A DNA stretch of 64,000 nt from Scenedesmus sp. PABB004. Its lineage: Eukaryota. A model generated the notes under the pieces. The model was not told the origin of the DNA. It was given only the letters and a program-made list of their open reading frames with translations, and did no database searches. This document shows positions 1 through 64,000 of the stretch, one piece after another. Each line of letters begins with the position of its first letter. Position 1 is the first letter of the stretch. Location of the stretch: assembly GCA_014905635.1 (NCBI GenBank), contig JABVCE010000040.1, positions 1 to 64,000 on the forward strand, in the 5' to 3' direction. A program made the translations under genes and the position numbers.

Positions 1-2
1 GC

Positions 3-507
3 GGCGGCTGCACGCGCTCCGTGCGCGGCGGCTTGGCGTGCTGCCTGCCCGGTGGGGCGGCTTTTTCATCGGTGCCGCGGCTTTCTCAGGGGTTTTTGCA
101 GCAAAGCCAACTGCTGCCCCCTGGTGTGTGCGTGTGTCGTCGCGAGGCGCGGGGGCTGATGCCGCTGAGGCCGGCCCCTGCCGCCGCCAGCGTGGATGGC
201 GTTTGCGCGTGGTCTCTGCGCGGAGGCTTGGAGCCGGTGCACCTCGCTGCGCCGATGCCCGGTGCGGCTCGCCGCACCGGAAGGGGGGTGTGCGGCCTGA
301 TCTGCTGCTGCCCCTTTGATTGCGGGGCATCACCTGGTCTCCTTGGGCGCCCGTTGGGCGTTGGCCTCTGGCTGTGCCGTTGGGTGATGTGTGTGCCCCC
401 TCTCGGGGGGCGCGGGGCGCGGTTTTTCACGAGGGGTTGCTGCGCTCTTCCCGTTGGAGTTTTTTTCAGTGGGCTGCCCTGGGCCTCGGTCCTTGTTTGG
501 TCACCCA

Positions 508-538
<31 letters not shown>
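3..538 (+). mobile_element. Poly(A)-tailed non-LTR retroelement-like insertion, copy 1 (3' part only; truncated or cut by window edge)
   Basis: 3..538 is near-identical to 993..1515 (a few substitutions and indels). It ends CCCATTGT followed by 27 A (512-538), then immediately GGGGAAACGGCG, the start of the satellite unit. Confidence 0.7.
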
Positions 539-709
539 GGGGAAACGGCGCCCGGCAGCGCTGCGCCGCGGCGCCGCCGAGCGGCGCGCGCGCGGGCGGC
601 GCGCGGCCCGCGGCGCGGCGCGGCCGCCGGCGGCGGACCTCGGCGGCGCAGCGCGTGCCGGGCAGCCCGTTGGAGCCCCGCACCTCCGCTCCGCAGGGGC
701 GGCGGGGCA
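539..709. repeat. Single 171-bp satellite unit between the two insertions
   Basis: Same sequence as the units at 1516-2343 (GGGGAAACGGCGCCCGGCAG...CCCGTTGGAGCCCCGCACCTCCGCTCCGCAGGGGCGGCGGGGCA). Confidence 0.95.
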
Positions 710-721
710 GGGGAAACGGCG

Positions 722-1515
722 GCGCCGGCGCTGGCCCCGCCGGCGGCGCAGGACCCCGCGGCGGCGGCGCGGCGGCGGCGGCGGCGCAGCGCGGCGGCTA
801 GCTGCAGGGGCCGGGGGGGTCCGCGGCCGGGCTTGCTGCGACCCCGGCTGGCTGCGTGTCGCGCCTCTTCTGCAGCGTGCAAGGTTGGGCGGTGTCCGCC
901 CGTGCCGCGGGGCTGGTGTCTGCGTGTTTGTCGTCGCGCGGCAAGGGGGCTGCAGCCGATGGGGGCCGGCCCCTGGCGCCGCCGGCGTGTTTGGCGGCTG
1001 CACGCGCTCCGTGCGCGGCGGCTTGGCGTGCTGCCTGCCCGGTGGGGCGGCTTTCTCATCGGTGCGCGGCTTTCTCAGGGGTTTTTGCAGCAAAGCCAAC
1101 TGCTGCCCCCTGGTGTGTGCGTGTGTCGTCGCGAGGCGCGGGATGCCGCTGAGGCCGGCCCCTGCCGCCGCCAGCGTGGATGGCGTTTGCGCGTGGTCTC
1201 TGCGCGGAGGCTTGGAGCCGGTGCACCTCGCTGCGCCGATGCCCGGTGCGGCTCGCCGCACCGGAAGGGGGGGGTGCGGCCTGATCTGCTGCTGCCCTTT
1301 GATTGCGGGGCATCACCTGGTCTCCTTGGGCGCCCGTTGGGCGTTGGCCTCTGGCTGTGCCGTTGGGTGATGTGTGTGCCCCCTCTCGGGGGCGCCGGGG
1401 CGCGGTTTTTTCACGAGGGGTTGCTGCGCTCTTCCCGTTGGAGTTTTTTTCAGTGGGCTGCCCCTGGGCCTCGGTCCTTGTTTGGTCACCCATTGTAACA
1501 AAAAAAAAAAAAAAA
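722..1515 (+). mobile_element. Poly(A)-tailed non-LTR retroelement-like insertion, copy 2 (~0.8 kb, probably 5'-truncated LINE)
   Basis: Flanked by the direct repeat GGGGAAACGGCG at 710-721 and 1516-1527 (target-site duplication). Ends with TGTAA (1494-1498), C, then 16 A. The body is GT-rich and resembles a 3'UTR. No RT or endonuclease motif recognised. Confidence 0.75.
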
Positions 1516-2343
1516 GGGGAAACGGCGCCCGGCAGCGCTGCGCCGCGGCGCCGCCGAGCGGCGCGCGCGGGCGGCGCGCGGCCCGCGGCGCGGCGCGGCC
1601 GCCGGCGGCGGACCTCGGCGGCGCAGCGCGTGCCGGGGCAGCCCGTTGGAGCCCCGCACCTCCGCTCCGCAGGGGCGGCGGGGCAGGGGAAACGGCGCCC
1701 GGCAGCGCTGCGCCGCGGCGCCGCCGAGCGGCGCGCGCGGCGGCGGCGCGCGGCCCGCGGCGCGGCGCGGCCGCCGGCGGCGGACCTCGGCGGCGCAGCG
1801 CGTGCCGGGGCAGCCCGTTGGAGCCCCGCACCTCCGCTCCGCAGGGGCGGCGGGGCAGGGGAAACGGCGCCCGGCAGCGCTGCGCCGCGGCGCCGCCGAG
1901 CGGCGCGCGCGCGGCGGCGCGCGGCCCGCGGCGCGGCGCGGCCGCCGGCGGCGGACCTCGGCGGCGCAGCGCGTGCCGGGGCAAGCCGTTGGAGCCCCGC
2001 ACCTCCGCTCCGCAGGGGCGGCGGGGCAGGGGAAACGGCGCCCGGCAGCGCTGCGCCGCGGCGCCGCCGAGCGGCGCCGCGCGCGGGCGGGCGCGCGGCC
2101 CGCGGCGCGGCGCGGCCGCCGGCGCGACCTCGGCGGCGCAGCGCGTGCCGGGGCAGCCCGTTGGAGCCCCGCACCTCCGCTCCGCAGGGGCGGCGGGGCA
2201 GGGGAAACGGCGCCCGGCAGCGCTGCGCCGCGGCGCGGCGCCGAGCGGCGCGCGCGCGGGCGGCGCGCGGCCCGCGGCGCGGCGCGGCCGCCGGCGGCGG
2301 ACCTCGGCGGCGCAGCGCGTGCCGGGGCAGCCCGTTGGAGCCC
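1516..2343. repeat. GC-rich tandem satellite, 170-172-bp units (4 full + 1 partial)
   Basis: Units start at 1516, 1686, 1858, 2029 and 2201. They are near-identical and head-to-tail with no unique spacers. Confidence 0.97.
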
Positions 2344-2428
2344 GGCGAGTGTATGCGCGCACCGAGCGGAGCAGGGACCCTCGTTTGCGATGATTCGGGC
2401 GGGTGGCGCCGCAACTCAGCTCGATTCA

Positions 2429-2433
2429 TTACA
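2429..2433 (-). terminator. Putative TGTAA polyadenylation signal of PTOX
   Basis: TTACA on + strand, ~390 nt past the PTOX stop. UGUAA is the established chlorophyte poly(A) signal. Confidence 0.5.
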
Positions 2434-2816
2434 CCGCACGCGCGCTCGCTGAAGCCATGTGCTCGTGCGTCTGCAATCCACATATCAAGAGCTAGGAGGG
2501 TGCACGTGGATTTGCCCTCACGCAAACAATGCTTGCCACCGCCGCCCAAAATCGCGGCGGCAATGTCAGTTGGGTTGTGTGTGCATGACTGACTGACTGC
2601 ATGCTGCGCGCGCCGTGACAAAACATGGCAGCGGCAAACGTGGCAGCGCCTGCAACAAGGGCTGCGAGGCTTGCGTCGCAGCGGGGCCCAGCCGTCGGCG
2701 GCCGTCGCCAGGAAAAGTGCGGGGCGAGAGTGTTATTGCTGCCGGGAGCTGCCTGCCCCGACCCCCGCGCGCCGCGCCCTGCCCCGCGCACGCCGCGCCC
2801 TGCCCCGTCGCGTGGT

Positions 2817-4084
2817 TTAGAGCCGGCGGCCCGCCTCCTTGCGTGCGGCGATGTCGGCCATGATGGTGAGGTCCTGGCACGCGGCCATGGTCTTGACATG
2901 CTCGCCCTCGTCGTCCCGGATGTTGATGAACACATCGTGCAGGTTGTCGCACCGCGGCGTGCGCGGGCTCGCGGTCGAGGCCTGGCGCACGCAGGCGGCA
3001 GCGGCAGCGGCGCTGAGGCGCGGCGCGGCGCGGCGCCGGGTGCGCGTGCGCGGCATCGCCTACGCAGGCGGCGCCCGGTGGCCGCTCTCGCACACCCCGC
3101 CGCCCTGGTACGCCCCACCCCGCGCCAATAACTCACCTGGCTCGTTTGGAAGTCGTCAAAGAGGTACAGGTCCTGCCCGGGGGGGGGTGGAAGGGGACGG
3201 GCGAGCTGGATGCGGCGCAAGCTGCCGGCCTCCCGGTTGACCAGCCTGCAGCCCAGGCACGCCCCACTCACGGGCCAAGGCAAGCCCTAGCCCCCCCTCC
3301 ACCCCACACACGCGCGCTTGCGCGCACCTTGCCCAGGTAGTACTCGGCCGCCACGAGCGGCGGCGGCAGCGTCTTCAGCAGCTCCTCGTTCGCGTCCGCA
3401 AACTCGCCCTGCGCGCGCGGGGCGGGGGGGGGGGGGGGGGCTCGGCGCGCACGGCGGCGCGTTGCGGCGGCGGCGGCGGGGCCCGCAGCGCACGGCAGCC
3501 CGCGCGCGCGCGCGCGGCATGCGCACGTATGTGTCGACCGCGTGCGCCTCGATGAGCTCGCTAAAGTTGTACGCGAGGCTGGGCGACGCGACAAAGAGGA
3601 CGAGCAGGATGACGTAATACACCATCGCCGCGTGGAAGGCCATGAAGCGGTCAACCCTGTGCGTGTGGGTGTGGGTGGGTGTGGGTGTGGGTGGGTGCGC
3701 GCGGCGGGGGGGGGGGCGGTGCGCGGCGGGCGCGCGCTTGCCGCTCGAGGGAGGGAAGGAGGGGCCGCGCTCGCACAGGCCCGCGCCGCGCCGCGCGGAG
3801 CCGGCGCCGCACCAGAGTTGGTCGCCGCCGAGGCTCTCCATGATCTGCAGGTGGTGCAGCTCGTTCCACTCCTCCGCAAAGTGGATCTTGCGCAACTCCG
3901 CGCCCGCGCGCCACCAGCCAAAACGTCTCGTACAGGTGCAGGCTGCGCCGCGCGGCGCGCCGGCGGCGGCAAGGCGTGGTGTGCGCGCCGGGGGGCGCGG
4001 GGGAGGCGCGGCGGGGCGGCGCTATCGCCCCCGGCATGTTGCTGCGACCGCCTGCGCATGACACGCACACACACAAGCCCCCCC

Positions 4085-4166
<82 letters not shown>

Positions 4167-6034
4167 CACACCCCCCCCCCCCCCCCGCCCCCGATGCCAC
4201 GCACCACGTGATGTAGCTGAAGTAGGGCATGCGCGCGACGGTCTCGAGCAGCCAGAAGCGCTGGATAGGCCTTGGGGAAGGGGAGGGTGCAACGACGGGC
4301 CGGGCGCGGCGGCTCGTGAGCGCGGGCGCCGCGCGCCCCGTGCCCACACGCCCGCACCCCACGCGCCCACAGTCCCAACCACCTGTTGTCAAAGGCGACG
4401 TCCAGGAAGACGCACAATGCGAGGTAAACGCCACGCACTAGCCAGGGCGTCTCCACGCCCGCGCCCGCCGCCTCGCGCGCGTGCTCGCGCGCCACACCGC
4501 CGCGTTGTTCAGGCGCAGCTTGCCCAGCTTGGCGCGGATCTGCGCGCGGCGCGGGCATGCGCGGGCGGGGTCGGTCGGCGCCGTTGGGGCCGCGGGGCCG
4601 CGCGCGCGGCGGCGCGCGGCGCGTTCCGCGCCGCGCGGCGCGGGCTCCGCGCGGCGTGCGCACCTCGCGGCACTCGCCGCGCATGCCGCCCGTGCTGACG
4701 TCGAGCACCTCGGCCGGGATCGCGACCGGCAGCAGCGGCAGGAAGAGGCGCCGCCGCTCGAGCCACTCGTCGATGCGCGCAAAGAGGCGCACCACCGCGC
4801 TGCCCGCTGCGTAGCCCGCCTGGGCAGGGCGACGGCGCCGGCGTGTGTGAGGAGCGAGGCTGGCCGCGCGCTGCGGCGGGGCCGGGGCCGGGGCCGGGGC
4901 GCCCGCGCCGCCGCGGGCGTGCCGGCGCTCCGCGGGGCTGTGCGCGCCGCACCTTGCCGAGCGGCCCCTGGGGCGGGTTGGCGGCCGCGATCTTGCCGTA
5001 GTCGTCATACCTGGCGCGGGAAGCAAAGCGCGAGCGAGCGAGCGACGAGGTGAGCGGGGCGGGCGCGAGCAGGGGGGCGCCCGCGCCGCGACCCCGCGCT
5101 GTGGCGGCGCGGCGCACCTGAACGAGCGCCGCAGCTGCCGCCACTCCGCCTGGAAGTTGCTCCACGCCTGGGGGCAGTCGTCCGGCGAGGTCGGCGAGCG
5201 GCGCAGCGCGGCCCGCGGGCACCGGCGCCGCCGCCGGTGCGCCGCGCCCGCTGCGCCGCCGCGCGGCCGTGGCGCGCGCCCCGCGCCCCTGCCGCGCACC
5301 AGCGTCCAGGCGGAGACGGGGATCTGGCCGTACCCCTCCTGGTAGAGGCGCCCCGTGTCGCTGCGGAAGCCGTAGTCGCAGCACATCACACGCACTGCAC
5401 GCGCGCACGCGGCGGACGCGGCGGCGGCGGGCCTTGAGCCGCGCCCGCCTCGCGGCGCCGGCGGGAGGCGCGGCGCTGCGGGCGGCGCGCACTGCCCGCG
5501 CCGCGGCGCACCCAGGTTGCCGCTTCTATCCTCGAAGACCGGGCAGTTGCCCTCCTCGTCCTCGTCGACGGGGCACTCCTCCTCCTCCTCCGCGTCGCCC
5601 GGCGCCCGCTGCTGCTCCGCGTCGCGCGGCGGCGCAGACGGCGCGGCTGCGCGCGGCCCGGGGCTGCGACGGCGCGCGGGTGGTGCGGTGGCGCAGTTGT
5701 CTGGCCGTGCCAGGCCGTGCCAGGCCAGGCCGCGCGCCCCTGAGCAGCGCCGGCGCCGGTCGGGAGCGCTTCCGGAAAGCGCAGCAGCTGCTGCTCGCTC
5801 GCGGGCTGCTGCCGCGCGGCCGGCTCACCTGTCGGCGCCGCCGGGACGCACGGTGGCCACGCCCGCCGCGACACGCCGCCGCGGCCGCAGCGGCAGCTGG
5901 GCGCCGCCCCACGCGGGCCGCGGCGGCGGCGCAGCAGCGCGCGGCGCGCCGCCGCGCTGCTGCGCCGCCGCCGGGGCATGCCGACGGGCCGGCGCGCCCG
6001 CCTGGCGGCACGCCAGCGCTGTCGGCGCCAGCAT
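2817..6034 (-). CDS. PTOX: Plastid terminal oxidase (alternative oxidase family), multi-exon
   Basis: Exons read RFWLLETVARMPYFSY, LHLYETFGWWR..ELRKIHFAEEWNELHHLQIMESLGGDQ, AYNFSELIEAHAVDTY, DLYLFDDFQT and LHDVFINIRDDEGEHVKTM (diiron ExxH motifs, PTOX type). N-terminus MLAPTALACRQ.. is Ala/Arg-rich like a transit peptide. Two 1-nt frameshifts near 3920 and 4492. Confidence 0.93.
4088..4163. repeat. (CA)n microsatellite in a PTOX intron, flanked by poly-C runs
   Basis: Directly visible uninterrupted CA repeat. Confidence 0.97.
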
Positions 6035-6389
6035 GGCGTGGCTACTGCGCTCGGCGCAGCAAGGGGAGGGCAGTTCGACTCCGGGGCAGCGACGGTTGCG
6101 GGTGCGCTGTCGACGGGCAGCGCCGCGGCTGATGCGATGGCTGGGCGTGTGACGCGGGACGCGACGACCGCGGGCCGGGCGAGGGGAGCTCGGGGCGCAG
6201 CAGGAGTGAGCGCGGCGCACCGCGACCAAACCGCGGCGCCCCGCCCCCGGCGCCCCGGCGCCCTGGAGTCCTCGCACACTGCGCCGTCGACACGGCGCCC
6301 GCAGTCGTTCGCCGCCGCACGCCGCCGCCCGCGCCGGCGCTCCGGCCGCGCCGCCGCTGCCGCCGCCGCTGCCGTCGAGCCTGCCAGCC

Positions 6390-6951
6390 ATGGGCGGTGA
6401 GCCGCGCGCCGACAGAGCAGCGCCCAGCAGCGTGGCGGGGCCGCACCCGACGCCCGGGCACGCCAATCCGCAGGGACGGCGCACCCGCTCGACCCGCTGT
6501 CGGCGCGGGAGGTCGAGGCCGCCGCGGCCGCCTGCCGCGAGCGCGCGAAGCGCGAGGGCCTGCCGCAGCTGCGCTTCAACACCATCACCCTGCAGGCGCG
6601 TGCCGCGCGGCGCCGCGATCGGCGCGCGCCGCGCCGCCGGCAGCGGCCGCGCGAACAACCCTGCGCGCCCGCCCCGCCGCGCGCAGGAGCCGCCCAAGGC
6701 GGCGCTGCTGGCGTTTGCGGCGGGGCGCGGCCCGCGGCCGCCGCGGCACGCGTTCTGCATCCTGCAGACGCCGCCGAGCGTGGACGTGCTCGAGGCGCTG
6801 GTCGACCTGCGCGGCATGGCGGGCGCCGTCGTCGACTGGCGCCGGGTGCGCGGCGCGGCTGCGCGGCGCGGCCGGGCGGCGCGGATGCGCCGGGGGGCGC
6901 CCCGGGCGGGTGGGCGCATGCGCGCCAGCGAGCGAGCGCGCGGCTGACCGA

Positions 6952-6990
<39 letters not shown>

Positions 6991-8546
6991 ACTGCGACAA
7001 CCCTAGCTGGACGGCGCGTCCATGGACGGCGGCCCGCTCGCGACGCCGGACGACTGCCTGGAGGCCGAGGCCATCGCGCGCGCCGACGCGCGGGTGACGC
7101 GGCCGCGCCGCGGTCGTGCGGCACAGAGCGCGCCGCGCACTGCGCCGCCGCCGCCGCTCACGCGCCCGCCGGCCGGCGCAGGTCGCGGCGCTGCTGTCGG
7201 AGCGCGGCGTGTCGCTGGCGCAGGTCGCGTGCGACCCCTGGGCCATCCACGCCTGCCCGCCCGAGTGGCGCGGCCGCCGGCTCATGCAGGCGCGGTGGCG
7301 CCACGCGGCCGGGCGCCCCGCCCCGCTCCCTGCGCGCGGCCGAGCGCACGCCCCACCAGCACGCCGCGTCTCCCTCGCCTCCTGCCCCCCCTCTCCGCTC
7401 CCGCACGGGGCGCTTCCGTCCGTCCCCCTTGTCCGTCAACCCCCGCCCGCCCAACGTCCGTCCGGCCCTGCTCACACACTCACACACACACACACACACA
7501 CACACACCAGGTGTTTATGTACTTCAAGGCCTCCCCCGATGATAACGAGTACGCGCACCCGCTCGACCTCTGCCCCGTCGTCGACCTGCACGCCCGCACC
7601 GTGGTGCACATCGACGCGTACGACGCCCCGCCCGCCGTGCCGCGCCGCCCCGGCAACTACCACCGTGCGCTGCTCGACCGCCCCTTCCGCGCGCCGCCGC
7701 GGCCGCTGACCGTCAGCCAGCCCGAGGCGCGGCGCGCCGCGCCGCGCAGTGCGGCGCGGCCGGCCGCGCCGCGCGGCCCGCGCGCGCGCGCTCGGTGCCC
7801 CGCCCGCCAACGGCCCGCGTCCGCGTCGGCGCCCGCGTCGGCGGCGCGCAGGGTCCGTCGTTCACGGTGGACGGCTGGCACGTGTCGTGGCAGGGCTGGG
7901 ACCTGCGCCTGGGGTTCAACGGGCGCGAGGGCCTGGTGCTGCACGACGTGGGGCTGGTCGACCCCGCCCAGGGCGGGCGGCGCCGCCCCGTGGTGCACCG
8001 CGCCTCCATCGTGGAGATGGCGGTGCCTTACGCCGACCCACGGTGGGGCGCGCCGCGCCCGCGCGGCGGGGCGCGGGGCACGGGGTGCAGGGCCGGGCGG
8101 GCGGCAGGCGGCGGAGCGCGGGGCCCGGGGCCCGGGCGGGGGACAGGCGCGGCGACGGGCTGAGCCGCCGCCGCTCCCGGGCGCAGGCCGCCGTACAACC
8201 GCAAGTGCGCGCTGGACGCGGGCGACTACGGCCTCGGCTTTGCCGCCAACAGGTGCGCCCGCCGCGCCTGCCGCGCGCACCGTGCGCACGCGCGGCGGGG
8301 CAGGGCGGGGCCGACCCGCGCATGCGCGTCCGCACTAACCGCGACACCCGCGCCGCCCCCGCCGCCGCGTCGTGGCTGTGCAGCCTGTCGCTGGGCTGCG
8401 ACTGCCTGGGCGAGGTGACCTACTTTGACGCCATCGTCAACGACGCGGCGGGGGCGCCCGTGACCATCCGCAACGCCGTCTGCCTCCACGAGGCGCGCGC
8501 GGCGCGCGCAGCGGGGCGCGGCGCCAGGCGGGCGCGCTCAGCCGCC

Positions 8547-8577
<31 letters not shown>

Positions 8578-10561
8578 CAGGAGGACCACGGCCTGCTGTG
8601 GAAGCACCTGGACTATAGGTGCGTTTGGGGGGGGGGGACAGGGCAGAGGGCAGCGCCGCGCGCCGGCGGCGCGTGCGCTGCCGCGCGACCCCCGCGCGCG
8701 CGCGCCCACGCGTCCGCCGCGCCCGCCGCGGGGCCACACGCAGGACGGGCTACGCTGAGGTGCGCCGGGGGCGGCGGCTGGTGGTGAGCTTCATCATGAC
8801 GGCGGTCAACTACGAGGTGTGACGCGGCGGGTTAGCGGCAGGGAATGCCCACGGCAGCGGTTTAGCAGCAGCATCGGGGTTGAGGGATGCAGGGAGCAAG
8901 GACGGGAGCGGGGCGGAGGGAGTGGGAGTGGTGCGCCGCGCGGCCGCGTCGCTCACGCCGCCCGCGCTGCGCGCGGCCCCACGCACGCCCTTAACCGCGC
9001 AGTACTGCTGGTACTGGTACCTTTACCAGGTGAGAGGCTCCGCCCGGGGGCTGCCTGCGTGCTCGCCCGCCCGCCCGCCTGGCCGCCCGGCCGCCGCCGC
9101 GCGCCCGTGGCACGGCCCTCCGCGGCGGAGCCCTCGACGCCCCCGCCCCCGCCCCCGCCCCCGCCCCCGCGCGCCGCGCGCCGCGCGGCGCGCGCCGCCA
9201 GGACGGCACGATCGGGTTTGAGGTCAAGCTGACCGGCATCCTCTCCACCTCGCTCCTCTCGCCCGGCGAGGCGGCGCCGAGCCACGGCGTGCTCGTCGCG
9301 CCGCGCGTCAACGCGGCGCACCACCAGCACATCTTCAGCGCCCGCCTCGACCTGGCGGTCGACGACGACGCCGGCGGGCGCGGCCTCGTGGTCAGCGAGG
9401 TGCGGGGCGGCGGGCGCGCGCCAACGCGCTGCGCGCGCTGCGCGCGCGGTGGGCGGGTGGGCACGGCGGCGGCGCCGCTGCTGCGGGAGCGCTGAACGCT
9501 GAGCTTTGCCGCCGCCGCCGGTGCCGCCGCCGCGTGCGCGCGCGCAGCTGGACGCGGTGCAGGAGCCCACGGGGCCGTCCAACCCCGCGGGCAACGCGTT
9601 TGGCTGCAGCGAGCGCGACCTCACGACCGTGCACGGCGCGGTGCGGCAGGCGGCGCCGGCGGTCAACCGCGTGTGGCGCATCAAAAACCCCGCCCGCCGG
9701 CACCCCCACAGGCGCGTGCCACGCGCTGCGTGCGCCTCGCATGCGCCTCGCATGCGCCTCGCGTCCCTCTGCCCCCCCCCCCCCACACACACGCACTCAC
9801 TCACCACTCCCCCACTCTCACTCTCATCACTCTCACACGCGCAGCGGCGCGCCGATCGCGTACCACCTCTACCCCGCGGCGGGGCCGGTGCTGCTCGCGG
9901 CGCCCGACAGCGCGGTCGCGGCGCGCGCAGCCTTCACGACGGCGAGCCTCTGGGTCACGCCCCACCACGACGCCCAGCGCTTCCCGGCCGGCGAGTATGT
10001 GTTCAACTCGGCAGACGACTCGGGCCTGCGCCAGTGGACGCGCCAGGCGCGGGCGCGGGCGGCGGCGGGGGCGCGGGGCGCGGCGCCGGCGCGGGCGCGG
10101 GCGCGGGCGCGGGCGCGCGCGCGTAGGGCGGGGGCGGGCGTGGTGCGGCGCGGTGCGGCGCAGGACGCCCGCCGCCGCCGCGCCGCAGGACCGCTCGCTG
10201 CTCGGCGCCGACCCGGTCGTGTGGTACACGTTTGGGGTGAGCCGCGCCGCGGCGGCGCTGCCGCGGCAGCTGCCGGCGCCCGGGCGGGGGCAGAGGAGCG
10301 GCGGCGGCCGCCCGCGCCGGGCGCGGCGCCCGCCCACCGCGTCGCGTCGCGTCGCCGCCGCCGGTCGTGTGCCCGCAGCTGACCCACTTTGTGCGCCCCG
10401 AGGACTACCCGGTGATGCCCTGCGACACGGTGGGCTTCCAGCTCAAGCCGGTGGGGTTCTTCGAGGCAAACCCCGCGCTCGACGTGCCGCCCGAGGACGC
10501 CGCGCCCGCGGGACAGGCCGCGTGCGGCGGCGGGTGCGGGCCGCCGGCGTCCAAGCTGTGA
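6390..10561 (+). CDS. Copper amine oxidase, probably peroxisomal, ~17 exons
   Basis: [49 protein letters not shown] motif TAVNYE/Y, Cu ligands [18 protein letters not shown]-terminal SKL (PTS1). Confidence 0.95.
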
Positions 10562-11045
10562 TCGGTCGGCGGAGGGCCCTGGATCTGTGGGGGAGCTGCG
10601 TGTTCTGGGAAGGCAGTGAGGCGCGGCGGCGGCTCGCCCGGCGCGACGGCTGCGTGCGGCCCTGAACCGCGGCGCCAATGCAACGCATGACGTGGGTTTC
10701 CGTGTGCGCCCGACGCACAGCGTTCGTCCGTCCGCCCAGTGTCCGCACGCACGCGGCAGCGCCCGCGCCAGCGTGCTGCTGCAGCGCACGCCGCCCGCTG
10801 CCGCCAGGGCGCGCCGCCTCGGCATTCCCGTGCGAGGGAGGCGCTGTTGACGCGCGGCCCAGCGCCTCGCAGCGCGGGCTGAGCAGCAGCGCACGCGCCG
10901 GCGGCCGCCGCTGCTCCCGCTGCCGTCGCGCCCCGCGGTGGCTCTCCCCGGCGCCGGCGCCCCTGCCTCCCCTCCTCTGCCCTGGCCCGCGTCCGCGCTT
11001 GCTGTTGACGTGCGTGCGCGGTCCGGCGCCGGGCGCGGGGGCGTC

Positions 11046-13180
11046 ATGCCGGAGCCGGCGCAGCAGCAGCCGGCGGCCGCGGCGCCCACTCGCTTCGTCT
11101 ACTTTGCCCGCATACCGCCGCACGTCACCGAGGCGGCGGTGCGGGAGGTGTTTGAGAACGTGGGCCCCGTCCGTGCCTGCTTCTTCGCGACCAAGGAGGC
11201 CGCGGGCAGCAGCAAGCTCAAGTCGGTGAGCCGCCGCCGCGCGCCGCCGCCGCCGGCGCCGCGCACGCGCTGCCGGGGGGCGCAGCCGGCGCTGCCGCAC
11301 GCGCGCGGACGCAGCGCACGCGACGCGCTGCCCGCCGCGGCCGCCGCCGTCAGGGCTACGTCGAGTATGCGCGCGTGGAGGACGCGGCCACGGCGGTGCA
11401 GCAGCTGCACAAGTTTTCGGCTGGGTGGGGCGACCCTCCGATGGCGGTGCAGCGCACGGACGAGGCACACGCGGCGGCGGGCCTCGCCCGCGTCCGCAAG
11501 TCCGCGGCGGCCGACGGCAACCCGCTGCCGCAGCAGGCGGCCGCGCCGGGGCCCGCGCGGCCGCCGCTGTCGGGCGCGCGGCCGCCTGGCGCGGGCGCCG
11601 GCGCGGGCGCCGGCGGCGCCGGCCCCGTCGTGGCGCTGCGGCGCGAGCGCAGCACGGGCGGCAGCAGCGGCTACGGCGGCGGCGGCGGCGACGGCAGCGG
11701 GCCGGGGAGCGAGTCCGTCGACGATACGTGGGGCGGCGACGCGGGGCGGCTGCGCAGCAACGGCAGCGGCAGCGTCGACCTGAACGACGACGGCAGCGGC
11801 GGCGGCGGCAGCGGCGGCGGCGGCGGCGGCGGGCGGGTGAGCGCCGGCCGGCTGGGGGCCGAGCCGCGCGGCTGCGCTCGCCGCGCCGCGGGGCGGCTGC
11901 GCGCCGCCGCCACGCCAGCCCGCGCGCCCGGCAGCCGAGCACCGCGTCCGCGCCGCGCCGCCGCGCAGGGGCCGCCGCCGGAGCTGGACGAGCTGGAGCG
12001 CAGCATCAAGGCGACGAGCAGCGAGGTGGCGCTGGCGGCGCTGCTCCAGCGGCGCTGGGACGAGCTGGAGCAGAGGCACTGCATCGCCGCGATGGACCGG
12101 CTGGTCAACGGCTCGCCGCGCAGCCGCACCAGCGGGGCGCTGCTGGAGGACCTGGTGGGCCTCTACGTCGACCAGCTGCGGCTCGACACCCTGGGCCCAA
12201 GCAACTGGCCCGACACGACCGCCTACGCCGTCGCGCACGTGGTCTGGGCGGCGGCGCGCTTCCGGCACACGCTGTCCCCGCGCGCGGGCGCCGCGCTGCT
12301 GGAGGCGTGGACGCGCATCGTGACGCTCAGCCCGCGCCTCGCGTCGCGCGCGGACGCCAAGAACTGGAACAACATGCTCTACGCCATCGGCGAGGGCCGA
12401 CTCGACGCGACGGCCGAGCAGCTGCACGGCCTGCTCGCGGGCCTGTTGCGCGCGCACGACGTGGAGCCGCGCCACGCCTCGGTCGCGCTGCTCGCCGCCG
12501 GGCGGCTGGCGGAGCGCCGCGGCTGCGCGCCGCCGGCACCGGAGGTGCAGGCGGAGCTCGTGCGGCGGCTGCTGAGCTCGAGGACGCGGGCGGTGGTGGC
12601 CGAGAACCTGGCGGTCGCGGTCAGCGGCGCCGGCAAGCTCGCGGCCGCGGGCGTGCCGGCGCCGCCCGACGCGCTCGGCGCGCTGCTCGGCGCGGCGCTG
12701 AGCCAGCGCTGCCTCGCGGAGCTGTGGGGGTGCGAGGTCAAGGCCTTCAACCTCCCCCAGCTGCTGCGCGGCGCGGCGGAGCTCGCGGACGCGCCGGCCG
12801 TGGCCGAGGGCGGCGGCCCCGCGCCGCGCCTGGCCGAGGGCGACGCGCTGCGCCTGCTGGGCGCGTTCGTCGACCGCACCGCCGCCAAGGCCGGCCGCGG
12901 GCAGCTGCCCTGCTCCGGCGACGAGGCCGCCGACGCGCTCTGGGGCGTCGCGGCGCTGTGGGTCGGCCCGCTCGGCCGGCGCAGCGGCGAGCCGCTGCCC
13001 GCGCCCGCGGCGGCGCACGCGGCGCGCGTGGTCGGGCTGCTGCTGGAGCACCGCACCGGCGCGTTTGCGGCCGCGCCGGACCGCCTCGCCGACGCCGTGT
13101 GGGCGCTCGACGCGCTGGGGCGGCCCTGCGAGGACGAGCAGCGCCTCGCGCTGTATCGCTGCATCGACCGCTGCCTCTGA
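11046..13180 (+). CDS. RRM-domain protein with C-terminal OPR-like helical repeats
   Basis: RNP2-like VYFARIP and RNP1-like GYVEY (across intron ~11226-11352). Repeated helical motifs AVAHVVWAAARF, NWNNMLYAIGE, EPRHASVALLAAGRL, AADALWGVAAL, PDRLADAVWALDALG. Confidence 0.7.
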
Positions 13181-13480
13181 CGCGCCGGCGGCGCGGCGGC
13201 GGGTAACTGGAGTTGCGCCGACGCCCCTCGGCAGCCCGCCGCGCGCGCCCCAGTGGTCCGGGCACCCAGTCGATGGCGTGCCGGTCTCAGCATCGAGCAA
13301 GCGCTGCGCGCAGCGGGCGGCCGGGGTTCGGGGGTCAGCGGCCACACCTGCCGCCGCCGGCCCAGGCTCTCCGCTGCCGCCCCGCCCGCCCATTCCGCCC
13401 CCAGCTTCTCCGTCCCACGCCCCCGGCCCGACCCCAGCTCGCCCAGCCCGCCCCCAGCCAGCCGCCGCGTCGCAGCCACG

Positions 13481-14578
13481 ATGCGGTCGCTCGCGCTGCT
13501 CGGCCTGCTGGGCCTCCTGGCGCTCGCGCCCGCGCCCTCCAGCGCGCGTTCGCTGCGCCAGGCGGGCGCCGAGGGCGCGAACGCGACCGCCGCCAGCGCG
13601 AGCAGCCCCGCCCCTCCGCCCGCGTTCCCGACGCTCGCGGACGCAATCAACGCCGCCAACACCACGGCAGCGGGCAACATGAGCATCCTGGTGCGGCCGC
13701 GGCGGCGGTGGCGCCGCGGCGCGGCCGGCGCGAACGCGGCGCGCGCGCTGCGCGACTCGCGAGCCGCGCGCCGCCGCGCGCCCGCGCAGATGGCAGCCGT
13801 CGAGGCCGCCGGCGTCGCGAGCGCGCTCAACGCCGGCACGGCGTGGACCATCCTCGTGAGGCGGGGGCGCGGGACGCGGCCCGCGCGCCGCGCTCGACCG
13901 CCCGCCGGCGGCGCGGGCCAGCGCGCCGGGCGTGGCCCGCGCGCGCGTCCCGACCCCGACCCCGCCCCGCCCGCCCGCCCCCGCCCGCCTGCGCGCCGCG
14001 CGCCGCAGGCGCCCACCAACGCCGCTTTCCTCGCGCTGCTGCCGCGCCTCAACGTGAGCGCCGAGGCGCTGCTCGCCAACGCGCCGCTCCTCACGCGCGT
14101 CCTCTCGTATCACGTCATTCCCTCCGGCGCAGTCAACGCGTCGGGCCTGGCCGACGGCGCCAACCTCACCACCGCGCTCGGCCAAAACCTGACCGTGGCG
14201 CTCAACGGCACCAACGTCACCTTTGTCGGCGACGCGAGCAACGCGAGCGTGCTCGTGCCCGACATCGCCGCGGGCGCGAGCACCATACACGTCATCGACT
14301 CGGTGCTCCTCCCTGCGCCCGAGGCCGGCAACGCCACCAGCACCGCCGGCAACGCCACCGCCGCTGGCAGCAGCACCACGGGCGCCGCGGGCGCCGCGGG
14401 CGGCGAGGGCGGCGAGGGCGCGGAGGCCGGCGGCGGCGAGGGCGCCGAGTCCCCCGGCACCGAGGCCGCCGGGTCTCCCGCCACCGAGGCCGCCGAGTCC
14501 GGCGGCGGCACCGATGCCACTGAGCCCCCGGCGGGCGAGGGCACGCCGACCGGCACCGCCGCGGGCGGCGGCGCGTGA
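13481..14578 (+). CDS. Secreted fasciclin (FAS1) domain protein, 3 exons
   Basis: Signal peptide MRSLALLGLLGLLALA; FAS1 H1 WTIL/APTNAAF, central VLSYHVIP and H2 TIHVIDSVLLP; low-complexity acidic tail. Confidence 0.9.
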   Translation: MRSLALLGLLGLLALAPAPSSARSLRQAGAEGANATAASASSPAPPPAFPTLADAINAANTTAAGNMSILVRPRRRWRRGAAGANAARALRDSRAARRRAPAQMAAVEAAGVASALNAGTAWTILVRRGRGTRPARRARPPAGGAGQRAGRGPRARPDPDPAPPARPRPPARRAPQAPTNAAFLALLPRLNVSAEALLANAPLLTRVLSYHVIPSGAVNASGLADGANLTTALGQNLTVALNGTNVTFVGDASNASVLVPDIAAGASTIHVIDSVLLPAPEAGNATSTAGNATAAGSSTTGAAGAAGGEGGEGAEAGGGEGAESPGTEAAGSPATEAAESGGGTDATEPPAGEGTPTGTAAGGGA

Positions 14579-15080
14579 CGCGGTGTCGTGCGTGCTGTGT
14601 GTGCTGGCTGCTGCGGGTCAGCACGCGCTGACCCTGCGCGGGCCGTTGAGGGCTGCTTGTGCGGCCCCTGGCGCAGCGGCGGCGCAGCGCTGGCGCGAGT
14701 TGATGCGCGCCGCCGCGCCCGCCTGTTGGAACGCTTGATCGTTGCGCCGCGCGGGCGGGCGCGCTTCAGCAGCGGCGGTTCCAGCCGCGCGGCGCGCCAC
14801 GGTCAGCTGCCGGGCCCCTCAGCACTGGGCGAACTGCCGCTGCACCACGCCCTGGCCACGCCCTGGTCGGAGAGAGCTCCGCCGCTCCACGCCTCCGCTC
14901 CACTCGTCGTCAGCGCCGCTGCTGCGCCGCCCGCAGCCCGGCACAGCCCGCGTTCCAGCGCGTCCCTCTGCCTGCGCTCAGGCCCGCTGCGAGCGCTCCG
15001 GCTGCACGTGGCAGCGGCGGTGCCGAGCGGCGGCGGCAGCAGCAGCGGCGCGCGGCCATCCCGCGGCGCCGCTCGCCGGC

Positions 15081-16398
15081 ATGGCGCCCCTGGGCAGCGC
15101 GCGGCTGCCCTGTCGGATGCACAGCGGCTGCGTGGTGCAGTTGCGGTGGTCGTCACGTGCAGCAGCAGTGCCACGGCGGCGGCCGCTGCTGCGAGCGGCG
15201 CGAGCGGCCGACGCAGACGACGGGGCCGACAGCGGCGCTGCGCCGCCCGAGATTGACGGTGCGGCGGCGGTGGCCGGCGCTCGGGGTGGGGGCGCCGGCG
15301 GGAGGGCATGCCGGCCGCCGCCGTGCTGCGCCGAACGCTGCCGCGCCGCTCGCGCGCGGCCAGGCGACTGGCGCGCCTTCCGCGCCAAGCTGGTGGCCAG
15401 CACGGGCCAGGTGGACTGGAGCCAGCAGTCGGAGGAGAACGTGCGCCTGCTGCAGGTGCGGCCCGCCGCGCGGCCGCGCGGCGCCGCGCCGCGCACAGCA
15501 CGCGGCGAGACGAGTGCTCAGGCGCCGGCCGGCCGCAGGTCCAGAACCCAGGCCTCGCGCAGGAGGGGCTCTGGGCGCACGCCACGGCGCAGCCCGAGCC
15601 CGGCGGCCTGCTGCTCGCGACGCCGGACGCGCCGCGGCTGCTCGGCGACGACACGTTCTGGCAGGCGGTCGTCTTCCTCGTGCAGCACGGCCCGTCCGGC
15701 AGCGTCGGCCTCCTGCTCAACCGGCCCTCGGGCCTGCGCCTCGGCGTCGGCAAGGGCGGCCTGCCGCTGGCGATCATCGGCGCGCCGGCGGGCATGCAGG
15801 ACGCGTTCAGCGACAATCGACTCTACGCCGGCGGCCCGACGCGCCAGGACGTGAGCAGCGCCGCCGCCGCCGCGCCGCGCAGCGCCGCGTGGACGCGCGC
15901 GCGCGCGGCCGGTCGTCGAGCGCCCGCGCCGCGCCGCGCCGCGCAGGTGTTCCACCTGCTCCACGGCCACGCGCTGGAGGGCGCGATGGAGGTCTGCCCG
16001 GGCGTGTTTGTGGGCGGCGAGGCGGCGGCGACGCGCGCCGCGGCGGGCGGGCGCATCCCGGCGAGCGACTTCAAGTTTTTCAGCGGCGCCGTCGTGTGGG
16101 AGGGCGGCCAGCTGGCGCGCGAGGTCGCGCAGGGCGCGTGGTGCGCGGCGCGCAGCACGCGCGCGCCCGGCGGCCGGGCGGCGGCTGCGCGCCGCCGGGG
16201 TTGGTCGGTCGGCGGCGGCTGCGCGGGGCGGCCGACGCTCGCCGCACCGCGCCGTGCCGTCGCCGGCGCAGGTACTCGGCCGCGGCGTCACGGGCGATGG
16301 TGCTGAAGCAGTGCCTGCAGCTGCCGCGGCCGCTCTGGCGGGAGGTGCTCGGCGCCATGGGCGGCGAGTACGCAGCGGTTGCGGCGGCGGCCGACTGA
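15081..16398 (+). CDS. DUF179 / UPF0301 (AlgH/YqgE-like) protein, probably plastid-targeted
   Basis: DWRAFRAKL, WAH..PEPGGLLLA, FWQAVVFLVQHG..GSVGLLLNRP, LYAGGP, FKFFSGAVVWEGGQLAREV..GAW, PLWREVL. Confidence 0.88.
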
Positions 16399-16657
16399 CG
16401 TTTGAGGTTGCGGCGGCCGACTGACGTTTGAGCGCGCGGCGGCCCAGCGGCGGTTGCGGCGGCGGCCGGCGGTTCGCCGTTTGAGCGCGCGCGGCGGCGG
16501 CGCCGGCGGCGGCGGCCCGGCGGTGTCAACTCAGTCTCCGGCGCGTCGTGGCCTCTGCGGCTGCGGCCTTTGCAAAGGCCGCGCGCAATCTGCATCTGAC
16601 CGGCCACCATCATCAGCAGCCTCGCGCAGCAGCTTGCCGCAGCAGCCCATCGCGACG

Positions 16658-19600
16658 ATGAGCGTGCTGTGAGGCCGCGCGCCGCCCGCCTGGCCGCCGA
16701 AACAGCGCGAGCATGGCGGTCGCGATGTTTGCCGGCGCCCTGGCGCTCGTCCTGGCCTCCCTGCTGGCCTCACACCTCGCGGTGAGGGCCCTGGCGCGCG
16801 CCCGGAACGTTCGGCGCAGGCGGGGGAGCGCCCGGCGCGCCAGCAGCGCGAGGCGGGCGCATTGCCTGAGCTCACAACGCCGCGCTCGTCCCGCCCGCCA
16901 GGGCCTGCGCCCGAGCCCGCCGCCCTCGCCGCTGGCGGCTTGGCCCAATGCCACCCAGCAGCTGGGCCATGACAGCGGCGCGGCGTGGACGGCGCTGCGC
17001 CGCGGCTGGGCCGCCGTTGGGGCGCCGCAGGCGGGCGTGCGCTGCGCGGCCGTGCGCGCGCCGGGCTGCGCCGCCGCCGGCGCGCCGGCCTGCCTCAGCT
17101 GCAGCGCCTGCGCGTCCTGGGCCTGCGACACCTGCTCGTCGTGCGCGGGGCAGCAGCGACAGTGCGCGGCGGACCACCACAGCGCGGCGGCAGCGGCGCG
17201 GGCGCGCTGGCGGCAGCGCAGGCTCTCGGCGCAGGCCGCGGCGGCCACCGCGGACGCGGGCGGCGTGACCAGCGGCAAGGGGCAGCCCGCCGCGGCGGCG
17301 CCGGGCGCGCGGCAGGCGCCGCCTGCGGTTGCTGGCGGCAGGGGTGAGGACGTTGCTGCAATGGCGCGCGACGAGCGGCCGCAGCAGGCGCTGGAGCCGG
17401 CGGACGGCGAGGAGCAGCAGCCGCTGGAGCAGCTTGAGGAGGCGCCGCCGCAGCCGGCGGAGGCGCCACCGCAGCCAGCAGAGGCGCTGCCGCAGCCGGC
17501 GGAGGCGCCGGAGGAGGAGCAGCGGCCCGCCGAGCTGCCCGGCAAGCCTGAGGCCGCAGCGGCAGCCGCCGGCGGCGCCGCAGCAGCGCTGCGTGAGGCC
17601 GCGGAAGCTCTGGCGGCCGAGGCAGCTCCGTCCACTGGGGCTGAGCAGGTGCCGCTGGAGCACGTGCCGCTGGAGCAGCTGCCGCTGCAGCAGGTGCCGC
17701 TGGAGCAGCCGCCGCTGGAGCAGCCGCAGCTGCAGGAGCAGCCGCAGCCGCTGGAGCAGCCGCTGCAGGAGCAGCAGGAGCTGGAGCAGCCGCTGCAGGG
17801 CGTGGAGCTGCCGGCCATCGGCCGGGCGGTTGAGCCAGCCGCAGAGCAGGAGCCAGCCAGCGAGCGGCCGCAGCGGCAGGAGCCGCAGCTGCCGGCTGCG
17901 GCGCACCCGTTCCTCACCCCAGCCATGCTCATGGCGGCCAGCAGCAGGCACGGTGAGTGACGACGGCCCGCACGCCCCGCACGCCTCCGCCGCTGCCGAC
18001 GCTGCTCTCCCCGCGCCCGCAGGAGGCCGGCTGGCACTGCTGCTGGTCGCGGCGGCTGCAGCCTGTGCTGCAGCCTTTGCGCTCGCGCGGCTGCTGCGCG
18101 CGAGGGCGCGCAGGCCGCCAGACCGCGTCGACGCGGTCGCCGCCCTGCGCCAGGCGTGCCGCGAGCAGGAGGCATGGTTCAGGCTGCTCGGCCTGTCCGG
18201 CGCGGCGGCGGCACGCGTGGTCGCAGCCAACGCGGCGGCCGACGCGGCCGCGGCCAAGGCGCGCGCCGCGACGCGCTTTGCTCGCAAGCAGCTGCGCGCG
18301 CAGCGCGCGGCCGCGGCGGCGGAGCGCGACGCGGCGGTCGCCGAGGCGCTCGCCGCGGCCGGCGCGGCGGCCGCGGAGCGCGAGGCGGCGTCGGCGGCGC
18401 GGGAGCGCGAGCTCGCCGCGGACGTGCGGTCCAAGGCCGACGTCATTGCGGAGCAGCGCGCGGTGAACGGGTCGCTGGCGCAGCAGCTGAGCGAGGCCAA
18501 GGCGGAGAAGGCGGGGCTCTGCCACGAGCTGCGCACCGCGCGCGAGCAGCTCGCGCGGGAGCAGGGCCGCGTCGAGGCGATGCTCGCAGAGGAGGCCGAG
18601 GCCAAGGGCCAGGCCAGGGACGTGAGCAGCAAATACGAGTTCCTGCAGGCCGAGCTCAGCAAGGAGCGCGCGAGCGCGGCGCAGCTCGGCAGCGAGCTCG
18701 CGCACCTGACCGCCGCGCACGCGGGCGCCGAGGCGGCCGCCGAGGCGCTGCGCGGCGAGCGCGCGGCGCTGCAGGAGCGGCGCGAGGGCCTGGAGAAGCA
18801 GCTGGCGGTGGCGGCGGCAGAGCTCGCCGACGCGCGCGCCGCGGGCGCGGAGCAGGCCAGCCGCGCGGCGGCGGCGGAGTCGGCAGTGGCGGAGCTGCGG
18901 GCTGAGAAGGCTGCGCTGCAGGGCAGGGGCGAGGCGCTGCAGCAGCAGCTCACCGCCACGGCGGCAGAGGCCGCCGAGCTGCGCAGCCAGGGCGCAGCGA
19001 CGGCGGCGACGCTCGCGGCGGCGCAGGAGGGCGCCGCCGCGCTGGGCGAGGAGCTGGCGGGCGCCAAGGCGCGGTGTGACGCGCAGGCGGGCGAGCTGGC
19101 GGCGCTGCAGCAGCAGCTCGCCGCGGGCGCCGCCGCGCTCGCGGCGGCTGAGGAGCGCTGCGAGGCGCTGCGGGCCGCCAGGGCGCAGCTGGCTGCGGAG
19201 CTCGCAGACGCCGCGGCGGCGGCGGCGGCGCACGAGGCGCACGTGTCGTCGCTGACCGCGGCGCTCGCGGCGGAGCAGGCCACCGTCGCGGGCCAGCTTG
19301 CGCAGCTCGGGTCCCTGACCGCGGCGCACAAGGAGGCCCTGGAGCGCGCGGAGGAGCTGGACCAGAGCCTGATGGAGAGCACGCAGCTGCTGGAGGAGCG
19401 CGAGGCGCAGCTGCTTGAGGAGCGGGAGGTGCAGCTCGCGCTGCAGGGCGACATCGCGGTGAGCGGCGCGCGGCGGCCGGGGGCGGCGGCGGCGGCGGCA
19501 GCGCGCGGCGCGCACCGGCTGGTCCAGCCGCCCGCGGCGTCGCTGACCGCCCGCCCGCCCGCGGCGTCCGCGCCGCGTCCCCTGCGCAGGAGCTGGAGCG

Positions 19601-21205
19601 GCGGCTCACCGCGGCGTCGGCCAACCTCGCGACGCGCGCGGCCACGCTGCGCGAGGCGCAGGAGAGCTTGAGCGAGACGGAGGGCAAGCTGCACGAGGAG
19701 GAGGCGCGCTGCAGCGAGCTCGGCAGCCTCAACGCGCAGCTCAGCGACCGCCTGGACCGCCTGGCGGCCGACAACCAGCAGATTGATCAGGTGCGGCGCG
19801 CTGCCCGCTCCCGGCGCCAGCCCGCCCGCGGAGCGAGCGCGCCCGCGCGCGTGTGGGCCCCGGCGGCCCTGCTCACGCGCCGCCGCCTGCCCGCCCGCCC
19901 GCGCCCCCGGGCGCCCCGCGCCGGCAGTACCTCGAGGAGGTGGTCGCCAGCCGCGACGCGCTCACGGCGCAGCTCGAGGCGACCGCCAGCAGCTACGCCG
20001 CGCTGCTCGCCGAGGCGGGCAGCGTGCACGCGCGCACAGAGGGCCTGCTCGCTGAGAGCCTCGACTCCCAGGTCGAGCTGGGCGGCAAGCTCACCGCCGC
20101 GCAGGTGCGCGCACGGCGCGGCGCTGCCCCGCCTCGCGCGTGCTCCGTCCCGCGCCGCGCGCCGGCCCTCAACGCGCCGCTGCCGCTGCCGCTGCCGGCT
20201 GCGCTCGCCGCCAGGCGGGGCTGTCCGCGGTGACCGCTGAGCGCGACGAGCTGGCAAAGAAGCTCTACTGGGCTGAGATTGCCCGCGACCAGCACGGCGC
20301 CGCCAAGGCCCTGGCCACGCAGGACGCCATCGCGGCGCGGCAGGCGCTGACGGAGGAGAAGCTGCTGCGCCGCGTCGTCGTGGCGAGCCCCGGCGCTGGC
20401 GCGCCGGGCGGCGGCGGCAGCGTCGGGCCCAGCCCCCGCGGCGGCCCCAGCCCGCGCGGCAGCCACGGCGGCAGCGGCGGCGGCGGCGAGGAGCAGCTGG
20501 TGCGCTACAACAGCGGCGGCAGCAGCTGCAAGGGCAAGTGGTGAGTGGCCGGCACCGGGCGCTCGCGCGCGGCGCCGGCGCCGCAGACGCGCCGCCGCCC
20601 GCCGCTGGCGCCCCTATGCTCCGCTCGAGCCGCGCTCACTGCCCGCCTCGCGCCGCCGCCACCACGCAGGCCGCCTGTGCTGGCCGGGTATCTGCACCAG
20701 AACCTTGCCGACCGCGGCGGCCGCGCCAGCACCAGCAGCCAGGGCGGCGGCAGCCCCCGCAGCCCCGCCCCGCTCGGCGCCGCGAGCCCCACCGCCTCGG
20801 CGGGCGACGGCAGCGCCGGCGGGCCCATGTTCTCGCCCGGCGTGGGCCCCAGCCCTCTGGGCAGCCGGGCGAGCTCGCCGCCGGGCTCGCCGCGAGGCGA
20901 CGGCAGCCACGGCGGCCTGGGCGCGGCGCAGCCGCCGGCCAGCCCCAGCCGCGGCAGCGGCGGCAGCCCGCTGCACAAGTCGGCGAGCGCGCCGGCGATG
21001 CCCGCCGAGCCGCAGCAGCACGAGCAGCAGGCGGCTGCGGCTGCGGCGGCGCAGGGCCAGGCGGCCGCGGCTGCCGACGGCCTGCGGCAAAACTTCAGCA
21101 GCCCTGGCGAGCAGGTGCTGCCGGCGGCGGACGGCGCCGCAGCTGCTCCGCCGCCGGCGCAGCAGCCGCAGACGGCCGGGCTGCAGCCGCCGCAATCGCC
21201 ACAGC

Positions 21206-21259
<54 letters not shown>

Positions 21260-21903
21260 GCAGCCCGCAGCAGCACGGCAGCCCGCAGCGGGTGCCCGCC
21301 CTGGAGGTCACCACCTCGCCGAGCCTCCGCGTCACCAGCGGCAGCAGGGGCGAGCGCAGCCCGCTGCCGCTGGCGCTGTCACCGGTGCCCTTTGAGCTGG
21401 GTGCCAGCTGCGAGGCCAGCGCCTTGCTCGGCGGCGCGCCGGTGGGCGCGAGCGGCGAGGCGCCCGGACCGGCGGAGGCCGGGGCCGCTGCGCCGGCGCC
21501 GGGCGGCTCGGCGGGCCAGGCGCAGGCGGCGCTGCTGTCCGGCTCTGGTGAGCGGTTCTTCACGCCCTGCCGCGAGGCGCGCGCGAGCACAGAGTCGGAC
21601 GCCTCCACGCCGGCGCGGCGCGCCCCCGCCGCGGGCGCGGCGCAGCAGCCGGCCGCCGCGCCCCCGGCGGCGCCACGCCCTTCTTCACCCCCGCCGCCGC
21701 CGAGCCCGGCCCGGGCGCCCCGCCCTCGTCGACCTCGCCGCCGGACGGCGCGCCGCGGCGCTTCGGGGGCGGTGCTGAGCTGGACGACGACGACGAGGCT
21801 GACGTGCTCATTGGCAGCATGACAGAGCTGGACTGGACCGCCGCGCGCCCACCGCACGCGGCGCCGGGCGGCCTGCTGGCGCAGGCGGCCGCGGCGGCAC
21901 GGC

Positions 21904-21934
<31 letters not shown>

Positions 21935-23042
21935 GCCCGGCGGGCAGCCCGCTGCCGCGCCCGCGGCAGGGGCGCAGGCCGGCGCCAAGCTGTCAAAGAG
22001 CCAGCGCAAGAAGCTCAAGGCCAAGCAGAAGCGGCTGGGCGCGAGCAGCCAGCAGGGCGAGCCCGCGCCGCCGGCACCGGGGCCCGAGCCGTCGCTGGAC
22101 CTGGTGCCCGCCGGGCCGGCGGGCGCGCCCGCGGCCGCGCGCCGCGCCGACCAGGAGCGCGGGCGGGCGGGCGACGGCGGCGGCAGCAGCAGCAGCGACG
22201 AGGACGACGGCGCGGCCGCGGGGGCGGCTGACGCCGACGAGGACGGCTGCGCCGACGCGCCGCACGCGCGGGGCCTGCCCAGCAGCCCGCCCAAGATGTT
22301 CATCGCGCCGCCGGCCGCTGCTCCCGGCGGCGCTGGCGGCGGCGGCGGTCGCTACGGCAGCCCGCTCCGCGCGGCCGCGGCGGCCGGCGCGGCGACGACC
22401 GCCGGCGGCGCCGGCTCGCCGCGGCGCGCGGGCGGCGGCGGGCGGGCGGGGTCGCCGGACGCGGCGGCGCTGGCCCTGCCGCGCGCCGGCAGCGGCGGCA
22501 GCCTCGGCAGCGGCGGCTCGGGCGGCAGCCCCGCGCGCGCCGGCAGCCGCCTGCGCGCCGGCAGCAGCCGGCTGGGCAGCCCCACGGGGACCAGCTGCAG
22601 CTCCATCAAGAGCCTCGCCGCGCAGCAGAGCCGCCTCCGCAGCTTCAGCGGCGCCGCGGGCGCCGCGGGCCACGGCGCCGACCAGGACGGCCCCGGCGGC
22701 GCCGCGGCGCCGCGCGCGGGCGAGCTCGCGCGCGGCCTCGGCCTTGGCGGCGGCGACGGCGGCGACGACCTGCCGCGCGCCTCGCTGGGCGATGGCGCCG
22801 GGCTGTTCCGCTCCAGCGTGGCGTGGAAGGCGCTGTCAGACTCGGTCTGTGCGTCGTCGGAGCCGCTGCCGCGCGTCGGCGCCGCCGCGCCCGGCAGCCC
22901 CGCGGCGCGCGTCGCGGGCCGGCTCGCGGCGGCGGCCAAGGCGGCCGGCGGCGGGGCGGGGCCCGACGGCGCGCGCAGCAGCGGTGACAGCCAGGACCAG
23001 CGGTGGTCAATGGTCTCTGAGAACCTGCTGTACTTTGACTGA
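16658..23042 (+). CDS. Large coiled-coil / low-complexity protein with two hydrophobic segments (possibly one multi-exon gene)
   Basis: Ala/Glu/Leu/Gln heptad-rich exons at ~18.0-20.4 kb joined by GT-AG introns; hydrophobic MAVAMFAGALALVLASLL and LALLLVAAAAACAAAFALARLL; SP-rich tail with poly-Q, ending MVSENLLYFD. Probable 1-nt frameshift at ~21661. Gene boundaries uncertain. Confidence 0.6.
21208..21258 (+). repeat. (CAG)n poly-glutamine tract
   Basis: Uninterrupted CAG run within the coding frame. Confidence 0.9.
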
Positions 23043-23365
23043 CCGCGACGCTTGACCCGACTCTGACGGCGCCTGAGGGGCAGACGTGTGACGCGGCGTG
23101 GTGGGACTCCAGACAGACCCAGGGTTGGCCCCGGCCGCCGGGGGAGGGGGGGCTCTGTGCGCAGCCACGCGCCTTTGGGGGAGGGCCCGCACGCGTGTGC
23201 GGCGGCGGTGGAGCGCGCGGCCGCGGCGCCGACATTCTTTTGTTCCCTCGTGCGCGCCGCGGCAACACCGCGCGGCGTCCCGCCCGTCGCCCGGCCGGCG
23301 TGAGCCCCCCAGATGCCGCCCGGCCCGCGCCAGCCCGCCGCCCTGGGCCGCCCCAGGCTGCGCCG

Positions 23366-24437
23366 TCACCCCCAGATGCCAATGACGGCCATGCCGCCCA
23401 CGCCGCACAGCGTCGCTGCGACCAGCCCCGCCGCGAGCCGCGGGCGCAGCAGGAGGTCTGACTTGCTGAACTCCTCGCCGATCTGCGCGCCGCGGCGCCG
23501 CGGCGGCGGCGAGGCCCATCGGCGCGGGGGCGGGTCGCGCGCGCCCTGTGCGCCCCGGCCAGGCCCTGCAGGGAGGGGCCCCGGGCGGCGCGCGCGCGCG
23601 CGCCCACCTACCAGGTGGAACATGCACACCGCGAGCAGCATGCCGCCGCTCGCCGCGTTGAGCGCGCCCTGCGCCGCGAGCGCGGCGAGCGAGTCGGCGT
23701 TGTAGCGCGGTGCGGCGGCGATGCCGATGGCGACGCCGGCGGGCATGCAGAGCGCGTAGCCCAGGGCCATCGCGCCGCGCTTGGCGCGCCCGAGGCGGCT
23801 CGCCGCCAGCGCGGCGCCCAGGGCCAGTCCCTCCAGCGCCTGGTGGAAGACCATGACTGCCGTGGTCGTCGCGAGCAGCTGCCGCGCGCCGTGCGCGGCC
23901 TCGGACGTCACGCCGATCGACACGCCTGCGCGCGGCGGCGCGGCGGGCGGCTCGGCGCGGCGCCGCGGTGCGCCCCCCGCCGGCCCGCCCGGGGGCAGGC
24001 AGCGCGGGGCACACGCCCCCCGCGCGCCGCGGCGGACGTGTGCGCAAATGGGCGGCGGCGCCGGTCAACACAGTCAACGCAGCAGTCAACACAGTCAACA
24101 CAGTCAACACAGTCAACACAGTCAACGCAGTCAACGCAGTCAACGCAGTCAACGCAGTCGTCGCAGTCGTCGCACCGATGATGACCGAGTGGAAGACGCA
24201 GCCCGCCTCGAGCGTGTACGCCGCCAGCCAGCGCCGCACGCTCGTGATCTCGCAGCCGGGCGCGTGGTGGTGGCTGTGCGCCAGCGCGGAGACGCCGGTC
24301 GGCGCGGACGACGCGCCGCCGCCGCCGGGCGCCGCCGCGGGTGGCGCCTCGACGTCGGCGGGCGCGGGGCAGCAGGGCGCCGGCACGTGCACGCCGCCCG
24401 CCGGCGGCGCCGAGGGGCGCGGCGCGGCGCCCTTGGC

Positions 24438-24474
<37 letters not shown>

Positions 24475-24887
24475 TGGCGGCCGACGAGGGCGTACGTCGC
24501 TGCCCAATCGAGGAAGACCATCGCCAGCACGCCGGCCGCGACGACCAGGCCGCCCGCGGGGAAGGCCGGCGAGACGGCCTCCAGCTGCTCCAAACCCTCG
24601 GGGATGATGTGCACCAGCGCCAGCGCCAGGATGGTCCCGCCAGCGAAGCAGCGCACGACGCGCGCGGCGGGGCCGTCCGACGCCGCCCAGCGGCCGCACT
24701 GCGGCGCCGCGACGCCGCACCCCCCGCCGGCCAGGATCGCGGCCAGCGCGATCAGGCGGAGGACGTACGACTGCGTCGTCTCAGGTGCGTGCGCGTCGCC
24801 GTACGCTGGCGCGCCGGCGCCGTGGAGCAGCCCGCGCAGCGCGGCGGCGCCGTCGAGCTGCATGGTCGCGGCGGCCTGGAGGTGCAT
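23366..24887 (-). CDS. ZIP family Zn/Fe transporter (ZRT/IRT-like), 3 exons
   Basis: FAGGTILALALVHIIPEG, His-rich loop HSHHH, LEAGCVFHSVIIG, FHQALEGLALG, LNAASGGMLL, ending MAVIGIWG. Start could be 24887 or 24863. Confidence 0.92.
24063..24174. repeat. 9-bp minisatellite (CAGTCAACR)n in a ZIP intron
   Basis: Ten GTCAAC cores (24064-24153) plus two degenerate GTCGTCGCA units, abutting the minus-strand 5' splice site. Confidence 0.95.
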
Positions 24888-24981
24888 GGACGGTGAGCGA
24901 TTGGGTAGAGTCGTCGACTGGGCGCTCGCCGCGGCCTTTTGGTGCCTTTTGGGGCCGCCGCCGCGCGCCGCCGTCCTGCCG

Positions 24982-25060
24982 GTACGGCGGCAGGGACGGG
25001 CGGCGCGCGTACGACGCGGGGCACCTCGCGCGCTTACGCGATCGACGCGCAGCCCGTACG
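24982..25060. promoter_or_regulatory. Cluster of three GTACG cores (candidate SBP/CRR1-type metal-response elements)
   Basis: GTAC at 24982, 25009 and 25056, upstream of the ZIP start. Function is inferred. Confidence 0.4.
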
Positions 25061-25258
25061 ACGTGGCGCCGGGCATCGCGACGCGCCGCGCCGCTCAGCG
25101 AGGGCTCAGCGAGGGCTCAGCGTGCGCAGTCGGCGCTCCTTCTGCGCTCCGCCCGCCGCTGGCCGCCCGATCGGTGCCCGCGCCGGCGCCGCGTGCAGCA
25201 GCAGCTCCCCCCGCACCGCCTGCACAGCGCCACCGTGCGGGGGCGCGCCGGCGCCGCG

Positions 25259-27538
25259 ATGGCGGAGCAGCAGCGCTCCGAACTGCCGCCGCAGCAACCG
25301 CCGGGCTGCAAGCGCCTGGCCGTGATCCTCAGCGCCCTGGCCTACGTCCTGCTGCTGGGTGGGCGGCAGCGCTGTTGCCGCCGCGCCGCGGCCAGGCGGC
25401 GCACCGCGCCCGGCCGCCCCTGCACGGCGGCGCCCACGCCGCCGCCCGCTCGCTGCCGTGCCCGCCGCCGCCGCAGGCGTGCCGGTGTGGTGGCGCAGCA
25501 CCAGCCTGCACCGCCCGCCGCTGCCGCACGGCGCCATCGCGGCGGTCGCAGACGCGGCCGCGCGGCCGGCGCTGCTGCCGCTGTCGCTGCAGCTGGTGCT
25601 GGCGGTGCCGCCGGGTGCGGCCGCTCGGCGGGCCTGCCGGCGCGGCGGCGCGCCCCGGCGGTGCGGCTGGCTGAGTTGCCCACCGTCGCCCCCGCGCAGG
25701 CGCCCAGCTCCCGGACGGGCTGTCGGAGGCGGCGCTGCTGCGGGCGCTGCGCGGCGCGGTGCCGCGCAGCATCGACGCGCAGGCGCGCCGCGCCCCGCCG
25801 CCGGCAGCGCCTGCGCCGCCGCTGCTGCTGGCGCTGCTGCCGACCGCCGCGGCCGTCTGACGCCGCGCGCGTGCCGCAGGTCGAGCTCTCGGTGGCCGTC
25901 AGCGTGGCGAGGCAGTGCGGGCCGGCGGCCGCGGAGAGCTGCAGTGGCAGCGACGGCGACGGCGGCGGCGCGTGCCAGCTGCGGCGGGCGTGCCCAGACC
26001 TGTCGGGCGCGCCCGTGCCCGGCGGCAGCGGCGACGTGGCGGGGCTGCGGCGCCTGGATGAGTGGCTGGCGCAGCGGGCGGAGCCACAGGCGCCAGGGCG
26101 GTACGCTCTCTTCCTGCTGCCACAGCAGCAGCAGGAGCAGCAGCAGCAGGAGTCGCAGCAGCAGGCGGCGGCGGGCGGCGTGGTGGTGGTGGGCCGCCAC
26201 CGCCACGCCTGGCTGTCGTACGACCCCGCCGCCGCGGCCGCGGCCCCCGACCGCCTGCTTGCCGCCGCGGGCGCCGCCGCGGCGCGCGTGCTGGGCTGCT
26301 GCTTCGGCCTGCACGCGTCGGCCGCCGCGCTCGCGGCCGCGGGCGCGCTGCCGGTGTCGCCCGGCGGCGGCGCGCTGCTGTCGTTCTCGCTGCTCAACGC
26401 CGAACCCGGCGCGGGGCCGCACTTCACGTGGGACTTTGCGTCGTTCGAGCGCGACCACCTGGCGCCCCTGGCGGCGGCGCTCGCGCCGGCGGTGCGGCTG
26501 GACGCCGAGAGCCAGGTGCTCGGCTACACGCCCGCGCGCACGCCCGGCGCGTGGAGCGCCAAGCACCGCGCCTGGGTGGTGCGGCGCTCGCAGCTGCCGT
26601 TCTTCGTGGACAGCGAGTGGGCGGTCGAGTCGGGGCGCGCCGTGCTGCACCCCGGCGGCGGCGGCAGCCCGCTCGCCGGCGGCGGCGGCGGCGGCGGCGA
26701 CGGCGGCGCCGCGGCAGCCGACCAGCTGGCGGCGCCGCCGCACGTGCTGCACTTTGTGGTCTATGTGCCGCCCGCCGACCGCGCGCCGCTGCTGCTGCTC
26801 GGGCCGCGCGGCGCGCCGCGGGACAGCAACAGCTTCTGGACGCCCGGGTGGGGCGGGGTGCTGGTGCTCAACCCGCCGGCGCAGCAGGCGCGCGGCGAGG
26901 ACGAGCCGGGCGGCGGGGCCGCGCCGGCGGCGCGGGCGCCGGGGCAGGCGGTGCCGCTGGGCGACGGCGAGCTCGCCCACGTCGCCGCCGTCGTGGCGGC
27001 GCAGCTGCAGGCGCTGCTCGGCGTCGCGCCGCCGGACGACGGCGACGACGGCGACGGCAGTGACGACGGCGGCGGCGGCGGCGGCGTGCCGCTGCGGCTG
27101 CCGGCCGGGCGCGCGGGCTTTGCGGCGTGGCAGGTGGACGCGCTGCTGCGCCAGCGCGCGGGCGCGGACGTGGCCGAGGCGGCGCGCGTGCTGGGGTCGC
27201 TGTCGCGGCTGGTGCAGGAGCTGCCAAACCTGGAGATGCCAGACCTGATCGGGCAGCAGGTGTCCGCCGCGCTGGAGCACGTCGCGGCCGCGCGCGCCGC
27301 GGTCGCGGGCGGGCGCTACGCCGCCGCGGGCGCCGCGGCGCGCGCGGCGCGGCGCGCGGCCGAGGCCGCGTTCTCGCACCCCGCGGTGCTGGCGCAGCTG
27401 AACTTCCCCGAGAGCCACAAGCTGGGCGTGTACATGCCCCTCTTCCTCCCCGCCGCGGTGCCGCTGCTGCAGGGCGTCGCCGGGCAGGCGGCGCGCTACG
27501 TCACGCGGCGGCGGCGCTGGGCGGCGGCGGGCGCGTAG
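25259..27538 (+). CDS. PIGS: GPI transamidase component PIG-S
   Basis: N-terminal TM followed by GVPVWWRSTSLHRPPLP; LSFSLLNAEP, ESQVLGYT, LHFVVYVP, NSFWTPGWGGVLVLN, AFSHPAVLAQLNFPESHKLGVYMPLFLP. Confidence 0.9.
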   Translation: MAEQQRSELPPQQPPGCKRLAVILSALAYVLLLGGRQRCCRRAAARRRTAPGRPCTAAPTPPPARCRARRRRRRAGVVAQHQPAPPAAAARRHRGGRRRGRAAGAAAAVAAAGAGGAAGCGRSAGLPARRRAPAVRLAELPTVAPAQAPSSRTGCRRRRCCGRCAARCRAASTRRRAAPRRRQRLRRRCCWRCCRPPRPSDAARVPQVELSVAVSVARQCGPAAAESCSGSDGDGGGACQLRRACPDLSGAPVPGGSGDVAGLRRLDEWLAQRAEPQAPGRYALFLLPQQQQEQQQQESQQQAAAGGVVVVGRHRHAWLSYDPAAAAAAPDRLLAAAGAAAARVLGCCFGLHASAAALAAAGALPVSPGGGALLSFSLLNAEPGAGPHFTWDFASFERDHLAPLAAALAPAVRLDAESQVLGYTPARTPGAWSAKHRAWVVRRSQLPFFVDSEWAVESGRAVLHPGGGGSPLAGGGGGGGDGGAAAADQLAAPPHVLHFVVYVPPADRAPLLLLGPRGAPRDSNSFWTPGWGGVLVLNPPAQQARGEDEPGGGAAPAARAPGQAVPLGDGELAHVAAVVAAQLQALLGVAPPDDGDDGDGSDDGGGGGGVPLRLPAGRAGFAAWQVDALLRQRAGADVAEAARVLGSLSRLVQELPNLEMPDLIGQQVSAALEHVAAARAAVAGGRYAAAGAAARAARRAAEAAFSHPAVLAQLNFPESHKLGVYMPLFLPAAVPLLQGVAGQAARYVTRRRRWAAAGA

Positions 27539-27661
27539 CGCGTGCGCGGGGTGGCGACGATTACGTGCGCGCGCACTCGCCTGCCCCGCCCGCCCCGCCC
27601 GCGCTTGGTGCGCCGCGCGGCATGCGCCACGTGCTCAGACAAAGCGCCCGCAGGCCAGCTC

Positions 27662-30096
27662 TCAGCCGGCCGCTGCCGCGGCCTTGAGCGCGGCGCGCTC
27701 CGCCTCGACCACCGCCGCGGCGGCCGCCGCGCCCGGCAGCAGCTCGCGCAGCCGCGCGGGCGGCATCAGCAGCGGCGCGGGGCGCACAGCCGCCTCCTTG
27801 TTGCCCAGCTGCCCGCACGCGGCCATCTCGTCGTCGCCCTTGGACGCGCGCACGGTGCAGACCTTGCCGCCCGCGCGCACGATCGCCGCGAAGCGCCGCA
27901 CCTGCGCGGCGGGGACGGACGGCGCGGCGGCGTGCGCGGGCAAACCCGAGACCAAGCTCCGCGCCGCGCCCTGCGCGGCGCGCGGGCCGCGGCCGCACCG
28001 TGTCGTCGCTCGAGCCGGTGAAGGGCGTGCCTGCGTAGGCGTTGAAGACGATGAGGTTGACCGCCGCGTACACGCCCTCCAGCAGGCTCACCAGGCGCTC
28101 CGCATCGGCGTCGCTGTCGTTTACACCCGCCAGCATCACGTACTCTATCAACACAAAGTCGTCGCTGCGCACGCGGCCGACGCCGGCGCCAGCGCCGCCG
28201 CCAGCGCCCGCGCCCGCGCTGCCGCTGTCGCCCGCGGCGGGCGCGCCCGCGCCGTCGCCGGCGGCGTGCCCGGCGCCGCCGCGGCCGGCGTTGACGCCGC
28301 GCTGGCCGGGGCGCTGCGGGAGCGGGTAGAGGCGGCGCAGCGCGCCGACCAGCTCGCCCAGCGGGTACTTGCGGTTGGTCGGCACGATCCAGCTGCGCGC
28401 CCAGGCGGCGCGGCGCGGCGCAGCGCGGCGTCAGGCGCGCGTCGCAGCCGCGGAGGCGCGGGCGCCGCCTGGCCCCGCGCTGCGCGCGCTGCGCCTGCCC
28501 CCGCGCTGCGCCGGCCCCCGCGCCGCGCCGCGCCTGCGGACTTCGTCGGTCGTCGCGTGCAGGCTGACGGCGAGCTTGGCCTTGCCGCTGCGCCGCAGCG
28601 CCGTGAGCTCAGGCACGAGGCCGACCGTCGACACGATGACCTTTGAGCGGCCCAGCGAGAGGCCGGACGGGTGGGTGATGATGTCGAGCGCCGGCATCAG
28701 CTGCTCCATGTTGTGCAGCGGCTCGCCCATGCCTGGGTGCGGCGGCGGCGGTGTCGGCGGCGGCGGCGGGGCGTCGCGGCGGCGGGGCGCCGCGGCGGCG
28801 GGGCGTCGCGGCGGCGGGCCGGCGCCGCCGCACTGCGACGGCAGCGCGTGTGCGGGCTGCCGCCCCGGCGGCGCCGCTGGCAGCCCCCGGGCTCACCCAT
28901 GAATACGATGTTGACGATGCGCGGCGGCACCGGCGCCCAGCTGCCGCGCCGCCGCCCGCCGCGGCGCGCGGCCTGGCCGCCGCCCCGCGCCGGCGCCTGC
29001 TGCTCCTGCTGCTGCTCCTGCTCCTGCTGCTGCGTCTGCTGCTGCGCCTGCTGCTGCTGGAGCACGGGCGCCGCCTGCTCCTGCGCCGCGGTGTACTCGG
29101 CCAGCCAGCGCCGCGCCTCGACAAGCTGCTCGACCATCTGCGCCGTGCTGAGGTTGCCCATCAACCCCATGCGACCGGTGAAGCAGAATTGGCAGTTCTG
29201 AGCGCAGCCGACCTGACTGCTCAAGCACGCCGTGTAGCGCGGCTGGCTGCCGTCCCTGCGGGCGCGGCGGGCGCGGCGGGCGCGGCGCTTGCTCGCTCGC
29301 TCGCCCGCTGTCAACCCTATGTGTATATATATCAGCCCTGCTCCCTCGGCCCCCTGCCCTCTTGCGCCTGACCTGTTGGTCATGGGTATGAGCACCGTCT
29401 CCACGCTGCCCCCGGGCGCGCCGTGCAGCGCAAACACGAGCTTGTGCGTGCCGTCCCGCGCGGTCGTCACGCTCTGCAGGCTCAGCCCGCCGCCGAGGCT
29501 CGCCGCCGCGTCGAGCGCGGCGCGGAAGCTGCCCGCGAGCGCGGCCGGCGCGTCGCCGCCGACCTCGTCGAGGGAGCGCACCCAGCGCTTGTCGCCGTAC
29601 AGCGCGCGCCAGAGCTGCCCCGCGCGCCGCGCGTCGTGGCCTGCGCGGCGCGGCCGCAGCGCGTGGGTCCCCACGCCCCGACCGGCGCGGGCGGGCCCTG
29701 GCGGCGCAGCGGCGCAGCAGACGCGCACGCACCTATCGACTCGCACCACTCCACGAGCTCCTCGTGCGTCAGGCTCTTGAGCTGCAGCCGGCCCTCCGCG
29801 TCGAACACGCCTGGGCGGCCGGCGAACGACAGCGACGCCGCGTCGACCGGCGGCGCCTCGACCGCCGCGGCGCGCGTGGCGCCGCCGCCGCGCTGGGCGC
29901 GAGCGGTGGTGCCGCCGGCGGGGGCAGGCCGCGGCGCAGCGGCCGCGGCCGCCGCCGCGACGGCTCTGCCGGCGCCGCTGCAGCTGCCGCCGCGCGCCCC
30001 CGGCGCCGGCTGCCTGGCCACAGCCACGCCCAGAGCGCGCGTGGCCGTGACCCGGACCCGGCCCGCCACCAGGTGGCGCAGCCGGGCGACCAGCAT
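27662..30096 (-). CDS. rlmN: RlmN-family radical SAM RNA methyltransferase, probably organellar
   Basis: VETVLIP, TACLSSQVGCAQNCQFCFTG (CxxxCxxC), NIVFM/GMGEPLHN, LAVSLHA, EYVMLAGVND, KGDDEMAACGQL. Confidence 0.94.
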
Positions 30097-30590
30097 CGCG
30101 GCTGCTGCGCGACGTGCGGCGGCGGCGCCGCTGCTGCTGCTGCACAAGCGCACGCGCTGCTGCTGCTGCCGGCTGCGCGGCAAGTGTGTGTGGCTCCAGC
30201 GTGACCGGGGAATTGGTCCGGGCCTTGGCGCGCAAGCTGGTGGCTGTTAATGTTCGCGGCGCCGCCCGCGCGCTCCCCAGCACCCGTTCGTCGTCGCGGT
30301 ACCACGCACACCTAGCCACCGCGCCGCGCACGGGGCCCTGAGGCGCACCGCACGCGCCGCGAGAGCCGGCCGCAGTCGCGCCGCCCCGTCCCGGGTGCCT
30401 CCGCGTCGATCGCGGGCGGCCAGCGCGCCCAGGCGCAGCCCGTCGCACCTGCACCTCTCTGCCGCGCCCGCGGCGCGCCGCGCCCCGCCGCCCGCCGGCG
30501 CGCCGGCCCGCAGCAGCAGCGGCGCCGCCGCCGGCCGGCCGCCGGCCGCCGCCGGCCCGCGGCGCGGCGCGCGCCCCGCGCTCCGCCGCC

Positions 30591-33262
30591 ATGGAGTACG
30601 AGGCGGGCGAGTACCGCAAGCTCGCGGTGAAGGCCTTCCCGCCGCGCAGCCTGCGCGAGACGGCGGAGGGCAAGTACTGGAAGCGCTTCAAGGCGCCGCT
30701 CTTCGCCAAGCAGGCGCGCCCCCCGCCCGCGCCCGCGGGCTGCGCCGCCGTCACCGCGGCCCGCCCGCCGGGCCGGCGGCGCCCGCAGGCCGTGCCCGCG
30801 CCGGCCGCTGGCCGCCGCGCGGCCGGCCGGTAGCGGCGGCTGCCGCGCGTGGCGCCCGTCAGCCGCCGACCCGCCGCCGCCGCCGCTGCTCCTGGGACCG
30901 CAGTTTGGCCCCGTGACGCACGTTGACTTCTGCCCGACCTACCCCCACCACTTTGCGGTCACCGCCTCGACGCGGGTGCGCGGCGCGCCGCCGCCAGCGC
31001 GCGGCGCGCCTGCTCGCCCCGCCCGCGCCGCCGCCGCGCCCTTCCTGCTCTGCGCCCCGCCGCGCGCCCCGCCGCGTTCCCCGCCCGCCGCGCGCCCGCC
31101 AGCTCGCCGCGCGCACTGCCGCCCACCGCCCGCCGCCGCGCCGCGTGCACGTGCAGGTCATCATCTACGACGGCCTCACGCGCCAGGTGCGGCGCACGAT
31201 CGGTCGCTTCAAGGACGTGGCCTTCAGCGGGACCTTCCGCCCCGACGGCCGCCTCCTTGTGGCGGGCGGGCAGACCGGCATCGTGCAGGCGCGGCGCCGG
31301 CGCCGCGCCGCCGGGGGAGGGACGGCGGGGGAGGGACGGCGGGGGCCATGCCGTAGCGGCGGCGGCGGCAGCCGACGCCGCGCCCTGCCGCGTGCGCGGC
31401 TGCTGGCCCGCGCGCACGCAGGTGTTTGACGCCAACAGCCGCTCCGTGCTGCGCCAGCTCAAGGGCCACCAGCGGCCGGTGCACGTGGCGCGCTTTGCGG
31501 CGGACAAGGTGCGGCCGGGCGCCGCTGCCCGCCGCGCGGCAGCAGGCGCAGCAGGCGCGGGCGGGGCGCGGTGCGCGCGCCGCCACCCCGGCCGGGCGAT
31601 GCCCGCGCGCGCACACGCGCTGCGCAGGTGCACGTGCTGAGCGGCAGCGACGACGTGACGCTGCGGTGGTGGGACATCTCGGCCGGCAAGCAGCTCGCGC
31701 GGCTCACGGGCCACGAGGACTACGTCCGCGCCGCGGCGGCCAGCCCCAGCAGCGCCGACGTGTGGGCCTCGGGTGAGCGCCGCCGCCGCCGCAGCAAGCC
31801 TCCCGGCGCGCGCGCGCTGTTGCGCGCCGCGGCGCCGACGGGGTCGGCCCCCGCCCGCGGGCCGCCCCGGCGCGCAGGCGGGTACGACCACACGGTGCGG
31901 CTGTGGGACGTGCGCACGCGCGGCTGCGCGCTGAGCCTCGACCACGGCGCGCCGGTTGAGGACGTGGCGTTCTTCCCCGCCGGCGGGCTGCTCGTGAGCG
32001 CGGGCGGGACGAGCCTGTGCGTCTGGGACGTCATGGGGTGAGACCAGCAGCGCTGAGCGGCAGCGCGGCGCGGTCGCCGCGGACGCGGCGGCGGACGACG
32101 CGCGCGCAGGCGTGCGGGCGCGGCGCCGCCGACGCCCGCCCGCCCGCCCGCCCGCCCGCCCCGCGCCGCCCGCCCCGCGCCCGCGCCGCGTGCGGCGCGC
32201 CCGCGCAGCGGCGGCCGGCTGCTCCGCCGGCTGCCCAACTTTCAGAAGACGGTGTCGTGCGTGTCGCTCTCACCGCGCGCGGGCCCTGACGCGGCCGCGG
32301 CGCCGCGGCTGCTCGCGGGGTCGCTGGACGGGCACGTCAAGGTGTTTGAGCTTGACAACTTCAAGGTCACCGCCGCGTCAAAGTACCCCGCGCCCGTCAC
32401 GGCGCTCGGGCTGAGCGCCGACTGCGGCCTGCTCGCCGTGGGCATGGCCGACGGCATGCTCAGCGTGCGGCGGCACGCGAAGCCGCGCGGCGCGGGCGGC
32501 GGCGGTGCCGCGGTCGGCGCCGGCGGCGGCGGCCGCGCGGGCCGGCGCGCGCGGCCGCCGCGGCTCAACGCGGCCAACTTTCGGTTCTTCCTGCGCGGCC
32601 GCGACGCCAAGGCGGCGGCGAGCGACGTCGTGGTCGCCGCGCGGCGCCGCGCGCGCCTCGCGCCGTACGACCGCGCGCTGCGCGCGTTCCGGTACAGGTG
32701 CGGCCGCGCGGCGCGTTGCTGTCTCTCGCTCTGCGTGTGGGGGCGCCGGCGAGGAGGCGCCCAGCGGGACAGCCCCAGGCGCGGCGCCCGACCCGCTGCC
32801 GCCGCCGCCGCAGGGACGCGCTGGACGCGGCGCTCGCGACGGCGCGGCCCGACGTGGTGCACAGCATGCTGGAGGAGCTCGCGGCGCGCGGCGGCCTGCA
32901 CGGCGCGCTTGCGGGCCGCCCCGCCGCGGGCCTGCTGCCGCTGCTGCGCCACCTCGCGCGCTGGATCGCCGACCCGCGCCACGCGGCGAGCCTCGCGGGC
33001 GTGGCGTCGCGCGTGGTCGACATCTACGCCCCCGTCGTGCACACCAACGCAGAGGTGCGGCCTCGCGCGGCGCGCGCCCCGCGGCGGCGGGCGCGCGGGG
33101 CTGAGCGCTGTGCGGCGCGCGCAGGTGGACGCGTGCCTGCGGCAGCTGCGCGACGCGCTGGCGGAGGAGGTGCGGCTGCAGGAGGCGCTGATGCGGCTGA
33201 GCGGCTGCCTGGAGCCCATCCTGGCGGGCGCGCTGGCGGCGCCCGCGGCGGCCGGCCGGTAG
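30591..33262 (+). CDS. UTP15: U3 snoRNA-associated protein 15 (WD40)
   Basis: EGKYWKRFK, FAVTASTR, IGRFKDVAFSGTFRPDGRLL, SGSDDVTLRWWD, GHEDYVR, LDHGAPVEDV, NFQKTVSC, GSLDGHVKVF; C-terminal LEELAARGGLHGALAGR. Confidence 0.92.
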
Positions 33263-33483
33263 CGGCTGGCAGAGCGCCGCGGCGCCGTGCTGCGGTGACC
33301 GCTCGCACGCGCGTCGCCCGCCCGTGCGTGCTCGCCTCTCCCCCCTCTCGCCTCTCGCACACCGCGCCGGTCCAGCGCCCGCCCGCAGCTCGCCGCCGGC
33401 CGGCGGCTGCGCAGCCACGCGCCGCGATCAGGAGCTCCTCGGCGCGTGCCGTCGCCTGCAGCGCGCGCAGCTCGGCCTCGTCC

Positions 33484-35677
33484 TCACAGCCCGCCGTGGT
33501 CCAGCGCCCCGAGCTCAACCGGCAGCTGCTTGAACGACCACAACCAGGCAGAGAAGCTCCCGTGCAGGCGCACCACCAGCCCCGGGCGCAGCGCGGCGCG
33601 CGCAACCTGCATGTCCGTGCCCGCGGGGTCGGCCGGGTCGTCTTCGCCGGCCAGGTCGGGACTGACCAGTTCCAACAGCGTCAACCGCGGCAGCAGCGCC
33701 TGCACGCCCAGGACCAGCGCCGGCGTGAGCCGCGGCGGCCAATCGCCTACGTGCAGCCGGGCACCGGCGCACGTGAAGCGTTCCAGCGACGAGCACGGCG
33801 CCAGCGCAGCCAGCAGGTGCACGTCGCTCACGCATTCTGGGTCAAACGCGGTGTATTCTTCGTACGAGCGCGCGAGGAGCAGGTCCAGGCACTTGAGGCC
33901 CGCCCAGCCGTCCAAGCGCGGGAGCACAGGCCCGGGCAGGGGCCCGCCGCACCAGGTCAGGTTGAGCGCCTCCAGCGCCGGCGACAGCGCCGGCCCGAGC
34001 GCCTTGAGCGCCGCCGCCGCCGCGTCGTCCAGTGCGCAGCGCAGGCCGAGCTCCAGCGACTCGAGTGCGAGGCCGCTGCTAGCAAGCTCGCGCACGACGC
34101 TGAGGCACTCTGCGTTGCTGAACACACCGGTCACGGCAAAGGCAATTAGGTTGGGCGCCAGCTCGGCCAGCCGCCAGCCGCCGGCGCCGGCGCCCCCCAG
34201 CCCGCAGGGGCGGTCAAGGCCCAGCTGGAACAGAGAGGGGGCCAGCTGCAGGCCAGGCGGCGGCGGCACCTGCGCGGACGGCGGCGGCAGGCACGCGCGG
34301 CCGCGCTGCCTGGGGCTGGCTGGCGAGGCCGCCGCGCAGCGCGCCACGGCCGGGTGCCGCCGCCCCGGCCCACCAGGGGGCGATGCCCACGAGCGTGGCG
34401 AGCTCCTGCAGCGCCGCCAGGGCCTCCCAGTCCCCGGGGTTGTGACGGCGAGCTGCGCCCCGCCCAGCCTGAGCGCCTCGAGCCGCGCCAGGCGCGCCAC
34501 GCTCGCCGGCAGCCGGCAGGACGGGCGCGGCGCGTGGCCGTGCGCCGTGCGCGCGGTGAGCAGGCCGCCGCGCAGCTCAAAGTTGAGCTGCCTGAGCCCG
34601 GCCGCCGCCGCGCCGCGCGCGAGCGCGTCCAGCGCGGGGGTGGGGAAGGCGTCGAACGCGGCGCTGCCGCGGGGCTCCGCGTAGTCGCACACGTCGACCG
34701 CCTGCAGCGCCGTGAGGCGGGCCGCGTGCGGGAGCCACGCGTCCAGCATGGCGCCGCTCATTCCCTTGAGCACCAGCGCGGTGAGGCCGGGCGGGAGCGC
34801 GGGCGCGTCGCGGTCCGCGGGCGCGACGCCCACCGCGACGAGCGCGGCGAGGTTGGTCAGGCCGGTCAGCGGCGAGAGGTCGGTCGAGATCGTCACGCCG
34901 CCGGGGTCGTCCTGGCTCCTGTCGCGCAGCGCCAGCGACGTAAGCTGCGTCAGGCCCGCGAGCGCGCGCACGTTCGGGGGCTGGGTGAGGATCAGCTGGA
35001 GGTGGCGCAGCGCGGGGAGGCCTGTGAGGGAAGGCAGCAGCGCCTCGATCGCCGCGTTGGCGGGCCTGCGAGCAGCGGCACGGGGGCGGCGCGCGGGGGG
35101 TGCGCCGGGCGCGCGGACGCCGCCGCCCGCCGCGGAGCGCGCAGCGCAGCGCGGGCGCTCCCGCGCTGCACGCGGCGCGGCGCGGCCAGCTGGCGGCGCG
35201 CCTGTCCGTGAACCCTGTGACCGGGCTGAGCTCCACCGTGAGCTCCACCTCGCGCAGCATGGGCCAGTGCAGCGACGCGTGGCCCAGCAGCGCCGCGAGG
35301 TTGGGGAGCTGTGTCGCTGATCTCGGTGCCTCGAAATGCAGCGAGCGCGCGGCCGAATACGCGAGGTGCGGGCGCATCGCTGCCACGTGCGCGGCACTCT
35401 CCTCGTCCGCCGCGACGAGCTCGATGATTGTCCGCGCCTGGCGTTTGATGAGTGCGGTGTGGGGCGCGGGTGTGGGGGAGAGGAGCCTGCGGCAGCAGCG
35501 GCGGTTGCAGCGGCGGCGGCGCACCCGACCGCAGAGCCGCGCGCAGCTGTTGGAGAGGTTCAGCTTGCTCGCACGGTCACAGAAGCTGAGTATGCAAGAA
35601 ATCAGGGCGTCGGGGAGCGCGAGCAGACGGCTGCCGCCGCCCGACGCCGCCGGGAGCCGGCCGTCGGCCGCGTCCAT
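33484..35677 (-). CDS. F-box-like / leucine-rich-repeat protein
   Basis: N-terminal LLALPDALISCILSFCD (F-box-like); LRR-like LTGLPALRHLQL, LAGLTQLTSLAL, LTGLTNLAAL. Probable frameshifts near 34432 and 33508, so the true C-terminus is uncertain. Confidence 0.65.
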
Positions 35678-35964
35678 CGCTGCTGCTGCTGCTGCCCAAG
35701 TAGAGCCCGCTGCTGCTGGTTGGCGCGCCGCAGATCGCGGGAAGGTGCGCCGCGGATCGCTGAAACGCCTGTGCGCTCGGCAGGGAGATCGGCCGTCCGG
35801 GGCGGCGGTCGGCGGCAGCGGCGGGCAGCGGGCGGCGCTGCGCTGGGGCTGCAGTGTGTGTGCTGCTGGTCAAACGGGGAGCCCGGTCGGTGGTGATCGC
35901 GCAGGTGGTGCCGGTGGGACGCCGCCGCGAGGCTTCAGACCGCCGCCGCCGCGCCGCAGAGCCC

Positions 35965-38464
35965 TCACGCGTTTGAACACGCGGCGCCGCCGGCCGTCGG
36001 CTCAGCGACCGGCCGGACGGCCAAGCCCCCCTCGCCATCACACTCCCGCACGCGCACCTCCTGCGGCGGCGGCGGCGGCGCGCGCAGGTCGGCCGGCCCC
36101 CGAGCGCGCTCCGCTCGGAGTGGCGGCGCCGCCGACCCCGGGGCGCGCACCGTGGGCGCGATGCGCATGCGCTTGAGCTGGCGGCGCAGGGCGGGCACCT
36201 GGTCCCTCTTGACCAGGCTCACGACGGCCCCCGGGCGCCCCATGCGCCCCGTGCGGCCCGCCCTGCGCGGCGGCGACGGGGCGCGGGTGGGTGCGCAGCG
36301 CGCGCGCGGGGGCGGGCGCGCGTGTGGCGACCGCCGGCCCCGCCAGCCCCCCGGCCCGCCGCCAGCCCCCGCCCCGCCCCGCCGGGCGCGCGCGCGCGCG
36401 CCTGTGGACGTACTCCCGCAGCGACGGCGCGAGCGACTCGACCTGCGCACGGTCGGCCGCGCGCGCGCGCGCGCGTCGGCGGCGGCGCGCGGCGCACGCG
36501 CGCGCAACACCCCGCGGACCCGCGGCGCGCACAAAACGCCCCGGCCCCGCGGCGGCGCGCGCCTGGAGCACCACGTCGACGGCCCTGAAGTCCAGGCCGA
36601 GGCTGAAGGCGTCCGACACGACCAGCGCGGGCAGGCGGCCGCCGTTGAACGCGGCCAGCACCGACGCGCGCGCCTGCGCCTCCGCGGCGCCGTCGAGGAC
36701 GCCCACCTACGGTGCGGCGTGGGTGCGGGCGCGCGCGGGGCGTCGCGCGCGGCCGGGCCGCTTGAGCACGCGCCGCGCCGCCGCCGCCGACGTCGCCGCC
36801 GCCGGCGCCTGCTCGACGCCGCACCTGCGCGCCGCGCTGCTCCAGCTCCCAGTGCGTGGACGCCGCGCTCGTGCGCCGGCCGCAGAAGACGAGCACCTTC
36901 TTGCCCTCCGCCCGGTACGCGGCGAGGCACTGCGCCAGCTTGCTCAGCGGGTGGCCGTGGCTGTAGGTCAGATAGTGGTGCTCAATGCACTCCGGCAGGC
37001 TCGGCAGCCGCGTGCCGGGCTGGCCGGCCGCGCCGTCCGCGCCGGGCTCCAGCAGCTGCGCGCCGCCGGCCGCGCCGCCCGCGGCGGCGCTGGCGCCGGC
37101 GCCCGGCGCCGGCGGCGCGACGAGCAGCGGCCGCGTCGCGGCCCAGGCGGGCGCGCGCGCGAGCGCCGAGGGCTGCAGGCTCGCCGACACCAGGACGACC
37201 TGGAACTGCTGCAGCACCCGCGCCATCGGCGACGCGGTGCTGCCCGCCGGCGCGGCGCCGCGCGGCGGTGTCTCGGCCGGCGGCGGCGGCGAGCCCCCGG
37301 GCGCGGCGCCGCCCGCTCGCCGCGCCGCCTTGAGCTCGCGGCGCGCCGCCGCCTCGTCTGCCGCGAAGGCCTCCGGGTCAGCCAGCGCGCGCACCAGCTC
37401 CCGCATGTCGCCCATCGCCAGCAGCCTGTCCGCCTGGCCGCGGCGGCGCCGGCAGCGCGGCCAGGCGCGTCGCGCGCGGCGCGGGCGCGCGCGGCCGCCG
37501 CCGCGCCAGCGTGTGCCGGAGCGCCGGCGCGCCCCGCCGCCGCACCTCCTCCAGCACCAGCGTCAGCCGCGGCCCGCCGCGCGCGCCGGCCCAGGGGATC
37601 GCTGGGAATGCCTTCTTGAACACGCCCTGCTTGGTCACCGTCTTGAGCAGCCGCCCCGGCGTCGCCACCACGAGCGCGGGGCGGTGCTCGGCCAGCGCTT
37701 CCAGCTGGCGCAGCGGGTTGGCGCCCCCTGCGCGCCGCCGGCCGGTGGTAAACGGACAACCTACCAGCTACTTGGCTGGCTGGCCGCGCGCGGCGCGGCG
37801 CGGCGCCGCACCCACGAGCGGCTGCACCGCGCGCCGCGCGCTTGGCATGAGGTCTCGCGCTGCGTGCACCACCTGCATGCACAGGTCCTGCGTCGGAGCG
37901 ACCACCAGCGCCTGCGCCAGCGGCGGCGGGCGCGGGCACAGGCGGCCGTCGGCCCCCTCCGCCTGCCCCGCGCGGCGCTCGCCGCCGCGACCCCGCCGCG
38001 CCGCGCCCCTGCAGGCAGGCGCCCCGCACCCGCGCGTGGCTGGCCGCGCCGGCCGCGCTCTCCCAGGGCTGCAGCGCAGTCAGCAGCGGCAGCAGGTACG
38101 CAAGAGTCTTGCCCGTCCCCGTGGGGCTCTGGATCGACACGTTGCGCCCGCTGAGCACCGCCGCCATCGCCGCCGCCTGCACCGGCGTCGGCGCGGCCTT
38201 GCCCTGCCGCCGCAGCTCGGCGCGCAGCAGCGGCGCCACGCCGAGCGCCTCCCAGCCGTCCGGCGGCGGCTGGCCGCCGTCGGCGCTCCCGGCCAGGCCG
38301 TGCGCCGGCCGCCGCTGCGCTGCGCCGCTGGCGCCGGGCGGCGCCCAGAGCGAGGGCCACTGCTCCAGCTGCCCCTGCTGCTGCAGCGGCAGCGCGGCGC
38401 CCGCGAGCGCGCGGCGCACCAGCGCCGCCGCGAGCGCGGCGCGGCGGCAGGGCGCTGCTGACAT
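35965..38464 (-). CDS. DEAD-box-like RNA helicase with degenerate motifs, probably organellar
   Basis: Q motif PTPVQ, motif I SPTGTGKT, VVATPGRL, motif II VLEE/AD, motif III SAS, motif V SDAFSLGLD, motif VI YVHR/AGRTGRMG. Confidence 0.88.
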
Positions 38465-38782
38465 GCCTGGAACGCCCGGGGCCAGCTCAGTGTTTTGGCC
38501 CTGCCCGGTCTGGCAGCAGCGCGTCGTTAGTGCGTCGCGCAGCAACCGCCGCTGTCGCCGCCGCCGGGCGCGTGGGGCGCTGCGCCGGACCGCCCTGCCT
38601 CCATGCGGCCCCGAATCGCCACCGGATCGCATCTCCGGGGCCCGCCCGACTCTCCCGGGCCCGTCGAGACTCCGTCTCCGCGCACGCCCGGCGCCTGCGC
38701 GCGCCAGCGCCCTCATTGGCCGGCGCGCGTGCTCGTGAGGCAATCCCACAGCCCCGTGTGCCGGACGCGCCGCCGCAGCGCG

Positions 38783-40214
38783 ATGCGCGCGGCACAGGCA
38801 GTCGGCGGCGGGCCGGCCGCGCAGCTGCCGCCGCCGCGCCGGCCGTGGCGCGCCCTGCGGAGCTCCCTGCCACCTGCAGGCGCGGTGACGCCGGTTCCGA
38901 GCTGGCCCTGCGCCGCGCTGGAGGGACGCCGGCGGCGTGGCGGCGCGGCGCGGGCGGCGCAGAGCCTGTCGGCCACGCCCGAGAGCAGCGTCGACGAGGC
39001 GGCGGCGGCTGGCGCGGCCGACGCCCTGCGCGCGGCACACGTGCCGGAGGTCCCGCCCGAGGCGCTGTTTGACGAGCAGCAGATCTCGGGCTGGTCGCCC
39101 CCTCTCGCTGCGTACGCTCCGCTCGGCGCGGTGCTCGCGACGCTGCGCTTTGCCGCCTGGATCGCGGGTGCGCGCGCCGGCCGGGCGCGCCGCCGGCGCG
39201 CCACGCCGCCCCGTCCCTCCGTGTCCGCGCCCCCCACCCCGCCGAGCGCCGCCGCCGCGGCGCGCGGGCAGGCATCGCGGCGGACCAGCCCTGGTTCCGG
39301 GAGCGCGGCGTCGTGGACGCCTTTCTGTCGCTGCTCGGCGTGCGCGTGGTCTGGCGCGGCGAGCAGCACCTGCCGCCGCACGGGACGCGGCACGTGCTCG
39401 TGAGCAACCACGTGAGCGTGGGCGACCTGCTGGTCCTCTTCACGCGCCCGCAGCGCCACGTCCACCTCATCACCAGCGCGCTGCCGCCGCCCGTCTACGC
39501 GGCGCGGCACCTGCCCGCCATCCTGCGCCCCGCGAACAAGGCGACGTACGAGGCGATCGCGTGCGAGGTCGCCGCCGCGGCGCAGCGCCACTCGCCGCCG
39601 CCGCCGCAGCACCACGGCCTCCAGCGGCCGCAGCACCAGCACCAGCAGCAGCGCGGGCAGGCGGCGGCCGAGGCGGACGCGGAGGCGGCGGAGGCGCCGG
39701 TGCACCTCTTCCCCGAGGGCGGCATGACCAACGGGCGGGGCATGATGCGGTTCAGCCGAGGCTTCATGATCTTTGCGGGTGCGCCGGGGAAGGCCGCGGC
39801 CCCGCGCCGCGCGCCGCCAGCGCGGCGCGCCTGACGCACGCCGCCGCCGCCGGCCGCGCTGCGCCACCGCCACCGCCGCCGCCGCCGGCACCGCCGTGCG
39901 CCGCAGACGGGCTGCCGGTCGTGCCCGTCGCGCTGCGGGTGCGGACCGCGTTCCCGGAGGTGCGCTGCCACACGCTGGACAGCAGCTTCCTGGCCAACCT
40001 CTGGTGGTTCAGCTTCCAGCCCTGGACTGAGCTCGAGGCGACCGCGCTGCCTGCGATGACGCTCGCGCCGGGCGAGAGCAAGGCGGCGTTTGTCGCGCGC
40101 GTGCAGCTCGCGATCGCGGCCGAGCTCGGCGCGTGGGTCGCGGACGTCAACATCCAGCAGAAGCGCGCCCGCGCGCAGGCCCGCGCCAAGGGCAGCGCGC
40201 CCGCGCGGCGGTGA
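38783..40214 (+). CDS. PlsC-type (lyso)phospholipid acyltransferase (LPCAT/AUP1-like), 3 exons
   Basis: Catalytic NHVSVGD (Hx4D), LFPEGGMTNGRGMMRFSRG, LPVVPVAL, FVARVQLAIAAELG; transit-peptide-like N-terminus. Confidence 0.85.
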
Positions 40215-40845
40215 CGGCGGCGGGCGGTGGCGGGCGGCCAGCGGCCGCGCGCGCGTGATCGAGGGACTGGACCGGATGGTGTGTGGGCGGCGACTTCTGC
40301 GCGCATGGCACTGAGTTTTGGGTTTGGCGGTGTTGGTGTGTTGGCACGGCAGCGGCGGCGGCCGAATCGGTGAACGGACTGTCCAGCGGCGGGGTCGCGC
40401 CGCCGGGGGCACGCGCGCCGCTGCGCGCCGCGCGGCGCGGCGGTTCCGCCCGCGCGGCGGCGGGCGCGGCGGTGTTTTGGTCGACTAGGTGTGCGGTGGC
40501 GCGCGTGACGTGACGGCCGGCCTCGGCCGCCGGAGGAGAGGGGCGCGCTCAGCAGCAGCGGTGACCGGGCGGGCGGCGGCCGCGCGCCGGCGGTGCGTGC
40601 GGCGGCGGCGGCGGCGCGGCGTGTGCAGTGTTGGTGCTGGCGGCTGGGCGCATCCTGGGGCGGCCCCGGCGTTGAACCCGCCAGGACTGTTCGCGTGCCG
40701 GTTGGCGCGGCAGTCTACGACCGTACCGCGGCCGCCCCGCCCGCTCGGCATTAAAGCGCCGCGCTCCCCGGACGCCACACGCACCCCGGAGCCCGCGCGC
40801 CCGCCCAACCGCCGCCGACCGCTTTTTGTGTTCAGCCTGCGCATC

Positions 40846-41398
40846 ATGTCGGTCGCGGGAAGCCTCGTGATGACGGTGGGTTGATGCCGCGGGTCCCTGC
40901 ATCGCGCGGGCGGCCGCGCGGGCATGCGCGCGGGGCGACGGCGCCGTGCGGTGTCCCGGAGGCGGGATGCCGCGAAGGCAGCGGCCCGCGCGCGCGGCCC
41001 GAGCGTTGCCCGCCCCCGCTGCGCCCCCCAGTTCACGCCCATCTTCGCGGCGGGCGGCCTGGCCGTCGCGTTCGTCAAGAAGCACGACGCCGCCAACCCG
41101 CCGCTGTGAGAGCCGCCGCCGCCGCCGTCGCGCCGCGCCGCGGCCGCGCCGCGCTGCGCCGGGCGGGCCCTGCAGCGGCACGGCCACCGGGGCGGCCGGC
41201 GCCGCGCGGCGGCCCGTGCTGCAAGGCCTGCGGCGGCCGCCGCCGCGCGCGCCCGCTCACCGCTGCGCGCGCGCCGCCGCTGCCCGCCCCCGCCGCAGCA
41301 AGCACTGGGCGGTGCAGCGCCGCAAGGAGGCGGACAAGGCGTTCCCCACGCCCAACCGCTGGCTCAACTTTGCGATCTGCCTCGCGCACGGCACCTGA
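40846..41398 (+). CDS. Small spliced protein of 67 aa with one hydrophobic segment
   Basis: Exons 40846-40875, 41032-41105 and 41299-41398 with phase-compatible GT-AG introns give MSVAGSLVMTFTPIFAAGGLAVAFVKKHDAANPPLKHWAVQRRKEADKAFPTPNRWLNFAICLAHGT; almost all codons end in G/C. Confidence 0.75.
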
Positions 41399-42091
41399 GC
41401 GGCGACGTCGGCGCGCGCGCCGCCCGTGGACCGGGGGTTTTGTTTATGATCCATGATCATGTTGGAGGATGGCGGCTCGACGGCGGCCTCGCGATGGCGG
41501 GGAACAAACGACGGCGGCGGGACGCAGCGGTGGGGCGCACCTGTACCAGTTTTTACGGGGGTGGGCGGGCGGGCGGGCGGCCGCGGGGCGCGGCGGCCAC
41601 GCCGCGCCCCGGGCCGCCGCCCGGCGCGCTCGTGCGCGCCGGCCGCGCCGCACACATGCCGCGCCGCGCACACGCGGTCGCCGCCTTTTGCACTGACACA
41701 CACGCACTCTCGGGCTCCCTCCGGCGACGACGGCGGCGGGCGGGGCGCCGCGCGCGCGCGCGGCGCCCGCCGGCGGCGGGCCCTGCGCAGATTGCGCACG
41801 GACATGCTGCGACGCATGCGCGGGATTCATTGATCAGACCCCCGCGCTCCCCTGTGCCCCTGTGCCACCACCAGGCCCCACCTGCCTGCGCTTTGCTCGC
41901 TTTGCGGTCGCGGACGCACACTGCACTCGCCGGCACGCGCTGCCGGCAGCGGCCCCATCTGCACTCTGTCGGCGGGTCGGGCGAACGACGACGCGGGCGT
42001 CCGCGTTGCAACAACGCAGTCGCGGCCCCGCCCCGGCCGCCCCGGCGCTGCAGCTGCAGCCCCGCGCGGCGCGCTGCGCTGCGCTGCGCGC

Positions 42092-42823
42092 TCAGCCGCC
42101 CGTGAGCGTGAGCGCCTCGCTGCACAGCTCCGCGAGCGCGCGCGCACCGCCGCCCTCGGCCGCCGCGGGCAGCGCGCCCTTGTGCTCCGATGCGTACCAG
42201 TGCTCCTCGAGCTCCGACAGCAGCACCTCTGCGGCCGGCAGGGGCGGTCGGCGAGCTGTGCGCGCCGCGCGCCCGCCCGCCCGGCCGCCGCGCGCCGCTG
42301 CGCGCCGCTGCGCGCGCCGCCCCCGCGCGCGCGCGCACCCGCGTCGCGCTTGATCTGCTCGAGGCCGCGGCCGACGTTGTAGCGGTCGTACGCGAGCTGG
42401 CTGCCCACGGCGTGCAGGTTGGCCATCAGCGCGTCGACGTCCGACACCACCGCGCCGCGCTTCAGCGTGCTCACCGTCTGCACGCACTGGTGGCCTGCGC
42501 GCGCGGGGCGGCGCCGGCGGCGCGTCGGGCGCAGGCGGCTGGCCGCCCGCGGGGCGCCGGCGGCGCCGGCGCAGGCGCCGCGCACCCGCTGCGAGCAGGC
42601 GCTCAGCCATGACCTCTAGAAGCTCCCCCGGCACGCGGCGCTCGCGGCCCGCGCTCCCGCCGTCGCCGCGGCCGCCGCCGCCCTCCTCGCCGTCCAGGCC
42701 GTCGCGCGTCGCCTTGACCAGGTTTGTCATGTGCTCCACCAGCGACACCAGCTCCGTGTTGAGCCGCGTGTAGAGCTCAAGGTCGGTGTTGGCGCCGGCG
42801 CCGCCGGCGCCCGCCGCTGCCAT
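42092..42823 (-). CDS. MED22: Mediator subunit 22 (Srb6)-like, 3 exons
   Basis: RLNTELVSLVEHMTNLVKA, EVMAERLLAA, VQTVSTLKRGAVVSD and LLSELEEHWYAS resemble plant MED22. Confidence 0.78.
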   Translation of the reverse strand: MAAAGAGGAGANTDLELYTRLNTELVSLVEHMTNLVKATRDGLDGEEGGGGRGDGGSAGRERRVPGELLEVMAERLLAAGARRLRRRRRRPAGGQPPAPDAPPAPPRARRPPVRADGEHAEARRGGVGRRRADGQPARRGQPARVRPLQRRPRPRADQARRGCARARGRRAQRRAAARGGRAGGRAARTARRPPLPAAEVLLSELEEHWYASEHKGALPAAAEGGGARALAELCSEALTLTGG

Positions 42824-43251
42824 GCCCCCCGCGCCGCCGCCGCCGCCGCCGCCGCACCGGCCGGCGCACGGGCTGTGTCCAGGGGAGGGGGTAAGGCTGG
42901 GGAGCGACCTGAGCCGCCGGGGGGCGGATCGGCGAGCCGGCGAGCGGCGAGCGGCGGGCGAGCAGCAGTGCGAGCGGCGAGCGGCGCGGCGCGTGCGGCG
43001 TGGGGTCGGTGCGGCGTGGCTGCTGCTGGGACGGGGGAGCGAGTGGAGTGGCGGTGACAACCTGCACGCCGGGTGCTGGTCGCTCTCTCGCTTGAGCCCT
43101 CGTGCGTCGCGCCGCTGCAGCGCGCTCACCGCCTCCCGGCGCCGCCGCAGCACGCGGCGCGCACTGACCCCGCCCGCCGACGCCCTTCCCAGAGCAAACG
43201 GCAGCGCCGCCCGCGACCGTGCAGCGACGCCGCTGCCGAGCCGCCGGCGCG

Positions 43252-43995
43252 ATGGCCAACCGGTCCGCTCTCAGCGCGCGGCTGGCGAACATGGGCTTCA
43301 TGAAGCGCGCGACGGGAGGGGCAGCAGCGCCGCCGCCGGCCGGCGGCGGCAGCGGCAGCGGCGGCGCGGCTGCGCGGCCAGCAGCCGGCGGCGAGCGGCA
43401 GTCGCGGCACGGCCGGCAGTCGCAGCAGTCGCAGGAGCAGCAGCAGGAGCAGCAGCAGCAGGAGCAGCAGCAGGCACAGCAGTCACAGCCGCAGCAGCAG
43501 CCGGAGCAGCACGCGCCGTCGGCGGGCAAGCCGGTCGCGCTGTCGAGCCGGCTGTCGGGCATGAAGTTTATGCAGCGCGCCGCGGCGGCCAAGCGCGGCT
43601 ACGCCGAGGCGCTGGGCGAGGGCGAGGCGGCGCGGGCGGACGCGGAGTGGGTCGCGCCCGGCCAGGGCGGCGGCCCGGGCGGCGGCGGCGCCGCGGGCGG
43701 CTGCAGGATCATCCAGGAGCGCGACCCGCTGCCGCGCGGCGTGTGCGGGCGGCGGTCGTTCGGCGCGTTCAACCCCGAGACGGAGCGGCTGCAGGAGGAG
43801 GCGGACGCCGTCGCGGAGGGCCGGCCGCCGCCGTCGGCGCTCGCGGCCGCCGCCGCGGCAGCCGCCGCGGCCGCCGGCGGCGAGCAGGACGGCGTGTCGG
43901 TCAGCGACGACGCGATGGCGGGCTGGGGCAGGGGCAAGAGCGTGCTCACCTCGCTGCGCATGCAGCGCACGCAGAAGCGGCAGCGCGTGGGCTGA
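43252..43995 (+). CDS. MPP6: M-phase phosphoprotein 6-like exosome cofactor, single exon
   Basis: LSSRLSGMKFMQR and GRRSFGAFNPETERL are the MPP6 family signatures. Confidence 0.82.
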   Translation: MANRSALSARLANMGFMKRATGGAAAPPPAGGGSGSGGAAARPAAGGERQSRHGRQSQQSQEQQQEQQQQEQQQAQQSQPQQQPEQHAPSAGKPVALSSRLSGMKFMQRAAAAKRGYAEALGEGEAARADAEWVAPGQGGGPGGGGAAGGCRIIQERDPLPRGVCGRRSFGAFNPETERLQEEADAVAEGRPPPSALAAAAAAAAAAAGGEQDGVSVSDDAMAGWGRGKSVLTSLRMQRTQKRQRVG

Positions 43996-44105
43996 GCGGC
44001 GGCGGCAGCGGCGGCGCGCGGGCCGGGCCGCGGTTGCGCGCGCTGCAGCAGCAGCGCCGCGGTGACGCAGCGGACGGCCGTCGGTCGCGCCCGCGCGCGC
44101 CAGTT

Positions 44106-45307
44106 TCACTCGCACTCGCGCTCGCCGCGCTCCACGACCGCGCCCGCGCCGCGCACGAGCACGCGCCCCGGCGGCGCGGCCGGCGGCACGAGCACCTCGA
44201 GCACGCCGCCGCGCGCGCTGAGCTGCGCGGCGCGCAGCACCGGCCGCGGGGCAGAAACTTCAGTCTCGCCCAGCGCGGCCGCCCAGTAGGGGCCCAGCAC
44301 GGCGTGCGCCGAGCCGGTCACCGGGTCCTCATCAACTGCCAGCCAGGGCGCGAAGAAGCGAGAAACAAAGTCGACGGCGTCCGGCTGGCCGTCCGCGGCC
44401 GCGCCCGGGCCGTCGGCGCCGCGGCAGGTGACGATCACGCCGCCGACCGCGCCCGGCGGCGCGGCGCCCAGCAGCGCGGCGGGGTCGGGCGCGAGGCGCG
44501 TCAGCGCGGCGGCGCCGGTGAAGCGTGGCGCCAGCACGACCAGCAGGTAGCGGAGCGGCGCCGAGAAGCCGACGTGCGCCACCGCGCCGGCCAGCCAGTC
44601 CGACTCCACGCCCGCGTCCGCGCCGGGCGGCGGCGCGCCGGGCAGGCCGCGCAGGCACGCGGCGAGCAGGCGCGCGAGCGGCGGGCCGCCGGCGAGCAGG
44701 GCCGCCACCGGCGCGCCGCTCGCGCCGCCGGCGGGGACGAGCGCCGCTGGCAGCGGGTCGGTCGCGGCGCACAGCGGCAGCGCCATCTCCAGCAGCGCCC
44801 CGCCCCCGCCCCCGCCGCCGTCGCCGGCCTGCTGCCGCGTGACCGTCAGCGGGCCGCTGAGCGTCTCGAAGCGCAGCGCCGGCGCCGCGTTGCCGCACTC
44901 TGAGAAGATGGTCGCCGCGCTCGCCAGCGTCGCGTGGCCACAGAGAGGAACCTCCGAGCCCGGCGTGAACCACCGGAGACGGAACGCGTCGGCGGTCGCA
45001 AACGCATCCGGCGACGCACTGCCGGGGTCGAGCTGTCGGCGGGAGGCGGCGGCGGGCGGCGGTGGCGTGCGCGCCGTGCGCGCGGTGGTCAGCAGGCAGT
45101 TGCTTCGCTGCGCCGCCGCGGCGGCCTCACCGGCTCGACGAACGCCGTCTCCGACAGCCCGATCGCCGCCGCGAGGCGCTGCCGCAGGCCGTCCGTCGCA
45201 GCCGCGAGCTGGTCCGGCGCCAGCAGCACGACCGCGGCGGGGTTGCCGCTCGTCGCCGCCGCGCCCGGCAGCGTGAAGGCGTTGGCGATGTACACCGTGA
45301 GCCGCAT
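44106..45307 (-). CDS. PhzF/PBLD family isomerase-like protein, 2 exons
   Basis: ANAFT..GNPAAV, LSETAFV, LRWFTPGSEVPLCGHATLA, SRFFAPWLAVDEDPVTGSAH. Confidence 0.93.
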
Positions 45308-45971
45308 GGCGGCCGGCAGCAGGCCTGCCACGCGCAGCGGGCGGCGGGGGTGCGCGGCAGCGGGGACGGCGGCGGCGGAGCGCGCGGCTGGCAGCAGCGA
45401 CGGCCGTGGCGGCGGCGGCAGCGGCGGGGGCCAGGCGGGGGGCGCCGTCTCGTGAGCGTGAGGGGAGGGGGCGTTGGAGTGAGGGGCGGAGGGCGTGGGC
45501 GCGGGCCGCGGCCCGCCGGGGCACAGCGCGGTGCCGCCAGCTCGCCGCTGCCTTGAGCGCGCCGCCCCACGCCGCCCTACGCCGCGCCCCCAGCCACCAC
45601 CCCACCGCTGACCGGCACGCAAACCGAAACCCTGGGCCCGCCCACGTCGTCCCCGGCTGCGCGCCCGCGCCCCAGCGCTCGGCAGCAGCCGTCCGCGCGG
45701 CCCGGAGCTGCCGCGTGCGGCAGGTGCGGCGCCTGCGTGTCGGTGGCATCGGTACGGGCCCATGCGCGCGGGCGCACGGCCGGCGGCCGCGCCGCCGCGC
45801 CCGAGGCGGCGCGCGCAGCAGCGGCGCGCTGCGGCGGGGCGCCGCGCCCGCCCGGGGCGCGGGTTGCGGCCGGCGCCCGTCGCGGACGCTCGTTCACGTC
45901 CACAGCGCGCCACCACCGCCGCCCTGAGCGCACCACGCCGCCGCCGCGCCGCCGCCGCGGCGCAGGCGGCC

Positions 45972-46938
45972 ATGGCGGCCGACGCCGGCAGCGGCGCCGC
46001 CGCGCCGGCCGCGCTGCCGGCCGTGAACGAGCCGCTGCGCGCGCTGCTGGGCTCCTTTGACTTTGCGTTCACCGTCAGCGACTGCGGCGCGCCAGACATG
46101 CCCATCGTGTTTGCCTCGGCCTCCTTCTATTCGCTCACGGGCTACGCGCCGGGCGAGGTGCTGGGGCGCAACTGCCGCTTCCTGCAGGGCCCCGACACCG
46201 AGCGGCGCAAGGTGACGGCGCGACGCAGTCGCCGCCCGGACCCCTGCCCGTCCCTCGCTCCGGCGCTGTGCGCGCCCACCCAAGCGCGCCGCCGCGCTCA
46301 CGCCGCCGCGCCGCTGGGCGCCCCGCCGCCCGCCGCGCCCGCCGCGCCCGCCGCCGCCGCGTCCGCAAGGTGATGGAGATCCGCGACGCGCTGCGCGAGG
46401 ACCGCTGCTGCCAGGTCTGCCTCACCAACTACCGCAAGGACGGCAGCAAGTTTCTCAACCAGTTCTTCCTCGCACCCATCAAGGCGCGCCGCCTGACGCC
46501 CCGCCTAGCGCGGCTCGCGTTCGCCGCGCCGCGCCGCCCGCGCCGCGCCCGTGCAGCGCTGCCCGCGCGCCGCGGCGGCGCCCGCGCTCACCCGCGGCGC
46601 GCGCGCCGCCGCCGCCGCGGGGCTGTCGCTGCTCGGGCCCTCGCAGGACGGCCAGGGCATCGTCACGCACTACGTGGGCATCCAGACCGACGTCAGCCGC
46701 GTCGCGGGCCGGCTCGCCGAGGCGCCCGGCACGCTGCACGAGCAGCAGGCCGCGGGTGCGGGTGCGCACGCGCTGTCGCGGGGGCGGGGGCGGGCGGCGG
46801 CCGCACGCGCAGCCCGCTCGCGCGCGCGCGCCGGCGCTGACCTGCGCCGCGCCGCGCCGCAGTCGCGCTGGGCGAGGCGGCCGGCTGCCGCATGTGCGAC
46901 GTCGTGCTGCAGCAGGAGGCGGTGCTGCAGCAGCTGGC

Positions 46939-46969
<31 letters not shown>

Positions 46970-48042
46970 CAGGGCGAGGAGCAGCCGGCGCGGCCGCGGG
47001 AGCGCGAGGAGCAGCAGGCGCAGGGCGTGGCCGAGCAGCGGGGCCTGGCGGTCGCCGAGGCGGGGTCAGACGACGACGCTGACGTCGTTCGGGAGGAGGC
47101 GCAGCACGCGGTGCAGGTCTGCTCAGCAATTGAGCAGAGTGAGCGGCGGCTGGAGCGGCGGCGGCGGCTGCGGCGCCGGGCGGGTGCGGCGCGCCGCTCT
47201 GACCCCCGCGCGCCCGCCCGTGTGCAGGCCACCCGCACGCCGCGAGCGCGACGCTGCCGAGCTCGCTGCTGCAGCCGCTGCTCAAGATCTGCCAGGCGTT
47301 TGTGCTCGCCGACCCGCGGCTGCCGGACTGCCCCATCGTGCACGCGTCGCCCCAGTTCCTCCAGCTCACAGGCTATTCGAGGTGCGGCGCGACCGCCGCC
47401 GCCAATACTGCCGCTGCCGCTGCTTGCTGCCGCTGCGCCGCGCCGCGCCGGTGGCCCGCCGGCCGGCGCCGGCCAACGCCGCCGACGCCGCCGCGCCGCG
47501 CCGCGCCGCGCCGCGCCGCGCCGCGCCGCGCCGCGCCGCGCCGCGCCCGCGCAGGGAGGAGGTCATCGGCAACAACTGCCGCTTCCTGCAGGGCCCGGGC
47601 ACCGACGCCGAGCACGTCGCCGCGCTGCGCGCCGCGATATCGGCCGACCCCCCGCAGGCGCGCGCCGCACGCGCGCGCTCGCCGCGCCAGCGCGCCGGCC
47701 CCTGCTGCGCCGCGCGCGGCGCGCTGACGCCGCGGCCGCGCCGGGCGCCGCGCCGCGCCGCCGCGCGGGCCGCCAGGCGGTGACGGTGACGCTGCTCAAC
47801 TACAAGAAGGGCGGGGCGCCGTTTTGGAACGCGCTGCACGTCGCGCCGGTGCGCGACGCCGAGGGCAAGCTGGAGTACTTTGTCGGCATTCAGCTCGACG
47901 TCTCGCAGCCGGGGCGCGACGGCGAGCCGCAGGGTGCGCGCGGGCGAGGGAGGGCAAGGCAGGGAGGGCGGCGCGCGCACGGCCGTGCGTGCGCGGGGGC
48001 GCGTGGGCGCGCCAGGGAGGTGTCGACGGGCGCCACCCACCG

Positions 48043-48073
<31 letters not shown>

Positions 48074-48363
48074 TCGCTGTCCGCCGCGCAGCGCCGGCGA
48101 AGCTGCACCTCACGACGCGCGTCGCGCACATGGGCGCGACGGGCGCGGCGCGCGTGGCGTGCCGTGGGCTGAGCGGCAGCGCCGGCGGGCTGCGGCGCAG
48201 CATGGACCACCAGGGCCTGCCGCGGCGCGGCTACTCGCGCTCGCTCTCGCGCACCGTCTCCGGCAGCGGCGGCGGCAGCGGCGCGGCGGGCGAGGCCGCG
48301 ATCGCAGCGGCGGCGGCCGCGGCGGCGGCGGGCGGCGGAGCGCCCAACGGCGCGGCGGCGTGA
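45972..48363 (+). CDS. Twin-LOV (LOV/LOV, PAS/LOV-like) flavoprotein photoreceptor with no kinase domain
   Basis: LOV1 PDMPIVFAS..GRNCRFLQG..NYRKDG..YVGIQTDV; LOV2 LPDCPIVHAS..GNNCRFLQG..NYKKGGAPFWN..FVGIQLDV; short tail GATGAARVACRGL. Confidence 0.92.
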
Positions 48364-48398
48364 GGGCGGAGCGCTCGTGCGCATGCTCCAGCGTGCTG

Positions 48399-48403
48399 TG
48401 TAA
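48399..48403 (+). terminator. Putative TGTAA poly(A) signal of the LOV gene
   Basis: TGTAA 35 nt after the stop codon. Confidence 0.55.
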
Positions 48404-48527
48404 CGTGGTTTTCTCGACGGCTGTAGCTGCTTCCGGGCGTCAAGCGCAGGGGCAGCCGCCGAGCAGCTCGTTCCTCCCTCTGTGCTCGCGCGGCGCACGA
48501 GGCGCTCGCCGTCCGCACGCACGAGCC

Positions 48528-50619
48528 ATGGCGTGCGCCGCCGCCGTCGCTGTTGCGCTGCTCGCGCTGCTTTCGCCGGCCCTTCGCGTCTCCGCGACGA
48601 GCAGCGACTGGCTGGAGGCCGCGCCCGCAGGTGCGCGGTGGGGGGCGCAGCAGCGCTGACCGCCGCACCGCGCGCTGTTCGCCGGCGTTCGGCACGCGCC
48701 GGCAGCTTTGCGGTGGCACGCGGGTCCGCTGAGAGTCGCTGAGAGCCGCAGCAGTTATTACACGAGCGGCAGGGCGACGGGGCGCGCCACACGCGCCGTC
48801 CGCGGCGCCCGTTCGCGCAGGGCTGGGCGGCGCGCTGCCCGGGCGCTTCATCGTGGTCTTTGCGCCAGAGGCGGGGCCCGCCGACGCGGCGGCAGGAGAG
48901 CTGGTGCGCCAGGTCTCTGCGGCGCTGGCGGCCGAGGCGGGCGCCGCCGCGCAGCAGCCGCGCTGCGACGAGGGCGCGTGCTGGGTCGGCGCGGTCGAAG
49001 CGGCGGGCGCCGCCCCCGGCGTCCGGCTGCTGCGCAGCCTGGGCGGCGCGCCTGCAGCGAGCGGGGCGCGCGGCGCGGCCGCAGCGGGTGGCGGCCGCGC
49101 GGCGGCGGCGCCACCGCCGCTGCAGGCGGCGCTGCTGGAGGCGTCGCCCGCGGCGCTCGCGCACGTGCGGCGCTCGCGGCTCGTGAAGGCCGTCGTGCCC
49201 GACCGCGCGGTCGCAGCACAGGCCGGCCCACGCTGCGTAGCGGGCGGCGCGGCGGCGCTGGCGCGTGGCGTGCCCGGCACGCCGGCGCCGGGCCTCGCGT
49301 GGCCGCACTGCCTCACGCCCACGGCGCGGCTGCTCTGGGTCGGCGCGCCCTGCGGCGGCGCCAACAGCAGCAGCAGCGCGGTCGCCTACCGCGAGCTGCG
49401 CGCCGTCGACGCAGCCAGCGGCCGGCCGCTGACCGGCGGCGGCGGCCTGCCCTGCGTGCTGCGCCCCGACACCGCCCGGCCGCAGTGGACGCGCGCGCGC
49501 TTCGGCGGCTGCGGCGCGCCGCCCTTGCTCGTGCGGGACCTGCCGGCGCGGCTGTGCGCGCCGCCCCGCGCGCCCGCGCCCGCGCCCGGGCAGCAGCCGG
49601 CGGCGCTGCCCCGCGCGCCGCTCGCGCCCGGCGACGCGGTGCCGGCCGGCGTCGCCGCGGTCGAGGCGGCGAGCGCGGCGCGCGGCGTGGTCGACGTCGA
49701 CGCTGCGCCGCGCGCGGGCCCCGGCGGCGGCCGGCTGTCGGTCGCGGTCGTGGACAGCGGCGTCGACGGAACACACCCCGACCTGTCGCTCGTCGGCGGC
49801 GCGAGCTGGGTGGAGGCCGCGCCGGGCGTGCCGGGCGACGCCGCGGCGCACGACACCGACGCCTACGGCCACGGCACGCACGTCGCGGGCATCGTCGCCG
49901 CGCGCAACAACGGCGCGGGGCTGGTCGGCGTGCTGCCGGGCGCGCCGGTCGTGTCGCTCAAGGTCCTCGACGGCGCGGGGCGCGGCGCGCTGAGCAGCCT
50001 GCTCGCGGCGGTCCAGTGGGCGTCGGGGCCGGCCGGCGAGGTGGCGGGCGTGGGCGTGATCAACCTCTCTCTCGCGTCCTTCGCCGACCCGGCGAGCGCC
50101 GACTGGCCCGACACGCTCGCGGCCGTGTGCGGCGTGTTTGCCGAGGCGAGCGACGCGGGGATCGTGGTCGTCACGTCGGCCGGCAACTACGGCGCCTCGC
50201 TGGCCGGCTACCTCCCCGCGTCCTGCCCGACCGTGGGCGTCGCGACCGCGCTCGACGCCGGCGGCGCGCCCGCGGGCTTCAGCAACTGGCTGCCCGCCGC
50301 CGCGCCGCCGGCGGAGCGCGCGCGCGTGCTCGCGGTGCCGGGCGTCGCGGTCAACAGCACGCTGCCGCGCGGCGCCGCGGCGTCCGGCTACGGCGTGCTG
50401 TCTGGCACCAGCATGGCGAGCCCCCACGTCGCGGGAGCGGCGGCGAGCTGCGTGCTGTCGGGCGCCTGCCCGCGCGCCGCCAGCGGCGCCGCCAAGCTCG
50501 CCGCGCTCGTCGCGGCGTCGGCCGCGCGCGCCGCCCGCGCGCCGGCATACGGCCCGCCGCCAGCGACGAGCGCAGCGAGCGGCAGGCACTACGGCGGCCT
50601 CGTCTGGGCTGGCTTCTGA
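48528..50619 (+). CDS. Secreted subtilisin-like (S8) serine protease
   Basis: Signal peptide MACAAAVAVALLALLSPA; catalytic triad VAVVDSGVD, HGTHVAG, GTSMASPHVAG; oxyanion SAGN. Confidence 0.93.
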
Positions 50620-50645
50620 GGCGGGGCGAGGCCGAGGCCGCTAGC

Positions 50646-51869
50646 TCACCGCTTGTTCAGTATGCTGAGGCCCTTGTGCACCTTCAGCACGCGCCGCACC
50701 GTGAACGAAACGCGCTCGCCGCCGCGCGGCAGCGTTGCCGCGCCTCCGCCGCCGCCGCTGTCGCCGTCTCGCTGCTCGCCAGCGCCGCCGCCGCCGTCTC
50801 GCTGCTCGCCAGCGCCTGCCGCTGCCGCCGCCAGCGCCGCTGCAGCTGCACCGCCGCCGTCCGCCAGCTGCGCGAGCGCCTCTGGGTTGACCAGGCTCGC
50901 GTCCAGCCGCTCCTCGGTGACCTGGCGTGGGTGGGCAGGCGCGCCGGCGCGGCGGCGTCGTCCGGGGGGCGGAGAGGGGGGGGGCAGCGCGGCGCGGCGC
51001 AGGCGGGCAGGTCGGCGGGCAGGCGTGCAGGCAGCGCGCGCCTCCTCAATGCCGTGCAGGCAGTCGTGGTATGCGTCGTCGCGGAACACCAGCAGGCTGC
51101 GCGGCAGCGCCAGGATCGACGCGACCGGCGGCGCGCCGCCGGTGCCGCCTGGCCGGCGGGCGCGGCGCGGGCGGCGTGAGCCGCGCGCCGCGCCGCACGG
51201 CTGCGGCGCGGCGCGGCCGCGCACCCTCCGGGGCCTTGCGCCAGAAGCGGAGCACCGCGGGCGCGCCGGCGCTGACGATGCAGACGGCCGGGTGGTACAG
51301 AGGGCCATCCTGGTGCGGCTGCGGCGACGGCGGCGGCGGCGCCGGCGGCGGCCGGAGCGCCGGCGTTGGCAGTGACGGCGGCGAGCAGAGCCGTTGATGG
51401 CGGGGCGGGCCAACGTGAGCCGTGCGCCGCATCTCACCATGATGCCGCAGCCGGGGGGATATGCGTTGATCAGCACGTGGTTTGGCGCGCCGCCGTCCCC
51501 AAACAGCCCCGGCGCCGCGTCGCGCAGGCGCGCCGCGAGGCCCTCGAGCCAGCGCGGCATGGGCGCCGGCGCGAGGCCCTTTGCGTGCACGAGCCCGCCG
51601 TGGTTCTGCAGCCGCCGGCCCGACAGCTGCGGCCGCGGCGCGGGGCGGCGCGGGGCGGCGTGGCGTGGCGCGCGCGACCGTTGGCGCGGCAGGGCACCGC
51701 CCAGGCGCGCACGCCGCCGCCGCACCTGCACCCACTTCGCCCTGCTGCTGTGCACCTCCGCCAGCAGGCGCGCCTCCTCGTCGGCGCTGAGAAAGTCGGG
51801 CACGTAGAACAGGCTGGCCAGCACGCCCGCACCGACCTGGCGCCCCGCGAGCACGCCGGCGTCGGCCAT
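50646..51869 (-). CDS. ALKBH6: AlkB homolog 6-like 2OG-Fe(II) dioxygenase
   Basis: FYVPDFLS, LSGRRLQNHGG, NHVLINAYPPGCGIM/PHQDGP (HxD), PRSLLVF..YHDCLHGI, RVSFTVR. Confidence 0.9.
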   Translation of the reverse strand: MADAGVLAGRQVGAGVLASLFYVPDFLSADEEARLLAEVHSSRAKWVQVRRRRARLGGALPRQRSRAPRHAAPRRPAPRPQLSGRRLQNHGGLVHAKGLAPAPMPRWLEGLAARLRDAAPGLFGDGGAPNHVLINAYPPGCGIMVRCGARLTLARPAINGSARRRHCQRRRSGRRRRRRRRRRSRTRMALCTTRPSASSAPARPRCSASGARPRRVRGRAAPQPCGAARGSRRPRRARRPGGTGGAPPVASILALPRSLLVFRDDAYHDCLHGIEEARAACTPARRPARLRRAALPPPSPPPGRRRRAGAPAHPRQVTEERLDASLVNPEALAQLADGGGAAAAALAAAAAGAGEQRDGGGGAGEQRDGDSGGGGGAATLPRGGERVSFTVRRVLKVHKGLSILNKR

Positions 51870-52281
51870 CCGCGGTCGCGCTGCGCCGAGCGCAGCAGCA
51901 GAGGCGGGGCAGCAGCGGCGGCGGCGGCGGCGGTGGCGGTGACAGCGTTAGTGACCAGGTGAGATCGACGCGGGCGGCGTGTGTGCGCGGCCACGCGGCG
52001 TGCGGGGACAGGAGCGCGGCGCGGCACCGCCGCCGTCGTTTTGTCGCGACGCCGGCTGGCGGCGTCCCCTGGGGGCCACGCCGCGGCTGCGGGGGCTTCA
52101 GACCGCATCACGCGTGCTTCCGGTCCCACCCCGCCGACCCCACGCCCAGCGTTCGCGCGCGCAGCCCGGCCGGCGGCCATCGACAGGCGCCCCCGCGCCA
52201 GCACGCAGCAGCGACCCCCGCAAACAGCCGCGCTTGCGTGCGGCGCCTGGCGCCTGCGAGCCCCCGCGCGCACCGGGCGCG

Positions 52282-55200
52282 ATGGGCAACAAGCGCAAGC
52301 ACGCGCCGGGCAGCGGCGGCGCCGGCGCTGGCGGCGGCGGCAAGCGCAAGCAGTTCAGTCGGCCCGGCAAGGTGGGCTGCGGCGCGGACGACTTGCCCTT
52401 CTAGCGGCCAGCTCCCGGCGCGGCGGGGCGCCCGCCCGCGGCCCGGCAGCCGCCCACCGGCGGCGGCGCGGCGCTGCTGTCGCAGGGCGGCGGCAAGCAC
52501 GGCGGCAGCGGCGGCAAGCAGGCGCAGGACGTGCCGCTGCCGGACGCGTCCGGCGACGAGGAGGCGGAGCTGGACGTGGGCGAGGAGGACGTGGCGTTCG
52601 TGCAGCAGTACGGCTCCAGCCTCGGCTTCCTGCGCGACCTCGACGCGGCGCAGCTGGACAAGTGCGCGGCGCCGGGGGCCGGCGCGTGCGTGCGCGCGCT
52701 GCCCGCGCGGCCGCGCCGCTGACGCGCGCGTCGGGACGCGCCGGCGCAGGGCCGTCAAGGCGAAGCAGCAGCAGGCCGCGGCGGCGGCGGCGGCCGCCGA
52801 CGGCGGCGACGGCGATGACGGCGGCGGGTCAGAGGAGGAGGGCGCCGCGGACTATGAGCGCCGCCCGCGCGCCGTGGAGAAGGCGCGCGGCGCGGCTGCG
52901 CGGGCGCGCGGCGCCGAGACGCGGCCCCAGCCCCGGCAGCGCCCGCGCCGGGCCGCCGCCCTCGCCGCCCACGCGCCCGCGCCCGCGCCGCCGCGCTGCG
53001 CCCCGCAGGAGGCCAAGGCCGCGTCGCGCGGGCTGCCCGTGAAGACGCCGGACGGGGAGGTCGTGTTCCAGCGCGCCGGCGGCCCCGCGGCGCCGCGGCC
53101 GCTGCCGGCGGTCAAGCTGAGCGTGGAGGGCGTGGAGATACAGGACACGGTCGCGCTCGAGAAGGCCGCGGCGCGCGCGGCGGCCAAGGAGGCCGCGGCG
53201 GCGGCCGCGGCGGAGCGCCGCGCGGGCGCCGCGGCGCGCGCGGCGGCGGCGGCCGCCGCCGCCGAGGCGGACGGCACGAAGCAGCAGCAGGGTGCGGCGC
53301 CGCGCCGTGCCGCGCCGCGCGCGCCGGCCAGCGTGCTCGCAGCTCGCGGCGCGCTCACGCCGGCCGCCCCCGCGCCGCCGCCGCCGCTGCGGCCCCGCAG
53401 GCGACGGCGGCGTGCCGCCCGCGCTGGCGGGCCTGCTGTCGCTGCAGGACACCGCGGCGCGGCGGGAGGCGCTGAAGCAGCAGATGGCCCTCGCCGCGCA
53501 GCACCTGCTCTCGGCGCCTGAGAAGCACGTCACCCCCGGCCTGCGCCTGCTGCTCACCTGCGCCGCCGACAGGCGCGTGCCGCGCGGCGGCCGCCCGCCG
53601 GCAGCAGCCGGCGGCGCCAGGCGCCTGGCGGCCTCGGCGGCCGCACGGCGCGCCCGCTGTCCGCCGCGGGCCGCCAACGTCGCCGCCGCCGCGCCCGCCG
53701 CAGGGACGGGCACGTGTCTCGCCTGGGGCTGCTGTCGCTGCTGGGCGTGTTCCGTGACCTGCTGCCCGGGTACCGCATCCGCAGCCTCAGCGAGCAGGAG
53801 CAGGAGGTGCGCGCCGAGCCCGACGGCCGCCGCCGACGACCGCGTGCCGCCAGGCGCCCCGCCCTCCGCCGCCCCGCGCCGCTCCGTGCGCGCCGCGCCC
53901 TCCGCCCCCGCCGACGCGCCGCGCCCCGCCGCGCACCACCACGCCGCGCACCGCAGACGCGCGTGAGCAAGGAGGTTGCTGCTCTGCGTGACTACGAGCA
54001 GGCGCTGCTCAAGGGCTATCAGACCTACCTCAAGTCCCTCCTCGCCGCGGCCACGCCCCGGCCGGCCGCGCCCGGCGCCGCGCCGTCGGGCGGCGCGCTC
54101 GCGACGCAGCGCGTCGCCGTGCGCTGCATGGGCCAGCTGCTCGTAGCGCGGCCGGGGTTCAACTACAGCAGCGACCTGCTGCAGGTGGCCGGGCGCTCGG
54201 GGGGCCCAGCGTGCGGCCCGGGCGCCAGCGCGCGGCGCCGCGCCCGCCTCGCCGCGCTGATGCGGCGGCGCCTCGCCCGCCCGCCCCCGTGCGCCCGCGC
54301 CCGCGCCCGCGCCCGCGTCCCCGCAGGCGCTCGTTCCGCTGCTGCCAGGCCCCGACCCGCAGGTCGCCGAGGCGGCGTGCGGCGCGCTGCGGGAGCTGCT
54401 GGTGGAGGACGCCCAGGTGCGTGGCCGCCCAAGCCACGCCAGCGCTTGGCAGCAGCGCCACCCTTGCTCCCGCCCAGCGGCAGCCCGCCCGCGCGTCCGC
54501 ACGCGCTGGCCCCGCCTGGCACGGCGCCGCCGCCGAGCCGGCCCAGCGCTCAGCGTCGCGCTGCGCCCGCCGCCGCGTCGCGCCCCAGGGCAAGACGGCG
54601 CTGGAGGCGGTGCAGCTGGTGGCCGACCTCGTGCGGAAGCGCAAGTGCGTGCTGCCGCCGGCCGTGGTCGACGCGCTGCTGGTGCTGCGCTTCGAAGCGG
54701 TCACGCCCACCGCGCAGGGCGGCGCCGGCGCGGGCGCGGGGCGCGGCAAGCTGGTGCGCGCCCGCGGGCCGCGCCGCGCGCACGCGCGCGCCGCCGCCGC
54801 GGGCGCGCCCACCGCTGAGGCGCCGCCGCACCCGCCCCGCCCGCCCCGCCGCGTGCCCTGGGCGCAGGCCGGCAAGAAGGCGGCGCGGCGCGCCAAGCGC
54901 AAGTCGGAGCTGGACAAGGACTTTGACGAGGCCCAGGCCGCGCCCGACGCCGCGGAGCTCGCGGCGCTGCAGAGCCAGATGCTCGAGGTGCGCCGCCGTC
55001 GCCGCCGCCGGGCGGCGGGGCCCCCGGGCGCCGGGCCGCCGTCGGGCTGCTGTCGCGCCGCTGTGTGCGCTGAGCTGTGCGCGCTGAGCCGCCGCGCGCC
55101 CGCTGCGCCGCGCTGCCGCGACAGGCGCTGTTTGAGGTTTTCTTTCGAGTCCTCAAGCACTGCGCCGCCGCCACGGCCGCGCACGCGGCGCGCGGCGCCG

Positions 55201-55766
55201 CGCCGCCGGGCGCCGCCGCGCCGCCGCCGCCGGGCGCGGCCGCCGCCGCGGCCGAGCCGACCGGCGGCGCGGCGGCGCTGTCGCCGCCGTGGCCGGCGGC
55301 CAAGGTCGCGCGGCGCTTCCCGCTGCTCGCGCCGTCGCTCGTGGGCCTGGGGCGGTACAGCCACCTCATCAGCGTTGACTACTTCAACGATCTCATGGCC
55401 GTCCTGCAAGAGGTGCGGCGCGGGCCCCATCAGAGCGGCAGCACGAGCCCGGCTTGAATTCGAATTCGAGGCCCGGGGCGGCGGGGCGACGGGGTGCGCC
55501 GCGCCGCCTGCGCACGCGCCCACGCCGCGCGCCGCGCCGCCGTGTGCCGCCGCGCGCAGCTGCTCGCGGCGGGCGCGCTGCCGGCGCGGGAGCGGCTCGG
55601 CGTGCTGCTCGCGGCGCTCGACACGCTCAAGGGCCAGGGCGAGGCGCTGGCCATTGACCGGCGCGCCTTCTACAACCAGCTCTATCACACGCTGCTGCTG
55701 GCGCCCCTGGGCGTGCTGTTTGAGCCCCACGAGGGCGGCGGGCAGCAGCAGCAGGCGGGCGGCGGC

Positions 55767-55797
<31 letters not shown>

Positions 55798-56876
55798 GCG
55801 GCGACGACGGCGACGACGCGGAGGACGCGGCCGCACTCGCGGCCGCGCGCGTGGGCGCGCTGGGCTGGGAGGCGCTCGACGGCGAGCGCCGCGACGTCGT
55901 GCCGACGTCGGTGCTGCTGCTGCGCGCGCTGGAGCAGCAGCTGCTCGGCGTGAAGCAGGCGGACATGGGCCGCCTGGCCGCGTTTGCCAAGCGCCTCGCG
56001 GGCCTCCTGCTCAGCGGCGGCCCCGCCGAGGCGCTCGGCGCGGCGACGCTGCTCTGGCGGCTGATGAAGCGCAACGCCCGCCTGCTCGGTCTGCTCGAGT
56101 GGGAGGGCGGCGCGCCGGTCGGCGGGCAGCAGTTCCAGCCCGACGTCTCCGACCCGAGCGAGGCCGGCGCGCTCGCGGCGGCGCTGTGGGAGCTGCCGCT
56201 CGCGGCCGCGCACTACCACCCCCACGTGGCCGCCGCGGCGCGCGCGCTGCTCGCGCTCACGCCCGGCCTGGCCGGCGCCGGCGCCGACGGCGGCGCGGGC
56301 GGCGCGGTCGTCGGCGGCGCGGCGGGGCCGCAGGAGGTGGCCGCTGCGTACGAGGTCGCTCGGCGCGGCGGCTTCCGGCCCGCCCCGACCCCGCCGGGCC
56401 GCGGCGGCGGGCGCGCCGGCGGCGGCGTGCCTGCCGGCAGCAGCCGCGCGGGCATGGCCGCGCGGCAGGCCGCCGCCGCCGCGCCCTGGACGGCGGAGCT
56501 GGCGGACGCGGTGGCGGCGGAGGCCGTGGGCGGCGCCGGGCAGCAGGCGCAGGCGCAGCCGCCGGCGCGCCGGCAGGGCGGCAAGCAGGCGGCCGCCGCA
56601 GCGGCGGCGGCCGCGGCGACCGCGGCGGCCGCCGCGGCGGCCGACGACGTCGACCTGACGGCCGTCGCTGCCGCGGCGGCGCAGCAGTTCGTGCTGTCGC
56701 GCGCGCACGCGCGCAACCGCGCGCTGCGCCGGCAGGCCGCGGTCGCGCGGCGGCGCGTAGAGCTCATGCGGGAGCGCCTCATCGCCAGGCAGGCGGCGCT
56801 GGCGGGGAAGCAGCAGCGGCAGCAGCAGCAGCGGGGAGCGGTCCAGAAGCAGTTCAAGCACAAACGCAGGGCGTGA
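52282..56876 (+). CDS. NOC3: Nucleolar complex protein 3
   Basis: LPVKTPDG, LSLLGVFRDLLPGYRIR, VSKEVAALRDYEQALL, FNYSSDLL, LFEVFFRVLK, LGRYSHLISVDYFNDL, RLAAFAKRL, LWEL..HYHPHV (NOC3p + CBF domains). Confidence 0.92.
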
Positions 56877-56902
56877 GGCCGCGGCGGGCGCGCGGATCCG
56901 TC

Positions 56903-56907
56903 TGTAA
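56903..56907 (+). terminator. Putative TGTAA poly(A) signal of NOC3
   Basis: TGTAA 26 nt after the stop codon. Confidence 0.55.
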
Positions 56908-57404
56908 GCCGGCCGCCGGCGCCGCAGCTGACCGCGCCGCGTCGCTGTCCCGCGCGCGCTGGCGAGCTGCGCGAGAGACGAAGGCCATTTAATACGCGTC
57001 CCTCTTCACGTCTAAAGCTCACCGGGCGCCCGCGGCGTGTCGTGAAGCCAGCAGTTGCAAGCGGGGTTCCATTCGAGCCTGCCCCCGCCTCCTGTGCGCG
57101 CCCGCGCTCCGCTCCCGCCACACGCACCACCCCTGTACACACATCACCGGGCCCCCTCACCCCCTCGTGCCACGCCTCCCCGGCCGGCCGTCGCCAGCGC
57201 CCGCGCGCCGGCAACTGCACCGCATCCCCAGCCCGCCCCCGCCCGGAGAGCGCGCCACAGCAACGTGCACTCAGCACGAAAGCAAGCGAGTGTGGTGTGA
57301 ACCCCCGAGACCAGCTCGGCCGGGCCCGCCAGGCCGCAGGCGGGCCGCCCGAGCGCTCCCGCCCAGCGAACACCAGCCAGTCCCGCACCCTCCCTGCGCA
57401 CGCG

Positions 57405-58925
57405 ATGGCGCACCACCCACAGTCTCCCTACGGGCTCCCGAGCTCGTTCGGCGCACTTCGCGGCGAGGCGACGGCGGTGCGGCGCCCAACGCGCCTGCCG
57501 CCGCGCGCAGCGGCGCCCAACGCCTCGCCGGCGGGGCCGGCCCGACCATCACACGCCCCTGCCCACCTGACCGCAGTGCCGCTTCGAGATGCCCAAGGCC
57601 AGCCTGGCCTGCAACGCACACGGTGCGCGGATGCGCAGCGGGCAGCACGCACTGTGTGGGGCCGGCTGCGGCGACAGAGGCAGATGCCGCCGCCGCGGCC
57701 GCCTCGCCTGCTGGCCGGCGACGCGCCGAGCTGGCACGGCGCTGGGCAGCACAGGCGGCGCGGCTGCAGCAAGCAGCAGCCGCGCCGGCAAAGCGCGCCG
57801 GCGGCCGCGCTGACCCCCTGCCGCCGCGTCGCCGCCGCCGCCGCGCCGCCGCCGCCTCCCGCCAGGCTACGCCGCCTACGGCCTCAGCGAGAAGCCTGGC
57901 CGCCGCATCATGGGGTGAGCGCGCGCGGCGCGGCCGCCGCTCGCCTGCGGGCGCCGGCGCCGCCTGCACGCGCCCTCACGCGCCGCCGCCGGCTCGCCCG
58001 CTGTGCGCAGGCACTCCTTTGAGCAGCAGAAGGCTGCCCTGAACGAGACCATCATGGACCGGCAAGCAGAGAAGCCGTCGGGGCAGCGCTTTGCCGCGTC
58101 GGCGGAGTGGCGCGACCACCACGTGCAGCTGCGCTGGGAGCAGGAGGCCGAGGAGGAGCGCAAGCGGGTGCGACGCCGGGCAGGCACACGCCGGACCCCC
58201 CGCCCGCCCGCCGCCCGGGGCCCCGGCAGGCCGCCCCGCCCGGCAGCGCGCCTTTCCGCTCAGCGCCGTCGCTGCCGCCGCCGCCGCTGCGCCCGCCGCC
58301 GCGGCGCAGGTGCAGCACGAGCAGGCGAGCCTCGCCGGCGTGAGCCGGCAGCTCCCCGTGTACCAGACCTCGACCGACAACCCGCTCGCGCGCGCCGCGA
58401 CGACGCCCGCTGGCGGCCTGGCGTACGACGCGGGCGCCGCCGCGCCGCCGGGGTGGAGCCTCAGCGCCGGCAACACGCCGCGCCCCGACAGCCAGCGCGC
58501 GCGCGGGCTCGACGGCCAGCTCGGCGCCGACATGCTGCCCGCCGGGCCGGAGCAGCTCGCGGAGGAGGCGGGCGTCGCCGCGCTCGCCGCCGCGGTGCTG
58601 GCGCGCCGACAGGCGGAGGAGGAGCGCGAGGAGGCCCTGGGCGAGCTGCTGGAGCAGTGGCCCCACGGCATGCCGGTGCGCGCGGCCGCGCGGCCGGCGG
58701 CGCCGCTCCGGGGCCCACGCGCCCGCCCGCCCGGCGCTGCACGCCAGCTCCGCCCGCCGCGCGGCTGAGCCCGCTCCGCCCTGCTGCCCCTCCTCCCCCT
58801 CGCGCGCGCGCGCTCCGCAGAAGCGGCTGCAGCTGGAGCTGTTCCAGCAGCAGGGCCTGGTGCTGCCGGCGCTGGGCTATGGCAGCTACACCTCCACGCC
58901 CTACCGGGACATCGCCCACCTCTAA
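57405..58925 (+). CDS. Hypothetical protein, ~7 short exons
   Basis: Exon-like blocks MAHHPQSPYGLPSSFGALRGE, GYAAYGLSEKPGRRIMG, HSFEQQKAALNETIMDRQ..EEERKR, VQHEQASL..WPHGMP and KRLQLELFQQQG..RDIAHL, separated by GT/GC-AG introns. No family recognised. Confidence 0.7.
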
Positions 58926-58969
58926 ACCCTGAGCGCTGCGCCGAACTCTAAACCCTCAGCGCTGCGCCG
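58921..58969 (+). repeat. Two copies of TCTAAACCCTSAGCGCTGCGCCG (telo-box-like core)
   Basis: Direct repeat at 58921 and 58947; the first copy supplies the TAA stop. Confidence 0.8.
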
Positions 58970-60143
58970 GGCCTGCCCCGTGCTGACCCGCCGGGCCGCG
59001 CCCCTTTTGAGCTGTGTGCATGTACAGAGCCAGCCAGCGCCCGACCGGGTGAGTCTCAGGCACGTGTGACCGAATTCGAATAAGCCGGCGCTCCGGCGGC
59101 GCCCCGAGGGCAGCGGGTTGCACATACCTGTGGCGCCGGCAGGCCGCGGCGGGGCCCTCTGCCCCGCGCGCCTGCCGCGGCCGCGCCGGCTTTCTTTTGC
59201 GCGAGGCTCTCTAGCCGGCGCGTGCCGCGGCACGCCCGCGGCGGGCGGCCAGCGCGCGGGCCGCGCGCGGCGCTGTTCCCGAGTGTTGCCGGCGCGGCTG
59301 GGGCGCGCCCGCCGCGCGTGGGGGAGGACCAGGAGGCTTGCGCCGGCCGGCGCCGCGGCGCGGCGGCAGCCCCCCTCAGGGGTGCGCCGCGGCGCGGGGC
59401 TGGGCGCCCGATGGCGCGGGGCGGTTGGATGACTGTGTGGGCTGGCGGCCAGCGACATGGCCTGCCACACTTCACACGCGCTGAACAGCAGCGTACGCTG
59501 CCTGTAGACTATGTACATACGCATACACATACGCCTGCCTGCTCAACTGGTCAACTGGTCAACGCATTGTCATCATCGTCCCACATAGGGGCCGCATGCG
59601 CACTGCGACGGCGCGCCCCCGGCCGCTGCACCACCCAATGCACAGCGCGCCGCCGAGGGCTGGCATGGGACGCATTGCCTTGGCAGCGAGCTGCGCTCTC
59701 ACTCTGCGCAGTGCTGCACAGTGCGGGCGGCGAGGGCGGGCGGGGCAGCGCGGGGCAGTGAGGCCTGGGCCTCCCGGGATGGGTTTGTCCTGGGATGGGC
59801 TCTGCGGCGCCCCCCGCCGCGCGCGCGGCGGCTGCTCAGCTGGCATGTGGGCGCTGTGCACCCGCATGCGCCGCTCGCTCCAAACTGCCGCTGGCCTGGG
59901 CGGGGGCGCCATCTGCGTGCCCGCACCGGGCCGCGTGCATGGAGCGCGCGGCGCGCGGCGCGATCGCTCGTGTCCGAGAGCTCGTGCTGGGGGGCGTGGC
60001 GCCGCCGGCGCGTGACAGGAGGGGGGGGGGGACTCGCCGCCACAAGTAACCACTCCCTCGTCGTCATCGTGCGAGGCAGGTGATGGCCGGCAGGCGGCGC
60101 GCGAGTCCCTCGGGCGGCGCGCACGCGCCACCCGGCGACGCGG

Positions 60144-60148
60144 TTACA
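60144..60148 (-). terminator. Putative TGTAA poly(A) signal of the lipase gene
   Basis: TTACA on + strand, ~250 nt past the lipase stop. Confidence 0.5.
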
Positions 60149-60399
60149 TGCCGCCGCGCCCAGGCGGCCAGGCAGCGCTCGTATACGCCATTCGAATCAA
60201 ACAAAGTCCGGCCGGTCTTGATGATCAATCACCCAGGGAAAAACAAAAGGCACGGAAGGGTGCGCGATGTTCCCAGGCGCGCCGCCAGCGAGCAGCAGGG
60301 GCGGTCAGCAGCAGGCAAGACACTGCGTCGCAGCAGCGCCTCTCCCCCCCGCCCGGCTTCTATCTGAAACAAGGGTCACACGCGCGCGCGCCCGCCCGG

Positions 60400-62005
60400 T
60401 CACGCCGCCGCGCACATGAAGGCGCGGCACGTCGTCGGCGCGGCGCTCCACGCCGTGGCGTAGATGCCGCGGCCGACCGCCGTGGCGGCGTCAAACGCGC
60501 GCCGGACGGTGCAGCTCGCGTCCAACGCGCACGTGACCGGCCCGCCCGGCCGCGCCGGGGCCGCGATCTGCTCCAGCCGCGTCGCCGCGCGCAGCGCGCA
60601 CGCCTCGCACAGCACCGCCGCGACGCGCGGGTCGCCCGCGAGGTCGCTGCCGCGCGCCGCGAGGTGGCCGCGCCGCCAGGCGTCAAAGTAGCTCCCGAGC
60701 TGGTGCGTCGCGCCCGACGCGTCCACGCCGGCGCCGCCGCCGCAGTCCACGTCCTCGCTGCCGCCCGGCGCGAGGCTCCAGCGCGTGAGCCCGCTGACCG
60801 GGTCGGGGCACATCAGCAGCTGCCGGCCGACGTGCGCAAAGTCAAAGCGCTGCGTCTCGGCCGAGAGGCTGCTGCCGCCGCGGCTGCACGCCTGGTCGCG
60901 CGCGGGCACGCGGACCGCAAAGTCCTGATAGTTGGCAAAGCGCAGCGTCGCTGGCCGGAGCGCCGCGTCGTACGTCGCCGCCCACGCGGCGTTGCCGGAG
61001 CGCGGCGCCGCGAAGAGCCACACGCCCGCCACGCGGCCGCGCCCGCCGGCGAGCAGCGCGCGCAGGCGCAGCGCCGCGATCGCGGCCGTCGCGGCGCCGA
61101 GGCTGTGCCCCACGACGTGCACCTCGCCGCCCGGCACGTCGGCGAGGAGCTGGCGCACCGCGGCCAGCACGCCGGCCTCCAGCACCTGCGCGCACGCGCG
61201 GGGGCGCGGCCGGCGCGTCACGCCAGCCGCGCGCGCTGCTGGCAGCCGAGAAAAAGGCGGCGGGCGCGCGCACCTGCCAGCCGCGCCAGAAGCCGCGGTG
61301 CAGCGCGACGCCGCGAGCGCGTGGCGCGCCGAGCGCGGCGCCGTCGATGCGCGCGTGGCGGCAGCTCAGGTTGATCGTCAGGTCCCGCAGCCCTGAACCC
61401 TTGACCACCACAAAGACCCGCTCCCGCCCCGCGCGCAGCACGAGCGCGCTGCGCGGGCTGCCATACTCTGGGACCTCACCCTCCAAGCCGCGCGCCGCGC
61501 CCGGCGGCACGCCCATCGCGGCGAGGCAGGCGGCAAAGGTCCCGGGCGGCTGGTACGCGGCGTAGGCCAGCTGCATCATCACCAGGTTGATGGGGTGCGC
61601 CGCCTGGCAGGCGGCACGGCCGGCGGCACGGGCGGGCGGCGGCGGGTCGGCGGGCCGCGCGCCTCGCTCGGCCGCCGCCACGGCAGCGCAGCGCGCGCGC
61701 GCCTGCTGCTCCGCCGGGAGCGAGCTCCAGTTTGAGGGGAAGCCGCCCGCGTTGAGCAGGACGCTGGTGGCCCGGCACGGCGGCAGCCGCGCGCCGCGCT
61801 CCGGCTCCGGCGCGGCCAGGCCGAACAAAAGGTTGGCCGCGCCGCGCGTGACCGCGTCGCTGTTGTCTGCCAGCAGGCCAACAAGCGCGTCGGCGACCGT
61901 CTGCGCGCCCGCCAGCTGCAGCGCCGCCAGGAGCAGCAGCGGCAGCGGCGCAGGCCCGCGCCGCGCCGTGCCCGCCGGCCGCCGCCGGCCGGCGGCGCCC
62001 GCCAT
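60400..62005 (-). CDS. Secreted class-3 lipase, 3 exons
   Basis: Signal peptide; VVVKGS, LHRGF, nucleophile VVGHSLGAA, FAAPRSGN, NYQDFAVRVP, FAHVG, THQLGSY; Cys-containing C-terminus. Confidence 0.9.
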
Positions 62006-62267
62006 GGCTGCTGACAAAGGCGGAGCGCTAGTTCAGCGCGCTGTGACGGCGGCCGGGGCACGCGTGAGGCGCCCCTGGCTGAGATGCCGTGCTGGTGAGA
62101 GGGGTGCCTGCGCGCATTAGGCCGCTGGCGATCGCGGGCGTGCGCATTCACGGGCTGCGCGTGGCGCTGCGATTGTCCAGGCGGGCCCGCGCCGGCGGCG
62201 GTTCTGTTGCGTTCAGACGGCCGGTGACGCCGCGAGCAGCAGGCGGTCACCGCCGGCGCGGCGCGGG

Positions 62268-64000
62268 TCAGACGCCCTCGTCGCCCATGGTCAGCCCGGC
62301 GTCCTTGTGCAGCCAGAAGCCGGCGGAGATGAAGACGTATGACAGTATCAGCAGCGCGCCCTTCAGCCAGTGGCTGGTGCCGTCCTGCGGGTGTCCGCGG
62401 GGTGGCGGCGGTCAGCGCCGCGCGGCCGGCGCAGGCGCAGCGGCCAGCGCGGCGGCGCGGCGCGGCGAACCTGCACCAGCATCGCCGCGAGCAGCACGCT
62501 GACGAAGAGCACGAGCGCCTCAAACTGTGTTTGTGTGGGAGAGGGGGGGGGTCACAGGGTCGAGGCGCAAGGGTTCAGGAAGGCGGCCGTGCCGACGCGC
62601 GCCCCGCCGCGCGCCCCGCCGCCTGCCAGCGCCGGCCGCCGCGCGCCCAGCGCTCCGCCCAAGACACGGCCGCGGCTGCGTGCCGCGCGCGCGCCGCGTG
62701 GGCCCACCTCATTGAAGTTCAGGTCCAGCGGCTGGCCCAGGGCCCACGCGAGCATGACGCACAGTGGGATGACCAACACGCCGATCTGTGTGCTCGACCC
62801 TGACGTGGCGGTCACGACGTGAAGTGAGGCGGCGGTGAAGTGAGGAGGCGCCGGCGGCCGCGCCAGCAGCGGTCAGACAGGGACCGGGCCGGAGGGAGGG
62901 GCCGAGCGCGCGCGGCGGCGCGCACCCAGCGCGACGCCCATGGCGATGTCCATGCGGTTCTTGATCGCAAAGCCCAGTGCGCTCGCGTGCTCCGCGGCGT
63001 TGCCGACGATCGGCACGACTGCGCGGCGCGGCGCGGCGCGGCGCGCGTGAGCGCGCGCGTCCGGGGGCCGCACCCGCACCCCCAGCGCGCGTCACGACCC
63101 CCCCCCCCCCCCAGGCCGCACCAATGGTCGTGAGGAAGGGCATCGGCACGTGGAGCTGGTGGGAGGCCTCGGTGATGGCCTCCATGATCGCGTCCGAGAG
63201 CCAGCTGATGGCGAGCGTGACCACCGTGAGCCACACGAAGCAGCCGACCCGCGACAGCACCGGCGCCTCGTCGCCCTCCTCAACCACCTCCACCGACGAG
63301 CGGGGCCCGCCGCCGACGAGTCGCGCCGTCTCGGCCTCACCGCCAGCCGCCGCGCCGCCCGCGCCGGCGCCGCCGCGGCCGCGGCCGCCGCCGTTGCCGG
63401 CGAGGGGGATGAGCTCGAGGTCGCGCTGCGGCTTGGCGGGGGACTCGGGGTCGCCGTCCGCGACGCAGCTGCCGCCGAGCGGGTCCGGGCGCGGCGCGGC
63501 GCCGCCCGCGCCGGGGCCGTCGTCCTCGTACAGGTGCCTGCGGCGGCGCGGCGCGGCGGCGGCGTGGCGCGGCGCGGCGGCGGCGTGGCGCGGCGCGCCG
63601 CACCCCTTGCCCGCAGAGGCGGCGCGCCCGTGCGCCGCCGGCCGCTGCCAGGTTCTGTGTCAGCGCGTGCGCGCAGCAGCAGCGCGGCGACAGCTAGCTA
63701 GCGCCGCCGCCTCAGGCACCCCACCTGTGTGTATAGAGCTGGAAGACCAGGAAGAGCGCGTAGCCCAGCAGCAGCAGCACCGACTCAAAGCGGCTCAGCG
63801 CGAGCTCCGCGGTCGCGTCGCTCACGCTGTCGGCCGTGCTGCTGAGCAGCGTCGGCAGCATGACCGCCACGACTGGCGCGGCGCGGCGTGGCGCGGCGCG
63901 CGGGCGGGCGGGCGGGCGGCGGCAGCAGCGGGGGAGGGGGTGAGGCAGGAGGCAGTGAGGCCCCGGCGGCGGCGGCGCGGGCAAGCGAGCGAGCGCGCGC
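62268..64000 (-). CDS. CAX: CAX Ca2+/H+ exchanger, 3' portion (gene continues beyond the window)
   Basis: [65 protein letters not shown]. Confidence 0.93.

Follow-up and report, generated by a model that had tools for sequence, protein, structure and literature searches.

A poly(A)-tailed retroposon and its target-site duplication in a GC-rich satellite array of Scenedesmus sp. PABB004

The window analyzed in this study, which is the whole 64,000-nucleotide stretch of DNA presented above, is eukaryotic and extraordinarily GC-rich. Its composition is ~80% GC across the 64 kb with values of 0.75-0.82 in all 2-kb bins, A makes up 10.6% of its bases, and third-position GC is 0.92-0.96 in eight long open reading frames (ORFs). 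Pfam families identified among these eight ORFs include MPP6, CBF/Mak21, subtilase and ZIP. A NOC3-like protein is also encoded in the window, with a top identity among 14 matches that does not exceed 57%. For the nearest cluster in the Atlas, the most frequent taxon is Haptophyta. The window is gene-dense, and its sole clearly non-genic part is the first ~2.35 kb, where two copies of a poly(A)-tailed element are embedded in a tandem satellite array. The presumed last exon that adjoins this array (2820-3059, minus strand) gave no Pfam family. The features of the non-genic interval are as follows:

1-511 (body 1(3)-511), plus strand: retroposon copy 1, truncated by the start of the window and so represented by its 3' part; counterpart of 993-1499 in copy 2
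512-538, plus strand: A27, the poly(A) tail of copy 1, immediately preceded by TGTAA (509-513); listed as a row by Tandem Repeats Finder
539-709, plus strand: single satellite unit u0 between the copies, which opens with GGGGAAACGGCG at 539-550
710-721, plus strand: left target-site duplication of copy 2, GGGGAAACGGCG, possibly 13 bp with the A at 709
722-1499, plus strand: body of copy 2; 722-799 is GC-rich and low-complexity up to the TAG at 799-801, the remainder is G+T-rich and A-poor; TGTAA at 1494-1498
913-1215, plus strand: imperfect direct repeat within the element, 913-1026 versus 1110-1215, ~77-80% alike
1500-1515, plus strand: A16, the poly(A) tail of copy 2, with AAC ahead of it
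1516-1527, plus strand: right target-site duplication of copy 2, the 12-mer GGGGAAACGGCG
1516-2346, plus strand: satellite array, 4.8 units of 170-173 bp, 89% GC, 96-99% alike; unique DNA from ~2346

An initial annotation of this DNA had described two near-identical poly(A)-tailed segments that end right before the same satellite sequence one unit apart, and both the coordinates and the sequence confirm that description, with the two copies being 97% alike. Specifically, BLAST aligns copy 1 (3-530) with the 722-1515 segment of copy 2 at 97.17% identity over 530 columns. Comparison of 3-511 with 993-1499 shows mismatches in 5 columns and gaps in 9, the latter grouped into 5 indels, with most of the differences being homopolymer runs that are 1 nt longer or shorter in one copy than in the other. 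Bases 1-2 of the window are GC as compared to TT in copy 2, which could mark a different 5' end but is accounted for just as well by an additional GGC within a (GGC)n run. The bodies of both copies end with ...CCCATTGTAA and then pass into a run of A residues that is A27 in copy 1 and AAC followed by A16 in copy 2. Beyond both tails the sequence continues with GGGGAAACGGCGCCCGGCAG, which is the start of the satellite unit. Apart from these two tails, no run of A or T in the 64-kb window reaches 8 nt and, given this fact together with the low A content of the window, chance is excluded as the origin of the tails.

The junctions of copy 2 define a target-site duplication. The 12-mer GGGGAAACGGCG is preceded by A-tails at 539 and at 1516, and after the 12-mer at 710 the first base of the element (722) is found in place of CCCGGCAG. 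Excision of 722-1527 (806 nt), which can be performed for copy 2 only, yields a 170-nt spacing from 710 to 1686 with the satellite in phase. The perfect 12-bp direct repeat that had been noted on both sides of copy 2 (710-721 and 1516-1527, around 722-1515) is thus a true target-site duplication, because the element start replaces CCCGGCAG at 710 and because excision restores a 170-nt unit. The duplication may be 13 bp in length as the satellite base that precedes the 12-mer is an A. We also considered 722-801 as a decayed piece of satellite, an origin that would undo the target duplication. This candidate was rejected as the best local alignment has a score of 27, is out of phase and was reached by 49 of 500 dinucleotide shuffles. 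The junctions, the uniqueness of the tails and the restorable empty site together uphold the earlier reading of tail and duplication as the product of target-primed reverse transcription, and retroposition of this poly(A) type with a 12-13 bp target duplication is well supported. The 5' truncation that was part of the same reading was not observed, since the 5' end of copy 1 is outside of the window and the end of copy 2 at 722 is set solely by the duplication.

The target of these insertions is a satellite for which Tandem Repeats Finder gives a repeat length of 172 nt, a copy number of 4.8 and 97% matches over 1515-2343. BLAST comparison of the window with itself places units that are 96-99% alike at 539-710 and 1516-2346, giving a total of ~5.8 units in the window and thus a multicopy target. 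The satellite had initially been given a length of 171 bp; its tandem nature stands, and the fixed length has to be replaced by a range of 170-173 bp. Seven occurrences of GGGGAAACGGCG are present in the 64 kb, all of which are on the plus strand and confined to the array (539, 710, 1516, 1686, 1858, 2029 and 2201), with an undisturbed spacing between successive 12-mers of 170-172 nt. The 12-mers at 1686, 1858, 2029 and 2201 are empty, which means that four of the six visible target sites are without an element. The unit contains only 19 A/T bases in 171, and an AAA at unit positions 5-7 is its sole A/T run of 3 or more. Rfam gave no match to the satellite, which is not U2-like. In the remaining 61 kb of the window, BLAST self-comparison found no further satellite or element copy, with the matches there limited to low-complexity GC sequence.

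The element itself has no coding capacity in the window. Its tailed strand is 41% G, 32% C, 21% T and 6% A, and GC is 0.66-0.77 at codon positions with no positional difference in any frame, which indicates an absence of codon periodicity. No Pfam families were obtained from the element frames. A low-complexity frame of 26 codons does run through 721-798 to a TAG stop at 799-801, and this frame could represent the terminal codons of an ORF or, at such GC content, have no meaning. There is no tRNA, 5S or 7SL head, as ARAGORN found no genes and Rfam no family at gathering scores; at E up to 1, Rfam gave one weak snoRNA-like match (E 0.58). A SINE was rejected as a classification, with ARAGORN and Rfam revealing no Pol III head. 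A conserved 3' stem-loop was also not detected in the last 120 nt, which fold no better than shuffles (z 0.12). Furthermore, the window contains 347 ORFs with a length of 120 amino acids or more, and their Pfam matches (E up to 1e-4) include no reverse transcriptase, AP-type or restriction-like endonuclease or integrase. The window copies are non-autonomous or 5'-truncated, and the enzyme must come from elsewhere given that the window ORFs contain no reverse transcriptase or endonuclease and that the element exhibits no codon-position GC bias.

The 3' end of the element does contain one recognizable signal, as TGTAA directly precedes both tails. The same motif also follows four ORF ends (56903, 48399, 60144 and 2429) on the proper strand, at distances that are, from shortest to longest, 27, 227, 252 and 384 nt, which represents four of its six occurrences outside of the element. 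Derived chlorophytes use UGUAA as their poly(A) signal (PMC1868727). From its position before the tails, its presence downstream of ORF ends and this known function, the element looks like a polymerase II transcript with a chlorophyte-like poly(A) signal.

Additional copies were sought in public sequence data. An exact 21-mer from the element 3' end and an exact 25-mer from the body gave no loci in JGI metagenome contigs, and IMG/VR viral contigs gave no loci for the element 25-mer or for a satellite 26-mer. Two loci of the 21-mer in prokaryote genomes were rejected as chance, as they reside in bacterial MAG contigs of 35-38% GC in which BLAST detected nothing similar to either the element or the satellite. 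Two open frames of the element were also used as protein queries, aimed at spurious ORFs that would carry the flanks. With these, the plus-strand frame 3-536 gave none among 1153 candidates at E up to 0.001 and the minus-strand frame 89-541 gave no matches among 1.84 billion representatives. Public runs that contain some of the sampled words, at most 0.38 of them, number 17 and come from nine studies; most are freshwater metagenomes, and no RNA run is listed among them. Contigs from four of the runs (X1, X5, X6 and X8) were compared with positions 1-3200 after masking of 503-636, 752-799 and 1491-1559, which include both poly(A) junctions. Three of these runs, X1, X6 and X8, each from a different study, contain element pieces of 106-558 nt that exhibit few differences (~98% identity). 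The metagenome contigs have GGGCT after 1141, as does copy 1, and they differ from both window copies at 1134, 1196, 1235/251, 1377/394, 1444/460 and 1453/469. Coverage is zero in all four runs at 536-642 and in the unique DNA at 2355-2568.

Assembly of the element in three freshwater studies without the neighbouring unique DNA provides a weak hint of a multicopy family. In X1 the word depth, which is not a copy number, is 28-47 for element contigs as compared to ~0-3 for the unique flank. Satellite-like contigs occur in X1 and X5. In one contig from X1 the element, from ~252, is joined to a stretch of unrelated sequence of at least 255 nt, and the end of this stretch is not the 12-mer. This may be a chance or variant join, and it constitutes only a lead against strict target specificity. 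A loose contig end at 717 was observed in X6, which we record only as a lead. Many ~33-nt matches between the satellite and long, deep contigs of X8 have the appearance of chance similarity to other GC-rich organisms and were left out.

From these features, we propose that target-primed reverse transcription placed a copy of a non-coding, poly(A)-tailed retroposon RNA in the satellite. This RNA would be either a non-autonomous passenger or the 3' portion of a LINE-like element, with a TGTAA end as for a Pol II transcript, and the reverse transcriptase was presumably encoded elsewhere. The bottom strand would have been the first to be nicked, just 3' of ...GTTTCCCC(T) (also given as ...CGCCGTTTCCCC(T)), with cDNA synthesis started on the poly(A). 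A top-strand nick 12-13 nt away, after ...AACGGCG, followed by fill-in would then result in duplication of GGGGAAACGGCG. Subsequently, an unequal crossover between the units that flank a single insertion, one unit out of register, could generate the observed order of element, one unit and element.

We give the interpretation that the pair represents one insertion that was later duplicated about an even chance of being correct. The copies are separated by exactly one unit (539-709), which is the specific product expected of a crossover that is misregistered by one unit, and unequal exchange or conversion appears to be ongoing in the array since its units are 96-99% alike. The copies are also each other's closest relatives among those seen, because both share the states at which contigs from the three metagenome studies differ, and occupancy is not generally high because the four 12-mers to the right are empty. 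If the pair is indeed one insertion then the site that it shares is uninformative regarding the target choice of the family. There are, however, observations that argue against a single insertion. The tails are unlike (A27 versus AAC plus A16), and both copies have private changes relative to the metagenome version, which in copy 2 comprise a 5-bp loss of GGGCT, further 1-nt changes and a G at 1273 and in copy 1 two 1-nt losses of C. The 1-nt homopolymer differences between the copies could also be assembly errors. Finally, the unit after copy 1 is 98.3% identical to the unit after copy 2 versus 98.8% to the next unit, and thus does not exhibit closer kinship to its supposed counterpart.

Another explanation is that the element belongs to a sequence-specific family for which a partner endonuclease cuts one position of the unit, such that the two copies are independent insertions in adjacent units. 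We consider this unlikely, even though several properties of the locus are those expected of it. Both 3' junctions are identical to the nucleotide, the tails are unequal in length and purity, and the cut is 4-5 nt from the only A/T run of the unit, which is unlike a T-rich primer that anneals to poly(A). Both retroposon tails of the 64 kb lie within the satellite, with none elsewhere, the window is gene-dense, and the depth of element contigs relative to unique flank in X1 (28-47 versus ~0-3) weakly hints at many copies. Specificity has additionally been argued to pay most in compact unicellular genomes, with YURE having a preference for a U2-derived satellite (PMC4640811). These points are offset by the fact that there are only two copies that are possibly non-independent, that four of six visible target sites are empty, that the window ORFs yielded neither a reverse transcriptase nor an endonuclease, and that metagenome, prokaryote, viral and protein-proxy searches provided no further locus. 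The X1 contig that has a non-12-mer junction at ~252, possibly a chance or variant join, is also at odds with such a family.

A related proposition, which does not depend on the two copies being independent, is that the family, in a freshwater eukaryote of extreme GC content, is specialised on one nucleotide position of an anonymous, non-RNA-gene satellite that serves as a safe harbour in a gene-dense genome. We regard this as possible although doubtful. Specialisation could hold even if the pair is the result of one event because a single insertion in the satellite itself is more expected of a specialised element, which is also a point against the interpretation of one insertion that was later duplicated. 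On the other hand, two copies that may be dependent cannot show that the family aims at the satellite.

A weakly specific LINE endonuclease that hit the array twice independently is, in our assessment, improbable. Such an enzyme would find hardly any alternative site to cut in a unit of 89% GC, and non-genic insertions would be the ones that survive in a compact genome. This would accommodate the location of the insertions beside the AAA at unit positions 5-7, the sole A/T run of 3 or more among 19 A/T bases in 171, and the fact that the first 2.3 kb is the only clearly non-genic stretch of the window. However, the nick is located 4-5 nt off the bottom-strand TTT, which leaves a primer end of ...CCCC(T) that is not T-rich, and two hits that agree to the nucleotide are demanding for a loose preference.

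We think it very improbable that the element is a retrocopy of a cellular mRNA, in which the last codons and a long 3' UTR of a processed, 5'-truncated message were inserted by a LINE enzyme acting in trans and then duplicated with the array, an explanation that overlaps with that of a single insertion. The frame at 721-798 that closes with the TAG at 799-801, followed by ~700 nt of G+T-rich, A-poor sequence and then TGTAA and a tail, does have the layout of such a message, and four ORFs of the window are likewise followed by TGTAA at a distance of 27-384 nt, UGUAA being the signal of derived chlorophytes (PMC1868727). Nevertheless, BLAST revealed no parent gene in the window, the 26-codon frame is low-complexity in a composition where any frame is open, and assembly of the element in three studies without unique flank is a better fit to a multicopy repeat than to a single-copy gene.

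Lastly, an assembly artefact, in which a repeat near the contig end was mis-joined or mis-collapsed so that the copy spacing or copy 1 is unreal, is hardly credible: the window begins inside copy 1 and the copies differ mostly by 1-nt homopolymer length changes, which are typical of long-read errors, but both junctions are clean and in satellite phase, the tails differ and independent metagenome contigs (with junctions masked) confirm the element sequence.

Comparison with known systems places the element closest by habit to the Tx1 and R1 clades, which are characterized by their poly(A) tails and duplications. Features held in common are a poly(A)-type 3' end, a short defined duplication and insertion at one position in a tandem target. 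This likeness is one of habit, and it involves two possibly dependent copies and an anonymous GC-rich satellite rather than an RNA gene, transposon, microsatellite or telomere repeat. Both clades are included in a list of target-specific APE-type non-LTR groups (PMC4640811). The RLE-type elements R2, NeSL, Utopia and YURE are described as specialising on multicopy repeats, as the target here is multicopy, with YURE of Ciona preferring a U2-derived satellite (PMC4640811). In contrast to these elements, the insertions in this window have a long pure poly(A), a duplication of 12-13 bp and a satellite that is not U2-like, and no RLE, zinc-finger or reverse transcriptase is found in the window.

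An open-access keyword search found no report of a non-LTR family that is aimed at one position of an anonymous satellite, a result that leaves absence of such reports unproven. If the satellite is aimed at, then a private satellite would join rRNA, snRNA, spliced-leader and tRNA genes, microsatellites, telomeres and transposons as targets, thereby constituting a target class outside those listed for known site-specific non-LTR lineages. It would also imply an enzyme that can nick and reverse-transcribe in a sequence-specific manner on DNA that is almost entirely G+C. If the satellite is not aimed at, then the locus would be a textbook retroposition scar in a tandem array that is a marker of recent retrotransposition and unequal exchange in a GC-rich and poorly sampled eukaryote. 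The scar itself is real and textbook.

More generally, L1-type retroposition leaves a tail, a duplication of 7-20 bp and a polyadenylation signal before the tail, with nicking at a T-rich consensus. Non-autonomous RNAs and retrocopies mobilized in this manner resemble the element in having a tail, a duplication, no coding capacity and a signal before the tail. They differ in that the nick observed here is not at a T-rich consensus, with the signal being TGTAA and not AATAAA. The cut is beside, not in, the AAA run of the unit, which accounts for the C-rich primer end. The Zepp LINEs of Chlorella and Coccomyxa form one non-genic cluster per chromosome or are present at chromosome ends, where they are nested (PMC3446292). 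Compared by description only, Zepp is LINE-like and cluster-confined, and its copies are nested whereas those in the satellite are un-nested. LINEs constitute ~1.3% of centromeric sequence across taxa according to a recent survey (10.64898/2026.09.17.752431). McGurk and Barbash report that dimers of transposable elements commonly form by insertion-site preference and can then expand (10.1101/158386); consequently, both double insertion and crossover are established routes to a pair. Such tandem dimers, and higher-order repeats that bear transposable elements, likewise consist of head-to-tail copies at one site, while in this array one satellite unit intervenes between the copies.

The pentamer TGTAA occurs six times outside the poly(A)-tailed retroposon. 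Four of these occurrences follow the end of an ORF on the matching strand at a distance of 27-384 nt, a placement that suggests that the poly(A) signal is chlorophyte-like. These four are:

48399, plus strand, TGTAA downstream of an ORF end
56903, plus strand, TGTAA downstream of an ORF end
2429, minus strand, TGTAA downstream of an ORF end
60144, minus strand, TGTAA downstream of an ORF end

The TGTAA at 2429-2433 is on the same strand as an alternative oxidase (AOX)-family gene that terminates with a TAA at 2817-2819, some 470 nt away from where the GC-rich satellite stops:

2817-4021, minus strand, gene of the alternative oxidase family (match to Pfam AOX at 3290-4021, E 1.1e-07)

The presumed last exon of this gene contains ...DVFINIRDDEGEHVKTM..., which may resemble plastid terminal oxidase. 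A perfect microsatellite, (CA)38.5, is present at 4087-4163 and a second, (CA)17.5, at 7473-7507.

Two further features concern gene structure:

7000-10400, plus strand, copper amine oxidase gene in at least five frame-shifted ORF pieces
24064-24159, 9-nt tandem repeat GTCAACACA (10.3 copies, 92% matches)

The fragmentation of the copper amine oxidase gene indicates that it contains several short introns. The GTCAACACA repeat has a ZIP transporter family ORF piece, assigned by its match, on either side and is probably intronic.

The GC content of this eukaryotic window (1-64000) is 75-82% in each 2-kb bin, with a third-position GC of 0.92-0.96 in its long ORFs. The organism is poorly sampled, as the best relatives of its NOC3-like protein are only 41-57% identical, and parts of the region are contained in freshwater metagenomes.
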